DNA from: a virus | DNA: 64,000 nt | IMG/VR virus record: IMGVR_UViG_3300032893_000027 | Span: 1 to 64,000 of that record | Strand: one strand, 5' to 3' | Shown here: positions 1 through 64,000 of the stretch, one piece after another | How positions within the stretch are numbered: position 1 is the stretch's first letter | Layout: each line of letters starts with the position of its first letter | The notes under the pieces: generated by a model | Database searches by the model: none | The model's input: only the letters and a program-made list of their open reading frames with translations | What the model was told of the DNA's origin: nothing | Program-made: the position numbers and the translations under genes

Positions 1-1436
1 AAATCGGGGTGGAAACTCATGGGCAACATACCCTTTCGGCCACAGACTGGTTCATTGCGAACCTTGCAGACGGTTATCTGGGACTCGTTTGATCCTTCGA
101 TTCTGGCAACACAGACGCCCCAGTCGGCTTTGTTGGAGAAGTGGGCTGTGTCAGCAATATCGTAGAGATCAATACGTTCCGCAGATTTACTTTGAGCAGG
201 TCCCTTGGCGGGGTGAGCGACGACGATAACCAATACTTCATTTTCCATCGCAAATCGTTTGAGTTTACGAATAGCCCGGCTAGTATAATCGGTTACCGTT
301 TCGCCCTTATCGAGGGTATGGTCGATCTCATTCCAGGGATCTATGAGTAGAACGCGGATACCGTGACGGATTACCGCTGTCCTTGCCCGTTCAAGTAACC
401 ATTCAATATCATTAGCATCGTCCTCTTCTTCAGAGGACTTGGGCGCAATGAAACAGAAGTTGTTATTGATCCAATCGCCGGAATCTAGTTCCCCACCGGC
501 CATCTTGTAGGCGGCTTTAAGGGTTCCTGTGACGAAGGGATCGAGACGCATTTCATATGAAGCAATGGCGACTGGCCATCCATGATAATGTGCAAGTTGA
601 GCGACAAGCTGGTTCGCCCAAAGAGACTTTCCGTGATTTGATTTTCCGGTGATAACCATAAAACCGGGAACGTGTAGCAATAGAAGCTCATCGAGCCTGA
701 ACCAGCCAGAAGTAACTGGCCTAAGCTGAGGTTGAGGGGGTAAGTCGTAGTAGGTGTAGAGACCGCTGACCGGATAGGGCTTGGCATCAGCAATAAGACG
801 CATAGTGTCATTTTTGCCACATTTGACGAGAACGTCATTGGCGTCCTTACATCCATCTGGGTATGTGACAAATTTGCAACGGGCGCGTCCTAAGCGGCGT
901 ACCAGTTCTTCACCGAGGTTCTTTCCCGGTTCATCGTTATCGGTAGCGATGACGATGGATTTAACGACCTTCAGAGAGTCCCACGCTTTGAGCAGGTACG
1001 AGAAGCCGACGTCGTTCTCCGGGTCGATTGGACGTCTGGGAGCGCCTTTGTGGGGCGCTGGCGCCCCATTGGGGACCGATACCACGAACGGATAGCCCGC
1101 TTCGATGAACGACAGCGCGTCGATCTCGCCTTCGGTAATGACCAGCGGATTTGTGCCATCTTGAACAGAAGAATCGCTAATACAATCACAGTTCCAGAAT
1201 ACCTTTTCCCCTCCACCTGATTGATAGAAGGACTTATTTGGACCTCGGTATTTGATATTAACAACTTTATTGCAATGCACAAAGGGAAAAGCTAGGATTC
1301 GTCCTTCGAACGATGCCTCATGTTCGCCACTTGGAAGCAGCTTGGCGCTGTAAATCCTCCCAAGTCTTAGTGTTTCCTTTGAAATTCCTCGACTTTTGAA
1401 CCATTCTAAATGTTCCGGACTTATCAAGTCGTCCAT
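1..1436 (-). CDS. Twinkle/T7 gp4-like TOPRIM primase-SF4 helicase (runs off the window start; not in the ORF track)
   Basis: Manual translation from ATG 1436: MDDLISPEHLEWFKSRGI...VVNIKYR...LVITEGEIDALS...VSVPNGA...IATDNDEPG...CKDANDVL (TOPRIM), then ITGKSNHGKS (Walker A), LLIDPWN (Walker B) and IVAHPAK. Confidence 0.9.
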   Translation of the reverse strand, partial: MDDLISPEHLEWFKSRGISKETLRLGRIYSAKLLPSGEHEASFEGRILAFPFVHCNKVVNIKYRGPNKSFYQSGGGEKVFWNCDCISDSSVQDGTNPLVITEGEIDALSFIEAGYPFVVSVPNGAPAPHKGAPRRPIDPENDVGFSYLLKAWDSLKVVKSIVIATDNDEPGKNLGEELVRRLGRARCKFVTYPDGCKDANDVLVKCGKNDTMRLIADAKPYPVSGLYTYYDLPPQPQLRPVTSGWFRLDELLLLHVPGFMVITGKSNHGKSLWANQLVAQLAHYHGWPVAIASYEMRLDPFVTGTLKAAYKMAGGELDSGDWINNNFCFIAPKSSEEEDDANDIEWLLERARTAVIRHGIRVLLIDPWNEIDHTLDKGETVTDYTSRAIRKLKRFAMENEVLVIVVAHPAKGPAQSKSAERIDLYDIADTAHFSNKADWGVCVARIEGSNESQITVCKVRNEPVCGRKGMLPMSFHPD

Positions 1437-1629
1437 CTGTCCACCCGCAATGGTTGCAGAAAACACACCATCCGTGCTCATCAATCTTGACGGACAAGCA
1501 CTTTCTCGTTTTCTTCTTGCGAAGATGAGAACATTTAGGGCACAGAGTGTTCCAGTTCGATCTGGATTCTAGTTGAAATCTGGATTCTGGTTGAATCCCA
1601 AGTGCCCTGAGTTCATCTCGATAATCCAT
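1318..1629 (-). CDS. Stand-alone primase zinc-binding domain protein
   Basis: CPKCSHLRKKK..KCLSVKID...VFCNHCGW, as in the Twinkle-type primase N-terminal Zn finger; likely ATG at 1629. Confidence 0.8.
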   Translation of the reverse strand: MDYRDELRALGIQPESRFQLESRSNWNTLCPKCSHLRKKKTRKCLSVKIDEHGWCVFCNHCGWTDGRLDKSGTFRMVQKSRNFKGNTKTWEDLQRQAASKWRT

Positions 1630-1711
1630 TGATGATAACCTTGTCTTGAAGAAGTTCAATTCTTTTTGTTGTTCTTGAACATCTTATCTCAAGTCATTCT
1701 CGTTATCTAGA

Positions 1712-1755
1712 AACCGGTCAGGCTGAGGAGCTTCGCCCCTCAATCCTGACCGGTT
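1712..1755. promoter_or_regulatory. Long hairpin with GCGAAGC mini-loop (minus strand) upstream of the primase genes
   Basis: AACCGGTCAGG...CCTGACCGGTT arms; minus-strand core GAGGGGC-GAA-GCTCCTC. Confidence 0.45.
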
Positions 1756-2138
1756 CCGTATAACAAGAATGCAAGTTCATTGCTTGGTTCCATAGAGTTA
1801 TCAACAACAAATCGTGATTGACTTGTACGAATCTAGATGTAGTGTTCCATATAGCACACAGTCCATCTGTAGTGTTGATGGCTCCGACCAGAGGTCGCAC
1901 TGGCACCCATCTTTGCTGACGCCGCTCATTCTCCCGGCGATTATCCAGCCAAACTTGTGATCAGGGCTCCCCAACGGGAGCCCTTCTTTTTTCCACAATA
2001 TCACGCATTCGTTATCGAGGAACGTGTTGCGTATCCGCCCTTTATCCACAATTGTGGTCGTGGGAAATCATTCCCAGCAACGGCCCACGTTTTCGTTCGC
2101 TACGAAAAGTCAGGGGCCATCAACTCGAAAGTAATAGC

Positions 2139-2507
2139 ATGACATCTTTCGGTAAGACCATAAAGAAGCTGCGTGAGATGGCGGATAAGTCTGGCTACAA
2201 AATCCAAGACGTATTCTCCGTTGTTGAGCAGTATGAAGCCGCCGTAGAAGAGGAGCAGCATGAGCGCCGCTCAACTTCAGAAGAACGTGAAGCTATTGTT
2301 AACGTTCTCGGCGAGCTTCACCAGTCAGGTAGGCTGTCACCAGATTTAGACCACAAGGATAGGGCGGCAATCCTAAAGGAAAATGGCATCCGCATTAATC
2401 AAGGCACGATGCATTGTGCTAAGATCCAATATGGACGCCTGTTGAGGTTAACCTACAATCCAAACCCTAGTCGCCAAAACGGCGCATCTACGTACAGGGC
2501 CGTCTGA
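2139..2507 (+). CDS. Hypothetical protein
   Basis: ORF from ATG 2139 (MTSFGKTIKKLREM), followed by a hairpin. Confidence 0.6.
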   Translation: MTSFGKTIKKLREMADKSGYKIQDVFSVVEQYEAAVEEEQHERRSTSEEREAIVNVLGELHQSGRLSPDLDHKDRAAILKENGIRINQGTMHCAKIQYGRLLRLTYNPNPSRQNGASTYRAV

Positions 2508-2515
2508 CAACAATA

Positions 2516-2546
2516 AGGAAGGGGGCATCGGCCCCCTTCCTCTTTT
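2516..2546 (+). terminator. Rho-independent terminator-like hairpin
   Basis: AGGAAGGGGGC-ATCG-GCCCCCTTCCT followed by CTTTT. Confidence 0.55.
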
Positions 2547-2558
2547 GGGAGAGGCGAT

Positions 2559-3389
2559 ATGGACAAAAGCAACGCGGAAAGACTGAAGGCCCTTTGGAAG
2601 AGTGGACGAGATAAGTTCCAATCATTTTTTACGGTCCTAAACGAGGTTAGAGCCGAGATAGGTGATGACGAATTGGCGACATACTGTCGCAATGAACTGG
2701 CCATAAGTCTTTCAATCATTATGAAGGCTAAAGGCATTCTACGCGAAGTGGATGAAATGACGGTAAAAGAGGATTTTGCCGAGGTTGTTCGCGCCGAGAA
2801 AGAAAAGGCTGAAGCTGAGAAGAGAAAAAGACAGCTTGAAGCTATAGCTCACAGAGAAGAAGTTGCTAGGAAAAAGGCAGAGGCCGAAGAGGCTGAGCGT
2901 AAGGCCGCTGAGGAGAAGGTTGCAAAGAACAAAATCAAGTACGAAGAGAAAAAAAGACAGGACAGGCAGAAGAAGGCTGGCGCTGACAAGGACAAGAAGA
3001 CTGCCCAAACAAAAGGCGGAAGGCTTATCAAGGATATTGATGGCCTGAATATGAAAGGGATAGAGAATAGGCTAAGAACTGCACAGAAGATGTGTGAGGA
3101 TGGCATGTTTCAATGGAGAGAAGGTTCAATAGTTCGGGCCACTCTTCTTGCGGAAGCTCGTGCCAAGATTCCTTCAGACCCTCAGTTTGGAGCGTGGCTT
3201 GTTCAAAATGAACCTGAATTGTCACCAAATGACAGGAAGGCACTTATCAATCTCGGGAAATTGGAACACCAAGAACTGCGAGATGTATTCAATAATACAG
3301 AGAGGACAAGCTATCGTTACATATGGGAGGAATACAGCGGCGGCAGACAGGCAGTTTCAGGAATAAGGCTTGTCGATGAGGTAAGATAA
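2559..3389 (+). CDS. Coiled-coil protein with DUF3102-like C-terminus
   Basis: E/K/A-rich coil followed by LLAEARAKIP..QFGAWL; GAGAGG RBS. Confidence 0.6.
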   Translation: MDKSNAERLKALWKSGRDKFQSFFTVLNEVRAEIGDDELATYCRNELAISLSIIMKAKGILREVDEMTVKEDFAEVVRAEKEKAEAEKRKRQLEAIAHREEVARKKAEAEEAERKAAEEKVAKNKIKYEEKKRQDRQKKAGADKDKKTAQTKGGRLIKDIDGLNMKGIENRLRTAQKMCEDGMFQWREGSIVRATLLAEARAKIPSDPQFGAWLVQNEPELSPNDRKALINLGKLEHQELRDVFNNTERTSYRYIWEEYSGGRQAVSGIRLVDEVR

Positions 3390-3411
3390 TACAACATTAA
3401 ATAAATCAATA

Positions 3412-3451
3412 AGTTAACCTACTGGTGTCACGTAACACCAGTAGGTTAACT
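3412..3451. terminator. Perfect 17-bp inverted repeat between convergent genes (bidirectional terminator candidate)
   Basis: AGTTAACCTACTGGTGT-CACGTA-ACACCAGTAGGTTAACT. Confidence 0.65.
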
Positions 3452-3465
3452 CCATTTCAACGATG

Positions 3466-4035
3466 TCAAACAGCCAATTCGCCAATCAGGCCAGCCAGTT
3501 CCGACAGGCCATCTTTTTTATCCCAAGAATAGAGATGCAGTACCGCCCCATAAGGGGCTCTGTCCTCTGTGGTCCAGCCTGCTGCACACCATTGCATTAG
3601 GCTATCATCCTCGACTAGCCCTATGCGTACAGCGTAATCAATCACTGCTTTCAGGTGGTTATCGCAATCCCGACGCCTTTTGTTAGGCGCGAACAACTCT
3701 ACTACAGCAACAAATGGCCCCCTCAATTGCTTGATGGGGCCTTTCTTCGATATCAAAACAATTTGATCGGCCTCAGCTATCCAATTTGTGTATGCTCGGC
3801 TCTTGTGAATCGTTCCATTCCTTCCTTTCCGCCAGATCGAGTTTACGGATGGTGGGAGCGGTAAGGGGGTACTTAGGGCAGCATGAAGCTGGGAACTCTG
3901 GGACTGGGATGGCGGCGACTCGTTGTTCGATGGATTGCAATCTGGATCTAAACTGTTCGTCTTCTTTAGCAATTTTCTCGACCTTGTGCTTGGAATGGAT
4001 AGCGGTAGTATGATCCATCCCAAATTGCCTCGCAA
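3466..4035 (-). CDS. rusA: RusA-like Holliday junction resolvase (start uncertain)
   Basis: LPLPPSVNSIWR...RRRDCDNHLKAVID...GLVEDDS. Confidence 0.85.
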   Translation of the reverse strand: MRGNLGWIILPLSIPSTRSRKLLKKTNSLDPDCNPSNNESPPSQSQSSQLHAALSTPLPLPPSVNSIWRKGRNGTIHKSRAYTNWIAEADQIVLISKKGPIKQLRGPFVAVVELFAPNKRRRDCDNHLKAVIDYAVRIGLVEDDSLMQWCAAGWTTEDRAPYGAVLHLYSWDKKDGLSELAGLIGELAV

Positions 4036-4435
4036 TCCAAGGCAGAGACCATCGCTGTTGCTTTATTGCAACAGTTATGGCGACCTGACGCGGCCATACG
4101 ATATGCTGTTTGCGGGATTTTATTTTGAGATCGCTAAGAGTTACACCGAATTCTGAAGCTGCTTCTTGAATAACAGATGAGAAGTATGTGAGGGTTGAGG
4201 GAAGTCGATATTGTGGTGGCGTTGGTGTTGGAGGAAGTGATGCTGGTGCTGGCGGTGTTTCTATTGCATCTGGCTTTAATTCTATCAGTAACGGCTTTAG
4301 TGTTCTGGGTTCTAGATCGTCTTTTCGGCGCTTCAAGTTAATCTCGGTGTCTGGAACTGCATTCGGTGGGTTCGTGAGGCGTTCATGGACCTCGTTGTAA
4401 TGCTTGCGTAGGGCATCAGAACTGGTGAATTCCAT
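3773..4435 (-). CDS. DnaA C-terminal-like HTH DNA-binding protein
   Basis: EFGVTLSDLKIKSRKQHIVWPRQVAI...SLPWIARQFGMDHTTAIHS matches the Bac_DnaA_C pattern; ATG overlaps the GcrA stop (TAATG). Confidence 0.8.
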   Translation of the reverse strand: MEFTSSDALRKHYNEVHERLTNPPNAVPDTEINLKRRKDDLEPRTLKPLLIELKPDAIETPPAPASLPPTPTPPQYRLPSTLTYFSSVIQEAASEFGVTLSDLKIKSRKQHIVWPRQVAITVAIKQQRWSLPWIARQFGMDHTTAIHSKHKVEKIAKEDEQFRSRLQSIEQRVAAIPVPEFPASCCPKYPLTAPTIRKLDLAERKEWNDSQEPSIHKLDS

Positions 4436-4953
4436 TAGAGTTTCCCCATTACAGTAAATCTTTTGTGATGATAGGCACACCATGAGGACCGCCTCTTAAC
4501 GCCGAAACTACTTGTGGTCCACGTCCGATCCTCACCACAACATAAGGCATTTGCCAAGATGGAACTTTTACCAGTGGTTTCCTGTATGAAGATACCGTTT
4601 CCTTGATAACCTATGATGGCTCTGCAATTATTTTCGCCGGACTCAGACAAAAGTATAGCTTTGGAACCTGTGGGAACCTTCACGACTTCACGTCCTTTTG
4701 ATCCGTTGGTACTTGCTTTGGGTTTCGACTCTGGTAAGCGAGTCACGATTCGAACAAGTTGTGGATAAGTTTCTACCTTCTTCCTTAACTGCGGACTCAA
4801 CTTGAGACGGTGAACTTTACCAATTACTGCATTACGGCTAACGTTATAGCCAAGGGCCTTGAACTCTGCTGCAATCTCACTGGCGGTACGTCCGTTATTC
4901 CAGCGCTCCATCAGCATCGCGATATTGTCTTGGTCCCAAATAGTGGGGTGCAT
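4435..4953 (-). CDS. gcrA: GcrA-like cell-cycle transcription regulator
   Basis: W..DNIAMLMERWNNGRTASEIAAE..VSRNAVIGKVHRL; C-terminal CRAIIG..CCG..SWCAYH. Confidence 0.85.
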   Translation of the reverse strand: MHPTIWDQDNIAMLMERWNNGRTASEIAAEFKALGYNVSRNAVIGKVHRLKLSPQLRKKVETYPQLVRIVTRLPESKPKASTNGSKGREVVKVPTGSKAILLSESGENNCRAIIGYQGNGIFIQETTGKSSILANALCCGEDRTWTTSSFGVKRRSSWCAYHHKRFTVMGKL

Positions 4954-5069
4954 TCCAACTCTCCTTTTGTTTCCGATAGCTTAGCTGATTCGGTCATTCG
5001 GTGAAATTAATTTGACATTTTGTCCACAACATGCCTAACACAGTAGATAGGTGGCAACGACCACCACGT

Positions 5070-5112
5070 TCTCTCTCTTCTTCCCTCCTCTGGAGAGGGA
5101 AGAAGAGAGAGA
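5070..5112. promoter_or_regulatory. Pyrimidine/purine hairpin upstream of the rightward operon
   Basis: TCTCTCTCTTCTTCCCTC-CTCTGGA-GAGGGAAGAAGAGAGAGA; related hairpin at 62576-62617. Confidence 0.45.
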
Positions 5113-5139
5113 CAGACAACACCGCAAACAGGAGAAAGC

Positions 5140-5895
5140 ATGAGTAAGCCATTTAAGATTGGGATTGACGTCGATAAGTCTAGCCTCGGTGAGGTGATGG
5201 AAGTGCTCGACTCCATTCCCGGAGTATTGTCAATCCATCTGGCGTTGGGTGCGGCCAAGCAGCAACAGCAGTTGCCGTCGCCAGCACCGGGATATGATCC
5301 TGTTCAGAAACGGATCGAGACGAAGCGACGGATTGCATCTGGAAGGATGCCTCCCATGAGGCAGGTTTTCCTGCAAGCCCTTGTCAACGGCCCGCTTCAT
5401 TACCAGAAGATCGGTAGTCTTTTGGCCAAGAAAGGCTTCTCTTTTGCCTCGGTCCATTCAGCGGTAACGAAAATGTCATCGGAGAAACTCATTGAACGGG
5501 TTTCTCCGGGAACTTATCGCTTGACGGCAAAAGGCCGTGCCTTATTGAATTCTGACAATGTGAACCGGACGTACACCAGAAGGGCAATCAACAATAAGAA
5601 GGGCGTCAGGGCTTTGGTTCTGGACTTCCTCTCCAATGGATCACAGTCGGTGGATGCTGTCAGAGACGTTATTAAGGGCGCTGGGTTTGCACACAGCAGC
5701 CTTTACAACACTGTGCATCGGATGCGAGAGGAGGATCTGATCCGAAGGAATGGCGAACTTTATGAAATTACTGCAAAAGGCCGGAAGGAAATGGGCGCAG
5801 AGGCTGAGGCATTTGAATCCGTGGAAGATCAGCCAGAAGTCACCATGATGCCACTTCGGTCATCCCTTATGAATGATATGGAACATGGAGAATAG
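5140..5895 (+). CDS. Tandem winged-helix DNA-binding protein
   Basis: Two wHTH-like repeats ending LIERVSPGTYRLTAKGR and LIRRNGELYEITAKGR; GGAG RBS. Confidence 0.7.
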   Translation: MSKPFKIGIDVDKSSLGEVMEVLDSIPGVLSIHLALGAAKQQQQLPSPAPGYDPVQKRIETKRRIASGRMPPMRQVFLQALVNGPLHYQKIGSLLAKKGFSFASVHSAVTKMSSEKLIERVSPGTYRLTAKGRALLNSDNVNRTYTRRAINNKKGVRALVLDFLSNGSQSVDAVRDVIKGAGFAHSSLYNTVHRMREEDLIRRNGELYEITAKGRKEMGAEAEAFESVEDQPEVTMMPLRSSLMNDMEHGE

Positions 5896-5897
5896 CT

Positions 5898-6281
5898 TTG
5901 GCTGAAGTATATGTATACCGGACCTATCCTTTAACGACAAAGGATCAGGACCCAATCCTTGATGAGGTCGAATCAGTCCTCAAGAAGGAGAAGCTTGAGA
6001 AGAAGCCATCGACGGTTGCGAACTTAAGTGGTGTCAGCACCTCAACGCTCCGTAACTGGCTGATTTCTCGCACGACCCGCTGTCCTCGTTATTCAACGGT
6101 GGCAGCCGTCTTTGGAGCTATCGGCTATCAGCCGAAGTTTGAAAGGACGGGCCGCTTTGACCTTGAGTCGGAGCGCATTGATGCCAAGCGGTGGCAGGTC
6201 CGCCGCAAGGCAGCGAAGCTGGCGGCTCGTGGGTCGAAAGGCAAGAAATCAAACGGTAGTGGGCGGCATCTTTCCGCCTAA
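5898..6281 (+). CDS. XRE-like HTH protein
   Basis: VANLSGVSTSTLRNWL...PRYSTVAAVFGAIG. Confidence 0.7.
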   Translation: MAEVYVYRTYPLTTKDQDPILDEVESVLKKEKLEKKPSTVANLSGVSTSTLRNWLISRTTRCPRYSTVAAVFGAIGYQPKFERTGRFDLESERIDAKRWQVRRKAAKLAARGSKGKKSNGSGRHLSA

Positions 6282-6457
6282 GAGACCCGCTTGTCCAAGG
6301 TCCCGAACCGGCAAACTTCGCCTTGGATAGGACGCACCGTGTTAGCCGAGCGGTGGGTAATTCGGCGACTTATGGGCACGGATATGGCTGGGGTGCCCAC
6401 CGCCATCTATACCGCAGTTAAATATCCTAAAGGATGGCACATCAATAAGGGGGTATT

Positions 6458-6700
6458 ATGACCGACGAACTCACCGAGCGCGTAGCGCGGGCAATACACG
6501 ATAGCTTGAACGATCAATTGCCCTTTGACGATATGCTATTGCCAATTCGCGAGGAATTTTTAGCTGCTGCCCGCGCCGCCATTGAGGCGATGCATTCTGA
6601 CTTTCCCAAATGCAAACGCTGCGGCGCCCAAGGCGACGGCATTCTAGTCTGTGCGGGATGCTACGCGCCTGTTGAACAGCAACCGGAGCCGCCGAAATGA
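6458..6700 (+). CDS. Array ORF 1 (MTDELTERVARAI / ARAAIEA / CxxC-CxxC / PEPPK)
   Basis: ORF track; Zn-ribbon-like CKRC..CAGC insert. Confidence 0.75.
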   Translation: MTDELTERVARAIHDSLNDQLPFDDMLLPIREEFLAAARAAIEAMHSDFPKCKRCGAQGDGILVCAGCYAPVEQQPEPPK

Positions 6701-6981
6701 CTGACGACCTCACCGAGCGCGTGGCGCGGGCGATTCATGGGGCTTTTGGAGACGGCTGGGAAGCAATGGCCCGCGCCGCCATTGAGGCGATACCCGGCTG
6801 GCAACCGATAGAGACGGCGCCACTAGAAGAATTGGGACTTTTGTGGGGGCCAGATGTCAGGAGTGTTAGCGCGATTGGGCACATCTATGAACACACCGAC
6901 GGCAGCCGTGACGCTAGCAGCGCGATGCTTCATGGTTTCAAAATAACGCATTGGCACGCGCTACCGGAACCACCGAAATGA
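6697..6981 (+). CDS. Array ORF 2, DUF551-like C-terminus
   Basis: WQPIETAP...THWHALPEPPK; ATGA overlap. Confidence 0.75.
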   Translation: MTDDLTERVARAIHGAFGDGWEAMARAAIEAIPGWQPIETAPLEELGLLWGPDVRSVSAIGHIYEHTDGSRDASSAMLHGFKITHWHALPEPPK

Positions 6982-7142
6982 CCGACGACCTTACCGAGCT
7001 TATAGAACGAGCGAAGCGCGCGCTGGATGCGATGACGCCAGAACAGCGGGAGGAAATGTACCGCAAGCAACGTGACGGCTGGGTCAGGGCAGAAATGCAA
7101 TGGGCCAAGGATTTCCGCGAAGGGAAGTGCAAATATGACTGA
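6978..7142 (+). CDS. Array ORF 3 (MTDDLTELIERAK...)
   Basis: ATGA overlap with the previous ORF. Confidence 0.65.
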   Translation: MTDDLTELIERAKRALDAMTPEQREEMYRKQRDGWVRAEMQWAKDFREGKCKYD

Positions 7143-7469
7143 CGAACTCACCGAGCGCGTGGCGTGGGCGATTCTTAATCAGATGGGGGAAAAACCTTGA
7201 TGGATTATCACCGAGATATTGCCCGCGCCGCCATTGAGGCCATCAATGAGGATCGGATCATCCTTCGGCGCAAATGGACATCCGTAACTTCACCATCGAG
7301 AAACGCAACAAGGGGCCTAAGACCAAGAAGAAGGGAGGCAAATAATGCCCGACATTTTGGAACAGCTAGACCGCGCATGGACCGAGGATTTCAAGGCCAA
7401 TCTGATGCACTTTTGCGACTTAGCCGCGCAGGAAATCCGTCGGACGAGAGCCGAAATTTTGCGCCTTGA
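7135..7469 (+). pseudogene. Array ORF 4, split by a -1 frameshift at GGGGGAAAAA
   Basis: MTDELTERVAWAILNQMGEKP* (7135-7200); the ARAAIEA module continues in the -1 frame (7197-7469). Confidence 0.55.
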
Positions 7470-7650
7470 AGAAGACCTCGACCGCATGGGCGAAATTTTG
7501 CACGCGACCGAGGCCGAGCGCGACCGACTCCGCGCCAAGCTGGCCCTGCGCGCCGAGCGCGACCCGCCCCCATCGACCGACGCCCCGCTAACAATGAGCC
7601 AACAAGATATTTCGGCGGCGCTTCGCCAGACACAGAGCGAGGAAAGATGA
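7345..7650 (+). CDS. Hypothetical coiled-coil protein
   Basis: GGAGG RBS; ATGA coupling to the next ORF. Confidence 0.7.
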   Translation: MPDILEQLDRAWTEDFKANLMHFCDLAAQEIRRTRAEILRLEEDLDRMGEILHATEAERDRLRAKLALRAERDPPPSTDAPLTMSQQDISAALRQTQSEER

Positions 7651-7850
7651 GCGACGGCTGGCAACCGATAGAGACGGCGCCGAAGATTGAAGGTTATCGC
7701 ATTCTAGTTGCGCGCCCTTGTGCCACGATTGGAGCAAATATGGTGGGCGAGGATTATTGGACCGACAGGCTGCAAGGCGGATGCTGGGCTAAATCAACGC
7801 CAATGGCCCAGCCAACTCACTGGATGCCACTACCGGAGCCGCCGAAATGA
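7647..7850 (+). CDS. DUF551-like protein
   Basis: GWQPIETAPK...PTHWMPLPEPPK. Confidence 0.75.
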   Translation: MSDGWQPIETAPKIEGYRILVARPCATIGANMVGEDYWTDRLQGGCWAKSTPMAQPTHWMPLPEPPK

Positions 7851-8149
7851 ACGATGCCGTGAGACTTCTGCGTCTGGCCTGTCAGCGCATGTTCGATGGC
7901 GAGGAAAGAGAACAGATCCGCGCCTTTCTCCATGGTTATGACCGCGAGGCCGCCCCACAGCTTGGCTGGCAATCGATTGAGACAGCGCCGGAAAAAGAAA
8001 TGTTTATCTATTTTCAAAAGCGCGAAGGCCATCGCATGGTTGGTCTGGCCTATCGCGCTAAGGACGGGGGTTGGCGTGACAGTGAAGGAAATTGGAGCGA
8101 GTGCTTAAACCCGACCCACTGGATGCCACTACCGGAACCACCGAAATGA
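7847..8149 (+). CDS. DUF551-like protein with N-terminal extension
   Basis: EAAPQLGWQSIETAP...PTHWMPLPEPPK. Confidence 0.75.
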   Translation: MNDAVRLLRLACQRMFDGEEREQIRAFLHGYDREAAPQLGWQSIETAPEKEMFIYFQKREGHRMVGLAYRAKDGGWRDSEGNWSECLNPTHWMPLPEPPK

Positions 8150-8376
8150 CCGATGAACTCACCGAGCGCGTGGCGCGGGCGATCCACAGATGCCGGAACG
8201 ATGACAGCCTAAAATTTGAGGATTTGCACAAACTTAGCCAAGAAGCGTTCCGAAATGAAGCCCGCGCCGCCATTGAGGCATACGAGGCCGCCCCACAGCC
8301 CGCGCCTGCTGTTGAGCGTTGGCTGGCTGATCCAGATGTAAAGGAAGCTCTCCACCGTGATCCCCAAAAACCATAA
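8146..8376 (+). CDS. Array ORF (MTDELTERVARAI / ARAAIEA / EAAPQ)
   Basis: ATG at 8146 overlapping the previous stop. Confidence 0.7.
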   Translation: MTDELTERVARAIHRCRNDDSLKFEDLHKLSQEAFRNEARAAIEAYEAAPQPAPAVERWLADPDVKEALHRDPQKP

Positions 8377-9094
8377 TAATCCTCCAGAGATTCTGGAACT
8401 GGCAAGGGAGGTCACTCGCAATATCAGCGAGTGGTTTGCCGAGAACATTGGCGTTAGCAATGCGGATCAAGCCAAACAAGCCAAGCTTCAGATTGACAGA
8501 GCTAAGCTCTGCTTGAAAGATCTGGAAGATGAACGTGATGGTAAAGTAAGACCTCTCAATGAGAAGGTGCTGGCCATCAATGCTGACTATCGGGCGGTAA
8601 AGCGTCCGCTGGACACATTGTTGGGAGCCATGCTGTCTGATCTTAACAATTTCGTGAAGGCGGAGGAACAAAGACGTATTGATGCCGCAATTGAGGCGCA
8701 AAGGATTGCTGACGAGGCAGAACAAAAAGCCCGTGAGGCGGAACGAATCGAGAGGGAACTGCTTAGTAATGCCGCTCAGGGTGAGGTTGGGATTGATATT
8801 GCGGCAACAACTCTGGAGGCAGACCGTGCCTTTGCTGAGTTCGAAAAGGCTAAGCGGTCCGCAATCCGGGCTGAGGAAGGGCAAACGGTCATTATTCGGG
8901 GAGGGCTGGGGAAAGGGATCGGTCTCAGGGAAAAGGAGGTCTTGACCGTTGATGATCCCCTTGCGGCCATCACGGAAATGGGATTAACCGATAACGTTCA
9001 GCAGGCCATTATCACAGCGGCAAGAGCATACCGCAGGCTTAATAAGCGCCTTCCAAGTGGTATTTCAGCAACAATCGAAAGACGGGTTCAATGA
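8357..9094 (+). CDS. Coiled-coil phage protein (Gp157/Gam-like recombination-module protein)
   Basis: ERDGKVRPLNEKVLAINADYR coil; position upstream of the SSB-like gene. Confidence 0.55.
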   Translation: MIPKNHNNPPEILELAREVTRNISEWFAENIGVSNADQAKQAKLQIDRAKLCLKDLEDERDGKVRPLNEKVLAINADYRAVKRPLDTLLGAMLSDLNNFVKAEEQRRIDAAIEAQRIADEAEQKAREAERIERELLSNAAQGEVGIDIAATTLEADRAFAEFEKAKRSAIRAEEGQTVIIRGGLGKGIGLREKEVLTVDDPLAAITEMGLTDNVQQAIITAARAYRRLNKRLPSGISATIERRVQ

Positions 9095-9612
9095 GCGAAT
9101 CAATTACAGTTGAAAGGGTTTATCAGCCCCGCGAAGGCAAGAAGTATGGGTCGGTCAAGGATACCACCGGCAAGTTCTGGGATGTGTGGTATCAGAGCCT
9201 TCCGGACTTTACGGCTGGCGGTACCTATATCATCAATGAGGCTGCCTCTCGGGAGTATGATGGTAAGACCTATTGGACCATTAAGAAGTATCAAAAGGTT
9301 GTGAGTTCCAGCGCCCCCAAGACTAATGGGGCAGCGGCTCCATCACATACATTTGATGACAATACCCGGCGAATGGACATATTCATCTGCGGGGCAATGA
9401 ATAGTATCTTATCGAATCCGAACACGTCCACAGGTCCACTGGACTTGCGGCTTATGGACATTGTGGAGTTGCTTCAAACCTTTAAGCAGGCGTGGCTGGC
9501 TGTCTTTGGCCCCGCGCCGATCCCGGTCAAGAAGCCCGATCTGATCTCAACGACGACTGCTCCACCTCCTCAACACAATGAGGACATGAATGATGACCGG
9601 ATACCCTTCTAG
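9091..9612 (+). CDS. Putative single-stranded DNA-binding protein
   Basis: OB-like N-terminus and acidic tail ending DDRIPF. Confidence 0.55.
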   Translation: MSESITVERVYQPREGKKYGSVKDTTGKFWDVWYQSLPDFTAGGTYIINEAASREYDGKTYWTIKKYQKVVSSSAPKTNGAAAPSHTFDDNTRRMDIFICGAMNSILSNPNTSTGPLDLRLMDIVELLQTFKQAWLAVFGPAPIPVKKPDLISTTTAPPPQHNEDMNDDRIPF

Positions 9613-9919
9613 GCCGTGGTCTGATGTTTTTGAAGAAGTTGGAAGCGATTGGGCGGATAAAGAGGCCGCCGCCCAATTGCTAGAAAATTGCCGCTCCGCT
9701 GTCATGGCGGAATGGTGTGCCGATCAGGGCGACATTCCGGTCAATAAAGCGGAACAGAAGGTCAAGGCATCGCCGGAGTGGAGAGATTATAATGAGAGAA
9801 TGGTCGAGGCGAGGCGCTTGGCTAATCGTGCCAAAATCAAAATGGAGAGCGTCAAGATGCGGTCCATGGAACAGCACGCTAAGGAGGCTAACTATCGTGC
9901 TGAAAGCCGTCTAGCATGA
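9590..9919 (+). CDS. Helical phage protein (UvsY-like, tentative)
   Basis: KAEQKVKASPEWRDYNERMVEAR pattern. Confidence 0.45.
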   Translation: MMTGYPSRPWSDVFEEVGSDWADKEAAAQLLENCRSAVMAEWCADQGDIPVNKAEQKVKASPEWRDYNERMVEARRLANRAKIKMESVKMRSMEQHAKEANYRAESRLA

Positions 9920-10212
9920 GTGAGACCCGCTGTCCCTATTGTAAGGGTGAAATTGCCCCCGGCTCTGAACTTATGTTCAAGCTGACGACGCGGCAGTTTA
10001 GGGTTTACAACGCTGTCATTAACAGCGGCCCAGAGGGGATTTCAGTCGAGGAACTTATCAAAGAGTGTTTACCGGGGAAGTCCAAGACCACTATCAGGAC
10101 TTGCGTCAAGGCGGTGAACGACCGAATCGGGCCGCTGGTTATTAGGTCAAGAGGAGGTCGATATCATTTGGGACGAGCACATTCGGAGGGCGAGAATGAG
10201 GGTGACGGGTGA
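9916..10212 (+). CDS. Winged-helix DNA-binding protein
   Basis: CPYC N-terminus and OmpR-like wHTH (TIRTCVKAVN..IRSRGGRY). Confidence 0.55.
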   Translation: MSETRCPYCKGEIAPGSELMFKLTTRQFRVYNAVINSGPEGISVEELIKECLPGKSKTTIRTCVKAVNDRIGPLVIRSRGGRYHLGRAHSEGENEGDG

Positions 10213-10303
10213 TATAGCCGAAATGCTGGCGTGGATCTATGCTATCATAGCTTTGGGTTTTTTAGCCTATGTGGTCACTGGAATATATAACTGGAACTGG
10301 TAG
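10196..10303 (+). CDS. 35-aa single-TM peptide (not in the ORF track)
   Basis: MRVTGDIAEMLAWIYAIIALGFLAYVVTGIYNWNW; GGAGGG RBS. Confidence 0.5.
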   Translation: MRVTGDIAEMLAWIYAIIALGFLAYVVTGIYNWNW

Positions 10304-10311
10304 ACAGATGA

Positions 10312-10701
10312 ATGGCCTTTCAGTACTATTGGGACAACGGCTTGTCATCTAGCCATCACATTGATACTGAAGGTCTTTTAGACATGGGGAACCCTGCTAA
10401 CCTGCAAAAGCTAGTTCAGCGAGTTCAACGCGGTAATGGTCTGCTCGATAAGGCAACCGGCCATAGTGACAAGGCGGATGCCGTCATGAACAACTTCGAG
10501 CAAACCTTGGGTAGATTCGAGGCCCATTTCGGGACTATTGAGGAGCATGACAAGCAATTGTCGGCGATCCTCACTGAAATGGGGGGTAATGGAGGTCCCG
10601 CGCTGTCGGACATGTTTCAATCTAGTTCGGCGGTCGCATCAACTGCTACACCCGTGACAGGGCCGATAGAGCCTTCCACTGGCGATCCTAAGAAGCTTTA
10701 A
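10312..10701 (+). CDS. Hypothetical protein
   Basis: ORF in the rightward operon. Confidence 0.6.
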   Translation: MAFQYYWDNGLSSSHHIDTEGLLDMGNPANLQKLVQRVQRGNGLLDKATGHSDKADAVMNNFEQTLGRFEAHFGTIEEHDKQLSAILTEMGGNGGPALSDMFQSSSAVASTATPVTGPIEPSTGDPKKL

Positions 10702-10718
10702 CCAACTCGGAGATCCTT

Positions 10719-11144
10719 ATGTTCGTAGAATCTGGTTCCAAGCCGGAACGTGATATTCTATCACTCGACAGTCTGATTAGCTGGCTAGAGACGAAGCCGA
10801 GGGGTGGGACTTACAATTATCAATTGCCTTGTGGCTGCCTCCTTGCCCAGTATTTCCAAGAAATGACTGGTTGTAAGCATATGGGCGTGACGTGCGTTTC
10901 ATATGGCCCTATGAAGATTAACAGATGGATTGACGACGTGCCGGGCTCAATCAGGGGCGATCTTCCAGATGGTTGGGATCGGGTTGCAAGATCATACAAC
11001 GCAAACGACAAAGGTAATTGGACCTATGGCATGGCCCTACAGCGTGCCATGGCCCTTAGGGCTGAGATTGAGAAGCGAACTTCCGCGCCAAAGCCACTAT
11101 CAGCGGGTCGCCTCTTAGAGCGGCTTTTTTCCCTAGTAGCCTGA
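10719..11144 (+). CDS. Hypothetical protein
   Basis: GGAG RBS; WLETKP..YNY...GCLLAQY. Confidence 0.6.
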   Translation: MFVESGSKPERDILSLDSLISWLETKPRGGTYNYQLPCGCLLAQYFQEMTGCKHMGVTCVSYGPMKINRWIDDVPGSIRGDLPDGWDRVARSYNANDKGNWTYGMALQRAMALRAEIEKRTSAPKPLSAGRLLERLFSLVA

Positions 11145-14100
11145 CATAATGGTTAAACTCGTCCCTGTTCATCTCTTTGAACAGGGACTTCTTATCGTTG
11201 TCATCGAGTCTCTGGAACATGGAATCCATGCCCTTGCCGGGTTCCATCTTCTTGATCTGGTCGGTCTTGACGCCTAGTTCCCGAAGCTTGATGGCAGCCT
11301 TCTTCATACCCTCGTCATCGTGACGCTGCTTGGCGGCCATGTAGTCGGTTCGGGCATCAAACTTCTCTTGCCACTTAGCACCTGTCTCGAATGGCTTCTC
11401 AGAGGCAGCGACATGGTGGGCAAAGAGGTATTGAATCCGGTTCTCCATTGGAGACTTGGAGACATAACCCGGTGCTGGTCCAAAGCCCAACAGAGGCATG
11501 TAGACGTCTTGGTCGGTGATCTGCTTGGGAATATCGGTGGGACCATAGGGCTTGCCGCTCAGTTGCAAAGCACGCCGTGCCCCAACCACGGATATAGGAT
11601 AAGCCTGATCTCCGATCAGGTGTTTCCCTAACTGATAGGCTTGCTTATAGCCCGGAGCGGTTTCGTCAAACAGCTTGTTCCCGAAATAGTCCCGGTTATG
11701 GATCATTTCGGAAATGGGCTGAAACATCAGCTTGTTCCAGAACATCTCGCTGAGGCCAAACAGGGCGTTCTGTTGCTCCTGAATGTGCTTCATCGCCATG
11801 GGAACTTCGCGGGTATAGAAGGCGTTCGTTACCCGGCGAGGAGATCCGTCAGGGTTCAGACCGCCGATCCGAGGGAAGACATAATCCATGCCTTCCGCGT
11901 TCTCTCCGGTGAATGCCTTGTTGATTGCGGCATTAATGGCGAAGGCGCTCAAGGCATAGACGAACATATTCGTGGTCTTGTTCGTGACTTCACGAACAAG
12001 CTTCTGAGTTGGATTAGGATTGTCCATCAAGCGCCGAGCAATCGGTGCAAAGGTTCCACCCCCGAACTCCCGCATAAAACCGAGGTTCCATCCCAATGAT
12101 AAAAAAGATCCTATGGCGGCGTCCTTTAAGGTCCGGTTCCAGAAAAGCCCTCCGTAGAACATTTCTCCGAAACGATTATCTATTTGTTTACCTAAAGCCC
12201 GCAGGGCGACCCGCCTATTGGTGTCATCTTGTATCAAGTCCGGGCGCCGTCTTAGGAGGGCCGCCGCTTCCCTCTCGGCGGCGGCCATTTTCAGATTAGG
12301 AATCCAATGGTCAAACAGAGCATGCTGAAGTATTCCAACGCTACGAAAAATAGCACCGGCTGCTCCCGGTATAGCCTTGATATAGTTGTTATTAGCGATG
12401 GCATTGGTGAAGTCCCCCTTACCCCTGTGACGGAGTTCCTCTGATAGCTGGGCGCTGAGCCCCATTTCGTTGATGAGCTTAAGCCGGGCCTCGCCCTGCT
12501 TGGTCCGAGCTTCCCGAGGGGTTAGCCACTGATTGCGGATATCCTTGCCTCGATAGCCAGTGCCCACTGGAAGGGCCAGAAACGGGTCCATAACGCTTTG
12601 AAACACAGCCTCAGGTACAGCCGCGAAGCGACGAGCCAAGCCTTGCTGGCCCTTCCCAAAGGTTTCCCCGAGGGCACGGCTGAGGTTATTGACCTGAGCA
12701 ATGTGCATGACGTGGACAGGGTGGAACAAGGATAGGCCGAGCTTGAGAGGAACCCAGAGGTTCTTCAGCTTCATCCACCCCCTAAAGCCATCTCCAATCG
12801 CGTCAGTCCGGGACCAAAGACCTTTGGCCTCGACGCCGTTTTTCCAGATATCGGCAGCGTCCGGGGCAATCAGCCATTTCTCGCTATTAGGGGCCTTGAC
12901 CTCTTGCCAAGCATGGGTACCACCGACAAGGCTTGGCCGAGTCAGATAGGGCGCGGCCTTCTCGACAGGGGTGGCAACGCCAAGCTCCTGCATGTCTTGC
13001 AATAACTTGACCTTATTGGCCATATCATCGCCCGACATGAGACGATGGTTCACGAAGTCCATCAGGTTGTTAAACCGAGGCTCCAGTCCATTCGCCAATC
13101 CTAGTTGAATGGCGTCGTAAGTACGAGACTTCTGGAACCATTCCGGTCCCATCGTTTTAATCATATTATCGGTCGAGAAGATATTCTTGGCCCGATCCTC
13201 ATCCTTCCAAGCATGCGGAAAGTAATCAGAGAAATACGACGCCTTTGAGCCGAACTTCTTTTCGTATTCGTAGTTATTGTCTAGCCACTTGCGAATGTCA
13301 CTTCGCATCTGGTCAATCCAAGGACCATGCTTGGCCACCAAGTCTTGGGGTGTGTGCTGGCCGGTTTCGGCCGCATCAATGATCCGCAATTGGTCTGTAT
13401 CGAATGGAAGCTTGTTGAGCTTCTTCCACCATTGATAGCCTTGACGCTGAATGGCGTCACGATCTCTGGCCCGCTCAGAGACATACTTGGCTACCGCAAT
13501 ATCGGTTCGTGCCGCGCCTTCGGAGCGCTGCTCAGGAGCAATGTTCTGAAGGAACCATTCCTTAATTCGGCCGCCTTTTGGTGGCATAGGCGGAGGTGCC
13601 ATCGCCAAGAAGCTTTCCTCACGGAACTTCTCACGCTGGGTCCTCGCCTGTTCCTCCAAGGTTGCCTTCTTGGTTGGATCTGGTTCAGCCTCAGCCTGCT
13701 GTTCCAGCAGTTCAGCTTGTTGCTGATGCTGCTGAGCCCGTTGCGGAGCCAGATGAGTATCGACCTCATGTGCTGCCATCTCAGCCAGATCGTCCGCTCT
13801 GGACCGCTTCCGCATCACTTCTGCTGGACTCAGGTTCGGGTCCAATGCGTCCTGCCGAAGCTGATGGGCTTCAGCAAGTTTTGAATTCACGCTGGATTGA
13901 ACTTCGGCCGAGGTCGGCTTAGGTGTGGCTTGGGCCTCAGGTTCACCCCGGAGAACCATATGACCCACAGCAGGTACAGCCGTACCAACAGCCCCCTGTG
14001 CATAAGCCTGACCAAGACCTTCCGTAACCGGCTTTTCGTCAATTACATTCTTGGTCGCTTGCTCGGCCATACCAATGCCGGGCTGAACGCCGAAGGCTTG

Positions 14101-14718
14101 AAAAGCCAGATTCTTCAATGGTCCCTTAAAAAAGCGAAGAGGATAAGCACCCCATGACGCCCCGGAAAACGCGCCGGAAGCTGCCGTCTCCTCCACCGCT
14201 TTATCCCATGCCTTATTTGGGTCGGAAGGATTGGCTTTTAACTGCCGGGCGAAGGCTGGTCCGATTGTTTGAAACGCTGCCCCGGCCGCTGCTCCGCCTA
14301 TTCCGCCAATGGCCGTCCCAAGACCCGGCTCAACCAAAGAACCACCCCACCCACCCGCGATTCCCCCAGCAATAGTAGGACTCGATGCACCAGTCTGATA
14401 CGCCAGCTTCGGCAATCCCCGACCAAAGGGCTCCAGCACATCCCGCCACTCGAAAGGAGTTGCTTCTGGCTGTTCTTCGGTTTTTGCTTCTGTTGGGCGT
14501 TGTCCTTTCAGTACTTCTGCTGACTGACCGCTCTCAACAGCCGACTGTTTTAATCCATGCCATAGAGCGTCAAGCGGTCCCGGCATTGGCGCCGTCGTGT
14601 CAGGAGCCTCAGTCTTTACCGCAGCATTGGGACTGCCTGTAGGTTCATTCCAAACGATGTTGCTCTGAGGGGCTTGGGCCGGTTTCGGGTCGTCCCAAAC
14701 GATATCGTTGACACCCAT
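11056..14718 (-). CDS. Large internal virion/ejection protein
   Basis: 1220 aa, last gene of the morphogenesis operon; Gly-rich hydrophobic segment near the N-terminus. Confidence 0.7.
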   Translation of the reverse strand: MGVNDIVWDDPKPAQAPQSNIVWNEPTGSPNAAVKTEAPDTTAPMPGPLDALWHGLKQSAVESGQSAEVLKGQRPTEAKTEEQPEATPFEWRDVLEPFGRGLPKLAYQTGASSPTIAGGIAGGWGGSLVEPGLGTAIGGIGGAAAGAAFQTIGPAFARQLKANPSDPNKAWDKAVEETAASGAFSGASWGAYPLRFFKGPLKNLAFQAFGVQPGIGMAEQATKNVIDEKPVTEGLGQAYAQGAVGTAVPAVGHMVLRGEPEAQATPKPTSAEVQSSVNSKLAEAHQLRQDALDPNLSPAEVMRKRSRADDLAEMAAHEVDTHLAPQRAQQHQQQAELLEQQAEAEPDPTKKATLEEQARTQREKFREESFLAMAPPPMPPKGGRIKEWFLQNIAPEQRSEGAARTDIAVAKYVSERARDRDAIQRQGYQWWKKLNKLPFDTDQLRIIDAAETGQHTPQDLVAKHGPWIDQMRSDIRKWLDNNYEYEKKFGSKASYFSDYFPHAWKDEDRAKNIFSTDNMIKTMGPEWFQKSRTYDAIQLGLANGLEPRFNNLMDFVNHRLMSGDDMANKVKLLQDMQELGVATPVEKAAPYLTRPSLVGGTHAWQEVKAPNSEKWLIAPDAADIWKNGVEAKGLWSRTDAIGDGFRGWMKLKNLWVPLKLGLSLFHPVHVMHIAQVNNLSRALGETFGKGQQGLARRFAAVPEAVFQSVMDPFLALPVGTGYRGKDIRNQWLTPREARTKQGEARLKLINEMGLSAQLSEELRHRGKGDFTNAIANNNYIKAIPGAAGAIFRSVGILQHALFDHWIPNLKMAAAEREAAALLRRRPDLIQDDTNRRVALRALGKQIDNRFGEMFYGGLFWNRTLKDAAIGSFLSLGWNLGFMREFGGGTFAPIARRLMDNPNPTQKLVREVTNKTTNMFVYALSAFAINAAINKAFTGENAEGMDYVFPRIGGLNPDGSPRRVTNAFYTREVPMAMKHIQEQQNALFGLSEMFWNKLMFQPISEMIHNRDYFGNKLFDETAPGYKQAYQLGKHLIGDQAYPISVVGARRALQLSGKPYGPTDIPKQITDQDVYMPLLGFGPAPGYVSKSPMENRIQYLFAHHVAASEKPFETGAKWQEKFDARTDYMAAKQRHDDEGMKKAAIKLRELGVKTDQIKKMEPGKGMDSMFQRLDDNDKKSLFKEMNRDEFNHYVRLLGKKAALRGDPLIVALARKFASQSQP

Positions 14719-16925
14719 TATTGATACTCAATGGAACCATCAGAGTACTGAACGACATTTTTGCCGGTCGATTTATCAACCCCAGTTCTAACGACTGTCT
14801 TGGCCGGAGCTTCCGTTGGGGCGGCCGGAACACCGCCCGTCAATCCATAGTCTTGCCGTGCCCGCCTATGAGCCTCTGCCCAGATTTCATCGTTGCTGCG
14901 TGGCTGAGTCTTGCCAGTAATGTCAGCACTGACTCTTGCAGCTTCCTGTCTCGCCAACTGATTAAAGTAGTTGCGTGTCTGGACGGCCAAGGCACGTCTC
15001 GTCTTTAGGTCCATAGTGGCGTCGGAGGCACCCTCTTGATCGAGTTCCTTGTTCTTAAGTGCGAGGGACGCCCTCTGGTAAGGCGTCATCTTATTAAGTT
15101 CATCCAGATGCTCTTTTGCCTTCTGCTGGAGGGCTTTAGCTTTCTGGTTAAGTTCCTCGTCGCTGCGGCCTTCCTTACGCTGCTCCTGAAGGGTCTTGGT
15201 GCCAGTTAACAGGCCCTTGCCGATAGCTGAGCCCAATGGCCCCGGAGTTGAGGCAATCGTCGCGCCGATATTCATCAACGCCAATCCCCAATCTTTTCCA
15301 CCGAAGCCTTGGTTTCCGGTTGCATTCGGATAAGGCATCTGGTCTGATCCGTCTGTGGATATGTCAGACGCCCCTCCGGGGCCGACACCGGCACTGCTCC
15401 TTCGATGGGGTGGTGTCGGTCTCGGCCTTGGTAGCGGTACAGGGAAGGCAGCCCCCGATTCACCGGTCTCCATAGGTCCATAGCCAGTACCGGGAACGTG
15501 CCCTTCGGCACCCGCAGCACCCGCTGCATTGGCTGGCCCAATGAATGGGATGGAAGCTCCGGGGTCTGGCTTAGCTCCCGGTGCTGGAGGCGCATAGGAA
15601 TTAAACCTATTCCAGCCCCCTCTAATGGCATCTATAGGTCCTTGTAGGAATGATGCGACTGGTCCGGAACCAGATTCATCAGGCCCATAGGGCACATCCT
15701 CACCATCCGCAAACTTAGGATAGGCTGAGCCGCCCTGTTTGAGGAGTAAAGGCGCCACACTCGTTGCCAGCTTGGCTATGTCTCCAAAGTTGATTCCGCT
15801 ACTTTGTTGCTGCTGCTGTTGCTGGCCAGAGTTCGGGTTCGAGAACTGCATACCCCCAGTAAGGGGACCGGAGTGCCCTGCTCCCTCATGGAGAGGAATG
15901 TAAGGAACGATAGAATTGCCACCGCCCTCAACGCCGGGCCAAGACGGTTGGTTTGATCCTTCACCCTCAACCTCACCACCGTCTGCATACCCAATGCCAT
16001 AGTCAGCAGCGGTCAATCCGGGGAGGGGGTTGGCTGAGCTTCCACCATAAGCATCCGTGAAGGCATTGCCGCCACCATAAACCGGACTCCCGCCGCTGCC
16101 ACCGAGGGTGCCATAAAGGCCAGCGCCAGCCGTTCCTAGACCGACGATCTGGTTAAGCAGCGAAGGCGTCGGAGGCTGAGAGATCGTCTGACTAAACCCA
16201 TTGGTCGTACCCCCAAGGGCTGGTGCCAGTCCACCGGTTACACCCGCTAGATATTGTGCCGTCTGGAATGGATAGGCCAGTTGTGCCAGAATGTTTTGGT
16301 ACGGCGCATTCAACTGGGCCTGTTGCTGCTGTTGCTGCTGTAGGCCAGCCGCATTGGCGCCGCCGAGTGTCTGGCCACCGAGCCCTGCTAGTCCCGATGC
16401 CGCTCCGCTTTCGAGGGCTTTTTGCTGCTGGGCTGCTGACAAAGCGGATTGGTAAAGGTTGGCATATGTTTGCCCAGCAGCGAGCCCTTGCTGCTTAGCC
16501 ATGTCGGCTTGCCCCACAGCGATACGATCAGCCCCAATGCCGCCAGCAGACTGAACGAGATTAGCAGTATTTTGCGCATTCTGTGCCCCAAATATGTCTT
16601 GAAGGTTGGCTGTGACATTCGCAGCCATTGGATTGTAGTAATTAGCAACATCAGACGCCGAGATCGGCGCCGCACTCTGACCATACAACTGGCCAGCCTG
16701 TTGGTAATAGGGCTGGTTAACGAGACTCCCGTACTGCTGGAACACCTGCTGCTGAAGTGGACTAAATCCAGCAACCGGGGCAACCGGCATACTAAAAGGG
16801 GTCGCGGCGGCCTGTTGGGCGGCGGCCTCGGCCTGATTAGCCCCGGCCGCAATGGTAGGATTGGCAGAATAAGACTGCGTTTGCGCCTGATTCTGGACTG
16901 TTTGACTGCCCTTGCTACCGCCCAT
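14718..16925 (-). CDS. DNA pilot/ejection protein
   Basis: Q/A/G-rich, MGGSKGSQT start, YPFQTAQYLAG, Gly-rich amphipathic segments. Confidence 0.7.
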   Translation of the reverse strand: MGGSKGSQTVQNQAQTQSYSANPTIAAGANQAEAAAQQAAATPFSMPVAPVAGFSPLQQQVFQQYGSLVNQPYYQQAGQLYGQSAAPISASDVANYYNPMAANVTANLQDIFGAQNAQNTANLVQSAGGIGADRIAVGQADMAKQQGLAAGQTYANLYQSALSAAQQQKALESGAASGLAGLGGQTLGGANAAGLQQQQQQQAQLNAPYQNILAQLAYPFQTAQYLAGVTGGLAPALGGTTNGFSQTISQPPTPSLLNQIVGLGTAGAGLYGTLGGSGGSPVYGGGNAFTDAYGGSSANPLPGLTAADYGIGYADGGEVEGEGSNQPSWPGVEGGGNSIVPYIPLHEGAGHSGPLTGGMQFSNPNSGQQQQQQQSSGINFGDIAKLATSVAPLLLKQGGSAYPKFADGEDVPYGPDESGSGPVASFLQGPIDAIRGGWNRFNSYAPPAPGAKPDPGASIPFIGPANAAGAAGAEGHVPGTGYGPMETGESGAAFPVPLPRPRPTPPHRRSSAGVGPGGASDISTDGSDQMPYPNATGNQGFGGKDWGLALMNIGATIASTPGPLGSAIGKGLLTGTKTLQEQRKEGRSDEELNQKAKALQQKAKEHLDELNKMTPYQRASLALKNKELDQEGASDATMDLKTRRALAVQTRNYFNQLARQEAARVSADITGKTQPRSNDEIWAEAHRRARQDYGLTGGVPAAPTEAPAKTVVRTGVDKSTGKNVVQYSDGSIEYQ

Positions 16926-16940
16926 TGTTCACGCTTTGCC

Positions 16941-17423
16941 TTAAGAGGAAGTTTCTACTGTACTACTATTAGGCTTATAGAAAAAGAATTCTCCCAGCTT
17001 GGGAAACTCTCTCTGGTACAGCCTACACTTGGCCTCGTTGCGGGCACTTTCAGAGAAGATACCCGTCATTAGAGGGAGTCCAGTCTCGTTAACCTGTTGC
17101 TTCATCCAGCGCATCAAAGCCTTGGCATGCTGTGACTTGCGGTGGTCTGGATGGACAAAAACCATGTATTCTTCGAGGTGAGGTCTCTCGGAGTACCAGA
17201 AAGTCCCGATAGACAGGAAGGCTAGGGCTTCTAGCTCTCCTTCCTCTGGGCCTATGACGCCGATAGCGCCCTCTTGGCCTGCCAAGGCACGCCGGACAAA
17301 GCCAGCGGCCTTCCGCATTGACAAGGGGAATACGGCATTCTCGCCATAGGACATTCGCATCAAGTACCAGACCTGCTCAAATTCAGAGGGACCAGCAAAT
17401 CTTACTTCAGAGGGTGAACTCAT
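16941..17423 (-). CDS. GNAT-family acetyltransferase
   Basis: EEYMVFVHPDHRKSQHAKALM acetyl-CoA-binding motif. Confidence 0.75.
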   Translation of the reverse strand: MSSPSEVRFAGPSEFEQVWYLMRMSYGENAVFPLSMRKAAGFVRRALAGQEGAIGVIGPEEGELEALAFLSIGTFWYSERPHLEEYMVFVHPDHRKSQHAKALMRWMKQQVNETGLPLMTGIFSESARNEAKCRLYQREFPKLGEFFFYKPNSSTVETSS

Positions 17424-17428
17424 TTGAT

Positions 17429-20400
17429 CTACTTCGGGGGTTTCAACTTCTTAAGGGTTTCGATATGATGTTTGCGAGTATTAATAACGAACTTATCCAA
17501 GGTCTTATGACCTTGTTTCATATCCCCGCCCCCAATAGCTTTTACCACATCTGGATGGATAATGAACTCTCCCCCAGCCGCGATGATCGGCACATGGTCC
17601 GTTTTACCCCCATCAGCTTTCTTTTCGGTCTTGCCATGCTCATACAAATCACAGCAATATTCGTTGGCTGGTTCCGGAAGTTCCGGCTTCCCGTGCCATT
17701 TCACGAATCCTTGATTACCGCAAGTGGTTGAACTGGCAAGGTATTTGCAGTTAGCACACATAGAACCACCCTTGGGGACCTTCATCCCAAGCTGGTGGTT
17801 AGCGGGCAGGACTGTTGCGGGTTCGACTTTGCCGCCACGGGCCTTTTGATGGGGAATAGGAACATGCGAAAAATGAAGCTGATGCGGGTATTGGAACGCC
17901 CGCCCATGTATATTCGGAGGGGGAAGACCGTAAGCCGAGTGCGTAAACATCTTCTTCAGGATCTCGCTGCCTGCCTTAGTATTGCCTTCACCAAGGGCGC
18001 TTGGAATGTCGGCAGGCAATACATACGATCCCGGTGGAACTCGCATCGGAATCTTGTCCGTTCGGCCCGGAATATGGGAGTCGATTAATCCACCCTTGGA
18101 GAAGTTGATGAACTCATGCTCCTGCGGATTCTCGTCAATCTGCGGGTGCTTGTGTTTCACTTTGCCTCCTGTGGCGTACTTCTGGTCGTTGTCACCGCCG
18201 CTTAGATACTGGTAGATACCAGCCCCAGCGGGCAGACCCGCAAAGCCTGCTAACGGGTGCCTCAAATGCATCTTCTTTGGGTCAAAGGCTGCCCTTGGGG
18301 CACGAAGGATCTCAGGATTAATAACAGCGTATTGAGTATGCTTTAAGCCATGAGATCCAACATCATGAACACCCTCAAGGGCGATCATGTCATATCCCTG
18401 CTTGCGAGCCTCTTCGATAATATCGTGAAAAAGAGTCTTGCTCCAAGTAGCACCGCCATCAGGATGTATCTGGTGCCCTAACTGCTTGGCAAGGGGGCCA
18501 TAATCTACCCGAGCAAATTTATGCTCTCTGGCAATATACGGATGGCCTAGAGGTCCATAACCATGAGCCGCAACTTCTGGATTGGGCGCGGCAAAGAAAG
18601 CCCTTTCCCACACCTTTTGGGAAGGGTCTATAATTTCGTGGGGATAGCCTCCGCCGGGAACCGGATTTTCAAACTCGCCACCTTTCCAAACATAATGTTT
18701 GGTGGCCCAGCCTTTCTTCTCAAGCTCTGCCGGTTTGTTCTTGCCCCAATCAATCTTATTAATCCACTCCTTGCCCTCAGTATGCCCCTCTGGCGGAGCA
18801 TATGATTTCCAAGACTTCGGCTCTAAGCTGGCCTTAATAGCATCCTCACGCATCTTTTTCTTTTGAGCATGAGGAAGATTCTGAGATGTAATAGGAACAT
18901 TGTATCCAGCCTGTCCGAGATGCTCGGACATAAGGCCCTTCATGTCATCAATGTTTTTCTCAGGGAAATAGCTGAGAACATTCTCGATCTGATGCGGCTT
19001 AATATTGTAATACGACATGCTCTTGAGAAACTTCTCGCTATCTAGTTTCCCAAGTTCCTTGGCCAGCAACTTAGCCTTTAATCCGAATGCAGTCATATTC
19101 GGATTGTCTCCGATATGATACTTGGACAAGGCCGCAATAATTTTACCGCTGTCTATCCCGCCAAATACCTTCTTTGGTAAGTTGTAAGTTTTATTGTATT
19201 CGAATTGGTCAAGCCATTGAGTATCCTTAGGATGGCTCGGAATATCCTTGTACCCACCAGAGTCAGGCCATTTGGAGGCAAGGGCCTTCGATAACGCCTG
19301 CTCAAATGGCGTTTCCTTACCCTTAGGTAAGCCAACAAGATCCCCATATTCTTCTGGTGTGTGACTGTAAAGCTCATCTTTCCAGCCCTCAGGCCCGGCT
19401 GGGGCATTCTTAAAGTATTCCTCTAGTTCCTTCTCCGACATTGGTTCGTGCTGAGGAGCATGCTCAACTCCATGCTCATCAAATGAGCCAAAGTCCGGAT
19501 CGTGGCCATACCCTGCACTCTCCCAGCCCTTAGCAGGTGGTTCACCACCGTGCTTCTCAGCCCAGTCCTTGAGATAGTTCTTTCTGGCAATTAGCTTATC
19601 GGCAAGCTTAGGATCGCCGTGAAAGTTATCCACAACTTGCCTGATCTTCTCATCAGGAATGTTGATTACTTTCTTAAGCGAATCAGCTACATGTTCATCT
19701 GACATGCCGCCAAACATGGCCGCAGCATCCGGTGCATGGACCTTTGGATCTAGCCCACGCATAGATTGGAGTTCGCCGACCTCATTGCCAAAGATCTTGC
19801 CTTTAGGCGCCCCCTTGGCGCGGTATTCCAATGCGCCGCCGAGGTCCAATGGTGTCACCTTGCCGTTGATGACACCGAGATTGTCACCGCCAGTACCTAC
19901 GACGTCGTGGTTAGCCAGCCATGCATGAACGCCAAAATCGTGCTGGGCCTCATACATCTCTTGATCGTCGAGTTGACTCGCATTATTCTTCTCAAGCTTC
20001 TCCATCCGGGTAATAATATGATTACCGGTTGGATCATGGTGGTACTTGAGGGTTGGAACGCCAGCTAGATCGTAGAGGGCTGCTGCCACGTTCTCATTGA
20101 CAACGTGAGCCGGGGTCTGCCCTTCCTTCATGTAGTACTTGACGCCGTTCTTATCCTGATAGACGCCACCCTTGTTGGAACCCATCTGCGGTCCAACCTG
20201 AGTCAGTTGGTCAGGATGAACGTAGCCTCCGAAGTTGGAGGGCTGATGCATCTCATCGACTGGCTTTAAGTCAGGCCCAGCACTCGGAGCCTTCGGTGGT
20301 TCTCCGAAGTGCTTCTTGTAGTAGGTATCAAATCCTTTCTGCTGCAAGGGAGACATATGGGATTTAAGCTGGTCGATTTGGCCTTCATGCAAGCCAGCGC

Positions 20401-21301
20401 TACCAGCAATGGCGGCTAGGTCCTTGTTGGTATATTGCTTGAGGTTCTTCTGGATCTCAGGGTTCGTCTCAGGCGAATTGTTCAGCGCCTGATCCATATG
20501 TTTGGCTATGTCGTCAAGCTTGCCAACACCCTCCTTGGTGAAAGCCTCCTTAACGGGCTTAAATGCGGGCAGGCCGAACATCCCGGCCTTGGCGACGTCA
20601 CCCATTAGGGTGTCCGGATTGGCCCAGCTTGCCACATCCACGGCTTGGCCTAGCCCCGGACCGGTCCTTTCAGCCGTCTTCTGGGCCGTCCCAAAGGCCG
20701 CATTGATCGGGGTCATGGCTGGCATAGCCGCCCCAAGGGCCTCCTGTCCGAGTCCTAAGCCCCAGCGGAGGGGGTTATAGGTCTGGAAGTTCTCCTGTGC
20801 CTGCTTATGGAACCCATATGCAGCCTCATCGCTTTCGCGTACAGCCTCCTTCCAGTCCTTGCCCAGATTGCGGAGTTTCTCTGGCAGCCTGCTGGGCTCA
20901 ACATGGGGCTCGGCCTGCTGCCCTGCTGGAGCGCCGGAGATTGGAACCTGAGGTGGGACATTAGGCGTCTTGAGGTCGTCATTGAGGGGCCATGGATCGA
21001 CGTCACCGCCGTCAGCAAAGCCCGCCGCCCTCAGGTCGAGATCCTTGTTCCCGAGGGCATCCCCCATCGGGCTAAAACCAACCTCGCCGCTATTCGGGTA
21101 ATACATGTTCATATGGAAAGGCGTCATGCTTTCCATTGGCTTCACGACAGGGCCTTCCGGGAAATACAGGCTATCGTTGAATGGAGTAAATGCCTCCATC
21201 CTCCGGTCTTCGATGTTCGGAGACTTGCGGAAGTCATCCCCGCCCTGTGCCTTCTTGGCATACTTCCGGGCGACGTGGAGGGCGAGTTCCTTCTTAGCCA
21301 T
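17429..21301 (-). CDS. Polyvalent ejection-type protein with PI3/4-kinase/HipA-like, ART-like and Cys-cluster domains
   Basis: GSNKGGVY..YYMK..NENVAAALY..WLANHDVVG..DNL..LDLGGAL; ARKQGYDMI..QYAVINPEILRAPRAAFDP; GRTDKIPMRVPPGSYVLPAD. Confidence 0.7.
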   Translation of the reverse strand: MAKKELALHVARKYAKKAQGGDDFRKSPNIEDRRMEAFTPFNDSLYFPEGPVVKPMESMTPFHMNMYYPNSGEVGFSPMGDALGNKDLDLRAAGFADGGDVDPWPLNDDLKTPNVPPQVPISGAPAGQQAEPHVEPSRLPEKLRNLGKDWKEAVRESDEAAYGFHKQAQENFQTYNPLRWGLGLGQEALGAAMPAMTPINAAFGTAQKTAERTGPGLGQAVDVASWANPDTLMGDVAKAGMFGLPAFKPVKEAFTKEGVGKLDDIAKHMDQALNNSPETNPEIQKNLKQYTNKDLAAIAGSAGLHEGQIDQLKSHMSPLQQKGFDTYYKKHFGEPPKAPSAGPDLKPVDEMHQPSNFGGYVHPDQLTQVGPQMGSNKGGVYQDKNGVKYYMKEGQTPAHVVNENVAAALYDLAGVPTLKYHHDPTGNHIITRMEKLEKNNASQLDDQEMYEAQHDFGVHAWLANHDVVGTGGDNLGVINGKVTPLDLGGALEYRAKGAPKGKIFGNEVGELQSMRGLDPKVHAPDAAAMFGGMSDEHVADSLKKVINIPDEKIRQVVDNFHGDPKLADKLIARKNYLKDWAEKHGGEPPAKGWESAGYGHDPDFGSFDEHGVEHAPQHEPMSEKELEEYFKNAPAGPEGWKDELYSHTPEEYGDLVGLPKGKETPFEQALSKALASKWPDSGGYKDIPSHPKDTQWLDQFEYNKTYNLPKKVFGGIDSGKIIAALSKYHIGDNPNMTAFGLKAKLLAKELGKLDSEKFLKSMSYYNIKPHQIENVLSYFPEKNIDDMKGLMSEHLGQAGYNVPITSQNLPHAQKKKMREDAIKASLEPKSWKSYAPPEGHTEGKEWINKIDWGKNKPAELEKKGWATKHYVWKGGEFENPVPGGGYPHEIIDPSQKVWERAFFAAPNPEVAAHGYGPLGHPYIAREHKFARVDYGPLAKQLGHQIHPDGGATWSKTLFHDIIEEARKQGYDMIALEGVHDVGSHGLKHTQYAVINPEILRAPRAAFDPKKMHLRHPLAGFAGLPAGAGIYQYLSGGDNDQKYATGGKVKHKHPQIDENPQEHEFINFSKGGLIDSHIPGRTDKIPMRVPPGSYVLPADIPSALGEGNTKAGSEILKKMFTHSAYGLPPPNIHGRAFQYPHQLHFSHVPIPHQKARGGKVEPATVLPANHQLGMKVPKGGSMCANCKYLASSTTCGNQGFVKWHGKPELPEPANEYCCDLYEHGKTEKKADGGKTDHVPIIAAGGEFIIHPDVVKAIGGGDMKQGHKTLDKFVINTRKHHIETLKKLKPPK

Positions 21302-21725
21302 GGATGATGAACTTCAACCCGAAGCCTCCCGAGGCGGGGCGCCATCCCAAATATGCCTCCAGCCAGCCATTCCAATAGGAAATGAACGGAGCCCATCCGT
21401 TGATGAGTGACCACTTAAAACCGGTTATATTACCGGGAACATCTCGCCAAGTTGTGGCAAGGACAGGATAAGATCCTGTCACCGTGTAAGTCTGTCCTTC
21501 AAAGCCAATAATATAACCGACAAAATTGGCACAAGGATTCCGAAACCACCACAGCAGATTACGGATGAACTGGTTGGATATATTCGGTAGATAAGGAAGC
21601 CCATTGTTGATTAAAGGCGCAGTCCATGTTGACTTGCTGCCGCCACACATCAGCCACCACAGGGGGTTTAGAAGCATCCCCCATGTCGGTATATCCTGCG
21701 GTGTGACAGTCACAGTCTCAATCAT
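21294..21725 (-). CDS. Trp-rich hypothetical protein
   Basis: LLWWFRNPCANF..YLGWRP; coupled in the operon. Confidence 0.6.
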   Translation of the reverse strand: MIETVTVTPQDIPTWGMLLNPLWWLMCGGSKSTWTAPLINNGLPYLPNISNQFIRNLLWWFRNPCANFVGYIIGFEGQTYTVTGSYPVLATTWRDVPGNITGFKWSLINGWAPFISYWNGWLEAYLGWRPASGGFGLKFIIHG

Positions 21726-22648
21726 TAGCCAGCCCGTATCATCATCAAGCCGCCGATATAGGATGGCTGGAGGTTGGTAATTGCTGTATTGGCGCTTCCG
21801 GGATTGACGGTGATGCCGGTGACGGCCGAGTTGGTGGTAACCCCCGTATTGGTGATCGTGAAAAATGCGGACGCCGCAACGGAAGCCTCACCATTAACTG
21901 TACCGTTATTACTAATGGTGTGAGTATGGCCGGGATCGGTGATTGGGATGCTTGCAGGCAAGTTGCTTGATCCGAGAGTGTTGGACTGAGCGCCGCCAAT
22001 ACCGCCGACATTAGGAGTGTTAAAGCCAGTCGCCGCCGTAGAAATCAATCCAGCACCCTGATCGAGGGCGGCGCGGACCCTACCTTTTGAATTCGGAAGC
22101 GTCGTGCCACCCAAGACATTGACAAGCTGTGGATAAGTAGCAGACGAAAAGGTGGTGCCGTCACAATTTAAGTAAGGAGGCACAGTGCAGCCCGAAATCC
22201 AATTAGGGACAGATGACCCCGCGTAATCCCAATACGACCCAATGCGGTCCAGTCCCGTGTATCTGATGTTGGTGCCGTCATTGGTTACAAATATCGTTTC
22301 ATTGGGAACAGCACAGACGACTTGTCCACCAGCTACAGTCGTGGCCAGCGTAATGGTAAAGGCGCTACTGCCTGTGCAGGTATGATAGATCTCGTAGTTC
22401 TTCTTGAAAGAAGTTGGGAAGGTGATAGTCACACTTCCCGTCAACGTCGAGTTAAAGATGATCTGCCTGCTCTGGAACTGGCCTGCATTCAGGATGACGT
22501 TGGAGTTATTTAATCCGATAGTAGTGATGTTGCCGACAACAAGATCAATCAACGTCGTGTTGTTGTTGACGGGGGTATCCCACGTTCCGGTATCGTCACC
22601 ACGGGCCGGTTCTTCAAGCTGGATGTTTGGCGTAAAGGTAGAGACCAT
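21725..22648 (-). CDS. Tail fiber/collar-domain protein
   Basis: GTWDTPVNNN N-terminus; collar YLNCDG..YPQL..LPNSKGR; LPA..DPGHTH; NLQPS. Confidence 0.8.
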   Translation of the reverse strand: MVSTFTPNIQLEEPARGDDTGTWDTPVNNNTTLIDLVVGNITTIGLNNSNVILNAGQFQSRQIIFNSTLTGSVTITFPTSFKKNYEIYHTCTGSSAFTITLATTVAGGQVVCAVPNETIFVTNDGTNIRYTGLDRIGSYWDYAGSSVPNWISGCTVPPYLNCDGTTFSSATYPQLVNVLGGTTLPNSKGRVRAALDQGAGLISTAATGFNTPNVGGIGGAQSNTLGSSNLPASIPITDPGHTHTISNNGTVNGEASVAASAFFTITNTGVTTNSAVTGITVNPGSANTAITNLQPSYIGGLMMIRAG

Positions 22649-22655
22649 CTTTCAC

Positions 22656-22883
22656 CTACTGCGGATAGATTGGAGTCTTGCCGGTGAACCCGGAACTGGT
22701 CGTCACAAGCATGAAGTAAGATGCGGTAGACGATTGAAAGACAATCGTTCCGTTGGTAGCAGGCGCAGATGTTGATGTAGATGTAATCTGCGGAAAGATG
22801 GTCCCGATTTTGGTCGTGAGGTTATTGATGGCCGCCACGCCATCCCTAAGAGAGGACCAGATGCTGTCAAAGCCGATTGCCAT
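22656..22883 (-). CDS. Small virion-associated protein
   Basis: Coupled ORF, Ser/Thr-rich. Confidence 0.55.
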   Translation of the reverse strand: MAIGFDSIWSSLRDGVAAINNLTTKIGTIFPQITSTSTSAPATNGTIVFQSSTASYFMLVTTSSGFTGKTPIYPQ

Positions 22884-24961
22884 TAGCGTCTCCCCGACGC
22901 GGCAAAGCGGAATCGTATCCGGCCAAGCCGCCAGAATTCACTATTCGCATTGCTCTGCACAAGAACGGACATGAGACGATTTCTTATCCGAACATTAATG
23001 TATTCAGTGGCTTGAGTGACGGTATAGGGTCCGTAGACCGTAGGCGTATCCCCCGGATAATTTACCCCATAGAAGGTAATATTAATAGATGCATTCTGGG
23101 AACCCGACTTGAGGCCCCAGATGAAGTCAGGGATCACGAGGTCAATAAAGGGGATATCCTCACCCTCGGTAATGGCCCAATAGCCGCTCTGAAAGGTGGG
23201 GAGGCCCGTCCCGGTAATGGAGGTACCCTCCTCATGCTGGTAGATTTGCCCAGTGGAATCGGCCCCAATGGGGTTGCCGACGATGGACACGTCTGTCCAA
23301 GCTGTCCGGTTTAATGTTCCATAATCCCATTCATATTCATTGCCAATGATGCGAACCTTGGCGTAGCTGTCGTTTTCCCCAGTCGACATGGCGGAGGGGT
23401 AGAACCATGCAATTTCATTGAAAATTGAGTTAACGGCCACCCTGATTTTGGCGACATAGGCGGGATTGGTGGAGATGTTTTGGAAGACTTGATCCCAGAT
23501 CGGGCACGGCATTGGCGCAACACCGTTAGCCCCAAGGGTAAAGAAGTTATTATTGGCCATCCAAAAGGGGTTTCCCCCTAAAATTCCGCAAGCGTGAGAG
23601 CTAATCCAACCACAACCAGAACCAATGCGAGTAAAGTTAAAAATAACAGTACCGCCAACATAGTTCATATTCCAGACGTCGATGTCGGTTGAGATCAGGG
23701 CAAACGAGGGGCATTGTATTCCACCTACGATGTAGGACCCTGTGGGGATATGGAATGAACCAGCCGTGGTCTGGTTGGAGACCGTCCAATTGGTGTAGTC
23801 GCCCTGATTCGACCAGCGGACGATCAGAGGGTCCTGAACCCCGGATGCCTGACAGGACCGCCACAGCACCAGAATCTGTTGCGGCATTGCTACAAAAAGA
23901 CCACCATTAAAGAATGGAGCTTGATTCACTACTTGAGCATTGGTGAATCCAAAATCAGGAGCCCATGCATAGACAGGCCCATCTTTAGGACATCCGAGAA
24001 TGATTTCGCCCCAATTGTCTTGGGTCCAGTCCGTAGTGGTAATGGGGGTTCCCCCAACGACCGAAATACCGCCCGTGGTGCCCCCGAAGCCTGTCGTAGT
24101 GCCACCACTCCCGCCAAAGGCCCCACCACCAAAACCCAAGCCGGAAGCGGGAGCACCCTGCGTCACGTAATACACAAGCTGGGCGAGGCTCGAATTCATG
24201 GTCGCGGTAGCCGTGGTGCTGGCTTGAACCGATAAATTGATCGTAAAATTGGTTGAGTCGATTATAGAGGCAACCTGATACTTGCCTTGAATGATCGACG
24301 GGATACTAGTTCCGACTGTGGTTGGTGCGATAAACTGTTCAAAAAGGCCCGGTATCACCGAGTAGCCATTGAATGGCATAGTGACGGTCACAGTTTGAGA
24401 TCCTGACGAGATCGCAAACTTGGGCAGAATGCCGCTGGATGCTACCGAGAAAGATGAATTGACTGCCGCCGTAATCGTGTAAGAACCGGTTGAGAGTACG
24501 GTCGTAATGGGGTAGGCACCATTCAGCAGGATGCTGCCGACCGAGACCGGGGTATTAAAGAAGACTGTATTGTTCTTGGAGGCATTGGCGTTGGCATCAA
24601 CGACGGTCACGACGTTGCTGCTGGCCGTCACCGAGAAATTTGGCGTTGGATTCGTCGTCGTGGTCTGCGGCGTAATGACCTGATTGGTGATAGTGCTGTT
24701 ACTACTATTAACGGTCAGGGCATTCCAACTTTGGGTGGCTGCGGCCCCTAGATGTTGGACACCATTAATATCTTGCCACGGATGTAGATCGCGGATGGTC
24801 GAGTTAATAGTAAATCCGGCCCAGTTAGCCCACCCACCATAGGTCTCGATCAGCCCATCCCGATAGCGGATAAGCTGTGACGCCGAGACCCCCGCCTCGT
24901 TGAGAGACAGGGTTTTAACGGTATCAACACCCGGACGTAATGTAACAGCAGCCCAAGGCAT
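22883..24961 (-). CDS. Tail nozzle / P22 gp10-like stabilization protein
   Basis: LRPGVD start, WTQDNWGE, DPLIVRWSNQGDYTNW...AGS, WRLGRIR C-terminus. Confidence 0.75.
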   Translation of the reverse strand: MPWAAVTLRPGVDTVKTLSLNEAGVSASQLIRYRDGLIETYGGWANWAGFTINSTIRDLHPWQDINGVQHLGAAATQSWNALTVNSSNSTITNQVITPQTTTTNPTPNFSVTASSNVVTVVDANANASKNNTVFFNTPVSVGSILLNGAYPITTVLSTGSYTITAAVNSSFSVASSGILPKFAISSGSQTVTVTMPFNGYSVIPGLFEQFIAPTTVGTSIPSIIQGKYQVASIIDSTNFTINLSVQASTTATATMNSSLAQLVYYVTQGAPASGLGFGGGAFGGSGGTTTGFGGTTGGISVVGGTPITTTDWTQDNWGEIILGCPKDGPVYAWAPDFGFTNAQVVNQAPFFNGGLFVAMPQQILVLWRSCQASGVQDPLIVRWSNQGDYTNWTVSNQTTAGSFHIPTGSYIVGGIQCPSFALISTDIDVWNMNYVGGTVIFNFTRIGSGCGWISSHACGILGGNPFWMANNNFFTLGANGVAPMPCPIWDQVFQNISTNPAYVAKIRVAVNSIFNEIAWFYPSAMSTGENDSYAKVRIIGNEYEWDYGTLNRTAWTDVSIVGNPIGADSTGQIYQHEEGTSITGTGLPTFQSGYWAITEGEDIPFIDLVIPDFIWGLKSGSQNASINITFYGVNYPGDTPTVYGPYTVTQATEYINVRIRNRLMSVLVQSNANSEFWRLGRIRFRFAASGRR

Positions 24962-24962
24962 C

Positions 24963-25676
24963 TTACATCCTCGGCGGCGAAGCTATGGGATTGGGCGTCA
25001 TAGGCGTCCAACCCTGACTCTGGTACCGCTTGCGAAGCTCCTCAGCGTTGGCAGAAGCAAACAGAAGTTTGTATTGCGATTCCCAAGACCCCGGCATCTG
25101 TGGGTCATCTGCCTGAGCGCCATAGTTCCGCATATAACCAGCCGCGAACACCATTGATGCCGCGATAAATAAATCGGGCAGGTTCTGCGTCAGGAAGGTT
25201 GATGAATTGCTTGTAGATAGAGGAGTTGGTCGTATTGTTCCAACAACTTCAACAGTATAGGATTGATCTGGTGCAGGCCCCACAATGTAAGTGGTATTAT
25301 TAAGAGGAGCACAATACAAAGGGACGCCAGTTGCTGTGGATGTAGGCCACGCAAAGTCAAGGAATTCCTTAGTAGTAGGCGTAAGTGGATTACGAGTCGC
25401 GTTAGAAGATCCAGCGCCATCCGGGGTCCAGACGTTGATTTGTTCAACAACAACAAATGACCCTTGATCTGTCGGCAAAGTAAAGCTCCTGATCGCCGAT
25501 GATAGACTCACAGTCGAATCAGAGATACGGGTCGCTTGCAGATCCAACTCACGATAAATCCGTTGTTCGGCATAGTCGATCATGCCCGGAAGCATCGTGT
25601 TGAAATTGGTATCTGCTGTCGATGTGACCATCAGATTGGTGATTTGACTGACGTAGCTGCCGTAATTAAGACTCAC
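24963..25676 (-). CDS. Head-tail adaptor-like protein
   Basis: IDYAEQRIYREL, GPAPDQSY, LTQNLPDLFIAASM. Confidence 0.7.
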   Translation of the reverse strand: MSLNYGSYVSQITNLMVTSTADTNFNTMLPGMIDYAEQRIYRELDLQATRISDSTVSLSSAIRSFTLPTDQGSFVVVEQINVWTPDGAGSSNATRNPLTPTTKEFLDFAWPTSTATGVPLYCAPLNNTTYIVGPAPDQSYTVEVVGTIRPTPLSTSNSSTFLTQNLPDLFIAASMVFAAGYMRNYGAQADDPQMPGSWESQYKLLFASANAEELRKRYQSQGWTPMTPNPIASPPRM

Positions 25677-26478
25677 CTTGGCCTCCGATTTCGCCTACAG
25701 AGAATTGGACCTGAGCGACTGCGACATAATGGGAGCCATCGCCTAAGAAGGCAACCCTATGGAATTGAGCCAGCGAGTTCGTCATTGTGGAAGTAATGGT
25801 GACGCCAATTGACTCGCCTGCTGTGCCAGCCGTAGTGCCGCTCGCTATCGTCGTCCACGCCCCGTAGGCTGGGGTATCAACTGGGGAATATTGAATCACG
25901 TAGGTGGTTGCTGAGGGCAGGAAGCTTCTATCTATCGGCGCATAAATGCTGACCGAGCTTAATGTATGGGTAATAACCGGAGGCTTTAGGCTGGAAGGCA
26001 TAGACAGGTTGGAGACGTTGCCCTGCCAGTTAATACCGACGTAGCTGCCGTAGCTGGAGTTAATGGTCGAAGTTAGGTCGGTGGCACTTTGCCACGATTG
26101 CTTGTTGATAACACCGTCGAAGGGGGCGTTAATTCCAGCGGCTCCGACCATGCTGCCAATGCGGTTGCCGTACTGTGGCTGAAAAAAGTTTGCAGAAACT
26201 CCCTGAGCCGACAAGGGGGCGTCGTCAAGGACGTACTTTTCCGAGCGTGGGTTGAGGACGGGAATTGGATCAGGCGGAATGACAAAGGTTTTAATGTTCG
26301 GTTGGGGTTTATCCAAGCACGGCGGACAGACAAAGATTCTCAGATTCTGAAGCCGAGGTCCAGTCCATTCGTACTGCCACTTCAACATGTTCAATTGCCA
26401 AATCTGGCCGCAGCGGTCACAGACCGCCTTGGCCCTCGGATTGGCAGGATCGACTTGATAGTGGCTACGAGGTCGCAT
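25666..26478 (-). CDS. Conserved phage protein with N-terminal Zn-ribbon
   Basis: AVCDRCG...VCPPCLDKPQP. Confidence 0.65.
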   Translation of the reverse strand: MRPRSHYQVDPANPRAKAVCDRCGQIWQLNMLKWQYEWTGPRLQNLRIFVCPPCLDKPQPNIKTFVIPPDPIPVLNPRSEKYVLDDAPLSAQGVSANFFQPQYGNRIGSMVGAAGINAPFDGVINKQSWQSATDLTSTINSSYGSYVGINWQGNVSNLSMPSSLKPPVITHTLSSVSIYAPIDRSFLPSATTYVIQYSPVDTPAYGAWTTIASGTTAGTAGESIGVTITSTMTNSLAQFHRVAFLGDGSHYVAVAQVQFSVGEIGGQGES

Positions 26479-27191
26479 TAGTCAAAGTAACTCAGCAGGC
26501 CCGGCGCAATATACATCGGGACGTTTTCCACGTTCTGACGAGCCGCTATTTGCCACGCTTCTTCGGCGTCCATCTTCCGCTTATCTTCAAGATCAGGTGC
26601 ATAAACACGAGCCAAGCGGTGGGCAAGACCAGCGGCCATAGCATCGAGCCAGAGATAGGGTACCTCCATGTTCGTGCCATTCGCCGCCAGAGCATCCTGT
26701 ACTTGGCGAACCCGATAGTAATACAGCGTATAAGGGCCATTGCCGTCAGGGACCGGATAGAGGGTGATCGTGGGTGAGATTTGCCGATTGAACCAGTACT
26801 GAGTCGGTTGGGCTTGCACCAGCTTATTGGGCAGCGCAGCATACTCAGTCTGGCTAATTGGGAAGATCAGACGGTCCGTCTGCGTCGTATTGACGCCGGG
26901 GGTCGTCCGGATGAAGGCATTGGTAATCATGACGGTTTCAGCCGGAACCGAATAGGTGGCCGTACCTTGGGTCAAAGGAACCGCTTGAAGATCAACATCC
27001 CAAAGATTAGGCTGGAGGTTTGAGAATTTGACCTGCAACAGGTTCAACTCAATGATCGCCTGCTGAAGGTGGGACTGAAGGATCTCAGTAGGGCGTACCC
27101 GGATGCGTTGAAAGGCCGTGATGATGAGATCACCAGCCGAAGGCGCAAAGTTATAGGTTCCGGAATAGTTCTGGCTGGTGGTGAAGACCAT
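26478..27191 (-). CDS. Tail tubular A / gp4-like adaptor protein
   Basis: ISQTEYAALPNK..QPTQYWFNRQ..LYPVPD..AMAAGLAHRLA. Confidence 0.75.
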   Translation of the reverse strand: MVFTTSQNYSGTYNFAPSAGDLIITAFQRIRVRPTEILQSHLQQAIIELNLLQVKFSNLQPNLWDVDLQAVPLTQGTATYSVPAETVMITNAFIRTTPGVNTTQTDRLIFPISQTEYAALPNKLVQAQPTQYWFNRQISPTITLYPVPDGNGPYTLYYYRVRQVQDALAANGTNMEVPYLWLDAMAAGLAHRLARVYAPDLEDKRKMDAEEAWQIAARQNVENVPMYIAPGLLSYFD

Positions 27192-27505
27192 TAGTTTGAC
27201 TTTCTCTGAATGATCCTAAGATATCCTATAGCAACCTGTACAGAACTAGGGGCCGTCGTTAACCACGTAGCAAGCCCAAGAGACGCTGAAGTAGAAGACC
27301 AAGTTCCGGTATAAAAGCTCCCATTAAGCGCCAGACTAACGGTGTCCACCTGCGTAGCATTAGAGGTATTAGTATAAGTTACCGTCATCCCCGGAGACGA
27401 TGGCACGGCCAATTGTCCATTGACGTCGAAGAACTCTATCACAAAATTGGCTGAGTTCCCCTGTTCAATGTTGAACGGTCCACTTTGCGCCGTTAGAACG
27501 GTCAT
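27191..27505 (-). CDS. Ig-like virion protein
   Basis: Beta-rich, Ser/Thr-rich; coupled in the operon. Confidence 0.55.
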   Translation of the reverse strand: MTVLTAQSGPFNIEQGNSANFVIEFFDVNGQLAVPSSPGMTVTYTNTSNATQVDTVSLALNGSFYTGTWSSTSASLGLATWLTTAPSSVQVAIGYLRIIQRKSN

Positions 27506-28155
27506 TATACTTCCCTCACCGAAGTTGGGCTAAATCCACCCACTTCCGTAATAGAAACCCTAGCGGTTACAGCCGGTTGAGACTGTATCACATTTATAGC
27601 AAATATGGCGGAATCTGAATCTATCTCCTTTGTGATAAAGAAACCACGAATGAAGTCTTGGGCAGATTTGAAGAAATCGGGGTGTGTATAGGGCGGAAGC
27701 CCCCTCTTAAACCGAACTGGTTCCGAAAGCGGGCTATACCATCCCTGCAAGAAGATATTTGCGCTGGGGATGAACTTGGTATCTTGGGTCGCAAATGGGT
27801 GATATTGGGCACGGAGTCCCGGTTTGATTCGGACTGGTTCAGATAACCAGTTATAATATGCGAAGGAGACAACCGGCTTAATAGACCCATAAGCAAGGAC
27901 GGGCTGCTGGGTGACAGATAATCCCGGCTTAGCCAGAACGCTCGGGATTGACCAAGCCTGATGCCATTTGTCTTCAAGGACAATGGGCTTAAGAAAGTCT
28001 GTCGTGACATTGGAAGGCTGAAGATAGACAGCCAGCCCTTGTTTAAAGCGGACTGGTTCCGACCAAGGAAAGTGCCATTTATCTTCAGAGATTACCTCGC
28101 CGCCAACGAAGACCGGCTGGGTAATGACTTGATATTGAATGTATGAATAGGGCAC
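27505..28155 (-). CDS. Trp-Pro repeat protein (short paralog of the 845-aa protein)
   Basis: EDKWHFPWSEPVR, WLSEPVR, WYSPLSEPVR; C-terminal EIDSDSAIFAIN. Confidence 0.7.
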   Translation of the reverse strand: MPYSYIQYQVITQPVFVGGEVISEDKWHFPWSEPVRFKQGLAVYLQPSNVTTDFLKPIVLEDKWHQAWSIPSVLAKPGLSVTQQPVLAYGSIKPVVSFAYYNWLSEPVRIKPGLRAQYHPFATQDTKFIPSANIFLQGWYSPLSEPVRFKRGLPPYTHPDFFKSAQDFIRGFFITKEIDSDSAIFAINVIQSQPAVTARVSITEVGGFSPTSVREV

Positions 28156-28156
28156 A

Positions 28157-29137
28157 TTAATACCCTATCACAACAACTTTAGAAGGCTGATTTTCCCAGA
28201 AAGGAGTTCCAGAGAAGAAAAGGGGGATATAGGTCGCGATAACAATGCCTTGCCTGCCAGAGCCAGCGCTTTGACCCGTTGGGGCGCCCCCACCGCCGCC
28301 ACCATAGAGGCCGCCGGATGCGCCGTTAGAAGTGCCAATTACCCCGCCGCCACCGCCACCACCCGCACCAGCCTTGGGGCCTGCCGTGGAAGTCCACTCC
28401 TGTCCGGGATTGCCAGCACCAGCCGAGCCGCCGCCAGCGCCGCCCGTTCCGGCATCACCGCTGCCACCCGAGCCGCCTGTCAGCGGACAAGCCACGCCTC
28501 CTGTGCCGGGGTTGCCGTTGCCATTCTTACCGGCCGCACCACCCCCGCCGCCGCCGCAGCCGTTGGACGCGGCACTGGAACCCGAGCCGCCGTTATGGGT
28601 TGTGGTACCAATCAGACCCGATGAACCAGTACCAGCCGCAACCGTGCCAGAAGTCGCAAACCATGTCGTGCCGCCAGCCGCAGCGATCTGGTAGGAGAAC
28701 GTCACACCGAGAACAATGTTGTTCTTGAGTGCGTAACCACCGCCCGAGCCACCCGCTCCGCCCGATACACAAGTCCCGACCGCGCCGTTTCCGCCGCCAC
28801 CGATGACTTCAACGGTGTTGTTGTTGTTGTCCCAGCCCGGAAGCGCGGTCGCCGTAGTACCTGACGTACCGCTTGTGAAGAAAACGACTGTAGAACACGG
28901 AATAAGATCCCTTAAATGCCAATGACCATCATCCTTGGTTCGAACTTCCACATAGCTTTGCAGCATGTGATGCCCGAATGAAACCGATGACTTAACATGC
29001 CATAAAGAGAGAACAACGGCGCCAACTGCCACCGTCGAGATAAGTGTTCTCTTAAGACGCTTGCGCTTTCCAAGCCGGAAAGGATCGGATTGTTTTTTAA
29101 CCCTGATTCCGTATCTCTTAAAGAACCAGTCAGACAT
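28157..29137 (-). CDS. Glycine-rich fiber-like protein
   Basis: VEVIGGGGNG, GGGGGG runs, GRQGIVIATY. Confidence 0.7.
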   Translation of the reverse strand: MSDWFFKRYGIRVKKQSDPFRLGKRKRLKRTLISTVAVGAVVLSLWHVKSSVSFGHHMLQSYVEVRTKDDGHWHLRDLIPCSTVVFFTSGTSGTTATALPGWDNNNNTVEVIGGGGNGAVGTCVSGGAGGSGGGYALKNNIVLGVTFSYQIAAAGGTTWFATSGTVAAGTGSSGLIGTTTHNGGSGSSAASNGCGGGGGGAAGKNGNGNPGTGGVACPLTGGSGGSGDAGTGGAGGGSAGAGNPGQEWTSTAGPKAGAGGGGGGGVIGTSNGASGGLYGGGGGGAPTGQSAGSGRQGIVIATYIPLFFSGTPFWENQPSKVVVIGY

Positions 29138-29141
29138 GTGA

Positions 29142-29423
29142 CTACTTCTCTAAGATATTAAATATAGTCGCTCCATCAGTGATAGACTCAAATCCATGAG
29201 GCTCTCCGGGAATCCATTTAATGATCGTTCCTCCGGGGATGGCTTCTATAATAGTGCCTTCATATTTTCCCAAAAGTTTAATCTTTCCATGCATCAGGAC
29301 CGTAATGTGATTATCATGTTCTGTGTGGGTATGAATTGGAAATACATCACCAACCTTTTCAAAGGTGTAGACGGCCCCCCACATAGAATCATTTACCATA
29401 ATTGATCTTACATTTACGGTCAT
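29142..29423 (-). CDS. Cupin-domain protein
   Basis: PIHTH..HITVLMHG..PHGF. Confidence 0.7.
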   Translation of the reverse strand: MTVNVRSIMVNDSMWGAVYTFEKVGDVFPIHTHTEHDNHITVLMHGKIKLLGKYEGTIIEAIPGGTIIKWIPGEPHGFESITDGATIFNILEK

Positions 29424-29698
29424 AGCATAACCGGCCCTGCGGAAGATGCGCTAGTCGTTGCCGGTGATATACCGATGCCTGTAGATCGCGGCACAATCGG
29501 CAAGATAATATCATCCGCCGCTCCGTCATAAGGCATATTTAAATTAACAAAAATAGCCTGAGAGGATGGGATTTGAAGCAGCTTATATCCCGCCGGAATA
29601 GGGCAGGATAAGCTGTCAACCATTATTAAGTTTTCAACAAATCCGGAACTGATTGCGGTTGCTGAATTGAGTTTGATAAGAGCCGCCGCGAAGGCCAT
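29420..29698 (-). CDS. Hypothetical protein
   Basis: Coupled ORF. Confidence 0.5.
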   Translation of the reverse strand: MAFAAALIKLNSATAISSGFVENLIMVDSLSCPIPAGYKLLQIPSSQAIFVNLNMPYDGAADDIILPIVPRSTGIGISPATTSASSAGPVML

Positions 29699-29700
29699 AT

Positions 29701-29970
29701 CTAGATCCCATAAGAACGCAGCGCCCTATCTCGTGCCTCCCAGCGTTCCAACTTCTTCTCGAATGGAACACATGGCCCATTGCAGCAAGGACCGCAAATA
29801 TCCTTATCGCAGAGAGTGCAATGCCCCCCGAGATCTTCCGGAGAGCATTTGGGGAAAATGTGAACTACGCTATTGCAATGACTGCAAGTGAAGGTACGGA
29901 CCTCAAGGCGAGTTCCGTACTCATCAAAGGAATAGGCGTATCCACCATCTCGGAGATACTTGCCAAACAC
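29701..29970 (-). CDS. Cys-rich Zn-finger protein
   Basis: CSHC..CTLC..ICGPC..C. Confidence 0.65.
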   Translation of the reverse strand: MFGKYLRDGGYAYSFDEYGTRLEVRTFTCSHCNSVVHIFPKCSPEDLGGHCTLCDKDICGPCCNGPCVPFEKKLERWEARDRALRSYGI

Positions 29971-29972
29971 GA

Positions 29973-30515
29973 TTACTGCTCTTGGAAAAGAACCGTCATC
30001 GTGGCGGTACCGGTATAAGAACCAGACCGGACCTGACAGAGCAATGCGCCACCGGCCGAAGCCGAAGAAACTGCCGGATAGACAATCTCAGAGCCCGGTG
30101 CCGCCACCCAGCGATACGAAGCACGCTGGTTGACACCAACATACCAAGGCTGCTGTTGCTGAGTCGCAAACAGTGCCGAGGAGGTTGCCGAGGCGTTGAC
30201 TGTGACAAAGGCTGAGAAGCCTGCGTCAGCGCCGTCTAAAGCAAACAAGCTAGAGCCAGAAGAGATTGAACCAACCCAAGCAGGGGAGGAGTTGGCGGTT
30301 GCACGTTGCACAGCCCACTCAACGAAGTTGTCCGCTGGAGTACCGTTGGTGCCGACCAGAAGGTCGTAAACCTTGCCGCGCCGAAGACCAGTATAGGTCG
30401 GGGCGTTGACAAAGGAACCAGTGCTCGCCGCGATAACGACAAGCGGAGTATAAGTCGTCGCCACCGCATTTTGAGTCGCGATGTTAGTGGAATTTACAAC
30501 ACCGTAGTTTGCCAC
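29973..30515 (-). CDS. Ser/Thr/Ala-rich virion protein
   Basis: NQRASYRWVAAPGSE; position in the structural operon. Confidence 0.65.
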   Translation of the reverse strand: MANYGVVNSTNIATQNAVATTYTPLVVIAASTGSFVNAPTYTGLRRGKVYDLLVGTNGTPADNFVEWAVQRATANSSPAWVGSISSGSSLFALDGADAGFSAFVTVNASATSSALFATQQQQPWYVGVNQRASYRWVAAPGSEIVYPAVSSASAGGALLCQVRSGSYTGTATMTVLFQEQ

Positions 30516-30527
30516 CTGTTAGCCCCC

Positions 30528-31406
30528 TTAAGGAATGCTATTGTTTTGGACCCCGCCAAAGATTGCCTCAAAGTAGTCGAGGTCCTCTAGCGCCCCTTCG
30601 AGATAGGTCTTCTGAGTCTGAGCACTATTCAACTGATGCGTCAGGTCATTAACCCTCTGTTTGAGTTCGACCTTGCGAGATAGGATCTTACGCCCGAATT
30701 GCGTAACTTCCGAAAACCCGTAAAGCCCCGGTGGCTGCATAATATCCGACTCATAGGGAGCCATCATCTTTATGCCCCTGCGCTTAGCCTCCATGAAGAA
30801 GAAATAAGCGCCCGGTCGTTGGAGAATATACTCGTCTCGGGAAGCCATGTCTATCCCGAAAAGAGCGATCTCCTTCGCCCCCTTCATCATAGCAAATGCC
30901 ATCATCCAAGCAAAGGATGAAGTGAAGAAGTAGGGACCGAATTCTGCCACCAATTCCTTATAAGGTAAAGGGGTGGCATTAGGAACAAGTGACTGATCCT
31001 GCATGTAAATCGGGAAGGTTTGTTGCCTCAGCCACTGGATATAGGGCTCCCCATAATGCCGGTTCTCGGGCCATAGCAGGTTGCCATGGATCTCAAACCA
31101 TGCATCAGCCCGAGGAATTACCCCCATATTACCGGGGGAGCAGGACCAGATGGTCCAGCTAGGGTCATTGTAGGGGGCCAACATACGAGAGGATGGGGCC
31201 GTCCCGATACAGGCCACCTTGAGATAGGGGGCCGGTTCGGCTGGGGACTCTGGCTTAATTTCCTCGGCCACCTTCTGCTGGATATAGTCCGGCTTCCAGC
31301 CCCCCTCACCGAGGGGTTCATGTTCTGCGACAACATGGAGTGGGGCGTCGATAGCGATCTTTCCTTCTTTGGCGGTGTCATTAAAAGTCTTGGTAAGCTT
31401 AGGCAT
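30528..31406 (-). CDS. Putative sialyltransferase-fold (GT42/Maf-like) glycosyltransferase
   Basis: KVACIGTAPSS and TSSFAWMMAFAMMKGAKEIALFGIDM parallel the CstII motifs IIAGNGPS and TSGVYM..AIALGYKEIYLSGIDF. Confidence 0.6.
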   Translation of the reverse strand: MPKLTKTFNDTAKEGKIAIDAPLHVVAEHEPLGEGGWKPDYIQQKVAEEIKPESPAEPAPYLKVACIGTAPSSRMLAPYNDPSWTIWSCSPGNMGVIPRADAWFEIHGNLLWPENRHYGEPYIQWLRQQTFPIYMQDQSLVPNATPLPYKELVAEFGPYFFTSSFAWMMAFAMMKGAKEIALFGIDMASRDEYILQRPGAYFFFMEAKRRGIKMMAPYESDIMQPPGLYGFSEVTQFGRKILSRKVELKQRVNDLTHQLNSAQTQKTYLEGALEDLDYFEAIFGGVQNNSIP

Positions 31407-31792
31407 TACGATCCTGTTATTTGGGCGGTCAGCAATTGTACGGCCTGACCCGTTTGAATCAGGGTATTGTTGAGACCGTTTGAAATGGTGATATCTGCCC
31501 CTGACAACGGAATGCCGACAGTCAAGCCAGATACGACAATATTGCCACTAAAGTCCTCTATGACTGCGGTGGTTACGGTGCCAGTCCCGGCGGCTGCCGA
31601 GTCTGTCAATGGAGTATTAAAGGTTAATACACCTCCAGATGCTGATCCAGAGGGGGTCTGTAAAGTAATTGTGGATACTGGGGTACCACCGGCCAAAAGA
31701 ATAAGTTTTCCGGCGCCGCCACCTCCGTCAATGGTGGAAACGACCCCTTGGAGGCGGGCATTTATACAAGTTGTAGAATATACGGGGGGCAT
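31406..31792 (-). CDS. Virion structural protein
   Basis: GSASGGVLTF..DSAAAGTGT phage structural-type motif. Confidence 0.65.
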   Translation of the reverse strand: MPPVYSTTCINARLQGVVSTIDGGGGAGKLILLAGGTPVSTITLQTPSGSASGGVLTFNTPLTDSAAAGTGTVTTAVIEDFSGNIVVSGLTVGIPLSGADITISNGLNNTLIQTGQAVQLLTAQITGS

Positions 31793-34329
31793 TAGGAGGT
31801 CAGCCTTCCGATTTCAAAGATGGATACAATAGCCTTTGCCGCCGGAACCGTCGTAACCGGGACGACAGACGGCGTTATATTAATAGCAAATATAGCTCTG
31901 TCTGTATCAATCTCAGTCGTTGCCATTCTAGCAACCACGGTTTGTAGGGCAATGGTCCCCGGATAGAAGGCCGCAACCGATTGTAGCTCCGTCCTGATCC
32001 CACGACGGTAGGTCGGACCAGACAAGCCTTGGAACCAAGCCAGCGGGGGCGAGACGTTGATCTGCTGGAGGAAGGCTAGATTAGGCTGTGCTGCGGCTTG
32101 CAGACTGATCTTGGCCCTTGGGACCTCAGCGAAGGGCTCAAACCATGATAGTGACGGGGCCGCAGGCTGGACAGGAACAAACCCAACACTGGCCTGCTCA
32201 GCCGCTAATAGACCCGGCTTGGGTTTTGGAACTTCCGCAAACGGTTCAAACCATGAATCTGGATTCGGAACATAGACGGCTGGGTCAAGGGCAAGGAACT
32301 GTTGACCACCTGCCTGAAGACCGAGCTTAGCCTTGGGGACTTCGGCATAAGACTGCCACCAGCCGTCCAGCTTAGCTGGGAATACGGCAGGATCGAAGGC
32401 AAGGAACTGCTGGCTGGCGGCCTGAAGCGCCAGCTTGGCCTTCGGCACCTCAGCAAACGGTTGATACCAGCCAATGGTATCGGTTGCCCGATCCCTAACC
32501 CAAGCCAGATTGGACTGATCTTCGACCCGCAGACCAAGTTTGGTCCGAACCGGTTCCGACCAAGCCTGATGCCATCTGTCCTCAGTAACCGTCTCCGGGA
32601 ACTGTTGCGACTCGGACTGGGCAATAAACTGCTGGTACTGAGGTCCAAGACCCGGCTTCTGCCTGACCGGATCAGTCCACGCATAGTGCCATTTATCCTC
32701 GAAGATGTTCTCTCCGGTAAATGGCTGGGGATCAAAGAACGGTTCGGGCTGCTGGCAGGCCGCCAGATTGCGGGTTCTGACCGGTTCAGACCATGCCTGA
32801 TGCCATTTATCTTCCGATACGATCTCAGGGAATTGCTGAGATTCTGATTGTGCAATGAACTGCTGAGATGCTCCATCCCAACGGCGCCGCGTTGGGTCAA
32901 GCCAAGCAATGAACCAACTGTCAGCGTTTACCTGAGTGGTTACGACTGGCGTGAAAGCCGTGGTTGATTGCAGCGCAACATTGGTCAGACGGCGCGTAGG
33001 TTCAGATAGCGGCTGAAACCAACGGAACTCTCTTGCCGTCTCTAGCGGTGAATATGGTTCTGGTTGAGCTAGTTGAGGCCCAAGACCGGGCTTGACCCTA
33101 ACTGGATCAGACCACGGTTCGTGCCAGCGGTCCTCGGTAACAGTTTCTGGGAACTGTTGCGACTCCGAGAAGAACTCATACTGAGTGGCATAGTTAAAAT
33201 TCTTTGTTCGATAGGGGTCAACCCAAGAGACAAACCAGCTATCTGCAAAGATATTGGCGGTGGTAACGACTGGGGTGAATGCTGTCGTGGATTGTAGAGC
33301 GGCATTAATAAACCGCCGAACAGGGTCCACCCACGGTTGGAACCAACGGTATTCTCGTGCAGTCTCAAACGGCGTGTAGGGTTCAGGCTGAGCCCACGGC
33401 GGACCTATGCCAACCCTGCGGGTTGGATCAAGCCATTGTCGCCACCAGCTATCCAGCTTGGCTGGGATCGGCGGGGAGCCAAAAGCAGTAAATGGCCCTT
33501 GCTTGGCCCCTATATCTGGCTTGGTTCTGACTGGCTCAGAGAGAGGTTGATACCAGCGATACTCCCTTGCCGTTTCTTGGATCGGATCAGTCTTGGCCTG
33601 ATACTGGATGGTCTGATTGACCAGCAGCGCCGTATCTACGCTATACTCAATAGCGGAACTGGCAGCACCGCCCGATGGGGAAATCTCGATGCCAAGAGAT
33701 ACAACCGTATCCGCAACGGCTAAGTTCCAAGTAAAGGTATAGGGAGACGATACTGGGTTTTGTGCATACTGACCGTCAGTGGTGATCTGTGTGCCTTCGG
33801 CCTGTCTGTACCAAAGGGTATCACTACGCGAATTAAGCACCGTAGTCCCGGATTCGCACATCACACCGAGGGCATAATTGGTGCCGGGATTGCTTAGCGT
33901 AATGGCAACTGTGGCCGTACTCGTACCAGCCCCGCCTGCGGTCTGATCATTTGAGTTAAAATTGGTAAATGCAGCAGCATCCGACGTCTGGTTGACGCCG
34001 GTAAATGAGATAGCATTGACGGTATAGCGGGAGGCCGTTGTCCAGCTTACGCTAAGAGTTTTGTTGCCGGGAGTTGGGGCACGTAGACCAAATAATAGTA
34101 GATCACCGGCAAAGGCGTTGGTAATACGCCCCAACTGGGTCATCGTCTGGTTGGTACCTCCACTATCCCAGACCACACTAAAGCCAGTGGAGGATGTGCC
34201 GTTGAGGTTAACGGCAACGATCAGCGCGGCATTGGCACCCGATCCAACCGTGATTCCGGAATAGGTAAAGCTCGAAACCGAAACGGTTCCTGAGGCCGCT
34301 GCGCCTACTGCGTCTAAGACAACTGCCAT
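31792..34329 (-). CDS. 845-aa protein: beta-rich N-domain plus a long Trp-Pro repeat region
   Basis: Many ~35-40 aa repeats (EDRWHQAWSEPVR / REYRWFQPLSEP / WFEPFAEVPK). Confidence 0.8.
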   Translation of the reverse strand: MAVVLDAVGAAASGTVSVSSFTYSGITVGSGANAALIVAVNLNGTSSTGFSVVWDSGGTNQTMTQLGRITNAFAGDLLLFGLRAPTPGNKTLSVSWTTASRYTVNAISFTGVNQTSDAAAFTNFNSNDQTAGGAGTSTATVAITLSNPGTNYALGVMCESGTTVLNSRSDTLWYRQAEGTQITTDGQYAQNPVSSPYTFTWNLAVADTVVSLGIEISPSGGAASSAIEYSVDTALLVNQTIQYQAKTDPIQETAREYRWYQPLSEPVRTKPDIGAKQGPFTAFGSPPIPAKLDSWWRQWLDPTRRVGIGPPWAQPEPYTPFETAREYRWFQPWVDPVRRFINAALQSTTAFTPVVTTANIFADSWFVSWVDPYRTKNFNYATQYEFFSESQQFPETVTEDRWHEPWSDPVRVKPGLGPQLAQPEPYSPLETAREFRWFQPLSEPTRRLTNVALQSTTAFTPVVTTQVNADSWFIAWLDPTRRRWDGASQQFIAQSESQQFPEIVSEDKWHQAWSEPVRTRNLAACQQPEPFFDPQPFTGENIFEDKWHYAWTDPVRQKPGLGPQYQQFIAQSESQQFPETVTEDRWHQAWSEPVRTKLGLRVEDQSNLAWVRDRATDTIGWYQPFAEVPKAKLALQAASQQFLAFDPAVFPAKLDGWWQSYAEVPKAKLGLQAGGQQFLALDPAVYVPNPDSWFEPFAEVPKPKPGLLAAEQASVGFVPVQPAAPSLSWFEPFAEVPRAKISLQAAAQPNLAFLQQINVSPPLAWFQGLSGPTYRRGIRTELQSVAAFYPGTIALQTVVARMATTEIDTDRAIFAINITPSVVPVTTVPAAKAIVSIFEIGRLTS

Positions 34330-34330
34330 C

Positions 34331-34582
34331 CTAATACCCCACTATATTTCGCTTGAAATACAGTCCAAGGGTATGGACAGGAACAACGACAGCGGTAGAG
34401 GCTATCGTGGTGATTGGCGTTGGGTAATAGGCTATGAACTGCTGCAATGCAGCATTAAGAAAGAACTTCTTAATGTTAGGTTCAGACCACGGCTCATGCC
34501 AGCGGTCTTCGGTAACGGTTTCCGGAAACTGACTTGAAGTTAATACCGGTTCGACTTTACCGGGATATAATGTCCTAGTCAT
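34331..34582 (-). CDS. Single Trp-Pro repeat protein
   Basis: SQFPETVTEDRWHEPWSEP. Confidence 0.65.
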   Translation of the reverse strand: MTRTLYPGKVEPVLTSSQFPETVTEDRWHEPWSEPNIKKFFLNAALQQFIAYYPTPITTIASTAVVVPVHTLGLYFKRNIVGY

Positions 34583-35447
34583 GGCGGATCATTTCCCGTA
34601 CCGAATGGGAACTCGGCATTCGGAAATGACTGTCGTCCATGGTTAACCATGTAAATGGCGATGCGGATACGCCAACTAGTGATGCAAAAATGTCATCCTC
34701 TGGATACCAGAGAAGGCAGTACGGATCGTTATGAAGCTGAAGAGCTTCATCTGCGAGTAGCAATCTTTGCCAAATGCCGCCATAAAACGGCATCGCCTGA
34801 GAAGAGGAGGCTTGGAAAGCATCATTCAACATCCAAATTTGATCGCCAACCGCAGCCGTGCCCATACTCGGGGCCGCGCTTGTTGTCAAAAGCCTACCGC
34901 CGTCATGCCAGATATTGACGGCAGATGCATTGGTGACGTTGGCAAATGCAATGCTGTGAAACTTACCAGCCGTCGGCGTAGCGGTTCCAAAAGCCGTGGT
35001 ACTGCTGCCAGTAACACCAAGTGTCGTGGTGCTGCTTCCAGGATATTGAAAACACCAACGTCGTGTCCCGCCGCTTGTTAAAATTCCAAAAAAAGGAGTA
35101 TTTCCTTCTGCGCAAGTACCTTTTAAAAAATAACCAACAGAGCAAGACAAAAGACCGCTTGGTGCAAAAGTAAGGTCTTTGTCTACGGTGTACTTTTGGT
35201 TAAGCGTACCAGTAGTAGTTGTTCCACCAAGTGCTTTGCCAAACGGACTATTTAATACGCTTGGTTTGGTTGAATTCCCGACAAACGACTTTTTGCCCTT
35301 AACAAGGTCTACGCCGCATGATCCATCACCCGGATCATAATGATAAAACTTAAGGTTAGCCGAAAGAGGATGTAGCCAATTAATGCTTGGAATGCTATTA
35401 AAGGGCTTTGCTTGCTTATTGGCCCGCCACGGAACGGAAAGCTGCAC
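34575..35447 (-). CDS. ConA/LamG-like lectin-fold virion protein
   Basis: INWLHPLS N-terminus; FHSIAF, IWHDG, IWQRLL..EALQLHNDPY. Confidence 0.6.
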   Translation of the reverse strand: MQLSVPWRANKQAKPFNSIPSINWLHPLSANLKFYHYDPGDGSCGVDLVKGKKSFVGNSTKPSVLNSPFGKALGGTTTTGTLNQKYTVDKDLTFAPSGLLSCSVGYFLKGTCAEGNTPFFGILTSGGTRRWCFQYPGSSTTTLGVTGSSTTAFGTATPTAGKFHSIAFANVTNASAVNIWHDGGRLLTTSAAPSMGTAAVGDQIWMLNDAFQASSSQAMPFYGGIWQRLLLADEALQLHNDPYCLLWYPEDDIFASLVGVSASPFTWLTMDDSHFRMPSSHSVREMIRHD

Positions 35448-35459
35448 ATGAGCCTCCCG

Positions 35460-35948
35460 TTAGTATTGGACCGCGACGGGTCCTAGTTTGATAGAGGTGT
35501 AGGCCGTGCCAGACGATGGGAAGGCGGTCCCGGCATTGTTCTGTACTTCAATCTGAACCGGAGACCAAGGCATCTTAACAAGACCGTTGCCATAGACCAC
35601 GTTGCCATTGGCATAAGCTATTGTGGATAGCGGTATGGTAAAGTCAGGCGAACGAGCCGGAGGAGTGGCCGAGGAGGGGGTTGTCTCAAAGGTAGTGCCG
35701 CCGTCAGGACTCCTCAGGAACCAACCAGCAATATAACCACCGGCTACGGGAGTAATAGACCCCCCCCATATCACGGCAACTTCACCCCAGATAGCCTGAC
35801 CGAAACTTCCCGATGAGGTGAAAGTCGTAGTGCCTTTGGCAGTCAAGCTGCTACCGAGACTGACGATCTCGGTGGACATAAGGGTGGTAACCGCAGAGAA
35901 ATAGCCTGCCGTAGAACCGCCTGTGGCTTCTAAGAAATTGGTTGCCAT
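35460..35948 (-). CDS. Ser/Thr-rich virion protein
   Basis: WFLRSPDGGTTFE; structural operon. Confidence 0.65.
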   Translation of the reverse strand: MATNFLEATGGSTAGYFSAVTTLMSTEIVSLGSSLTAKGTTTFTSSGSFGQAIWGEVAVIWGGSITPVAGGYIAGWFLRSPDGGTTFETTPSSATPPARSPDFTIPLSTIAYANGNVVYGNGLVKMPWSPVQIEVQNNAGTAFPSSGTAYTSIKLGPVAVQY

Positions 35949-35957
35949 GCGGCGATC

Positions 35958-36134
35958 CTACTTTGTAACGGTCAGCGCATCAATATATACCTGAACCAGT
36001 TTACCATTGGATGAGACAATAGCATAGGTTCGTCCGGCCGCTTGGCCATTTGGCAACGGCACGGCAACAGGAACGAATCCAACCACCGTCCCCGTTTGTG
36101 TTGATTTACCGTTGAACCAAGAGACGTTTACCAT
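35958..36134 (-). CDS. 58-aa hypothetical protein (not in the ORF track)
   Basis: MVNVSWFNGKSTQTGTVVGFVPV...LTVTK fills the gap exactly. Confidence 0.55.
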   Translation of the reverse strand: MVNVSWFNGKSTQTGTVVGFVPVAVPLPNGQAAGRTYAIVSSNGKLVQVYIDALTVTK

Positions 36135-36463
36135 GACCTTGAGATTGCAATACCGGTAAAGGTAGAGGTCACTTGGCTGTCAATATTGGCATCCGTACAC
36201 TGGCCACCGGGGAAGGTGGGGTCTGCCAAACAGGCCAGTCTATTGATGGAACTAGCCAGAATCACCTGAGCTAGCATCTGACCGGGTACCGTCCCATTGA
36301 ACAAGGCTCCCGCTAAAGCCAGCCTCTGGGTATGGCTCGTGACCGAGCTTGACTCATTAGAGACAGCGATGGCAGCAACACGGTACCTCAGGTAACAGCG
36401 TTGCTGAAACTGATCGCTTTCATAAGCCTGCCGAAGGATTTCATTGTCTGAGGTATCACTCAC
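36128..36463 (-). CDS. Hypothetical virion-associated protein
   Basis: FQQRC..AAIAVSNE..H..RLALA..TDANIDSQV. Confidence 0.65.
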   Translation of the reverse strand: MSDTSDNEILRQAYESDQFQQRCYLRYRVAAIAVSNESSSVTSHTQRLALAGALFNGTVPGQMLAQVILASSINRLACLADPTFPGGQCTDANIDSQVTSTFTGIAISRSW

Positions 36464-36862
36464 TTACCAGCCCTCACCTTGGATGACTTTCATTACAAGA
36501 GGACCAGCCGTAAGAGCCGTGCTATTGAGCCTCACGGCAGCAATAGGACTGAGCAGACTGACAGTCAAACCTGCGGCTGGGTCAAGATTGCTGGAGGCAA
36601 AGAGCGAACCTGAACTGGTGTTAACGCTGGTATCAGCCCAAGCACTGCTGAGGTTCTGCCAATAGGCCAGTGAAGTCCCGCCGACAAGGTTCACATCGTC
36701 CAGAGTATACTGGATATTATAAAAGATAGACGAACCAGAGTTCGTAGCCGTCACAACCACGGTCGTCGGACTTCCGCCGCGCCAATCCAAGGCACAGACA
36801 GTAGAGGCCCCCGGTGTTGAGGAGTTGGCCGTACAGGAAAGGCTGGTCGTAAAATATGTCAT
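36464..36862 (-). CDS. Ser/Thr-rich jelly-roll-like capsid accessory protein
   Basis: YNIQYTLDD..PIAAVRLN; paralog of 37423-37758. Confidence 0.65.
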   Translation of the reverse strand: MTYFTTSLSCTANSSTPGASTVCALDWRGGSPTTVVVTATNSGSSIFYNIQYTLDDVNLVGGTSLAYWQNLSSAWADTSVNTSSGSLFASSNLDPAAGLTVSLLSPIAAVRLNSTALTAGPLVMKVIQGEGW

Positions 36863-36871
36863 TAGTACAGC

Positions 36872-37078
36872 CTACTTCGGACGGAACTTGGCGAACGTCA
36901 GGGCTAGACGTGCCCTCCGGCCGACAGTGCCGGAGGAGTTCTTGTGCTTCTCAGCGAAGGCATGGGTGGACATTCCAGCCCGGTGGGCAGCTTGCCGCAA
37001 AGCGCCCTTGTGCTTCACGGCGTGCTGCATCCAGTGACCGACCCCACCGCCGGATGAGTAACCGTCAGGGCCGGTTAT
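36872..37078 (-). CDS. Small basic protein, probably the -1 frameshift extension of 37075-37410
   Basis: ITGPDGYSSGGGVGHWMQHAVKHKGALRQAAHR...RRARLALTFAKFRPK*; first ATG at 37030. Confidence 0.65.
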   Translation of the reverse strand: MTGPDGYSSGGGVGHWMQHAVKHKGALRQAAHRAGMSTHAFAEKHKNSSGTVGRRARLALTFAKFRPK

Positions 37079-37410
37079 TTTGGGCTGCCAGTCCCGTGAA
37101 CACCCTTGGGCAGATGTGCCTTGGGACCCTCAGCCGGGTTGCCGCCATTGCCAGTATGGGCCGCAGACCAAGGAGAGCCCTTCATATCGGCGCCTTCATG
37201 GATCTTGCTGGCCTTCACCGAGCCACCACGAGCCTTCTTGTCGAGGCGATGCTTGCCCTTCTTGCCAGAAGCCTTGCCCCCACGCTTCATCTCGTGGGCT
37301 TCCTTCATGACCTTGGAGCCCTGTGCGTTATACTCTGGCTTGTCAGAGTCACGCTTCGGAGTAACGCCGCCGCCCTTGGCGTGCTTCTGGACGTTATGAC
37401 GATGAGCCAT
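37075..37410 (-). CDS. Small basic His/Lys-rich protein with xAxGG motifs
   Basis: HAKGGGV, MKRGGKA, KARGGSV; GAGG RBS. Confidence 0.7.
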   Translation of the reverse strand: MAHRHNVQKHAKGGGVTPKRDSDKPEYNAQGSKVMKEAHEMKRGGKASGKKGKHRLDKKARGGSVKASKIHEGADMKGSPWSAAHTGNGGNPAEGPKAHLPKGVHGTGSPK

Positions 37411-37422
37411 TTAGTTAACCTC

Positions 37423-37758
37423 TTAGTTCGAGATCGACTGAAGCGCCTTCAACGTGAAGGTGTTCGCCGTGTTGTTGGCCGTCGAGTTGATACGAACCTG
37501 AGCAACCGGCGACAGGACCGTATAGACAAGACCGTTCGAGATGTTGGACGACAACATCGCAGCACCAGAACTCAGAAGCGCCCAAGTCGCCGTTGGACCA
37601 CCCAGAATCGTCGGGTCGTCCAGCGACACATCCAATTGGACCGCTCCTGTCGAACCAGCCGTACCCACCGTCAGAACAACCGTGGTGGATTTGGCCAGAG
37701 GGTTCAGCACGAGAGCGGCAGTACCGGCCGAAGATGCAAGCGTAGTATATTGTGCCAT
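37423..37758 (-). CDS. Ser/Thr-rich capsid accessory protein
   Basis: VQLDVSLDD..PVAQVRIN; GGAGG RBS. Confidence 0.65.
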   Translation of the reverse strand: MAQYTTLASSAGTAALVLNPLAKSTTVVLTVGTAGSTGAVQLDVSLDDPTILGGPTATWALLSSGAAMLSSNISNGLVYTVLSPVAQVRINSTANNTANTFTLKALQSISN

Positions 37759-37761
37759 TGG

Positions 37762-37914
37762 TTAGTAACCTCCTGCCGCTAGTGCCCAGTTGAGGTCGTT
37801 AACATTCTCGGTGGCGCCGGAAGTAGCAACCTGAGCAACCGTAGGATTGATCGCAAAAGGAGTACTTACGCTCGTCAAGGGAATCGACATCAACAGATTA
37901 AATATGCGCTCCAC
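37762..37914 (-). CDS. 50-aa hypothetical protein
   Basis: AGGAGG RBS followed by GTG at 37914. Confidence 0.5.
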   Translation of the reverse strand: MERIFNLLMSIPLTSVSTPFAINPTVAQVATSGATENVNDLNWALAAGGY

Positions 37915-37925
37915 AACGCCCCTCC

Positions 37926-38849
37926 TTAGCTCAACGGGAACGTGCCCCAAATGGCACGCCAGTCGTAGTAGGTGGGAACATAACGCTGATAGCCCTTAAC
38001 AAGCAAGTTGTCAGTGGTGAACTCCACAGACATGTCCATTTCGAACGGCTTGCGGTTAAAGAAGATCAGGCCGTCATGATTGGTCAGGATGAACCACGCG
38101 TAGCTCGACGTCAGATAGTCGAACACCATGTAGCCTTCCTTGAGCGAATCATTCATGCCCAAGATCGCGTTAACGTCGTTGGTCGTGGTGCCCGGACGAA
38201 GCTCAGACCTGAACAGGCGCAGAGCAATGGGCTCCAAGTTCGGGGGGATAATAACCTTACGCCCACGAGCATGGATTTTCAGACCAGCGTTGTCACGCCA
38301 GTTGGATCGGATCGTAATGAGAGCATTCAGAAGAGTGGTCTCATTCAGATCAACGTCAGGAGACGGCTGGTTGGCAATCGACCCATAGGGCGGGTCAATC
38401 GGGTGGCCAGTCGAGTTAATCAGCGACACACCGTCACCACCAACCGCCGCGTTATAGGTCGTTGCGGTATTGAGGACGTTGGCAGCATAGATTTCCTCGG
38501 TCTCCTTGAACGATTCCATCAAACCGTCATTGGAGGGGCCGAACTCTGCCTTGTAGAGGTTGTCATCAATGGCCTTGCGAGTAATCGCGTAGCCAAGGCC
38601 AATCTCGAAGTGCTCTGCGTTGTAGACAAAGCGCTGACCAGCAGAGTTGTCGAAGGAGGTCGGGGCGCCTTCCTGCTTTAGCTGAGCATAGCCCAGATAA
38701 CGCATTGCGGCCCGACGTTCCAAGGCCATCTCGGAATTGGTCTGCCTGAAGATCTGCGGCCACTGCCGCTCGATCATGGCATACTTTCCGGAGATACCCC
38801 AAAGGCCCGGAAGGAGTAGATCTCGGATTTGTGAGAGTGCTACGGGCAT
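37926..38849 (-). CDS. Major capsid protein (HK97-fold, Mu gpT-like type)
   Basis: LLLPGL, GYAITRKAIDDNLY, ETEEIYAANVLN, DYLTS..AWFILT, YYDWRAIWG. Confidence 0.9.
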   Translation of the reverse strand: MPVALSQIRDLLLPGLWGISGKYAMIERQWPQIFRQTNSEMALERRAAMRYLGYAQLKQEGAPTSFDNSAGQRFVYNAEHFEIGLGYAITRKAIDDNLYKAEFGPSNDGLMESFKETEEIYAANVLNTATTYNAAVGGDGVSLINSTGHPIDPPYGSIANQPSPDVDLNETTLLNALITIRSNWRDNAGLKIHARGRKVIIPPNLEPIALRLFRSELRPGTTTNDVNAILGMNDSLKEGYMVFDYLTSSYAWFILTNHDGLIFFNRKPFEMDMSVEFTTDNLLVKGYQRYVPTYYDWRAIWGTFPLS

Positions 38850-38861
38850 CTATTCTACTCC

Positions 38862-39503
38862 TTAGGTGGTCTCAGCGGTCAGAGACCGGCGGAGCGAGTT
38901 GTTGAACGACACGACCATGATCGAACCCGCCGTGGTACCATCTGCACCGTTGACTCCGGGCGGAAGGTAGTTCGAGGACGTTTCCACAATCCTGAACGGA
39001 TAGCTGGAGTTCGCCGATACGGCGCTCGACAGGATGGCAATGTTGGAAATGCCCGTCGTGGTATTGCCACCGGACTGGGAGGAGCCAGTCTGACCGGACG
39101 TAAAGCCGATATTCCACCCGGTAACCGAAGTTCCCAGCACAGCGGACGTGGTGCTCTGTACCAAGAACAGATTGTCCTCACCCTCAATAACATAAGCGTT
39201 ACAAGGAGAAGACGATGTGCCAAGGTTGCCGGGGAAGTAGCTGGACCACACCACACGACCAACGGCAGCGCTGTAGTACTCGCAGCCGTTAAAGATGCCG
39301 AGGATCGGGTTGCCAGTTGTCACACCAGACGCCGGAAGAGTGATGTATCCGGGAATGGCCGTAGACAGCATCACCACGTCACCAGTGAAGTACGTATTGG
39401 TGTCGCTAGATGCGAGATAGCGGCGGGTTAGGCCGTAGGTAGGGGCGTTACCTTCGAGGGTGCCGAACTGGCGAAACCCAAACGGTGAAAAGGTGTTGGC
39501 CAT
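38862..39503 (-). CDS. Capsid decoration/cement protein
   Basis: MANTFSPFGFR..YFTGDVV..GIFNGCEY, directly upstream of the major capsid gene. Confidence 0.7.
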   Translation of the reverse strand: MANTFSPFGFRQFGTLEGNAPTYGLTRRYLASSDTNTYFTGDVVMLSTAIPGYITLPASGVTTGNPILGIFNGCEYYSAAVGRVVWSSYFPGNLGTSSSPCNAYVIEGEDNLFLVQSTTSAVLGTSVTGWNIGFTSGQTGSSQSGGNTTTGISNIAILSSAVSANSSYPFRIVETSSNYLPPGVNGADGTTAGSIMVVSFNNSLRRSLTAETT

Positions 39504-39654
39504 AAATTAAGCCTCCACAAACGTCATAGTGGACTCCAATCGGCCTTCACTCTGAGCGCCAGAGCTATTCCGGGTGAAGCCACCACAGCGCGTGGAGGCT
39601 AGAATGGTGCGGGTGGGTCATGCCGAGTGAAGGCGAACAACCCACCCACTTTTC
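39504..39654 (-). promoter_or_regulatory. Structured 5' leader of the decoration/capsid genes
   Basis: Several complementary segments, including a 9-nt anti-SD, two GCGCU-loop hairpins and a 10-bp long-range pairing. Confidence 0.55.
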
Positions 39655-40182
39655 TTACTCGGGGATGTTAATCCTCTCGTAAGACTTTCGAATCTTATTG
39701 GACCTTAATGCAGATTCGTGGCGGCTGTCAAGTGAGGTATTAATTTCCCCGCCCGTAAGTGCTTGCTCCTTAATGGCAACCTGCTCCAAAGCAGCCCTAC
39801 GATCTCGGTTCTTGGCCCGGATACTAAGCTCCAATGGCCTTGCCATCAGGCACGAACCATCCAGCCTGATCTCTCCTTTGGCCCCTTTAGGAGTGAAAAC
39901 CCCATCAAAGCGGCCATCAAAGTCTTCAGGGTGAACTGGAGTCCAGCCCGTCTTCTCGGCTGAAGCCCGCCATTCGGCGAAGGGTTTACCCAGAACGGTA
40001 TCTGTAACCCAACGCATATCCATCCCCTCTGGGATCATATGCTGCGGTACATGCATCTTATCCGGATGGTCTTCCACCATATCCGGATCAATATCATCCC
40101 AGTTCTGACGGGCCTTCATGGTCCATCGGGAATCAGGACGCTTCTCTTCCCGATCAATACCGGGGTTACTCTTGGCTTTCAT
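39655..40182 (-). CDS. Conserved phage head-module protein
   Basis: IPEGMDMRWV..GWTPV..LMARP. Confidence 0.7.
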   Translation of the reverse strand: MKAKSNPGIDREEKRPDSRWTMKARQNWDDIDPDMVEDHPDKMHVPQHMIPEGMDMRWVTDTVLGKPFAEWRASAEKTGWTPVHPEDFDGRFDGVFTPKGAKGEIRLDGSCLMARPLELSIRAKNRDRRAALEQVAIKEQALTGGEINTSLDSRHESALRSNKIRKSYERINIPE

Positions 40183-41138
40183 TACGGTTGACCTCCATAG
40201 TTACCAAGCTTCTTCTCTTCCCGCAGCTTCATAAGCTGCACGGCATAATCAGCCTCAGAGACGCCAGCAATCTTTGCGGCCTCCTTCTGGGCTGCGGTGA
40301 GGGTAATACGGCCGGTATCTCGCTGGCCACTGGCCTTGGGCACCTCCCGAGACGGAGGGGCGCTGTAAGCGATCTTCCGAGTCTGGGTAGGCTTTTCCTC
40401 TTCGCTCACTTCCAACTCCTCGTCATCCTCAGGCTCCAGACTACCACGCATTCCAAGCCTTTCCTCCATCCTTTCGAAGTAGGGCTGCGAATAGGGCTGG
40501 AGGCCCTCGGCTACCACCTTCCAGTGAAGATACTGAATCTCAGCGTTCTTTTCTGGATTGTGGAGATACTCTGGATGTTCCCGCAGCCACGTCTTGGCCA
40601 GTGGAGGAAGTGCGGTACTATCAAGGGCATCTTGCTGTTGAGGCTTAGGTTCGTACTTCGGACGCTCCTTGATTTCACGCTCGATAGCTTCCTTGCCCTG
40701 TTCCAGCGTCAGGATCTTAGTCTCAGCCCGCGCCAAGCGGCGATAAGCCTCAGCCTGAGCCTTGCCATCCCCAAGCTGGGTGGCCATCTCAATGTCCCTT
40801 TGGGCCGTCTCAGCCTCGCCCTGAGCGGCAGCAAGGGCCGCACTGAGCGTCTCCTGCTGGCTTGTCATGGACCGTTCTTGAAGCTTATTGACTTCAAGAT
40901 CGCGTTCCTGAGCCTGCTTGATGGCGTCAAGCTTGGCCTGACGCTCCTGCTCTATCTGGGTGCGATAGGTCTCATTGGCTTTTCTGAGGGTTTCGAGTTC
41001 GGCTTTAAGTGAAGCCGCTGGATCTTCTTGAGCCTCAACCTTCTCGGTATTGGTCTCTAGAGGTTCGCCCTCAACAGGGTCTCTTTCAACCACTTGGGCT
41101 GCGGCCTGACGGCCTCGAATAGGTCTCAATTTAGGCAT
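40182..41138 (-). CDS. Putative scaffolding protein
   Basis: Coiled-coil; C-terminal ITLTAAQKEAAKIAGVSEADYA; lies between portal and capsid genes. Confidence 0.7.
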   Translation of the reverse strand: MPKLRPIRGRQAAAQVVERDPVEGEPLETNTEKVEAQEDPAASLKAELETLRKANETYRTQIEQERQAKLDAIKQAQERDLEVNKLQERSMTSQQETLSAALAAAQGEAETAQRDIEMATQLGDGKAQAEAYRRLARAETKILTLEQGKEAIEREIKERPKYEPKPQQQDALDSTALPPLAKTWLREHPEYLHNPEKNAEIQYLHWKVVAEGLQPYSQPYFERMEERLGMRGSLEPEDDEELEVSEEEKPTQTRKIAYSAPPSREVPKASGQRDTGRITLTAAQKEAAKIAGVSEADYAVQLMKLREEKKLGNYGGQP

Positions 41139-41140
41139 TC

Positions 41141-41572
41141 TTAATCCTTATCAATAATCGCAGGGTCCTTGACCTTCATGCGGATCGAGGAGTCCCTCAC
41201 CAAACGGCAGGGCCAATCCCCGACCGTCAACTGCCACGCATCACCAATCTTGAATACCACCCACTCGTTAATGTCGGCGGCTTGACCATTAAAGGAGAAC
41301 TCCCCATCATCTCGGAAAGCATCCTTCCCCATCTTCAGAACAAGACCGGTCTTGCCTTGCCATACATCCTCTTCGAGCGTATTCCCCGTGAGAATGATTC
41401 CACCCTTGGTCTTGGCCGGTCGAATATAGGTGGCGATCAAGACCATGTTATACATCACGTCGATTCCGGAGAGGTCCCCCACCTTGGCCCGAATCGCCGC
41501 CTTGCGCTCGGCAAGCTCAGGTATCTGGCTAACCTCTTCAATTGCTTTACGATTTAGTTTTACATGGCTCAT
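41141..41572 (-). CDS. groES: GroES-like co-chaperonin
   Basis: KTKGGIIL..GLVLKMGKDAF..EWVVF..CRLVRD. Confidence 0.8.
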   Translation of the reverse strand: MSHVKLNRKAIEEVSQIPELAERKAAIRAKVGDLSGIDVMYNMVLIATYIRPAKTKGGIILTGNTLEEDVWQGKTGLVLKMGKDAFRDDGEFSFNGQAADINEWVVFKIGDAWQLTVGDWPCRLVRDSSIRMKVKDPAIIDKD

Positions 41573-41754
41573 TGATCTTCTCTTTCTAAGTCTTCACAGA
41601 GGGCGAGAGCCCCCCTTAACCCTTCAATCTGTCCTACACAATGCCAATACCGGTTGAAGTTATCATATCCTGTGGACAGGGCTTCCTTGCGCTTCTCGAT
41701 CTCCGCTTCAACTAATACCTCTAAGCGGGAATGAAATCTCGACTTGACGATCAT
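41569..41754 (-). CDS. Small phage protein
   Basis: Y.HCVGQIEGL motif, commonly seen next to phage GroES. Confidence 0.65.
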   Translation of the reverse strand: MIVKSRFHSRLEVLVEAEIEKRKEALSTGYDNFNRYWHCVGQIEGLRGALALCEDLEREDQ

Positions 41755-41757
41755 GGC

Positions 41758-41925
41758 TTATTTTTTCTTCTTGGATTGTCCGCTTTCGGACAGCGCAATG
41801 GCAACGGCCTGCTTGCGAGACTTCACCAACGGACCCGTCTTGGAGCCGCTATGAAGCTGTCCGTTTTTGAATTTGTGCATCTCAGTATGAACTATTTCTT
41901 TCTTACTCTGACCTTTAATCGGCAT
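41758..41925 (-). CDS. DUF6496-like small basic protein (not in the ORF track)
   Basis: EMHKFKNGQLHSGSKTGPLVKSRKQAVAIALSE. Confidence 0.7.
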   Translation of the reverse strand: MPIKGQSKKEIVHTEMHKFKNGQLHSGSKTGPLVKSRKQAVAIALSESGQSKKKK

Positions 41926-42146
41926 TAGATTTCTCTTTTATCAGTTGGAACACAAACGACCTCAGCCTTACCGGCGGGTCGATATGTACTCATAAACTGT
42001 TCTGCTTTATCAGCACACTCTTCGTAAGAATATAATTGTGGAAAAGTAAACGTCACCGGTCGGGTCGGATGGATCTTCTTGGTGCTATAAGGGCTGATGA
42101 CGGCCAGCCAAGCCGTCACCACGATCTGAAAGAACGTCGAGGCCAA
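41925..42146 (-). CDS. Small protein with hydrophobic N-terminus
   Basis: Signal-like N-terminus; EEC..VVCVP. Confidence 0.5.
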   Translation of the reverse strand: MASTFFQIVVTAWLAVISPYSTKKIHPTRPVTFTFPQLYSYEECADKAEQFMSTYRPAGKAEVVCVPTDKREI

Positions 42147-42842
42147 TTACCTGTCGCCTCTATGCTTCTTATAATACTTATACTGGGCCAAGGTGCCGCT
42201 GCCGCTATTCTGGCCGCCAGTCTTGGCATTCAGAATCGAGACCGGACCACCCCGAGCATAGCGAGTGTTCTCGGAGGTGCGCTTACTCCACTTGGCAAGG
42301 TTCTCTGGATTGGCAATCCCGCTAATATACTTTCCGTCCTTCTTCACAGCCCCACCTCGTTTCATTCCGCCGGGACCACCCATCGGCGGCTTACCCATCG
42401 GAGGACCCCCTAAGCCCGGCATACCTCCAGCCATAGGCGAAGGGGGCGGCGCCATTGGCGCCTTGGGCGGCATAAGTGGCGGGGGACTACCCGCCATTGG
42501 TCCCGCTGGGGGAGGTCCACCGGGACCACCACTCGGGGCGACCACTATGTTAATCTTCGTGTGGTGGCCCTTACCGCCCTTCTTTACTTTACCACCACGG
42601 GCGTATTTGTCCATACGTTTCATGGACTTACCGCCACAAGCCATTTTGGCTTCTTTCGTAATCTTGCTATGCTTGCCTTCGTATTGAGGGCCATGATGCT
42701 TAGACGTCTTGGGAGTCACGCCACCGCCAGTAGCATAAGTGGCCGTCTCACCCTTCTTCTGGTGCTCATGACCAAACAGCTTGTGGACCCTATCAGTACT
42801 GAAGGGATGCGACTTGCCAACATGCTTATAGGGATGCGCCAT
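42147..42842 (-). CDS. Basic Gly/Pro/Lys-rich protein with xAxGG motifs
   Basis: YATGGGV, MACGG, YARGGKV, MKRGGAV, YARGGPV; ATG at 42842. Confidence 0.7.
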   Translation of the reverse strand: MAHPYKHVGKSHPFSTDRVHKLFGHEHQKKGETATYATGGGVTPKTSKHHGPQYEGKHSKITKEAKMACGGKSMKRMDKYARGGKVKKGGKGHHTKINIVVAPSGGPGGPPPAGPMAGSPPPLMPPKAPMAPPPSPMAGGMPGLGGPPMGKPPMGGPGGMKRGGAVKKDGKYISGIANPENLAKWSKRTSENTRYARGGPVSILNAKTGGQNSGSGTLAQYKYYKKHRGDR

Positions 42843-42843
42843 C

Positions 42844-43062
42844 TTACTTCTTTCCAGCTTGACTACCGGCAGGCTTACCGGCAGGGATGGGACCAATGCT
42901 CTCCCGTGCCGGGAGGGTTAGGGGATCAAGATCTTGGTTCTGGTAATAGGCCATATCAGCAGCCTTATCACCCGGCCATTTATAATGGTCGGCATGACCA
43001 ACAATCTTTTGCATCTTGGTAAACCGAGATTTCTTAACGTCGCCGTGATGATGATGTGCCAT
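42844..43062 (-). CDS. Small His-rich protein
   Basis: Coupled to the portal stop codon. Confidence 0.55.
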   Translation of the reverse strand: MAHHHHGDVKKSRFTKMQKIVGHADHYKWPGDKAADMAYYQNQDLDPLTLPARESIGPIPAGKPAGSQAGKK

Positions 43063-45773
43063 TAGTCCTCGTCCCTCTTGGGTTTCTTTGTAACAGCTTT
43101 CTTACTAGCTGTCACCTTGGCCTGAGCCAGCTTCTTGCTGGTAGAAAGTTCTACCTTATGTTTTTCTTTCTTCATTTGCATTTCTTGATCGTTATGATCT
43201 AGCTGCTGCTCATGAGCCTCATCTTCTCTTTCAGTTTTCGCCTCTTCAGACGGACCATGCGCTTTCGCAGCAGCGTCTCCCATTTTCTTGGCCGCCTCAA
43301 GTTCGACCTGATGCCGTTCCCTCTGGTGCTGCATCTCTTGGGCATGCTGCGCCGCCTCCCGCGCTAACTGAGAGCGGTGCTTCTGGTTCTCCATCTGAAT
43401 CTGTTGGTTGCCTTTCTGCTGCTCTAGGGCAAACTGCCCCTTCTGCTTCATGGCTTCCGTATACAGATTCGCTTGGTTTTCCTGATGCTTGGCATGGACA
43501 TCATGAGCCCGAGCCAGCATGTCCATCTGCATCTCTTGCTGCTTGGATGCCTGATCCATCTGCATCTTGTGATGAGCCTGAACCAGATCCGTTTGGGCCT
43601 GCTGCGTGTGTATAATACGCTCACCCTCCAGCTTCTTGTCCTGAAGCAGAAGTTTCATCTGCTCAATCTTCTCACGGCTGACCCGCTCCTGCGCCGCATC
43701 CTGTATCTTCATGGCTTCGCTGGCGGCCTTGATCTTCGTCTCAAGCAACTGAATCTCAGCCTGCTTTTCTGCCTGCATTGACTTCTGCTGTATCGCCACC
43801 ATGCGTGGATCAGGAGCAGGAGTAGCAGGAGCCTGACGAAACAATCCTTGCGGATTAATGTCCGCAATTTGCATGACATGCATATCCACCCCAACCGGAT
43901 CGTAAAGATCTGGGTTAGCCTTCTGAAGCTCCTTGATAGCCATAGCCTTGGCCATGCGGTGCAGACTGGTTGGGTTGTTGGGATCGGCCACCGGAACAAT
44001 GTGATAGTCATTAAGTGCTTGAAGGAACTGGTCTTTCTCCCACTTCTTGAAGCCTTTGCAATGCCGGATGAACGCACCGGGATCTTCCCGGAGACGTTCG
44101 ACTAGGAGTTCAAATTCCTTCGCCTGCGAGGCATGGAGACGCTTGTGAGCCGAATCCATGACCTTGGTCGCTTGTTCGATGAGTGCAAGAGTAGTTCCAA
44201 CAGGAGCGTCCTGTTTGCCTTCGCCGACGTTGATGTTTGCTGTCTGTCCAAGCTTTCGTCCAATTTCCTCCAGATGTTGGATGAAGGCCGTAAAGGACGG
44301 ACCCGTCTCTTTGTACGGCAGCGGCATGACCGATTTGCGGATATCATCCTGTGATCCGATTTCAAGTCCAACACCCCCACCCGGAGGCACCCGGAACTGG
44401 TTAGAGAGTTGCCGACCAATCCCCTTTGCATACAAGAAGCCGGGGAAGTTCGCGAACATCCCGTTGTCGAGTTGGAGTCGGGTCGATGCTGTTAATGCAA
44501 TCGTTATATTACCGAGAAGGTGGACATAGCCAAGCCCATAAAAGCCCAATCCACGGACCATTGGGAATTGCACAAAGTATTCTTTGGCGCGGCAGTCCTT
44601 GTCGTCCTTCTTCCAGTTCCTTCTAATGTCAAGAATCTGGCGAGAACCCTTTTCAATTGTGACACGATAGGGAAGGGGTAACCCTTTGCCCTTGAACTTC
44701 TCAGGGGCGAATTCATCGAGGTCTAACTCTGTGTAGATTTCGTAGACTTCATAGTCGCGGTCTTCAGGTTTCTGCGCATTCGGATTGAAGCCTGCAACTT
44801 CATTTTTCTTTTTATCAACCGCCGTTTGAGGGAACTGGACGGGAGCCGCGAGGTCCACATCACGGTAAACCTCTTCGATCTGCATCCGCTTCAGGACCGA
44901 CTTGCGCATCCTGATACGATGGGTGATACGGCCACAGTTCTGGAGATCGGTGGCCGAGTCCGATACGATTAGATCTTCTGCATCAACGCTCTCTGAAACA
45001 GCCTTACGCTTTAGTGGACAGTTAAAAACTTTCTTAAATCCGTCACCACCGAAACCAACATAGAACAACATGCGGTCAGTATCGGCCACATAGTTGGTCC
45101 CGGTTAATAGATAATGGTTGAGTCCCTGTTCCAGCGCTTGAGCGAGTTCGTCGCTACTGGCTGCAAGTTGAGGGGGAGGAAGGGTGGGATATGGATTGTC
45201 GGGGTCCGCCGCATTGGGCGATGCAAGGACATACCTCGGCACAATCGGTGAGTCATTCCGGACCTTAACCGGACCTGCCGCAGGTAATAGCTCCGCTCGG
45301 GCCGTGGCTTGGAATGACACTGTGGCGTCAAGCAGGAGGGGGTGCCGCACCGTGGACATACCCTCCAAGGGGGCAGACGATCCACCAAGGTCGGTACGAG
45401 GCTTTTCAAGCTTGAGCCCAAGTAATTCAATACCGAGAGCCCTTGTTTCCATCCACTCATTCCGCGACAATATGTCGCGCTCGACACCAGCCAGAAGTTC
45501 CGAAGCAATCTTACCGAGTTCATCCTCGGATATTTCAAGGGCAAGGTTGGCTTCGAAACTGGTATCCCGCTTAACAGTGGTATGAGCACGAATAGCTTCC
45601 GGGTTCGTATCAAAAGTCGTGGTTCCATCAGCATTGTCGATGCGAAGCATCCCATGCTCGACGGTTATGTTCACTGTTTCTTCTTTTGACGGACTCTCGA
45701 CCAGCCGCAGTCTGGGCCGGTCTGGGGTCGGATAGGGGTCCGACAATCCCATGCTATTCGATTTTCGAGCCAT
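43062..45773 (-). CDS. Portal protein with long Gln-rich C-terminal coil
   Basis: HPLLLDA..FQA.ARAELLPAAGPVK, GFKKV, LPYRVTI, GFYGLG, APVGTTLALIE. Confidence 0.9.
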   Translation of the reverse strand: MARKSNSMGLSDPYPTPDRPRLRLVESPSKEETVNITVEHGMLRIDNADGTTTFDTNPEAIRAHTTVKRDTSFEANLALEISEDELGKIASELLAGVERDILSRNEWMETRALGIELLGLKLEKPRTDLGGSSAPLEGMSTVRHPLLLDATVSFQATARAELLPAAGPVKVRNDSPIVPRYVLASPNAADPDNPYPTLPPPQLAASSDELAQALEQGLNHYLLTGTNYVADTDRMLFYVGFGGDGFKKVFNCPLKRKAVSESVDAEDLIVSDSATDLQNCGRITHRIRMRKSVLKRMQIEEVYRDVDLAAPVQFPQTAVDKKKNEVAGFNPNAQKPEDRDYEVYEIYTELDLDEFAPEKFKGKGLPLPYRVTIEKGSRQILDIRRNWKKDDKDCRAKEYFVQFPMVRGLGFYGLGYVHLLGNITIALTASTRLQLDNGMFANFPGFLYAKGIGRQLSNQFRVPPGGGVGLEIGSQDDIRKSVMPLPYKETGPSFTAFIQHLEEIGRKLGQTANINVGEGKQDAPVGTTLALIEQATKVMDSAHKRLHASQAKEFELLVERLREDPGAFIRHCKGFKKWEKDQFLQALNDYHIVPVADPNNPTSLHRMAKAMAIKELQKANPDLYDPVGVDMHVMQIADINPQGLFRQAPATPAPDPRMVAIQQKSMQAEKQAEIQLLETKIKAASEAMKIQDAAQERVSREKIEQMKLLLQDKKLEGERIIHTQQAQTDLVQAHHKMQMDQASKQQEMQMDMLARAHDVHAKHQENQANLYTEAMKQKGQFALEQQKGNQQIQMENQKHRSQLAREAAQHAQEMQHQRERHQVELEAAKKMGDAAAKAHGPSEEAKTEREDEAHEQQLDHNDQEMQMKKEKHKVELSTSKKLAQAKVTASKKAVTKKPKRDED

Positions 45774-45780
45774 ATATTAG

Positions 45781-47475
45781 TTACGACCAGTATAGAGGCT
45801 GGGACAAGTTCCGACGATCATATGCCATTTCGTCATCTGATGCCACTCTATACTCTTCCTTACGTAGGGCAAAGCCCATATCTCTCAACCACCTAAGCGC
45901 TTGAGAGGTACTGTCTACCAGATCGTCATGGCTACCTTTGGGGAAGATACCGCACTGGCGAATCACCTTATCGGCCCAACTTCTATCCGGCGCATAGACC
46001 ATTCCGTCCCGGAACAAATGTTCAATCGAGTTCACCCGTGCCCACTTGTCGCCATACTTCTTGGGGTCGACTTGTTCCACCGACAGCCTTCCGGTTCCCC
46101 GGAGCAGCCGACTGAGTTCCTGCCCGACTGACTGGCCGCTGCCCTTGGCCTCGATTAACAATCTATCCACAGGGAATGTGGGCCATGTCGCCCCCTCCTG
46201 AGGGATACAGGTATCCATCACCTTCTGTAACAAGTCCGTGAATTGGAGCCGCTCCTCCCATGCATAGAGCAACATGATCTTGGGGTGGTCAATCATGGGC
46301 TTATTTTCGATAAACAGCTTGTGGCGACCCCTGAGGTCCGGAACCGGTTCTATTAGTTCCGATTCTTCCCGCCATATCCCCCATACCGTGAGGGCCGAGG
46401 GATCGTTCTCATCCTTCTCCGTAAAGGCCGGGTCCAAGGAAGCTACGACGAATTCGAATGGCGGAAGCCTTGGCATCTTATCCGTGTCCCAAAGCTGCCA
46501 ATATTCCTCCTTAATAATGGCACCACCACGAGGAACCGGATACTGCTGATACTGACCAGCCCACGCATACGGACCCTTATCTCGTTCCATATTCACGCAA
46601 ACTTGATCAGTGAACCGCTCGGGCCATGCTAGTTCTCCGTCCTCTTCTCTGGGGTCCTCCCAGATATTCTCGACCTCTTGAATCTCTCCAGTCTCCGGGT
46701 TAGCGAGTTCCTCTGTTCCTAAGACCGTAACACAATGACGGGCAGGATCATGCCGCATCGGTATCATAAGGTGGGTGTAACCCATCTCACGAGAGACGGC
46801 GACACCGGATACGTCGTCCTCGTGAAGTCTTTGTTGAATAATAACAATTGCGGATTCTTGGGGGTTATTGAGACGGTCTGGAACGACTTCCGTAAACCAC
46901 ATGTTCGTTGTGTATCGAACCTGTTCCGACTCCATCTCCATTGTGTTGTTGGGGTCGTCAATGATGAACCTGTCGCCGCGTTCACCCACCCCGATACCAC
47001 TAACGGAGGTAGCGAGCTTCCAACCAGTCTTGTCGTTGGCGAACTTGATTTTGGTAAATTGTTCGTTACTAATGTGGAACCGATTTCCCCACAGCTTTTG
47101 ATACCGGTCGCTAATGACAATGTTGCGACAACGCATATTATCGCGTTCCGTCAAGTGATTCGAGTAAGAAGCGCAAACATATCTGGTCCACGGCATATTT
47201 CGGGGACCCCACTCCCACGCTGGCCAGAACACGTCAGTCATTAACGACTTCGTGAAGCCGGGTGGAACATTGATGAGGAGACGTTTGATATGGCCGTGGG
47301 TGACAGCTTCGAGGTGCTCCGCAATGGCTTCTATAGCCCAACCTCTTATAAAGGGGATAGCGGGCTCGACTACGGGCCAAACATACTCGGCAAATTCTAT
47401 AAGTCTGCTTTCGGCGCGAACCTTCTCCATACGCTTTGCGATTTCGGCGGCAGCCTTAAGGACAATAGTGTGCAT
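45781..47475 (-). CDS. terL: Terminase large subunit
   Basis: LLINVPPGFTKS (Walker A), IIDDP, IQQRLHEDD, SLDPAF, IEAKGSG, HDDLVDSTSQA. Confidence 0.95.
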   Translation of the reverse strand: MHTIVLKAAAEIAKRMEKVRAESRLIEFAEYVWPVVEPAIPFIRGWAIEAIAEHLEAVTHGHIKRLLINVPPGFTKSLMTDVFWPAWEWGPRNMPWTRYVCASYSNHLTERDNMRCRNIVISDRYQKLWGNRFHISNEQFTKIKFANDKTGWKLATSVSGIGVGERGDRFIIDDPNNTMEMESEQVRYTTNMWFTEVVPDRLNNPQESAIVIIQQRLHEDDVSGVAVSREMGYTHLMIPMRHDPARHCVTVLGTEELANPETGEIQEVENIWEDPREEDGELAWPERFTDQVCVNMERDKGPYAWAGQYQQYPVPRGGAIIKEEYWQLWDTDKMPRLPPFEFVVASLDPAFTEKDENDPSALTVWGIWREESELIEPVPDLRGRHKLFIENKPMIDHPKIMLLYAWEERLQFTDLLQKVMDTCIPQEGATWPTFPVDRLLIEAKGSGQSVGQELSRLLRGTGRLSVEQVDPKKYGDKWARVNSIEHLFRDGMVYAPDRSWADKVIRQCGIFPKGSHDDLVDSTSQALRWLRDMGFALRKEEYRVASDDEMAYDRRNLSQPLYWS

Positions 47476-47506
47476 ATAACCCTCGTAACGAAGAATTGAG
47501 AGTAAA

Positions 47507-47719
47507 ATGAAACTAGAACAATTACAACAGCTTGAATCTCAAATGATGGAGGAGGTCGTCAAGCGCAGGAAGCTTGGCGGCTATAGCACAGAGGCAGAGG
47601 GTCTTCTGCTGGTCTGTGAGCATCTTTTAAAACTAGAACAACATCTCCGAAACGAAGCCGAGATGGTGGAGGTGATGAGTGCCGTTACCCCTAAAAACAA
47701 AAAGGCTAGATCTGCATAA
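47507..47719 (+). CDS. Hypothetical protein, first gene of the sugar operon
   Basis: ORF overlapping the GNAT gene. Confidence 0.55.
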   Translation: MKLEQLQQLESQMMEEVVKRRKLGGYSTEAEGLLLVCEHLLKLEQHLRNEAEMVEVMSAVTPKNKKARSA

Positions 47720-48197
47720 CCTCGTATACGAGGAAGAGACCCTACGGACCATTGTGGGCTGGTTGAATCATCCGGACGTTGTTCGGTTTTCCGAGCAACG
47801 CCACCGAACCCACAATATCCAAAGCCAAGTTAACTACTTCAATTCTATCGTTCATGGCAATCGCTATGTCGGGATTTATCTCGGCAAGCTTTTGATTGGG
47901 ACGATGACGGCCACATTCGACAAGCCCAACTCTATTGCCAACATCGGCATCATGCTTGGCGAGAAAAGCCAATGGGGTCATGGCTATGGGCAGGAAGCTT
48001 GGTCAAGTTTTTGTGATGAATTATTCCGGGAAGGGGTGCGAAAAATAGAAGCGGGCTGCATGTCCATCAACTATAGGATGATGGGTATCTGCCAGCACTA
48101 CGGGATGGTCGAAGAAGGCCGCCAAGATAAACACTTTGTTTTTGGCGAGGGGTTCACTGATCTGGTCCATTGGGGAAAGTTTAATGAGCCAAGCTGA
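47679..48197 (+). CDS. GNAT (RimJ/PseH-like) N-acetyltransferase
   Basis: WLNHPDVVRFSEQR..ANIGIMLGEKSQWGHGYG..N..M. Confidence 0.8.
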   Translation: MPLPLKTKRLDLHNLVYEEETLRTIVGWLNHPDVVRFSEQRHRTHNIQSQVNYFNSIVHGNRYVGIYLGKLLIGTMTATFDKPNSIANIGIMLGEKSQWGHGYGQEAWSSFCDELFREGVRKIEAGCMSINYRMMGICQHYGMVEEGRQDKHFVFGEGFTDLVHWGKFNEPS

Positions 48198-48786
48198 AGT
48201 CTTTCTAGCAGGAGAAGGAGACCGCTATCATGAACGAAACCGCAATGCAGAACTTAACGCAAGCGTTGTTAACGCCATACTTAGCATTGGCTTCCGGCCA
48301 AATGCTATTCTTGAGATTGGCTGTGGAGATGGCCGATACCTTCACGAACTCTATCAATACTATGGAGGACGATGCGTTGGGGTCGATCCTTCCTCGGACG
48401 CCATCGCCGAAGGCAAACTCAAATATCCGGAAATTGAACTCATATGCACGGACGCGAAGGGAATAACGGATCGGTCGAGTTTCGACCTTATCGTCTTCGG
48501 GTTCTGTCTCTATCTAATGGATAGACAAGATCTGTTCTATCTTGTCTACCAATTCGACTGGCACCTTAAAGACGGTGGTTACCTCGCTATCCACGACTTC
48601 GATCCTGAGTATCCTCAGGTCTCGACCTACAAGCACAGGAAGGGAATCTACTCCTACAAGATGGATTACCCTTCTCTGTGGCTGGCTAATCCCGGCTACA
48701 GGAAGATTACAAAGGCCAAGACCGGTGAGGGCACTGCTATCACCATCCTCCAAAAACATGGCTGGGGTTCCCTATGCGAGTCCTGA
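48184..48786 (+). CDS. Class I SAM-dependent methyltransferase
   Basis: EGDRYHERN, ILEIGCGDG, GVDPS, FGFCLY, LKDGG. Confidence 0.85.
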   Translation: MSQAEVFLAGEGDRYHERNRNAELNASVVNAILSIGFRPNAILEIGCGDGRYLHELYQYYGGRCVGVDPSSDAIAEGKLKYPEIELICTDAKGITDRSSFDLIVFGFCLYLMDRQDLFYLVYQFDWHLKDGGYLAIHDFDPEYPQVSTYKHRKGIYSYKMDYPSLWLANPGYRKITKAKTGEGTAITILQKHGWGSLCES

Positions 48787-49379
48787 TCCTATCCGGTTCC
48801 CCAGACCTCATCGAAGATACGGTCGTAGCCAGTGGCTGCGACCCCGTTGTCAGAATGCCTGATCTGGAAGTCTCTGACTGGCCCAAGAACGTCGATTGGG
48901 TTATCTCCTTTGGCTATCGCAAGATCGTGCCAGCCGCCGTACTCAAGAAGTTTGAAGGACGAGTCATCAACCTTCATAACTCCTTGTTGCCTTTCAACAA
49001 AGGCGCCCATCCGAACTTCTGGTCGTGGTGGGACAAGACCCCCAAGGGCGTCTCGATCCACAAGATGACAGACTCTCTCGACGGCGGACAGGTTCTTTGC
49101 CGCCACATTGTGGCCGAGTTCGATTTCAGGCCCACCAAGACATTGAAGTCCACCTATGACGATCTGATGGTGGCCGCCAGCGGTTTATTCAAACGGAACT
49201 GGATTCGCATCCTCTCTAACGACATTGTTCCCCCAGCCGCCTACGAACATGTTGGAACCTATCATCGCGTCAAAGATCTCGATCCGTTCTTTCGGTTGCT
49301 GCCACGGGGCTGGGATACCGATGTGACCCACGTTGAAGACATGGGCGACCTGTACCGAGGCGTCAATGGCAAAGCCTAG
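48774..49379 (+). CDS. Sugar N-formyltransferase
   Basis: ISFGYRKIV..INLHNSLLPFNKGAHPNFWS..GVSIH..LDGG. Confidence 0.85.
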   Translation: MRVLILSGSPDLIEDTVVASGCDPVVRMPDLEVSDWPKNVDWVISFGYRKIVPAAVLKKFEGRVINLHNSLLPFNKGAHPNFWSWWDKTPKGVSIHKMTDSLDGGQVLCRHIVAEFDFRPTKTLKSTYDDLMVAASGLFKRNWIRILSNDIVPPAAYEHVGTYHRVKDLDPFFRLLPRGWDTDVTHVEDMGDLYRGVNGKA

Positions 49380-50229
49380 TGTCGGTATTCTCGGAATGGG
49401 CAGCATTGGCACGAGGCATGCCAAGAACTTCATGAGCCTTGGGTGCCCTGTACGTGGCTATGATCCAGCGACTCATACTGGCGATTATCGCAATTCGATC
49501 CTTGGAGGATCAGATGTTGTTGTCATCGCTACGCCAACAATAAGGCATTACGAAGACATAATTGATTGTTCCAACCACAAGAAGCCTATGCTTGTGGAGA
49601 AGCCGATCTGCGAGACAAGTTTCGTCCGTAAGGAACTTATGCCTTACGTCAAGATGGTAGGATATAACCTACGGTTTCATTCCTGCGTTCGAAAGACTCG
49701 TGACTGGTTGGGCGCTGGTCTGATTGGCAAGCCATTATGGGCGAGGTTCACCTGTGGCCAATACAACGATAAGCCTGCGTATCTTCGTGATGGCGTACTC
49801 CTTAATTGGAGCCATGAACTTGACCTTGCTCTTTATCTTCTTGGAATGGCCCGTGTCATGGGGGCGCATCTGCACCTTAACCCTGAAGATCTGGCTGACG
49901 TTCTACTTCGCCATGACAATAATGGCTGTTATAGCACTGTTCATCTCGATTACCTCGCTCGCCCTGAGCGTCGTGGCTTTGTAATCGTCGGGGAACGGGG
50001 AACTATAGATTCAGATTTAGTCTCTCGGAGAGCCACCCTGATCGACAACAATGGTGGCGTAGTCCATCAGCACTTCGGTCGGGATACCTTTGACAGCAAT
50101 TATATTACAGAAGCGGAAGCCTTCTTGGAGCGACTCGATGGCAAAGAGACCATCGGCTGCACCGCTGAGGAAGCCCTTCAGGTGGTAGAAATCGTTGAGG
50201 AAGCAAAGGGTTGCCACCGCTATGAATAA
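49366..50229 (+). CDS. Gfo/Idh/MocA oxidoreductase
   Basis: GMGSIGTRH, IATPT..H, LVEKP, GYNLRFH, SHELD. Confidence 0.85.
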   Translation: MAKPSVGILGMGSIGTRHAKNFMSLGCPVRGYDPATHTGDYRNSILGGSDVVVIATPTIRHYEDIIDCSNHKKPMLVEKPICETSFVRKELMPYVKMVGYNLRFHSCVRKTRDWLGAGLIGKPLWARFTCGQYNDKPAYLRDGVLLNWSHELDLALYLLGMARVMGAHLHLNPEDLADVLLRHDNNGCYSTVHLDYLARPERRGFVIVGERGTIDSDLVSRRATLIDNNGGVVHQHFGRDTFDSNYITEAEAFLERLDGKETIGCTAEEALQVVEIVEEAKGCHRYE

Positions 50230-52288
50230 GCTAAGGACAATTGCCATTGCCCAAGCCCGTATGGGTTCAACCCGGCTTCCCGGAAAGGTGATGTTTTACC
50301 TCAAAGGCAAACCGGTACTGAAGTGGACCTATGATGCCTTGAAAAGGGCACAGGGTGTTGACGAAGTTGTGATAGCCACGTCGACACTTCCGGCCGACGA
50401 TGTGATTGCAAAGTTCTGTGCAGTGAGTAACATGAACTGCTACCGGGGTTCTGAGAGCGACGTCTTAGAGCGCTATTACCAATGTGCCTTAGCCTATGGG
50501 GCACAGATCGTCCTGCGGTTGACTTGCGACTGCCCATTTTTGGATAGCAACGTGGTGTCGGAAGTGATCCGACTCCGTGATGCTAAGGATGTTGCGTATG
50601 CCTCTAATATTGACCCTCCCACTTATCCTGATGGCTTGGACGTTGAGTGCTTCACTTTCGATTCTCTCTTTGCTGCATATAAAGAGGCTGTTCGTCCTTC
50701 TGACCGTGATTGCGTTACTCAATTCATTACTCGCAATCGTGACCGGTTCCCTGCTGCAAATCTTACCTGTCCCCTCCCCGGCCTACAGAATGAACGCTGG
50801 GTCCTCGATACAAGAGAGGACCTCGACTTTTGCGGAAACGTCGCCGAAGTCCTTGAGAGCGATCCCTCATATGATGGGCAGCCAACCTATCTCAAGATAT
50901 TAAAGGTCCTTGATATCTTTCCCAATTTCCGCGACCTTAACAAGGCGGGAATTAGGAATGAACGGTTCTTTGACGCCATCCACACCGAAGCGCTCCCTGA
51001 TCGGTCGTTTAAACGGTCTCAAGACTGGTTTAAGACTGCGACTCGACGTATCCCGATTGGCGCTCAAACTTTTAGCAAGAGCTACCTTCAGTTCCCTCCG
51101 GGGAATAGTCCGCTATACCTTACGCACGGTGATGGCGCTCGTGTGTTCGATCTTGACGGTAATGATTACGTTGATCTGGTTAACGCCATTCTGCCTGTTG
51201 TCCTTGGCTATCGTGATCCTGATGTGGATCAGGCCGTCCGCGACCAGCTAGACAACGGCATCAGCTTCAGCCTTTCCTCCAAGCTGGAATATGAACTGGC
51301 CGAGAACCTCTGCCAGATCATTCCCTCTGCCGAGATGGTCAAGTTCGGCAAGGGCGGCACTGACGTCACCACCGCAGCAATCCGGGCAGCAAGAGCCTAT
51401 ACCAAACGTCAGGACGTGGTTCTGACCGGTTATCATGGCTGGGCCGATTGGTCCATGTGTACGACCGACCGGAACCGTGGCATCCCCAAAGGGATCGGAT
51501 CTTATAGCATGCGGCTGCCTTACGGCGATGCCGAGCGGATGCATGACTATCTCCTTGAAAACCATAGGACTATTGCTGCTGTTATCTGTGAACCGGAGGG
51601 TGACGCCGAGTACCTACGTTATTTACGTACCATCTGTTCCAAGTATGGAATCGTTCTAATCTTTGACGAGGTGATTACCGGGTTCCGCTGGGCTATGGGC
51701 GGGGCTCAGAAATTTTATAACGTAACTCCCGATCTTTCCACATTTGGAAAGGCCATGGCGAATGGGATGCCCCTCAGCGCTGTGGTGGGAAGAGAAGAGG
51801 TGATGAAGGTTTTTGCGCCGCCGGAGAACATTTTTTATTCCGGAACCATGTTCGGGGAAACCCTTTCTCTGGCGGCCTCCCTTGCGACCATCAAGAAGAT
51901 GCAGCGGGAGAATGTGATCCAGCACCTCTGGAGGGTAGGGGCCGAGATTGACCTCCACCTCCAGAACCTGAGGGATAAGTACGGCCTCAATGAAGTTGTG
52001 AATATCAGTTCAGAGTTTCCAAAAAAGATTGTGACATTCAACGACATAGGTAACACGACCTCCAACCAGCTTCGCACCCTATTCATGCAATGCATGATCC
52101 AGAATGGGGTGCTGATTATCGGGTCCAACAACGTGTCATGGTCGATCCGTGAACCACAGTTGAAGCGCATTTTCTCCGCATATGAGGAGACGTTTTCCAC
52201 AATTAAATGCGCCATTGATAATGACAGTGTGAAGGATCTGATAGATGAAGAGTGCGCTATCGTGAGTCCGTTGCGGAAGGTTTATTAA
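50222..52288 (+). CDS. SpsF-like cytidylyltransferase fused to a class III (GSA-like) aminotransferase
   Basis: QARMGSTRLPGKV, RGSESDVLERY, RLTCDCP, YPDGLDVE; then QTFSKS, DLDGNDYVD, IFDEVITGFR, TFGKAMANG. Confidence 0.9.
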   Translation: MNKLRTIAIAQARMGSTRLPGKVMFYLKGKPVLKWTYDALKRAQGVDEVVIATSTLPADDVIAKFCAVSNMNCYRGSESDVLERYYQCALAYGAQIVLRLTCDCPFLDSNVVSEVIRLRDAKDVAYASNIDPPTYPDGLDVECFTFDSLFAAYKEAVRPSDRDCVTQFITRNRDRFPAANLTCPLPGLQNERWVLDTREDLDFCGNVAEVLESDPSYDGQPTYLKILKVLDIFPNFRDLNKAGIRNERFFDAIHTEALPDRSFKRSQDWFKTATRRIPIGAQTFSKSYLQFPPGNSPLYLTHGDGARVFDLDGNDYVDLVNAILPVVLGYRDPDVDQAVRDQLDNGISFSLSSKLEYELAENLCQIIPSAEMVKFGKGGTDVTTAAIRAARAYTKRQDVVLTGYHGWADWSMCTTDRNRGIPKGIGSYSMRLPYGDAERMHDYLLENHRTIAAVICEPEGDAEYLRYLRTICSKYGIVLIFDEVITGFRWAMGGAQKFYNVTPDLSTFGKAMANGMPLSAVVGREEVMKVFAPPENIFYSGTMFGETLSLAASLATIKKMQRENVIQHLWRVGAEIDLHLQNLRDKYGLNEVVNISSEFPKKIVTFNDIGNTTSNQLRTLFMQCMIQNGVLIIGSNNVSWSIREPQLKRIFSAYEETFSTIKCAIDNDSVKDLIDEECAIVSPLRKVY

Positions 52289-52296
52289 GAGGCAAT

Positions 52297-53211
52297 ATGA
52301 AATCGGTACTAATAACGGGCGGCTCAGGCAGCTTTGGGCAGGCATTCACACGGCACTTACTAACCACAGATGCCGAACGCATTGTGATTTACAGCAGAGG
52401 CGAACATGCCCAAGAGCAGATGGCCCGCAGTTTTGGGAATGGTCGTGTCCGTTATTTTATTGGCGACGTTAGGGACAAAGATCGCCTTTCTATGGCTATG
52501 CGGGGTATTGACACTGTGGTTCATGCTGCGGCGTTAAAAGTCGTCCCTATCGCCGAATACAACCCAACAGAATGTGTCTCCACTAATATAGGCGGGGCCG
52601 AAAATGTGGTTCTCGCAGCCATCACTATCGGCGTTAAAAAAGTCATAGCGCTCTCCACCGACAAGGCTGTTAATCCGATCAATCTCTACGGCGCCACGAA
52701 ACTCTGTGCCGAAAAAATATTCATTGCTGCGAATAACTTGGCGGCTGGTAAGACTTTGTTCAGCGTCGTCCGCTATGGCAATGTGGTTGGGAGTCAAGGT
52801 TCCGTCCTTCCTCTCTTCAAGACGATTGCAGCCGAAGGTGGCTCGTTACCGATTACGGATACCAGAATGACCAGATTCTGGATCAAAATGGAAGAGGCTA
52901 TCGCCCTCGTTAACCTTGCTCACGGAAAAATGAGTGGAAGAGAGATATTTGTTCCCAAGATTCCGTCGATGAATATTGTAGACTTGGCCGAATCAATCAC
53001 GCCGCGTTGGCACACATCCGGAATTCGTCCGGGTGAAAAGCTTCACGAAGTCCTGATTAGCGAGGATGAGCGCCCCTATACCGTGGATCGCGGGGGTTAT
53101 TTCACCATCTGCCCGACCGGCCGAGCGTCCAGAGGAGGTGCCGCCTACGCTTCCAACACCAATGACCAGTTCCTAACCCGCCAACAATTGAAGGCCATGG
53201 TTGATGCCTAA
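52297..53211 (+). CDS. pseB: UDP-GlcNAc 4,6-dehydratase (inverting)
   Basis: ITGGSGSFG, IGDVRD, HAAALK.VP.AEYNP, STDKAVNPINLYGATKL, RYGNV.GS.GSV, ITDTRMTRF, GIRPGEKLHE. Confidence 0.92.
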   Translation: MKSVLITGGSGSFGQAFTRHLLTTDAERIVIYSRGEHAQEQMARSFGNGRVRYFIGDVRDKDRLSMAMRGIDTVVHAAALKVVPIAEYNPTECVSTNIGGAENVVLAAITIGVKKVIALSTDKAVNPINLYGATKLCAEKIFIAANNLAAGKTLFSVVRYGNVVGSQGSVLPLFKTIAAEGGSLPITDTRMTRFWIKMEEAIALVNLAHGKMSGREIFVPKIPSMNIVDLAESITPRWHTSGIRPGEKLHEVLISEDERPYTVDRGGYFTICPTGRASRGGAAYASNTNDQFLTRQQLKAMVDA

Positions 53212-53386
53212 GAAAAGCCCAACGGAACTCATCAAGCATATCACCAAGGCCCGAGCAAGGAATAACGTCCTATGGATGCAGCTACTAAAATTAGCGGTGG
53301 AGACGTCGCCAAGAAAGGCAAAATACATTCTGGCCAAGATCAATTGGAACGACCGGCAAATAAGCGGGTGGCTGAAAAGGCTGTAA
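53204..53386 (+). CDS. Small basic protein inside the sugar operon
   Basis: ARARNNVLWMQLLKLA; overlaps both neighbours. Confidence 0.55.
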   Translation: MPKKSPTELIKHITKARARNNVLWMQLLKLAVETSPRKAKYILAKINWNDRQISGWLKRL

Positions 53387-54513
53387 GGCTCGGACCCCTA
53401 CCCAGATACTACACCATCGGCAAGATTGAAAAGCGCCATTCCTACAACGCCTTGAAGAACTCCTTGTCCGGCTATATCGGCGGGAACAGGAAGGCTGGCT
53501 ATTGGTGTGAACGGCTCAGCGCCGAATGGTCGGCTGCTTTCAACATCCGCTATTCCATTCCCTGCAATTCCGCGACCTCAGGGCTTCTGGCGGCCTGCAT
53601 GGCAGCCGGAATCAAGGCTGGCGATGAGGTCTGGGTCTCAGATTATACCATGTCGGCGTCGGCGACCTGTGCCCTGATCTTGGGAGCTAAGGTCACGCTT
53701 CTCGACGTTGATGACCACTTCTGCCTGCTATGGCACCAAGCTGGGGGCTCGCCTGTGCCCAATCAGTGGCCCAAGGCTATCATCGTGACTAATCTGTTCG
53801 GCTGCCCGGCAGATCTCCATTACCTGAGGAAGCTTTGTGATATCAACCACATCATCCTCATCGAAGATAATGCGCAGGCACCATTTGCGACCCTCAATGG
53901 TAAATATACGGGTACCATCGGGCACATCGGTGTATTTAGTCTTAATGTTCATAAGCATCTCCAGACCGGCGAGGGTGGGGTCATCGTCACCGACGACCCT
54001 CAACTCGCTCACAAGATTGATTGTGCCATCAATCACGGAGAATTGATGGGCAGCGACCCGCATCTGGGGCTCAATCTACGAATGACGGAACCAATCGCGG
54101 GCATTGCGTGTGCCCAACTTCAGCGTGGTCATCAGCTTGTGCAGGGCCGGATTCGCCTTGCGGAGGAGATCACGTCGATGTTTGAACACATTGATTGCAT
54201 TCATACGCCACGACTTCGCCCGGATAGTCAACACGTCTACTATATGTGGGCTGGTCAAATTCTCGGGAGCGATGCGGGGATTCGGCGCAAGCGCTTTATC
54301 GAAGCGGTGCAGGCGCGTGGTGTGCCGTTTCGGGAGGGGTATTCCCGGCCGTTGCATCGGATTCTGGGGATCGGTCACGATAGTTCCTTTCCAAATACCG
54401 TTTACCTTGAGGACCGCAGCCTGTTCACATTCGAGATATGCGCCTACGATCCCAAGACCCAGCATCTAGCTGCAATGCGGCAGATCATTGATGATGAATC
54501 GAAAAGATTGTGA
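53368..54513 (+). CDS. pseC: DegT/PseC-family sugar aminotransferase (frame open from 53272)
   Basis: NSATSGL, IEDNAQA, SLNVHKHLQTGEGG, NLRMTE. Confidence 0.8.
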   Translation: MAEKAVRLGPLPRYYTIGKIEKRHSYNALKNSLSGYIGGNRKAGYWCERLSAEWSAAFNIRYSIPCNSATSGLLAACMAAGIKAGDEVWVSDYTMSASATCALILGAKVTLLDVDDHFCLLWHQAGGSPVPNQWPKAIIVTNLFGCPADLHYLRKLCDINHIILIEDNAQAPFATLNGKYTGTIGHIGVFSLNVHKHLQTGEGGVIVTDDPQLAHKIDCAINHGELMGSDPHLGLNLRMTEPIAGIACAQLQRGHQLVQGRIRLAEEITSMFEHIDCIHTPRLRPDSQHVYYMWAGQILGSDAGIRRKRFIEAVQARGVPFREGYSRPLHRILGIGHDSSFPNTVYLEDRSLFTFEICAYDPKTQHLAAMRQIIDDESKRL

Positions 54514-55523
54514 CCATGAGGATAGCCGACAGGGACATTGACAACTTTTTGAAGCCCTACGTCATTTGTGAGTGTAGTTGTAATCACGACGGCGACCTCG
54601 CCACGGCTTTGGCATTGATTGAGGCCGCGAAATGGGCTGGCGCGGATGCCGTCAAGTTCCAAGCCTATACGCCGGATACGATCACGCTGGATTGTAATAA
54701 GCCCGACTTCATTATTCAGGATGGGCTGTGGAAGGGGAGAACCCTTTATGAACTCTACAAAAAGACGTACACGCCGTTCGAATGGTTCCCGAAGATCTTC
54801 AAGCAGGCCAAGAAAGTCGGAATTACTGCCTTCGCTTCTGTATTCGACCTATCATCCGTTGACATGCTTGACCGACTTGGTTGCCCCGCTTTCAAAATCG
54901 CATCCATGGAAATCACGGATACTCCTCTTATTGCTTACGCAACTCGAAGAGGAAAACCCACAATCATTTCAACGGGCATGGCAAGTCGTGAAGAAATCCG
55001 TTCAGCTTATGAGGCGTGTGGAGGAAAACCTGTAGCCTTCCTGCATTGCACCTCTGAGTATCCTCAGACGGTGGAATGGTCCTCGCTTCAAAGTATCGTG
55101 AAGCTCAGGGAATTGTTACCCGGTGTTCCCATCGGGGTGTCGGATCATACGCCCGGTAATCTGGTAGTTCCGGTCGGTGGAACCGCTATGGGGGTGGCCA
55201 TTATCGAGAAGCACATGAAGCCGGAGGGCCTGTCGGATACCGAGGACAAGGAGTTCAGCCTCGATCCTGAATCCTTCAAGAGCATGGTCAAGCTGGTTCA
55301 GATGACCCATGAGGCGCTTCAGATCAGGGAACAATTGTCCAATCCAACCCGACAATTGAGGCGTTCGCTCTATGCGGTCGCTGATATCGAGAAGGGCGAG
55401 ACCTTTACTGAGGCTAATGTGAGAAGCATCCGGCCCGGCTTTGGCCTCGCACCCAAGCATCTGCCCCGCCTGCTGGGAAAGAAAGCCAGCCACAATTACC
55501 GCAGAGGAGACCGGATCACATGA
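54510..55523 (+). CDS. pseI: Pseudaminic acid synthase (NeuB family, C-terminal SAF domain)
   Basis: CNHDGD, GADAVKFQAYTPDTIT, GLWKGRTLYELY, FKIASME, ISTGMA, LHCTSEYP, GVSDHT, IEKH, RRSLYA, IRPGFGL. Confidence 0.92.
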   Translation: MTMRIADRDIDNFLKPYVICECSCNHDGDLATALALIEAAKWAGADAVKFQAYTPDTITLDCNKPDFIIQDGLWKGRTLYELYKKTYTPFEWFPKIFKQAKKVGITAFASVFDLSSVDMLDRLGCPAFKIASMEITDTPLIAYATRRGKPTIISTGMASREEIRSAYEACGGKPVAFLHCTSEYPQTVEWSSLQSIVKLRELLPGVPIGVSDHTPGNLVVPVGGTAMGVAIIEKHMKPEGLSDTEDKEFSLDPESFKSMVKLVQMTHEALQIREQLSNPTRQLRRSLYAVADIEKGETFTEANVRSIRPGFGLAPKHLPRLLGKKASHNYRRGDRIT

Positions 55524-55975
55524 GTATTGTCAATGATTTCAAAGCCATCAACGACAATGTTAAGAAGTTGAATGAGCAAGAACCAGAGTTGATGAACGGA
55601 TATGATAGAACGAATTATTCACCGCCGATCAACCTGCCGCCAAGCCACGGGGCACCGGATGGATCTTTACATTGTTCGGCTGGAAAGGATGGGCTGAATG
55701 TTTGGTGGGTCGCCGACTCGAATGTTCTAGGCGGATGGCGATTGGCGACCGAAAAAGAACTCGGAATCTCTCCCACCCATCCGGCAGTCCAAGGCCAGAT
55801 CATCATCGACCCCGGTCATAACCACCAAAACCCGAATGCCCAACAAGCCAATGCTGCCCAGCAGGCCATCCTTGGAACTGATGTAGGAGGTAGATTGGGC
55901 TTCAGGATCCCACCGGGATATACACGTTATTGGGTCGTGAAAAGCAATCGACTTTGGCGGAAGGTTGGGGTGTGA
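55520..55975 (+). CDS. Hypothetical protein
   Basis: ATGA overlap with pseI. Confidence 0.6.
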   Translation: MSIVNDFKAINDNVKKLNEQEPELMNGYDRTNYSPPINLPPSHGAPDGSLHCSAGKDGLNVWWVADSNVLGGWRLATEKELGISPTHPAVQGQIIIDPGHNHQNPNAQQANAAQQAILGTDVGGRLGFRIPPGYTRYWVVKSNRLWRKVGV

Positions 55976-56244
55976 AGCATCATCCCAAGCCGAGGTATGA
56001 TGCCTCATGGGATGAGGATCACGAATGCTGGGTGGTGCCGTGGACTTGTCTGGTGGGGTGCAAGTGCTGGATGAGGGTATCCGGCCCCCAGAAGGGGAGC
56101 TGCATTCATGGCGGCCCCTACATGGGCTATACGCCGTGTGGGAAGTGCTGTGAGCCTGACCGAACAACTAATTAGAGTGGAGATCTATGTGGCTCTCGCA
56201 TTTGTGATCGCATTCCTGACGGTCCTTTACGATATCTTCAACTC

Positions 56245-56442
56245 ATGAAGATGGAACAACTCAGTTGTGCGACCTGCCGGTTCTGCCACGAATTGGACTC
56301 AGAATCGTTCATATGTCGCCGTTATCCACCGAGGATCTATGAGTTCCAAGGCAAGGTTTTGACACTTTATCCACCCATTAACGATATCAGGACATGGTGG
56401 TGTGGGGAGCATAAGACTAATTTCAAGAGCGGAGCCAACTGA
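56245..56442 (+). CDS. Small Cys-rich phage protein
   Basis: CATCRF..CRRYPP..WWCGEH. Confidence 0.65.
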   Translation: MKMEQLSCATCRFCHELDSESFICRRYPPRIYEFQGKVLTLYPPINDIRTWWCGEHKTNFKSGAN

Positions 56443-56663
56443 TGCAGAATACGAAGCAGGCCATTAAAGACGTCCTTTTCGTCCTTAGCGACAGGACCAA
56501 GGCAATGGATGCAAGGAACTATCCAGACTGGTTCCAAAAGGCCGTAGACGAGGGGGGCTACGCTAAATCGTGGACCATACTCCTGCAAGCCTGCCTCGAA
56601 GAGATCAAGATGCATCAAGATCTCAATGGACGGCTTTACAAGCAACTCTATCCCTCGGGCTAA
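56442..56663 (+). CDS. Hypothetical protein
   Basis: TGATG coupling. Confidence 0.55.
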   Translation: MQNTKQAIKDVLFVLSDRTKAMDARNYPDWFQKAVDEGGYAKSWTILLQACLEEIKMHQDLNGRLYKQLYPSG

Positions 56664-56665
56664 CC

Positions 56666-56926
56666 ATGAGCGAGATGCTTAAGCGAGTGGCGATAGCGAT
56701 TGCTGCTAGTCGTGGGTCTGGTTCATGGAAGGCATACGAGATAGAGGCGCTCGCCGCTGTTGCGGCCCTACGGAACCCGACCCGAGAGGTGAAGCTAGCC
56801 GCGAACAAGGTTCCCATCAAACGCAGCCTCTTGAGTGAGGATGAAACCTATTATGTGACCGGATATGAGGCCGAAGATATCTGGCATGCCATGATTGATG
56901 GGATAATTGATGAGATACTCAAATGA
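56666..56926 (+). CDS. Hypothetical protein related to the array modules
   Basis: MSEMLKRVAIAI..ALAAVAALRNPT..IWHAMID. Confidence 0.6.
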   Translation: MSEMLKRVAIAIAASRGSGSWKAYEIEALAAVAALRNPTREVKLAANKVPIKRSLLSEDETYYVTGYEAEDIWHAMIDGIIDEILK

Positions 56927-57078
56927 CACTGTTCTTTATTGGCCTCTATTTCGGGATCGGGATGGGTTCCGTAACCGTCATCTGTATCGACATTCCGAGC
57001 CCTTCCTTCTGGAAGGTATTATTGTCCATGATGTTCTGGCCGATGTTCTTTTTCCTGCCTGATCCAGAGTGAGTAAGT

Positions 57079-57306
57079 ATGATTGACATATATGATTCAG
57101 AGTTCGATGAGAAGATCCGCATCACTCAGAAGAAGGATTGGATCTACGTCCATTATTCAAAGCGGGTGGGGGGTGGCTTCATCAAGATGAAGCGAGACCT
57201 CTGGCGTCAGGTCGCCCACACTGTGATAGGCATCACAGATAAGGATTGGCCCATAATCGGAGAAAGAAAGAAATCAGCCCCGGTTAGTGAGGGATCTCTG
57301 CGATGA
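57079..57306 (+). CDS. Hypothetical protein
   Basis: ORF track, same-strand cluster. Confidence 0.5.
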   Translation: MIDIYDSEFDEKIRITQKKDWIYVHYSKRVGGGFIKMKRDLWRQVAHTVIGITDKDWPIIGERKKSAPVSEGSLR

Positions 57307-57483
57307 TCTGGCTTTATCATCACTACAGCGGGGGCCATTTCGTTTGCTATGGCGATATCAGAACACCGTCATGGTCGCGCTGGCTTATTCCGGGGACTGA
57401 TACCTGATTTACAACCTATGAGTTGTATAAACCCCGTGTTTGGGGACACTTTAGCCCATCACTACAACCGGCAGTAGGTAAAG

Positions 57484-57714
57484 ATGAGTAACGATAACAC
57501 CATTACGATCACGGAACTGTTGATGAAGACGGCTACGATCTTCGGTAAGATCGACCACATACAGGACAACAAGGGAACAAAACTGTTCCGGGGGGCCTCT
57601 GTTGAACATCTGTTGAACGAGGCCATTCATGAGATCGAGAGCTATCGGAGCATTATCAAGTCCTTCTCGGATGCTGCTAAGATATTGGATAATCAAAGGA
57701 AACTGCCGACATGA
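57484..57714 (+). CDS. Hypothetical protein
   Basis: Coupled ORF cluster. Confidence 0.55.
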   Translation: MSNDNTITITELLMKTATIFGKIDHIQDNKGTKLFRGASVEHLLNEAIHEIESYRSIIKSFSDAAKILDNQRKLPT

Positions 57715-57896
57715 CAGGCAAAGAGATCGAATCATTGGGTGAGTTGGTCGAGAGATCCAAGTCCATTACCCTGACAATGCCGAGTGGTCAGACGGTGACG
57801 ATGGGACCAGATAGACAGAAGCTGGTCGTCAACGCCCTCTATCTGGCAGCCTACGCCCAATACAAGGTGGATAACGATGAGCGAACAGTTCAATGA
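57711..57896 (+). CDS. Hypothetical protein
   Basis: ATGA overlap. Confidence 0.55.
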   Translation: MTGKEIESLGELVERSKSITLTMPSGQTVTMGPDRQKLVVNALYLAAYAQYKVDNDERTVQ

Positions 57897-58068
57897 CAAA
57901 CACCTATTGTGGTGGGTGATCAAGGCCATAGCCCACCACCCACTGGATGTATCCTTCGCAGACCTAAAGGATGACGAACTATGGATAGACATAGAAGCGC
58001 CTGATTGGGTCATGCCCGCCATATTTGAAAAGATCAAGATCATGGAGGACGAAGGTGGACTTGATTGA
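57877..58068 (+). CDS. Hypothetical protein
   Basis: Overlapping ORF cluster. Confidence 0.5.
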   Translation: MSEQFNDKHLLWWVIKAIAHHPLDVSFADLKDDELWIDIEAPDWVMPAIFEKIKIMEDEGGLD

Positions 58069-58236
58069 CCGACTCGAACAGATGGCCTCTTGGATTGACA
58101 CAGGAGTCACTCCAGAGGGTTTTAGTGAAGATGAGTATCTCCCTAGCCTAGATATCACAAGTCTCCTCAGAGAGGCTGCAAACGAGATTAAGAGGCTACG
58201 TGAAGAATTAAGGGTGGATGGGGGGTTCTATTCCTG

Positions 58237-58656
58237 ATGAAGACTTGTTCCCGCTGTAAGGAACCTAAATCGCTGAAGGAGTTCCATCGACATTCGATTT
58301 ATGGAACTCAATCCTATTGCAAGCCATGCGATAACAAAAAGAAGAACGAATTTAACGCAAAGAACCCGGAAAAGAGGTTCCGAGTAAAGCGACGGAACTG
58401 GCTCAAGGACAAGTACGGCATAACGCCGGAAGAACACAAAGGTCTCCTTGAGGCTCAGGGATTCAAATGCGCCATATGCAAAAGCGACAATCCGAGGCGA
58501 AAGTCTAATTGGCTTGTGGACCATTGCCATAAGACTGGCCGTATACGCGGTTTATTGTGCCACCACTGTAATCTGGCCCTTGGACATGTAGGCGATTCAA
58601 CGGCCATCCTAACAGCAATGATTCAATACATAGAACAAAACAAGAACATTGCCTAG
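58237..58656 (+). CDS. Endonuclease VII-type HNH endonuclease
   Basis: CSRC..YCKPC, YGITPEE, QGFKCAIC, VDHCHKTGRIRGLLCHHCN. Confidence 0.9.
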   Translation: MKTCSRCKEPKSLKEFHRHSIYGTQSYCKPCDNKKKNEFNAKNPEKRFRVKRRNWLKDKYGITPEEHKGLLEAQGFKCAICKSDNPRRKSNWLVDHCHKTGRIRGLLCHHCNLALGHVGDSTAILTAMIQYIEQNKNIA

Positions 58657-59092
58657 AATTTTTGTTCAGAACTTTCTGAGAACATTCCTTAAAATTTTGG
58701 TTTGCAATTCACGGGACAGGGAAAATTTTAGGAACCGCCCCCACCCGCCCGTGGAAGGTTGGGCGGGCGTAGGACCGGACCCAGTCGGGCGCGGGCGAAA
58801 AGTTAAATCCCATCAGGGGCTTATGGAAATATTCCATAATGGACGTTATGCGAATTGTGTTCTGAGTTCAGTTGTTCGTTGAAACGAACATCAAGTGACC
58901 CAGCCCCACCCACCCCCGGGGGCAGGGGGACAGGGGATATATCATATCCCATACCCCACAGCTTACCCCACAGTATGCGCCCATGTCCGCATGGATGATA
59001 TCATCTCAATGATATCATTGGAACAGATAGTGAACATTATGGGAATGAATGATGAACATTGCCTCGTGCCAGCCTGTGTACGCGGGCGCGTC

Positions 59093-59611
59093 TTATAACA
59101 ACAACCCCAGCTTACGAGCAAAGACCAGTGGGTCTTTCGCCCCTTTGCGAGAATTGCAAAGCTCACAAGTGAGTTGCAGATTGTGACGGGCATTGCTGCC
59201 GCCTAATGCCAAAGGCATGATGTGATCAACATGATACCGTTGGTTCAAATCAACCCGACAATAGGCGCATTTGCCTAGTTGCAGGCGGAATATGTCCGCT
59301 ATGTCAGTGTCCGTATGAGCCCCGTTGCTGCCCTTTAACCGGGCTTTACGCTTGCGATTACGGGCTATGGCCGCAGGTTTATTGCGCTCATAGGCCAGCC
59401 TGTTTAGCCGACGCTGCTTCTCTCTATTGGAGATAAGCCAAGCCCGATTCCATGCCGGTTTGTTGGGATGACTACGATGCCGATCTCGAATGCACTCTGT
59501 GCATCCCTTGGAAATATACCGTTCAGCAATATGGCCATTGGAGCAGGGCTTTCCGGTAAAATACCGGACCAAACCCAACGCTTTGGCCTCAGATCGCCTG
59601 ATCACGCGCAT
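59093..59611 (-). CDS. HNH endonuclease
   Basis: RYFTGKPCSNGH, CAYC..HVDHIMPLALGGSN..NLQLTCELCNSRKG. Confidence 0.9.
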   Translation of the reverse strand: MRVIRRSEAKALGLVRYFTGKPCSNGHIAERYISKGCTECIRDRHRSHPNKPAWNRAWLISNREKQRRLNRLAYERNKPAAIARNRKRKARLKGSNGAHTDTDIADIFRLQLGKCAYCRVDLNQRYHVDHIMPLALGGSNARHNLQLTCELCNSRKGAKDPLVFARKLGLLL

Positions 59612-59627
59612 CTAAATCACTTCCTCA

Positions 59628-59691
59628 ATGAAGACTCTTTCTTTCGAAAGCCCCTCATTTATGAGGGCTTTCTCAAGAAAGAAGTCCTCAT
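59628..59691. promoter_or_regulatory. Long imperfect hairpin upstream of the first early gene
   Basis: CTTTCTT..GAAAGCCC-CTCAT-TT-ATGAG-GGCTTTC..AAGAAAG. Confidence 0.45.
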
Positions 59692-59722
59692 CAGCAACCC
59701 GGCAACGAAAGGACCGCCGAAC

Positions 59723-60166
59723 ATGACCAACACCATCACGATCTCGAAGGAAGACTTCGCTAAGCTCGTTGCCGAAGCTGTTGCGGCTGAATTGGCTGCA
59801 TCTAAGGGCAAGGCTGTGAAGGCAGCTATTGCTGGCAAGTCGGAGCGTTCGATGAAGAACGAAATCCTCTGTGTCAGAGCCTTCAAGAAGGCTGGCTTTG
59901 GTGACGTCAAGCCTCATGTCGATGTCATGACTTACAATCGTTGGGTTGCTGCTGGCCGTAAAGTCAAGCCCGGTGAACATGGCATTCGAGTTAAGAACCT
60001 TCGGCTGTTCCACATCAAGCAGACCGAAGCGATCTCGGCCGAGGAAAAGGCGAAGCTGCTTGCCGATCAACAAGCGGCTATCGCCAAGTACGAAGCCAAG
60101 AAGGCTGGCGCAATAGCCCTCAATGGTATCGACAAGGGACAGCCGGTTGCGGCTTATCCCGCCTAA
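59723..60166 (+). CDS. ArdC N-terminal-like ssDNA-binding protein
   Basis: MTYNRWVAAGRKVKPGEHGI..LFHIKQT; AAGGA RBS, ATG at 59723. Confidence 0.65.
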   Translation: MTNTITISKEDFAKLVAEAVAAELAASKGKAVKAAIAGKSERSMKNEILCVRAFKKAGFGDVKPHVDVMTYNRWVAAGRKVKPGEHGIRVKNLRLFHIKQTEAISAEEKAKLLADQQAAIAKYEAKKAGAIALNGIDKGQPVAAYPA

Positions 60167-60376
60167 CGGCAACAAACCAGTGATGGGCGGACTAAACATC
60201 CGCCCACTTTACTCCCATCGCATTGATTTTGAAAGGAAAATCATGAGAAACGCTATCGCAATTACGCTGCTAGTTTTTATCGGCTTTGTACTTGGCTACG
60301 CCAGCCACCCCAAGCCGTTATTCGCCAGCTATGACGAAGCTGCCCGCTGGTGCGATTTCGAATAGGAGGATTGAGC

Positions 60377-60559
60377 ATGTATCAGGTCATTTTCCAAGTC
60401 TACAGCGGCGATAAATGGCTGGACTATTGCCGTGAGCCAAGTCCGCATAAGCAACATCTTAACCCCACAAACCAGTGGGCGAAGGATAATTGCGACGTGC
60501 TGGGGCGGAATCACGCCAAGCCATTCCGCTTTATCCTCGAATACTGGAAGGAGGACTAA
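60377..60559 (+). CDS. Hypothetical early protein
   Basis: AGGAGG RBS. Confidence 0.55.
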   Translation: MYQVIFQVYSGDKWLDYCREPSPHKQHLNPTNQWAKDNCDVLGRNHAKPFRFILEYWKED

Positions 60560-60742
60560 ATGACCATTGTCTTACGCCCATACTATGGCCAATGGGCTAT
60601 TTACGCTGATGGACAATATGCTGGCTTGATCAAAGGCCAGCCGCAGGAATGTGTTGCAACTTTGCATCGGGTTTATCCCGAAGCGACTCAAATTGCCGTT
60701 ATGGCCGGGCTTACAGCCCCTCAGTGGGAGAACAGAGCGTGA
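60560..60742 (+). CDS. Hypothetical early protein
   Basis: GGAGG RBS. Confidence 0.55.
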   Translation: MTIVLRPYYGQWAIYADGQYAGLIKGQPQECVATLHRVYPEATQIAVMAGLTAPQWENRA

Positions 60743-60999
60743 AGATCATCAATACTTACCACACTTATCCAGACCTTGATGAAGCCGGTGTCGCCTTCCT
60801 TACCGTTCTAACCGAAGGCGATATTGGCGATTATGCCGTTTACTCAGGAATCGTCGGTTTCACTTGGGACTATGCAGGCGATTATGAGTTTGAACGCAAC
60901 ATTGCGGCGCAACGAGTCGCTAAAAGTGGCCAGAAAGAGCCATACGAACGCGCCGTGACCTTCTTCCCTTACCTCAAGAGAGAAAGTTATCGCCAATGA
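60739..60999 (+). CDS. Hypothetical early protein
   Basis: GTGA overlap start. Confidence 0.55.
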   Translation: MKIINTYHTYPDLDEAGVAFLTVLTEGDIGDYAVYSGIVGFTWDYAGDYEFERNIAAQRVAKSGQKEPYERAVTFFPYLKRESYRQ

Positions 61000-61106
61000 A
61001 AGACATCGCCATCGGTTTCATCTTGGGAGCAGCCCTGTTTGGGCTGTTCCTTTCATCGCTTGTTATCAAGATAGACCAATTCAACTAGCAAAATCAGGGA
61101 GATGTT

Positions 61107-61457
61107 ATGAGCCTAGTCATGGTCCACTACCTGCACCCGAAATGCACCCAAGATCACGTCGGACTGATTCCATATATGCTGGATTCAGCCGATCCAACGC
61201 CAGCCAAAGACCAATTCGACCGCAATTATCAGCATGGCGGCGGTTGGCGAAATCAAAAAGGTTTTACTTTGCTGGACGGCAATGTCCTGCAATATGGCGA
61301 GGAATATGACCCGGACGATCATGAAACTGATCCGCCGCTGAAACCCATTGCCGAAATCGTGATGCCCGGACGCGAAGAACGCATCTTTGTGTACGATTAT
61401 GGCTATGTTGCCATAATTCAGCCAGACCAATCTTTTGAAGTCTGCCGAATGGATTAA
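61107..61457 (+). CDS. Hypothetical early protein
   Basis: GGGAG RBS; QFDRNYQHGGGW, FEVCRMD. Confidence 0.65.
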   Translation: MSLVMVHYLHPKCTQDHVGLIPYMLDSADPTPAKDQFDRNYQHGGGWRNQKGFTLLDGNVLQYGEEYDPDDHETDPPLKPIAEIVMPGREERIFVYDYGYVAIIQPDQSFEVCRMD

Positions 61458-61469
61458 GGGGAATAAAAC

Positions 61470-61892
61470 ATGAACAAAGAACGTCTGTTGAAACTGGCCG
61501 ATCTGTTAGAAGCCGATGCCAAGAACCCCAAGGGAGTTAAATTCGATCTCTCTGAGTGGGGCGAGGCTGTTGATCCCAAAACGCCCGTTAATTGCGGAAC
61601 ATCCGCTTGTGCGGTTGGACTCGCTTGCATTTCCGGTGCTTTCAAGAAAGAAGGCTTGGGTTATGAGGTAGTGGAAGGCAAAGAATGGGATGATCTAGAT
61701 AAGCCATCAGCTATTTATACCATAAATCCCACCTACAAAAAAATGTCTGGATGGGATGCCGTCGCAAAATTCTTCGGTATCGGTTACGCCGATGCTGAAT
61801 ATCTATTCAGTTCTTACGAGTACAACAGTATTCCAAAAGGGGCAAAGGGTGAACGTACCGTAGCCAAGCGTATCAGGGAGTTTTGTAAATGA
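61470..61892 (+). CDS. Hypothetical early protein
   Basis: MNKERLLKLADLL..FDLSEW..CGTSACAVG. Confidence 0.65.
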   Translation: MNKERLLKLADLLEADAKNPKGVKFDLSEWGEAVDPKTPVNCGTSACAVGLACISGAFKKEGLGYEVVEGKEWDDLDKPSAIYTINPTYKKMSGWDAVAKFFGIGYADAEYLFSSYEYNSIPKGAKGERTVAKRIREFCK

Positions 61893-62084
61893 CGACCTAT
61901 AACGTCCACGCCCAAATCGTCCCCGGCAATAAAGCCAGCGACGTTTACTATACCGTAGAAGCCTCCTCAAAGGAAGAGGCTTGGGACAAAGCCAGATCGA
62001 ATTATAAGAAGTCTGGAATGATCTATCGCGTTGTTTCCTTTGAAGAAAAAGAAAAGTAATACCACAAGAAAAGCAGGTAATACC

Positions 62085-62110
62085 AAAAGGCTCCCTTCGG
62101 GGAGCTTTTT
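62085..62110 (+). terminator. Rho-independent terminator
   Basis: AAAAGGCTCCC-TTCG-GGGAGCTTTTT. Confidence 0.75.
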
Positions 62111-62146
62111 GTCGTTTGTGGGCTAATCCACGCAAAAGGAGCCAAT

Positions 62147-62563
62147 ATGACTCAATTCCTAAGCAATGAACGTAGTGAGAACCTGAAGAAGGAACTCATG
62201 GAACTTGGTATGCCAGAGAATCTGGCGAATGAGGTATCAACTTATAGTGATGACTTCGACTTTTTGGACGACAAGCTTGCCCGCCACACCAGCGGCTCGC
62301 TCAAATGGGCGAGATTAATGGTTGATGCCGTCATTGAGGATAATGCCGAGGAAAGACAGGAGTTCGCAGTCTACATCAAGGCCGAAATGGCGATCCGCTC
62401 AGCCTATCGTCAGGAAGCAATGGAACGTGGCATCTTCAAGAACTTCACCCGATGGGCCAAATCCGCTGAAGATGCGATTCCAACGCTCAGGGAACATACC
62501 AGACGCATTGAAGCCTATAAGCTCAATCTAACGGACAAGAACCAAGGCACCAATCTGCACTAA
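62147..62563 (+). CDS. Hypothetical protein
   Basis: AAGGAG RBS. Confidence 0.6.
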   Translation: MTQFLSNERSENLKKELMELGMPENLANEVSTYSDDFDFLDDKLARHTSGSLKWARLMVDAVIEDNAEERQEFAVYIKAEMAIRSAYRQEAMERGIFKNFTRWAKSAEDAIPTLREHTRRIEAYKLNLTDKNQGTNLH

Positions 62564-62638
62564 TAGGCCGACCAACGTCTCTTCTTCCTCCTCTCTTCGA
62601 GAGGAAGAAGAGACGTCCTCCAATCACGGAGATTTGAT

Positions 62639-62857
62639 ATGGCTAATAGGCAGGGACCGCCATCAGACGAAATCGTTGAATTCATTGCGGAAACAATCGC
62701 AGAGATGATGAGCCAAATGAATTGTGATCCGCTTGACCGCATGGTGGATATCACCGAGGATACGCCAGAGACAATCCCACTAACAGCCCGCATCGAGGAA
62801 CGCTATACCGCCCTCCATGCGGTTTACTATGAACAAACAATAACTGAGAGGGAATGA
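62639..62857 (+). CDS. Hypothetical acidic protein
   Basis: GGAG RBS. Confidence 0.55.
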   Translation: MANRQGPPSDEIVEFIAETIAEMMSQMNCDPLDRMVDITEDTPETIPLTARIEERYTALHAVYYEQTITERE

Positions 62858-63100
62858 ATGGCAACTTATCGTGTTGTGAATGAACTAGGCCATATTGAGG
62901 CCGAGTTTCCAGTGTACTCTATGGCCAAAGCAGAGGCTGATCGCTGTCATACACGCGGACAGCGCTCAGGACATTACCGCGTTGAGGAAGTGAATATAGT
63001 CTACCACACCGCTGAAAAGCTTCATTCCGATACATTTGGGAAACTGGGCTATGACAATGTTCGCGGAGAAGTCTATCCAGTAGGAGAAAAGCCACAATGA
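62858..63100 (+). CDS. Hypothetical protein
   Basis: Coupled ORF. Confidence 0.55.
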   Translation: MATYRVVNELGHIEAEFPVYSMAKAEADRCHTRGQRSGHYRVEEVNIVYHTAEKLHSDTFGKLGYDNVRGEVYPVGEKPQ

Positions 63101-63357
63101 CTGACAGAAAACTGACCGAGATCGAGATTTGGACTGAAACGCTGGAACTCGTTAACTACTTCAAGGAAAGGAACATCCCGCAACGGGAAGCCTGCTGTGT
63201 CATGAGTGCCGCACTGGCTGGCATCTTGGCCACTAAATTTATGGAGGAGGACTATCAGACGATGGTTGATAAGTTTGGCGCCATGACGCTTGGTTTCATC
63301 AAGGAGGGCAATCAAGCCAATAGGGAACGAAAAATTAAGGAAGGAATGAAGCACTAA
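63097..63357 (+). CDS. Hypothetical protein
   Basis: ATGA overlap. Confidence 0.55.
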   Translation: MTDRKLTEIEIWTETLELVNYFKERNIPQREACCVMSAALAGILATKFMEEDYQTMVDKFGAMTLGFIKEGNQANRERKIKEGMKH

Positions 63358-63674
63358 TGTGGATATGTCTAAACGACGGATTCTATTCAATAGTTCAAGA
63401 TCATGACAATCCAAACTTGGTTTGGGTGAGATCAAGACATCGTGATCATTTGGCTAAACTATTCCCTTATCGTATTGAAATACAGGAACATGAGGATCGA
63501 GATTATCGTTATCGGACCCTAGTCGAGAAAGGTGATGTGGCTGATATTATTTCTCACCGTGTTAACTTAATCAATTACGGCAACTTCAAAGCCTCGGTTA
63601 AGGACAAGCAACTGCATGATCTTTATAGCGATTTCTGGACGATGCACCGGCTTTATCAAGAGGAGAACGAATGA
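63357..63674 (+). CDS. Conserved phage protein
   Basis: MWICLNDGFYSIV..VRSR..DYRYR..INYGNFK. Confidence 0.65.
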   Translation: MWICLNDGFYSIVQDHDNPNLVWVRSRHRDHLAKLFPYRIEIQEHEDRDYRYRTLVEKGDVADIISHRVNLINYGNFKASVKDKQLHDLYSDFWTMHRLYQEENE

Positions 63675-63883
63675 TAGATAGCGTCACCAACATCATCTAC
63701 ATCAGAGAAGGGGAGCGGTTTGTAGCTCCCCTTGAAGTTTTTCAGGCCATTAACAAGCTTGCCAATAAGAAAGGGCTCAAATCCTACGTTATGGGCAAGC
63801 TAGACAATGAAACCATCTCATTCAGGATCATCGAAGATGACGGACAAGTACATTTTGGACGGCCGCGTTCCGTTAAAGTGTAA
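63671..63883 (+). CDS. Hypothetical protein
   Basis: ATGA overlap. Confidence 0.5.
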   Translation: MIDSVTNIIYIREGERFVAPLEVFQAINKLANKKGLKSYVMGKLDNETISFRIIEDDGQVHFGRPRSVKV

Positions 63884-64000
63884 TAACCTAACGGAATGGG
63901 CTCGCTGGTTTACGGAGGAAGATCGCCACGTTGCGAATGATTGGATCAATGGCGTTCATGTCAGCACCGTTTTCTTAGGGATAGATCATTCCTTCCCCTG

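What the first reader, a model, noticed from the sequence alone, without database searches (positions are those of the whole stretch)
6458..8376. Module-shuffled mini-gene array: five short DNA repeats recombined around unique inserts
Seen: module A (ATGACyGAyGAmCTyACCGAGC.., MTD[ED]LTERVARAI) at 6458, 6697, 6978 (partial), 7135 and 8146. Module B (GCCCGCGCCGCCATTGAGGC, ARAAIEA), identical at 6569, 6769, 7221 and 8260. Module C (GGCTGGCAACCGATAGAGACGGCGCC, GWQPIETAP) at 6796 and 7656, with a variant at 7964. Module D (..CCGGArCCrCCGAAATGA, PEPPK*) ending at 6700, 6981, 7850 and 8149, each supplying the next ATG. Module E (CGAGGCCGCCCCACAGC) at 7945 and 8283. The ORFs use different combinations (A-B-D, A-B-C-D, A, A-B, C-D, E-C-D, A-B-E) with unrelated sequence in between. 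DNA identity that includes wobble positions implies recent recombination or conversion. Inference: an in-frame cassette-exchange system in which the repeats act as crossover points while preserving frame and translational coupling, generating variable small proteins. It lies directly upstream of the SSB-like and recombination-type genes.
Basis: partly seen in the sequence, partly recalled or inferred. Interest (0 to 1): 0.82.

Follow-up and report, generated by a model that had tools for sequence, protein, structure and literature searches.

The report
Mosaic DUF551 small-gene family array
The repeated DNA blocks are real, but they are the conserved motifs of one small two-part phage protein family that has multiplied into a row of about seven genes and been reshuffled over evolutionary time, which is ordinary phage mosaicism and not a dedicated cassette-swapping machine.

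Summary
Modules A to E sit at the stated coordinates, occur nowhere else in the complete 75-kb wetland phage genome, and never appear in shuffled sequence.

The modules are not free-standing recombination sites.
- C and D are the N- and C-terminal motifs of the Pfam domain DUF551.
- A and B are the two helices of an unnamed N-terminal hairpin domain.
- The fusion A-B-C-D recurs in at least 10 protein clusters elsewhere.

The array is a lineage-specific tandem expansion of this family. It holds two DUF551 fusions (one A-B-C-D), one split copy, one solo DUF551 and three A-headed variants. All are translationally coupled.

Codon identity at shared residues is 71% inside modules and 37.5% outside, where 33-35% is expected by chance. 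The three DUF551 cores belong to different subfamilies, yet their flanking motifs are nearly identical in DNA. A relative in a fourth metagenome carries an intact A-B-C-D gene where the window has a 414-nt insert exactly between B and C. Other contigs in the habitat share only the modules.

So recombination or gene conversion at the motifs is supported on evolutionary time. An active exchange system is not: the repeats are all direct, there is no reverse transcriptase and no tyrosine or serine recombinase, and no rearranged variants were seen.

The scan has already noted similar DUF551/Ea22 arrays on other DNA.

The parts
6458..6700 (+). g6458, 80 aa: A helix, variable loop, B helix, then a CxxC...CxxC zinc-ribbon-like segment and a PEPPK tail. 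It ends in a type-1 junction.
   Evidence: A Shine-Dalgarno sequence (AAGGGGG) lies upstream. No Pfam family.
6697..6981 (+). g6697, 94 aa: full-length family member A-B-C-core-D (helical hairpin plus DUF551). Its start overlaps the previous stop (ATGA).
   Evidence: DUF551 scores 25.4 bits against a cut-off of 22. AlphaFold2 gives helices at residues 3-16 and 21-31 and a beta domain with pLDDT 90-97. Fused relatives include P0002/P0036 and P0025.
6978..7142 (+). g6978, 54 aa: a 22-nt A head (MTDDLTE) followed by a weakly A-like helix. It has no DUF551.
   Evidence: hhalign aligns residues 7-18 to the A helix only weakly (E 0.003, probability 10%).
7135..7240 (+). Broken 5' half of an A-B-C-D gene. 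The A module is in frame 0, which stops at TGA 7198. The B module lies in the -1 frame. A G5A5 run sits at 7185-7194.
   Evidence: A relative's contig (X4 record 26) carries net +7 nt here, which puts A and B in one frame.
7241..7654 (+). A 414-nt segment that is absent from the relative's gene. It lies exactly between the end of module B and the start of module C. It carries a 23-codon ORF, a strong Shine-Dalgarno sequence and g7345 (7345-7650, 101 aa, coiled-coil orphan).
   Evidence: The X4 joint runs from 7240 to 7655 with 6 nt in between. g7345 has one relative, P0071, at 79% identity.
7647..7850 (+). g7647, 67 aa: solo DUF551 (C-core-D), the 3' half of the split gene. Its new start codon is supplied by the end of the insert and overlaps the g7345 stop (ATGA).
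   Evidence: DUF551 scores 31.7 bits. It is 97% identical to the 3' part of the relative's fused gene. The nearest core is P0025.
7847..8149 (+). g7847, 100 aa: a 39-residue N-terminal region with no detectable relation to A-B, then E linker, C, core and D.
   Evidence: DUF551 scores 33.5 bits. Its core is 68% identical to P0050, which has a different N-terminus. hhalign of the N-terminus against the A-B profile is negative.
8146..8376 (+). g8146, 76 aa: A, loop, B, E linker and a short tail. It has no DUF551.
   Evidence: The 46-nt B-E stretch at 8263-8308 occurs at 100% identity in other contigs of the habitat with unlike flanks.
6569..6588 (+). Module B (ARAAIEA). The same exact 20-mer also lies at 6769-6788, 7221-7240 and 8260-8279.
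6796..6821 (+). Module C (GWQPIETAP, the first DUF551 motif). It is identical at 7656-7681, and a variant lies at 7964-7989.
6683..6700 (+). D-to-A gene junction, containing the PEPPK codons, a GGAG or GGAA Shine-Dalgarno-like element 8 nt before the ATG, and an ATGA stop/start overlap. Type 1 (GGAGCCG) lies at 6683 and 7833. Type 2 (GGAACCA) lies at 6964 and 8132.
7945..7961 (+). Module E (EAAPQ linker). It is identical at 8283-8299.
8357..9612 (+). Downstream neighbours: a 245-aa coiled-coil protein and a 173-aa protein that ends in DDRIPF, an SSB-type acidic tail.
   Evidence: The 245-aa protein matches phrog_10477 'exonuclease' at E 7.5e-7 only. The protein atlas gives only unnamed phage clusters. 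The 173-aa protein has no family hit. Its tail motif was read, and the homologue in L051 ends in DDDIPF.

Best explanation
This is a lineage-specific tandem expansion, about seven members in 1.9 kb, of one small two-domain phage protein family. It lies in the rightward early operon of a complete uncultured wetland phage.

The family skeleton has four parts:
- an N-terminal helical hairpin whose two helices are modules A and B;
- a short linker, which in two genes is module E;
- a DUF551 beta domain whose first and last motifs are modules C and D;
- a stop codon that overlaps the next gene's ATG.

The 'unique inserts' are the hypervariable loop between A and B, the DUF551 core, or alternative C-terminal pieces.

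Shown: the motif-coding segments are much more alike in DNA than the rest. The DUF551 cores come from different, anciently separated subfamilies. Relatives differ by events whose breakpoints fall on module edges.

Inferred: the motif-coding segments have served as short homology patches for homologous recombination or gene conversion. This would act between paralogs and between co-infecting relatives, reassorting N-terminal domains, cores and tails in frame. Nucleotide-level constraint at the D/A junction adds to the identity there, because the junction holds a Shine-Dalgarno sequence, the ATGA overlap and the first codons of the next gene.

This is a by-product of phage mosaic evolution acting on a paralog array. 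It is not a programmed switching device. The proteins are probably early host-directed binding proteins, for host takeover or counter-defence. That function is inference only.
For: - Domain identity. DUF551 is above the Pfam cut-off in three ORFs. The A/B motifs recur as an unnamed family in unrelated IMG/VR contigs. An exhaustive HMMER search returns 68 representatives, and at least 10 have the A-B-C-D fusion. AlphaFold2 shows a helical hairpin plus a confident beta domain.
- DNA homogeneity. Same-residue codons are identical in 75/106 pairs inside modules and 27/72 outside, against expectations of 35 and 25. Array codons outside the modules have the genome's GC3, so local codon bias does not explain the difference. 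Within-window codon identity for C is 0.73 and for D 0.59, against 0.48 and 0.34 versus foreign copies. Of 251 ARAAIEAM peptides in IMG/VR, about 10 use the exact 20-mer.
- Mosaic history. The cores of g6697, g7647 and g7847 score 84, 69 and 153 against P0003, P0025 and P0050, but only -3 to 8 against each other. P0050 shares g7847's core but not its N-terminus.
- Breakpoints. The X4 contig joins 7240 to 7655 and reads as one open A-B-C-D frame.
- Shared joints. Many low-depth habitat contigs match only the modules and then diverge. One such stretch is the 46-nt B-E segment at 100% identity.
- Nothing that would mark a dedicated system. There is no RT and no Tyr or Ser recombinase, no Rfam RNA, and no internal promoter or terminator signal above background.
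- Literature. Phage recombinases make mosaics at short diverged homologies, and small gene fragments are exchanged more often than whole modules (PMC3945230). DUF551 is described as a portable domain in mosaic Ea22 variants (PMC10834534).
Against: - The paralog pairs used for the codon statistics are not independent. Many 'identical residues' outside the modules may be chance alignment columns. The inside/outside contrast therefore cannot separate conversion from recent duplication with replaced interiors.
- The modules are only 17-26 nt long, and 46 nt for B-E. That is short for RecA-dependent exchange, and no phage annealing recombinase was identified in the genome.
- Other phages with two DUF551 copies do not consistently show homogenised C motifs.
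- The function of the proteins is untested. Fold matches are only weak and Tudor/SH3-like, with Z at most 3.2.
Confidence: 0.7

Rival explanations
1. This is an active, programmed in-frame cassette-exchange system. The short repeats would be dedicated crossover sites used at high frequency to generate variable small proteins within a phage population.
For: - Exchange between like modules would always keep the reading frame.
- Module DNA is homogenised.
- The B-E module is shared at 100% identity with other genomes in the habitat, and the assembly graph branches there.
Against: - All repeats are direct, so recombination between them gives deletions or duplications, not swaps.
- The complete genome has no site-specific recombinase and no reverse transcriptase.
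- There are no silent donor cassettes. Every copy has its own start codon and is translationally coupled.
- The array is identical wherever the contigs of the metagenomes holding the phage cover it, and no rearranged contig appears at the phage's depth.
- The modules are ordinary conserved protein motifs that are mostly found in single-copy genes elsewhere.
Confidence: 0.05
2. This is a static paralog array with no recombination at the modules. Fairly recent tandem duplications would have been followed by very fast diversification of the loops and cores through point mutation and indels. Module DNA identity would be residual shared ancestry plus nucleotide-level selection on the translation-initiation junction.
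For: - A, C and D carry synonymous differences, as expected for a moderately old duplication.
- The D/A junction contains a GGAG Shine-Dalgarno sequence and an ATGA overlap.
- The two junction alleles alternate 1-2-1-2 along the array, which hints at duplication of a multi-gene unit.
Against: - Each of the three DUF551 cores has much closer relatives in other genomes than in its own array. The cores were therefore not produced by in-place divergence after a recent duplication.
- P0050 combines g7847's core with an unrelated N-terminus.
- In the X4 relative the C-D half is 97% identical while the adjacent A-B half is about 80% identical, with a 414-nt indel exactly at the B/C edge.
- Modules B and C are internal to the genes and are not explained by translation-initiation constraint.
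Confidence: 0.2
3. This is an assembly artefact. The metagenome assembler would have threaded several co-occurring related phages together through the shared short repeats, so the array would not exist as one molecule.
For: - Other genomes in the same samples share the modules.
- The Logan contig graph breaks at 8279-8292, inside B-E, where depth rises from about 30 to 72.
Against: - An independent assembly of run X2 (Logan) spans 5000-8292 in a single 7,560-nt contig with 0 differences and flat depth 30.8. A second contig continues from 8279, also with 0 differences.
- X3 contigs agree over 5214-6735 and 7811-8289.
- All sampled 31-mers of 6300-8500 are present in two runs.
- The modules are far shorter than a sequencing read.
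Confidence: 0.03

Closest known systems
DUF551 (Pfam PF04448) proteins of phages and prophages, such as the C-terminal domain of Stx-phage Ea22 variant V2 and E. coli CPS-53 YfdS (PMC10834534)
   Same: Three ORFs pass the Pfam cut-off. As in the Ea22 variants, the domain behaves as a portable C-terminal module joined to different N-terminal parts, in an early accessory region. The genes are small and of unknown function.
   Different: The N-terminal partner here is an unnamed helical hairpin (ERVARAI...ARAAIEA), not the Ead/Ea22 coiled coil. The host phage is an uncultured 75-kb wetland phage. About seven family members lie in tandem, whereas most relatives found here carry one copy.
Phage genome mosaicism through homologous recombination at short, diverged homologies, as in the lambdoid 'linker/boundary sequence' model and relaxed recombination by Rad52-like recombinases (PMC3945230 and its refs 19 and 20)
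   Same: Short patches of high identity are flanked by unrelated sequence. Breakpoints fall at those patches. Gene fragments rather than whole modules are exchanged.
   Different: The patches here lie inside genes, in motif-coding segments, as well as at gene boundaries. They are repeated within one genome. No annealing recombinase was identified in this phage, and no exchange was observed directly.
Programmed variation systems: shufflons and invertases (Rci, Hin/Cin), diversity-generating retroelements, and gene-conversion antigenic variation (pilE/pilS, vlsE)
   Same: Conserved segments frame variable segments of a protein, and exchange would keep the frame.
   Different: There are no inverted repeats, no site-specific recombinase, no reverse transcriptase or template repeat, and no silent cassettes feeding a single expression site.

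Membership tests
DUF551 (PF04448) | Match to the Pfam profile above the gathering score | tested here: met
   g6697 scores 25.4 bits, g7647 31.7 bits and g7847 33.5 bits against a cut-off of 22. PHROGs 924, 7704 and 60 also match.
DUF551 (PF04448) | Conserved end motifs: W-x-x-I-x-x-x-P at the start and T-H-W-x-P-L-P-x-P-P at the end of the domain | tested here: met
   In the alignment of 58 family members, W35, P42, T84, W86, P90 and P93 are invariant or nearly so. These motifs are modules C and D.
Unnamed 'ERVARAI...ARAAIEA' helical-hairpin family (no Pfam or NCBIfam model) | An N-terminal helix M-x-(D/E)-x-x-E-R-V-A-R-A-I, a variable loop, and a second helix A-R-A-A-I-E-A(-M) | tested here: met
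   g6458, g6697 and g8146 align with 8 unrelated IMG/VR proteins. The two helices are predicted at residues 3-16 and 21-31. No Pfam, PHROG or NCBIfam match was found. The canonical C-terminal half (REPT..M..AG...W.AMI.AAL) is absent from the window's copies.
Shufflon or invertase-type cassette switching | A site-specific tyrosine or serine recombinase encoded with the locus | tested here: not met
   PF00589 and PF00239 give 0 matches in the complete genome, and the control genomes respond.
Shufflon or invertase-type cassette switching | Inverted repeats flanking the invertible segments | tested here: not met
   All copies of each module are direct repeats on the + strand. The only inverted matches are the 9-12-nt A/B complementarity.
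Diversity-generating retroelement | A reverse transcriptase together with a template/variable repeat pair | tested here: not met
   PF00078 gives 0 matches in the complete genome. No long near-identical repeat pair was found.
Gene-conversion antigenic variation (one expression site plus silent cassettes) | Promoterless, start-less donor cassettes and a single expressed copy | tested here: not met
   Every copy except the broken 7135 remnant is a complete ORF with its own ATG and a stop/start overlap with its neighbour.
Phage mosaic joints formed by relaxed homologous recombination | Short high-identity patches flanked by unrelated sequence, with breakpoints between relatives falling at those patches | tested here: met
   
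Phage mosaic joints formed by relaxed homologous recombination | A phage-encoded annealing recombinase (Red-beta/RecT/Erf/Sak type) able to use short homologies | tested here: inconclusive
   No recognised recombinase family was found among the neighbouring ORFs. The 245-aa neighbour has only a PHROG 'exonuclease' label at E 7.5e-7 and unnamed atlas clusters. The rest of the genome was not scanned for these families.

The most novel reading that the evidence does not exclude
The codon-level sameness of the modules could itself be maintained by selection. It includes GC3 of 75% against 57% in the rest of the array and in the genome, identity across paralogs, and identity with co-occurring phages. 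On this reading the motif-coding DNA is a shared in-frame recombination scaffold. It would let a community of wetland phages and their paralog arrays continually reassort hypervariable loops and DUF551 cores of early host-directed proteins. That would be an evolvability device without a dedicated enzyme, possibly helped by the A/B complementary stem that encloses each variable loop.
Probability: 0.1. Interest if true: 0.7.

Novelty: new member of a known kind. Interest (0 to 1): 0.3.

Why it matters
The finding gives a clean, small example of how phage accessory proteins are built and rebuilt. The conserved motif-coding segments of a two-domain family act as in-frame joints, so N-terminal domains, cores and tails reassort between paralogs and between phages.

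It also defines an unnamed helical-hairpin domain that commonly partners DUF551. It shows one gene caught split by a 414-nt insertion exactly at a motif edge.

It does not reveal a new mechanism. Lambdoid Ea22/DUF551 regions behave the same way, and this scan has already flagged similar arrays elsewhere. The practical value is for annotation: these should be treated as one family with variable segments. The family is also a candidate for tests of early host-takeover or counter-defence functions.

Tried and rejected
- **Close relatives for synteny.** blastn of the array and tblastn of the 245-aa neighbour against 50,697 phage records found nothing. The viral-contig scan with the neighbour found nothing. 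The metagenome scan gave one 2.1-kb contig whose upstream gene is not an array member. Records of the window's own kin may be masked.
- **Tools and sources not available.** No RNA holder was listed among the sequencing runs.
- **RNA structure.** In all four A-B copies the minimum-energy RNA fold pairs the A segment GGCGCGGGCG with the B segment GCCCGCGCC. Only one copy folds better than shuffles (z scores 0.17, -1.26, -1.60 and -3.06). Only 1 of about 6 other family members keeps the complementarity. I rejected this as a conserved element. Rfam gave nothing in the array.
- **Programmed frameshift at the G5A5 run (7185-7194).** There is no canonical slippery heptamer in frame, and the relative has an ordinary in-frame gene with several indels. 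I read this as gene decay.
- **g7847 N-terminus as a diverged A-B domain.** hhalign was negative.
- **Fold-based function.** Foldseek against the PDB and VIA-wide gave only weak Tudor/SH3-like rows, with E at least 0.4 and Z at most 3.2. The profile search against PDB sequences gave nothing.
- **Within-genome homogenisation in other phages with two copies.** The sample was too small and the results were inconsistent.
- **Exact DNA of the D/A junction in IMG/VR.** There were 0 hits.
- **Spurious hits.** P0021 and P0052, the long multi-stretch hits, are unrelated repeat proteins.
Full report
**Context.** The window is the first 64 kb of a 75,366-bp virus record with a single contig and 51.6% G+C. 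It has direct terminal repeats and CheckV rates it 100% complete. Its large terminase is at best 46% identical to a spring-water metagenome phage. The DNA occurs in wetland metagenomes. The finding lies in a rightward block of genes (5140-11144). That block starts with two regulator-like proteins and ends at a strong terminator-like hairpin at 11161-11188.

**Observation.**
- The B 20-mer is exact four times, and the D junction pattern occurs four times. Neither occurs once in 100 dinucleotide shuffles.
- A six-frame motif scan of the whole genome finds these motifs only between 6458 and 8376.
- The genes overlap stop-to-start: ATGA at 6697, 6978, 7647, 7847 and 8146, ATGACTGA at 7135 and TAATG at 7345.
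- One correction is needed. At 7135 the A and B modules are in different frames, and the A frame stops at TGA 7198.

**What the modules are.**
- Pfam places C and D as the two ends of DUF551 in three ORFs, all above the curated cut-off.
- The exact B 20-mer occurs in 12 unrelated IMG/VR contigs. In about nine of them it sits in small proteins of one pattern: M..ERVARAI, a variable loop, ARAAIEAMREPT, a variable stretch, then W.AMI.AAL. These proteins have no Pfam or PHROG family.
- An exhaustive HMMER search with g6697 found 68 representative proteins. Many are solo DUF551 proteins, and at least ten have the same A-B-C-D fusion, typically reading ...ARAAI(E/A)AMPGWQPIETAP....
- AlphaFold2 on that alignment gives a helical hairpin, with A at residues 3-16 and B at 21-31 (pLDDT 62-71). 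It is followed by a confident small beta domain (pLDDT 90-97).
- Fold searches gave only weak Tudor/SH3-like rows.

The five 'DNA repeats' are therefore the conserved motif skeleton of a two-domain protein family. The 'inserts' are its hypervariable loop, its core, or alternative tails.

**The array.** It contains the following members.
- g6458: A-B, zinc-ribbon-like segment, PEPPK tail.
- g6697: A-B-C-D.
- g6978: the A head only, followed by a weakly A-like helix.
- A broken A-B remnant at 7135.
- g7345: an unrelated coiled-coil orphan.
- g7647: C-D alone.
- g7847: an N-terminus with no detectable relation to A-B, then E-C-D.
- g8146: A-B-E and a short tail.

Most relatives in viral contigs and in bacterial genomes carry a single copy. 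The bacterial hosts are mainly Alphaproteobacteria such as Roseomonas, Sphingobium, Mesorhizobium and Phenylobacterium.

**Is the DNA identity more than protein constraint?** Yes.
- The phage's codon usage is weakly biased.
- Across six paralog pairs, identical residues use the same codon in 75 of 106 cases inside modules, where 35 are expected. Outside modules the figure is 27 of 72, where 25 are expected, which is saturation. Fisher's test gives p = 1.4e-5, but the pairs are not independent.
- Array codons outside the modules have the genome's GC3 of 57%, while module codons reach 75%.
- Codon identity for C is 0.73 within the window and 0.48 against 39 foreign copies. For D the values are 0.59 and 0.34.
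- IMG/VR holds 251 ARAAIEAM peptides, but only about 10 use the window's exact codons. The window uses them four times out of four.

**Is it recent duplication or mosaic exchange?**
- The three DUF551 cores belong to different subfamilies. Each has a much closer relative elsewhere: P0003 (score 84), P0025 (score 69) and P0050 (68% identity, score 153). Paralog-to-paralog core scores are only -3 to 8.
- Despite this, g6697 and g7647 share 26 of 26 nt at C. That stretch includes the rare ATA codon.
- P0050 has g7847's core behind an unrelated N-terminus.
- In metagenome X4, one contig matches 7141-7240 at about 80% identity with a net +7 nt. It then has six letters, then 7655-7850 at 97% identity, and it skips 7241-7654. 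Applying the listed differences in a script gives one open 104-codon A-B-C-D frame.
- The window's 7135 remnant and g7647 are therefore the two halves of such a gene. They are separated by a 414-nt segment that carries g7345 and lies exactly between the last base of B and the first base of C. The 5' half has since lost its frame.
- Many low-depth contigs from the same habitat match only the modules and then run on into unlike sequence. One 46-nt B-E stretch is 100% identical in other genomes, and the Logan assembly graph branches there.

These points argue for recombination or conversion at the motif-coding segments over evolutionary time.

**Is it a system?** I found nothing that marks one.
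- The repeats are direct.
- There is no reverse transcriptase and no tyrosine or serine recombinase.
- There are no silent cassettes, no Rfam element, and no promoter or terminator signal above background within the array.
- An independent assembly of run X2 reproduces 5000-8292 and 8279-10000 without a single difference at flat depth. X3 agrees where it is covered. The array is therefore stable at contig resolution and is unlikely to be an assembly chimera.
- The 'recombination-type' neighbours are weak. The 245-aa protein has only a PHROG 'exonuclease' label and unnamed atlas clusters. The 173-aa protein has no family hit, although it ends in an SSB-like DDRIPF tail.

**Mechanism proposed.** Tandem duplication of an A-B-C-D gene with an overlapping stop and start explains the repeated D/A junction. 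That junction is also under nucleotide-level constraint, because the Pro-Glu codons supply a GGAG sequence 8 nt before the next ATG. Afterwards, homologous recombination or conversion at the motif-coding patches, plus at least one insertion, reassorted loops, cores and tails in frame. These events would have occurred among paralogs and with co-infecting relatives. This fits published work: phage recombinases make mosaics at short, diverged homologies, and fragments are exchanged more often than whole modules (PMC3945230). DUF551 has been described as a portable domain in mosaic Ea22 variants (PMC10834534). The scan's earlier notes reached the same verdict for E. coli prophage arrays.

**Function.** That these are early host-directed binding proteins is inference from position, small size, expansion and hypervariability.

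**Verdict.** This is a new member of a known kind, and the interest is low to moderate.

Noticed in passing
window 5067-5115: A near-perfect palindrome of about 18 bp per arm (CTCTCTCTTCTTCCCTC...GAGGGAAGAAGAGAGAG) lies in the divergent intergenic region just upstream of the first rightward gene (5140). It gives only spurious miRNA-type Rfam rows. It may be an operator or a bidirectional terminator.
   Followed up: partly
window 6723-6735/6765-6777, 6485-6496, 7159-7171/7218-7229, 8172-8183/8257-8268: The A-module segment GGCGCGGGCGAT is complementary to the B-module segment ATnGCCCGCGCC in all four A-B copies. Each variable loop is therefore enclosed by a 9-14-bp GC stem in the predicted RNA fold. 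Other family members do not conserve this (1 of about 6), and only one copy folds better than shuffles. It is probably a coincidence of the two Ala-Arg-Ala codon sets.
   Followed up: yes
window 6458-8376: Module codons have GC3 of 75%. The rest of the array and the genome's long ORFs have 57%. This would fit GC-biased conversion or import from higher-GC relatives, but the copies are not independent samples.
   Followed up: partly
window 6683, 6964, 7833, 8132: Two alleles of the D/A junction alternate along the array in the order 1-2-1-2: GGAGCCGCCG and GGAACCACCG. This hints at an old duplication of a multi-gene unit, although the cores between the junctions are unrelated.
   Followed up: partly
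window 9091-9612: The 173-aa protein ends in DDRIPF, and its 184-aa homologue in L051 ends in DDDIPF. This is the acidic tip typical of bacterial SSB proteins. No SSB or OB-fold family was detected by Pfam, NCBIfam, PHROGs or PDB sequence search.
   Followed up: partly
window 7185-7194: A G5A5 homopolymer run lies just before the TGA that ends the A frame of the broken 7135 gene. Independent contigs agree on the sequence, so this is probably a real frame loss rather than a sequencing error.
   Followed up: partly
window 6608-6660: In g6458, a CxxC...CxxC zinc-ribbon-like segment replaces the DUF551 core between module B and the PEPPK tail. It has a weak hit to a PHROG 'DNA binding protein' (E 0.0065).
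   Followed up: no
window 11161-11188: A strong terminator-like hairpin (11-bp stem, T-rich tail) lies where the rightward early block meets the leftward structural block.
   Followed up: no

Follow-up and report, generated by a model that had tools for sequence, protein, structure and literature searches.

The closest described analogy in logic is the com-mom system of phage Mu, in which the start signals are buried in a stem, and Com binds an adjacent hairpin, destabilizes the stem and activates translation (PMC6483171). The leader described here was found in a 64,000-nt stretch of viral DNA, the whole of which is referred to as the window. Its predicted fold likewise buries the start signals, and a comparable logic is proposed below for two helices, P1 and P3. 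The leader differs from com-mom in carrying two hairpins with identical loops where Mu has one, in that the bound hairpin would itself carry the sequestering strand, and in preceding a virion protein gene rather than one for a DNA-modification enzyme. There is no sequence similarity between the two, and no Com homologue is found here, a search of the whole 75,366-bp genome for the Com zinc-ribbon family (PF10122) having returned nothing at E ≤ 1.

In folding behaviour, the closest analogy is the leader of the MS2/Levivirus maturation (A) gene, in which an upstream complement pairs with the Shine-Dalgarno (SD) sequence and a conserved metastable hairpin delays closure (PMC4615214). In both cases the OFF state is the equilibrium fold and the alternative hairpin is conserved. 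Long-distance pairing of the SD is the predicted equilibrium fold here too, and the likeness extends to a conserved metastable hairpin that uses the complementary strand, the 3' arm of P1 being common to P3. However, the MS2 leader forms a cloverleaf at the 5' end of an RNA genome, whereas the present leader is internal to the mRNA of a DNA phage and folds as a single long hairpin. MS2 has no twin identical loops, and the two leaders are not homologous.

The lambda cIII mRNA has two alternative folds that set its rate of translation initiation. Long imperfect duplexes in phage mRNAs are targets of RNase III (the T7 sites and the lambda N leader), an extended duplex with small internal loops being the general shape of an RNase III substrate. 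What is conserved in the present leader, as opposed to these, is the competition between P1 and P3 together with the twin loops. The lambdoid boxB elements are pentaloop hairpins with loops that co-vary with the phage N protein, and HK022 put is made of two hairpins. The present leader resembles boxB and put in having small hairpins whose pentaloops are conserved, with loops that differ by phage group; however, boxB and put act on transcription elongation, while here the 3' arm of P1 competes for the start signals (SD and AUG) of the gene that follows. CsrA/RsmA hairpins are similar in that the ribosome-binding region of a virion gene lies inside a conserved hairpin, but the RYGCY loops of the present leader are without the GGA motif, and no CsrA gene was found in the genome.

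The best-supported classification of the leader is as an uncatalogued, widely distributed RNA of the known sequestor/anti-sequestor kind with unusual twin loops. It is a member of neither the Mu nor the MS2 type, because there is no homology and no Com, and because it belongs to the mRNA of a DNA phage and not to the end of an RNA genome. On balance, the gap is probably the 5' leader of a decoration/capsid mRNA that acts as a two-state translational switch, with P1 likely held by a factor, and from the folding predictions the leader would most likely gate the amount or timing of a capsid-surface protein. Apart from promoters and SD strength, little is known, to our knowledge, of how tailed phages control the levels of their most abundant virion proteins. 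The leader is a tangible system, simple to mutate, in which post-transcriptional control of capsid assembly could be studied. Absent from RNA catalogues, it is a candidate for a new Rfam family, and its short form of ~90 nt might find use as a translational ON/OFF part.

The window comes from a wetland metagenome and belongs to a viral genome of 75,366 bp that is complete and has direct terminal repeats. Three wetland DNA runs, and no RNA run, are listed as containing the stretch. The leader is present in single copy in the 75-kb genome, ruling out a repeated or mobile element. The features of the locus are listed in Table 1.

Table 1. Genes of the head module and elements of the leader, in window coordinates.
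Feature	Position	Strand	Remarks
Large terminase gene	45781-47475	-	head module
Portal gene	43062-45773	-	head module; small ORFs next in order
GroES-like protein gene	41141-41572	-	head module
318-aa protein gene	40182-41138	-	without known family
Upstream gene, 175 aa	39655-40182	-	from ORF list; C-terminus ...KSYERINIPE
TTGACA, candidate -35 box	39726..39731	-	inside Leu-Asp codons of 175-aa gene; putative
Leader gap, ~150-151 nt	39504-39654	-	between 175-aa gene and 213-aa gene
Hairpin 0, GGGUGGGU/ACCCACCC core extended to 13 pairs	39609..39649	-	from fold and repeat I7
P1, anti-sequestor hairpin, AGCCUCCAC - GCGCU - GUGGUGGCU	39578..39600	-	5' arm 39592-39600
P2b + P2, CGG ... GCUCUG - GCGCU - CAGAGU ... 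CCG	39541..39572	-	formed in both folds
P3, inner part of OFF helix	39521..39589	-	from minimum-energy fold, covariance model R1 and covariation
SD1 (GGAG), ancestral SD	39534..39537	-	6 nt before uORF AUG; aligns with single SD of short form
uORF, AUG ACG UUU GUG GAG GCU UAA (MTFVEA*)	39507..39527	-	predicted; read from sequence
SD2 (GUGGAGGCU), working SD of 213-aa gene	39510..39518	-	9/9 with P1 5' arm
213-aa gene (MANTFSPFGF...)	38862-39503	-	probable capsid decoration/cement protein
Major capsid protein gene, 307 aa	37926-38849	-	phrog_371, major head protein, E = 5.8e-6

The gene order GroES, two unknowns, 213-aa gene and capsid is common to Pelagibacter phage HTVC023P and MW202675, in both of which the gene syntenic with the capsid gene of the window is annotated as capsid protein. 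The 175-aa upstream protein has no match in Pfam and PHROG searches, and its C-terminus is kept in relatives. The 213-aa protein belongs to no Pfam or PHROG family. Its AlphaFold2 model, built with 53 homologues, is all-beta (pLDDT 85), and in the PDB the model best matches chains with a capsid decoration or cement role (Sf11 9ocb, HFTV1 8qsy, T1 9kzj, Pam3 8hdt and TW1 5wk1), the matches being weak, with E from 1e-3; its BFVD matches are uncharacterised phage proteins. Judging from the modelled structure, a capsid decoration or cement protein is probable. The label of decoration gene in the initial annotation is thus reasonable, given these weak matches (E from 1e-3), and its placing of the leader ahead of a gene of decoration type and of the gene for the major capsid protein is borne out by the structure matches and phrog_371.

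All of the pairings first noticed in the gap are present when it is read on the minus (coding) strand: GGGTGGGT with ACCCACCC (repeat I7, 39611-18 with 39640-47, 8/8), the complementarity of 39543-52 with 39625-34 (repeat I4, 10/10), and AGCCTCCAC with GTGGAGGCT (repeat I5, 39510-18 with 39592-600, 9/9). The twin hairpins with GCGCU loops are found at 39595-39583 and 39565-39549, although the first of them is longer than had been claimed, with nine pairs and one U.U mismatch (AGCCUCCAC-GCGCU-GUGGUGGCU). It and the pairing of the anti-SD with the SD are mutually exclusive, as had been proposed. The 9-mer GTGGAGGCT occurs twice in 64 kb where 0.56 copies are expected, and two copies are reached in 7 of 100 shuffles. 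Its copy number is not rare by itself, and its weight comes from its position and its conservation in relatives.

The gap as a whole folds far better than shuffled sequences (-78.4 against -53.3 +/- 4.5 kcal/mol, z = -5.6), with none of 200 shuffles as good. The antisense strand folds more weakly (-62.9 kcal/mol), and the fold energies of two further gaps from the head module are unexceptional (z = -2.0 and +0.9). The predicted fold consists of a separate hairpin 0 (39649-39609) and a long imperfect hairpin from 39600 to 39510. The structured leader is uncatalogued: no Rfam 15 family reached its gathering threshold anywhere in the window, and none matched the gap at E ≤ 10 or 14 related loci at E ≤ 1. 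The sole match in a 2-kb scan was sR30 at 40380-40430, with 16 bits against a gathering score of 38.

Within the long hairpin, P3 joins segment 39589-39575, made up of the loop and 3' arm of P1 plus the linker, to the ancestral ribosome-binding region at 39538-39521 (UGGAG, CCACUAUG, CGU). As one strand is common to both, P1 and P3 are mutually exclusive. The same arrangement is seen in the short form carried by most type A relatives, in which P1 is CCUCCAC-GCGCU-GUGGUUGG and the linker is UUCACaCCGG, followed by P2 with an RYGCU loop inside helix P2b and then by GGAG, UCAACC and AUG. The minimum-energy fold of all type A leaders is a single long hairpin with P2b and P2 at the tip. P3 in these leaders pairs GCUGUGGUUGGUUC (P1 loop, 3' arm and linker) with GGAGUCAACCAUGGC (SD and start codon), and a minimum-energy fold that buries the SD and AUG is also found in most of the other subtypes folded.

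Searches with the 213-aa protein confirmed 557 relatives in IMG/VR and 243 in JGI metagenome contigs, and the best 80 of each were fetched. They are 35-78% identical and come from soil, freshwater and marine viral contigs. In most of these best 80 + 80 relatives, the leader gap before the 213-aa gene is ~90-190 nt. Type A relatives are the closest (60-78% protein identity) and have mostly the short form of ~90 nt. No match to the DNA was found in GenBank phages with blastn, and tblastn against GenBank found three distant relatives only. In the cultured relative HTVC023P, the equivalent gap is just 53 nt and essentially unstructured; the leader is absent there and so is not universal. An exact-pattern scan for more long-form relatives returned a single match, a contig already known. 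A scan with the 16-mer of P1 found 18 DNA stretches including that contig, the further matches including two clear members, one member with 72% GC, and one weak truncated match.

P1 and P3 are two alternative helices, both of which covary. P1 was tested on a gapless, loop-anchored 21-nt block from 30 distinct leaders. Compensatory changes occur at all seven of its pairs, and the share of paired cells is 87.6%, compared with 31-37% when the partner is shifted by one or two columns; none of 500 shuffles matches P1. P2 is compensated at 7/7 pairs (its variant stems in relatives include CUUGUG/CACAAG, UCCAUG/CAUGGG and UUGGUC/GACCAA) and P2b at 5/5. For the OFF structure (P3, P2b and P2), a plain MAFFT alignment gives 87.6% paired and 11 compensated pairs. 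A model-fitted alignment gives 88.2% paired with compensation at 22 of 28 pairs, including six of seven in the part of P3 where segment B (the 3' segment of P1) pairs over the SD, these counts (22/28 and 6/7) being taken from an alignment fitted to the structure under test. The P3 pairs over AUGGC are uninformative, as this motif is nearly invariant. The covariance model built from the OFF structure (R1) has 54 matches, and the end of the element is at ATG+12 in most.

Several individual leaders illustrate the constraint on both partners of the 3' arm. The 5' arm, 3' arm and pre-AUG segment have changed together in L101 (CCGCCUC / GAGGCGG / CCGUCUC) and in L102 (CCAUCAC / GUGAUGG / CCAUCGAU), and P3 of the 72%-GC member is compensated, with GUGGCGGCUCC pairing with GGAGCGCGCCAU. 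In an alignment-free test, segment B of a leader mostly bound that leader's own ribosome-binding region (C) more tightly than it did the C of diverged relatives (L101, -27.7 vs -17.4; L127, -21.3 vs -11.8). The covariation of P1 and P3 across relatives and the recurrence of the twin loops in the family support the initial reading of a cis-acting RNA.

The OFF fold is strongly favoured over P1. In the window leader, OFF is at -49.0 kcal/mol and the ON fold with P1 forced at -37.2 kcal/mol, a difference of 11.7 kcal/mol. Among 27 leaders, the advantage of OFF over forced P1 has a median of 9.1 kcal/mol and a range of 1.3-13.5. When folding is followed on a growing transcript, P1 is the minimum-energy fold to ~70 nt, and OFF dominates after the 3' partner has been transcribed. 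P1 is therefore never the equilibrium fold but covaries at every pair, which is the signature of a functional alternative structure.

In the favoured fold, the unpaired probability of SD1, the uORF AUG and SD2 is at most ~0.1 (one AUG base, 0.37), and the main AUG is partly open (0.43-0.65). The mean cost of opening the ribosome-binding region is 15.0 kcal/mol for the 213-aa gene and 8.8 kcal/mol for the adjacent capsid gene of the same loci (Wilcoxon p = 1.6e-9); the corresponding costs in the window are 20.2 and 6.2 kcal/mol. By this measure, the 213-aa gene has an unusually buried ribosome-binding site in the predicted folds.

The window carries a long form of the leader, with an insert of ~25 nt after the ancestral ribosome-binding region that is also found in L089, L094 and L096/L097. 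R1 aligns 39602-39516 with the short form, placing the ancestral AUG at 39527-39525. As a result of the insert, the ancestral start codon now opens a uORF of six codons, with its stop 3 nt ahead of the main AUG. The uORF reads MFVEA* in L094, L096 and L097, and its AUG is lost in L089. SD2 is kept in the four other long-form relatives. Since SD2 is the exact complement of the P1 5' arm, both arms of P1 are paired in the long-form OFF state. The P1 5' arm of L094 (AGCUUCCGC) has two changes, and both of its partners are still paired through G.U wobbles. On the evidence of the sequences compared, the long form is rare among relatives and derived, and the family-wide lock is P3.

These results modify the initial annotation. 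It read the gap as a translational switch with AGCCUCCAC:GUGGAGGCU as the anti-SD pairing. The structured, conserved leader and its exclusive, covarying folds uphold the switch, and the anti-SD pair exists; however, that pair belongs to the rare long form only, and the sequestering partner in most relatives is a different one, with the lock made through P3.

Hairpins with an RYGCY pentaloop and at least four pairs are present in two copies in 28 distinct leaders and in one copy in 11. Their density is ~4.8 per kb in the leaders of relatives, against a background of 0.25 per kb per strand in the rest of the loci. In the window, they are paired only at this leader and are elsewhere single and at background rate, so that a wider twin-loop regulon in the window can be ruled out. 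P1 is always one of the twin-loop pair, its partner being P2 downstream in type A or a hairpin ~25 nt upstream in type B. GCGCU, GUGCU, ACGCU and GCGCC loops are seen. More distant subfamilies, including MW202675, have twin loops of CCCGGCG(Y)/CUCGGUG or CGGGCCG, and here too the SD and AUG are covered by a helix that comes after the loops. The loop cores are thus GCGC, CCGG/UCGG or GGCC, depending on the subfamily.

Positions 3-5 of the P1 loop are accounted for by pairing with the invariant GGC of AUG-GCN. With the P1 loop explained by P3 pairing, only the loop of the second hairpin calls for a factor. The twin loops fit a site for a bivalent trans-acting factor or a loop-loop contact, either of which would stabilize P1 (ON). 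For a kissing contact between loops, the cores are 4-nt palindromes and the C-to-U variants retain G.U pairs. Position 1 of the loop is A in about one third of second loops, breaking the outer kissing pair, and this weakens a four-pair contact. The twin-loop signature suggests, at the level of sequence, a dedicated trans-acting partner.

In the proposed mechanism, the favoured OFF fold would have the P1 loop, 3' arm and linker paired with the ancestral SD and AUG, the latter now the start of the uORF, and in the long form the P1 5' arm AGCCUCCAC would also pair with the working SD GUGGAGGCU. In the ON state, the 5' and 3' arms would close as P1, and both ribosome-binding regions would be freed. 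P1 would form first during transcription, and its predicted stability is ~12 kcal/mol below that of OFF. Because P1 is the less stable, we infer that something must hold it. The holder would most likely be a factor specific to the phage, working as a dimer or in two copies and recognizing the identical GCGCU loops of P1 and P2, or alternatively direct contact between the loops, and either type of P1-holding factor would act as a translational activator. A trigger and a promoter for this switch, along with any role of the uORF in it, are also what we infer. A more specific scenario is possible but decidedly tentative: HTVC023P-like phages would transcribe the decoration/capsid operon from an ordinary sigma-70 promoter that looks constitutive, and would set its timing or dose by translation, with a phage factor, possibly a virion protein that reports on assembly, binding the twin self-complementary pentaloops, keeping P1 closed and unlocking the site, and with the loop pair co-evolved into at least three specificities (GCGC, CCGG/UCGG and GGCC).

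A promoter directly ahead of the leader is suggested by the sequence upstream. Of 67 distinct leaders, 45 have TTGAC at a distance of 95-260 nt ahead of the start codon, compared with 0.16 expected per stretch of that length. Many relatives have TTGACA, a spacer of 16-18 nt, and TATAAG or TATAAA just upstream of the leader, and in some a terminator or a tRNA precedes this promoter-like sequence. In type A relatives and in the window, TTGACA is inside the upstream gene. Its Leu-Asp codons are spelled CTT-GAC in most type A relatives inspected (CTC in L005), CTT making up 25% of Leu codons here. The -10 of the window is poor (ATTAAG or TAAGGT), and a consensus promoter scan of the window region found no promoter. 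TTGACA may nonetheless be the -35 box of a capsid-operon promoter in the window.

A conserved hairpin that is less stable than its alternative could also work without a factor. In such a kinetic, co-transcriptional switch, P1 would be a metastable trap that leaves the site open on nascent mRNA, and refolding to OFF would cap the yield per transcript, the same logic as in the MS2 leader (PMC4615214). This would agree with P1 being the first stable fold, with OFF taking over after the 3' partner is made, and with the strong conservation of P1 even though OFF is better by a median of 9 kcal/mol. It is nevertheless unlikely, as it leaves unexplained both the second hairpin with the loop of P1 and the joint change of the loops between subfamilies (GCGC, CCGG/UCGG, GGCC), and a brief translation window fits badly with decoration and capsid proteins that are needed abundantly. 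The duplex itself raises the question of RNase III, since the predicted OFF helix has ~35 pairs with small internal loops, above the ~20 pairs or more expected of a substrate, and lies between two gene blocks like the T7 sites. Cleavage of the stem would split off the capsid mRNA and either free the SD or leave a protective 5' hairpin, making the leader a processing or mRNA-stability element. However, compensation at 7/7 pairs of P1 is needless for cleavage, the helix always covers the SD and start codon, which points to translation, and the presence of an own promoter directly upstream in many relatives makes processing of a longer transcript unnecessary. This explanation is accordingly very improbable.

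Slighter still is the chance of nut/put-like antitermination, in which the twin hairpins would modify RNA polymerase directly, or recruit a factor to it, just after the promoter for read-through of the ~28-kb virion operon. Two pentaloop hairpins soon after a sigma-70-like promoter, where a long block of co-directional genes begins, are reminiscent of the boxB loops that co-vary with N and of the hairpin pair of HK022 put, and by eye GCGCUCAGA bears a loose resemblance to boxA. But this leaves unexplained why a covarying helix covers the SD and AUG, and the hairpins abut the start of one gene rather than keeping a fixed distance from the promoter. The translational switch with a held P1 remains the preferred reading. 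A DNA-level operator is ruled out, as the stems covary without fixed half-sites and have many G.U pairs, and the sense strand folds better. There is no conserved multi-helix junction or pocket, ruling out a riboswitch, and a lock of ~49 kcal/mol is far too stable for an RNA thermometer. Nor is the leader an attenuator with an intrinsic terminator: a minus-strand scan of 38800-40300 found no terminator, the stem in the window is followed by UAAUUUAUGG, which is U-rich and not a U tract, and in short-form relatives the hairpin ends within coding sequence (AUGGC AAAUAC...).

Upstream of P1, hairpin 0 has no counterpart in relatives, where unrelated hairpins or terminators follow the upstream stop. 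By comparison with these relatives, hairpin 0 and its 10-nt pairing are lineage-specific. That pairing (39625-34 with 39543-52), first noted as a pseudoknot or alternative fold, would disrupt the conserved P2/P2b. The loop of hairpin 0 holds CUUCACUCGG, a near-copy of the P1-P2 linker CUUCACCCGG (direct repeat D2, 11/13). Because this is a copy of a linker segment that already pairs nearby (I6), the 10-nt complementarity looks like a by-product of partial duplication.

The TTGACA 5' of the structured leader of the decoration and major capsid genes matches the -35 consensus and is retained across the leader family, in the window and in the loci of relatives. Its context varies: certain relatives have it between genes, others have the TGA stop codon of the upstream gene inside it (gaTTGACA), and in the window and its closest relatives it sits within conserved CTT-GAC codons. 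In MW202675, a sequence resembling a tRNA precedes the leader, as do a clean intrinsic terminator and a TTGACA promoter, and thus the capsid genes there are a separate transcription unit. In Pelagibacter phage HTVC023P, the sole cultured relative, the gap before the homologous gene is AT-rich and essentially unstructured; the leader was either lost from this lineage or never acquired.

Features of the head module and of the corresponding regions in two relatives.
Feature	Position	Strand	Remarks
Candidate -35 box, TTGACA	39726-39731	-	within CTT-GAC codons
Putative uORF, MTFVEA*	39507-39527	-	six codons; read from window sequence
GroES-like co-chaperonin gene	41141-41572	-	phrog_3188, E = 7.5e-10
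Gap 3' of portal gene	42897-43061		165 nt; two hairpins
GC-rich hairpin, post-portal gap	42898-42918		8 pairs
Hairpin, post-portal gap	43000-42986	-	5 pairs
Gap 3' of major capsid gene	37759-37925	-	167 nt
Region before leader, MW202675 (GenBank)	2740-3000
Gap before homologous gene, HTVC023P	2948-3000		53 nt

In the window, which carries the rare long form of the leader, the putative uORF is preceded by its own SD and its stop codon is 3 nt upstream of the decoration gene start, the SD of that gene falling within the uORF. Three related long-form leaders encode MFVEA*. The uORF apparently opens with the ancestral start codon, left stranded by an insertion of ~25 nt.

Of the other head-module gaps, the post-portal gap folds only slightly better than shuffled sequences (z = -2.0), and the post-capsid gap has no unusual structure relative to shuffles (z = +0.9). 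The latter contains TTGACG, and thus may be the site of another promoter.

The GroES-like gene within the head module scores just under the cut-off for Pfam Cpn10, and is syntenic with the annotated GroES of HTVC023P and MW202675.
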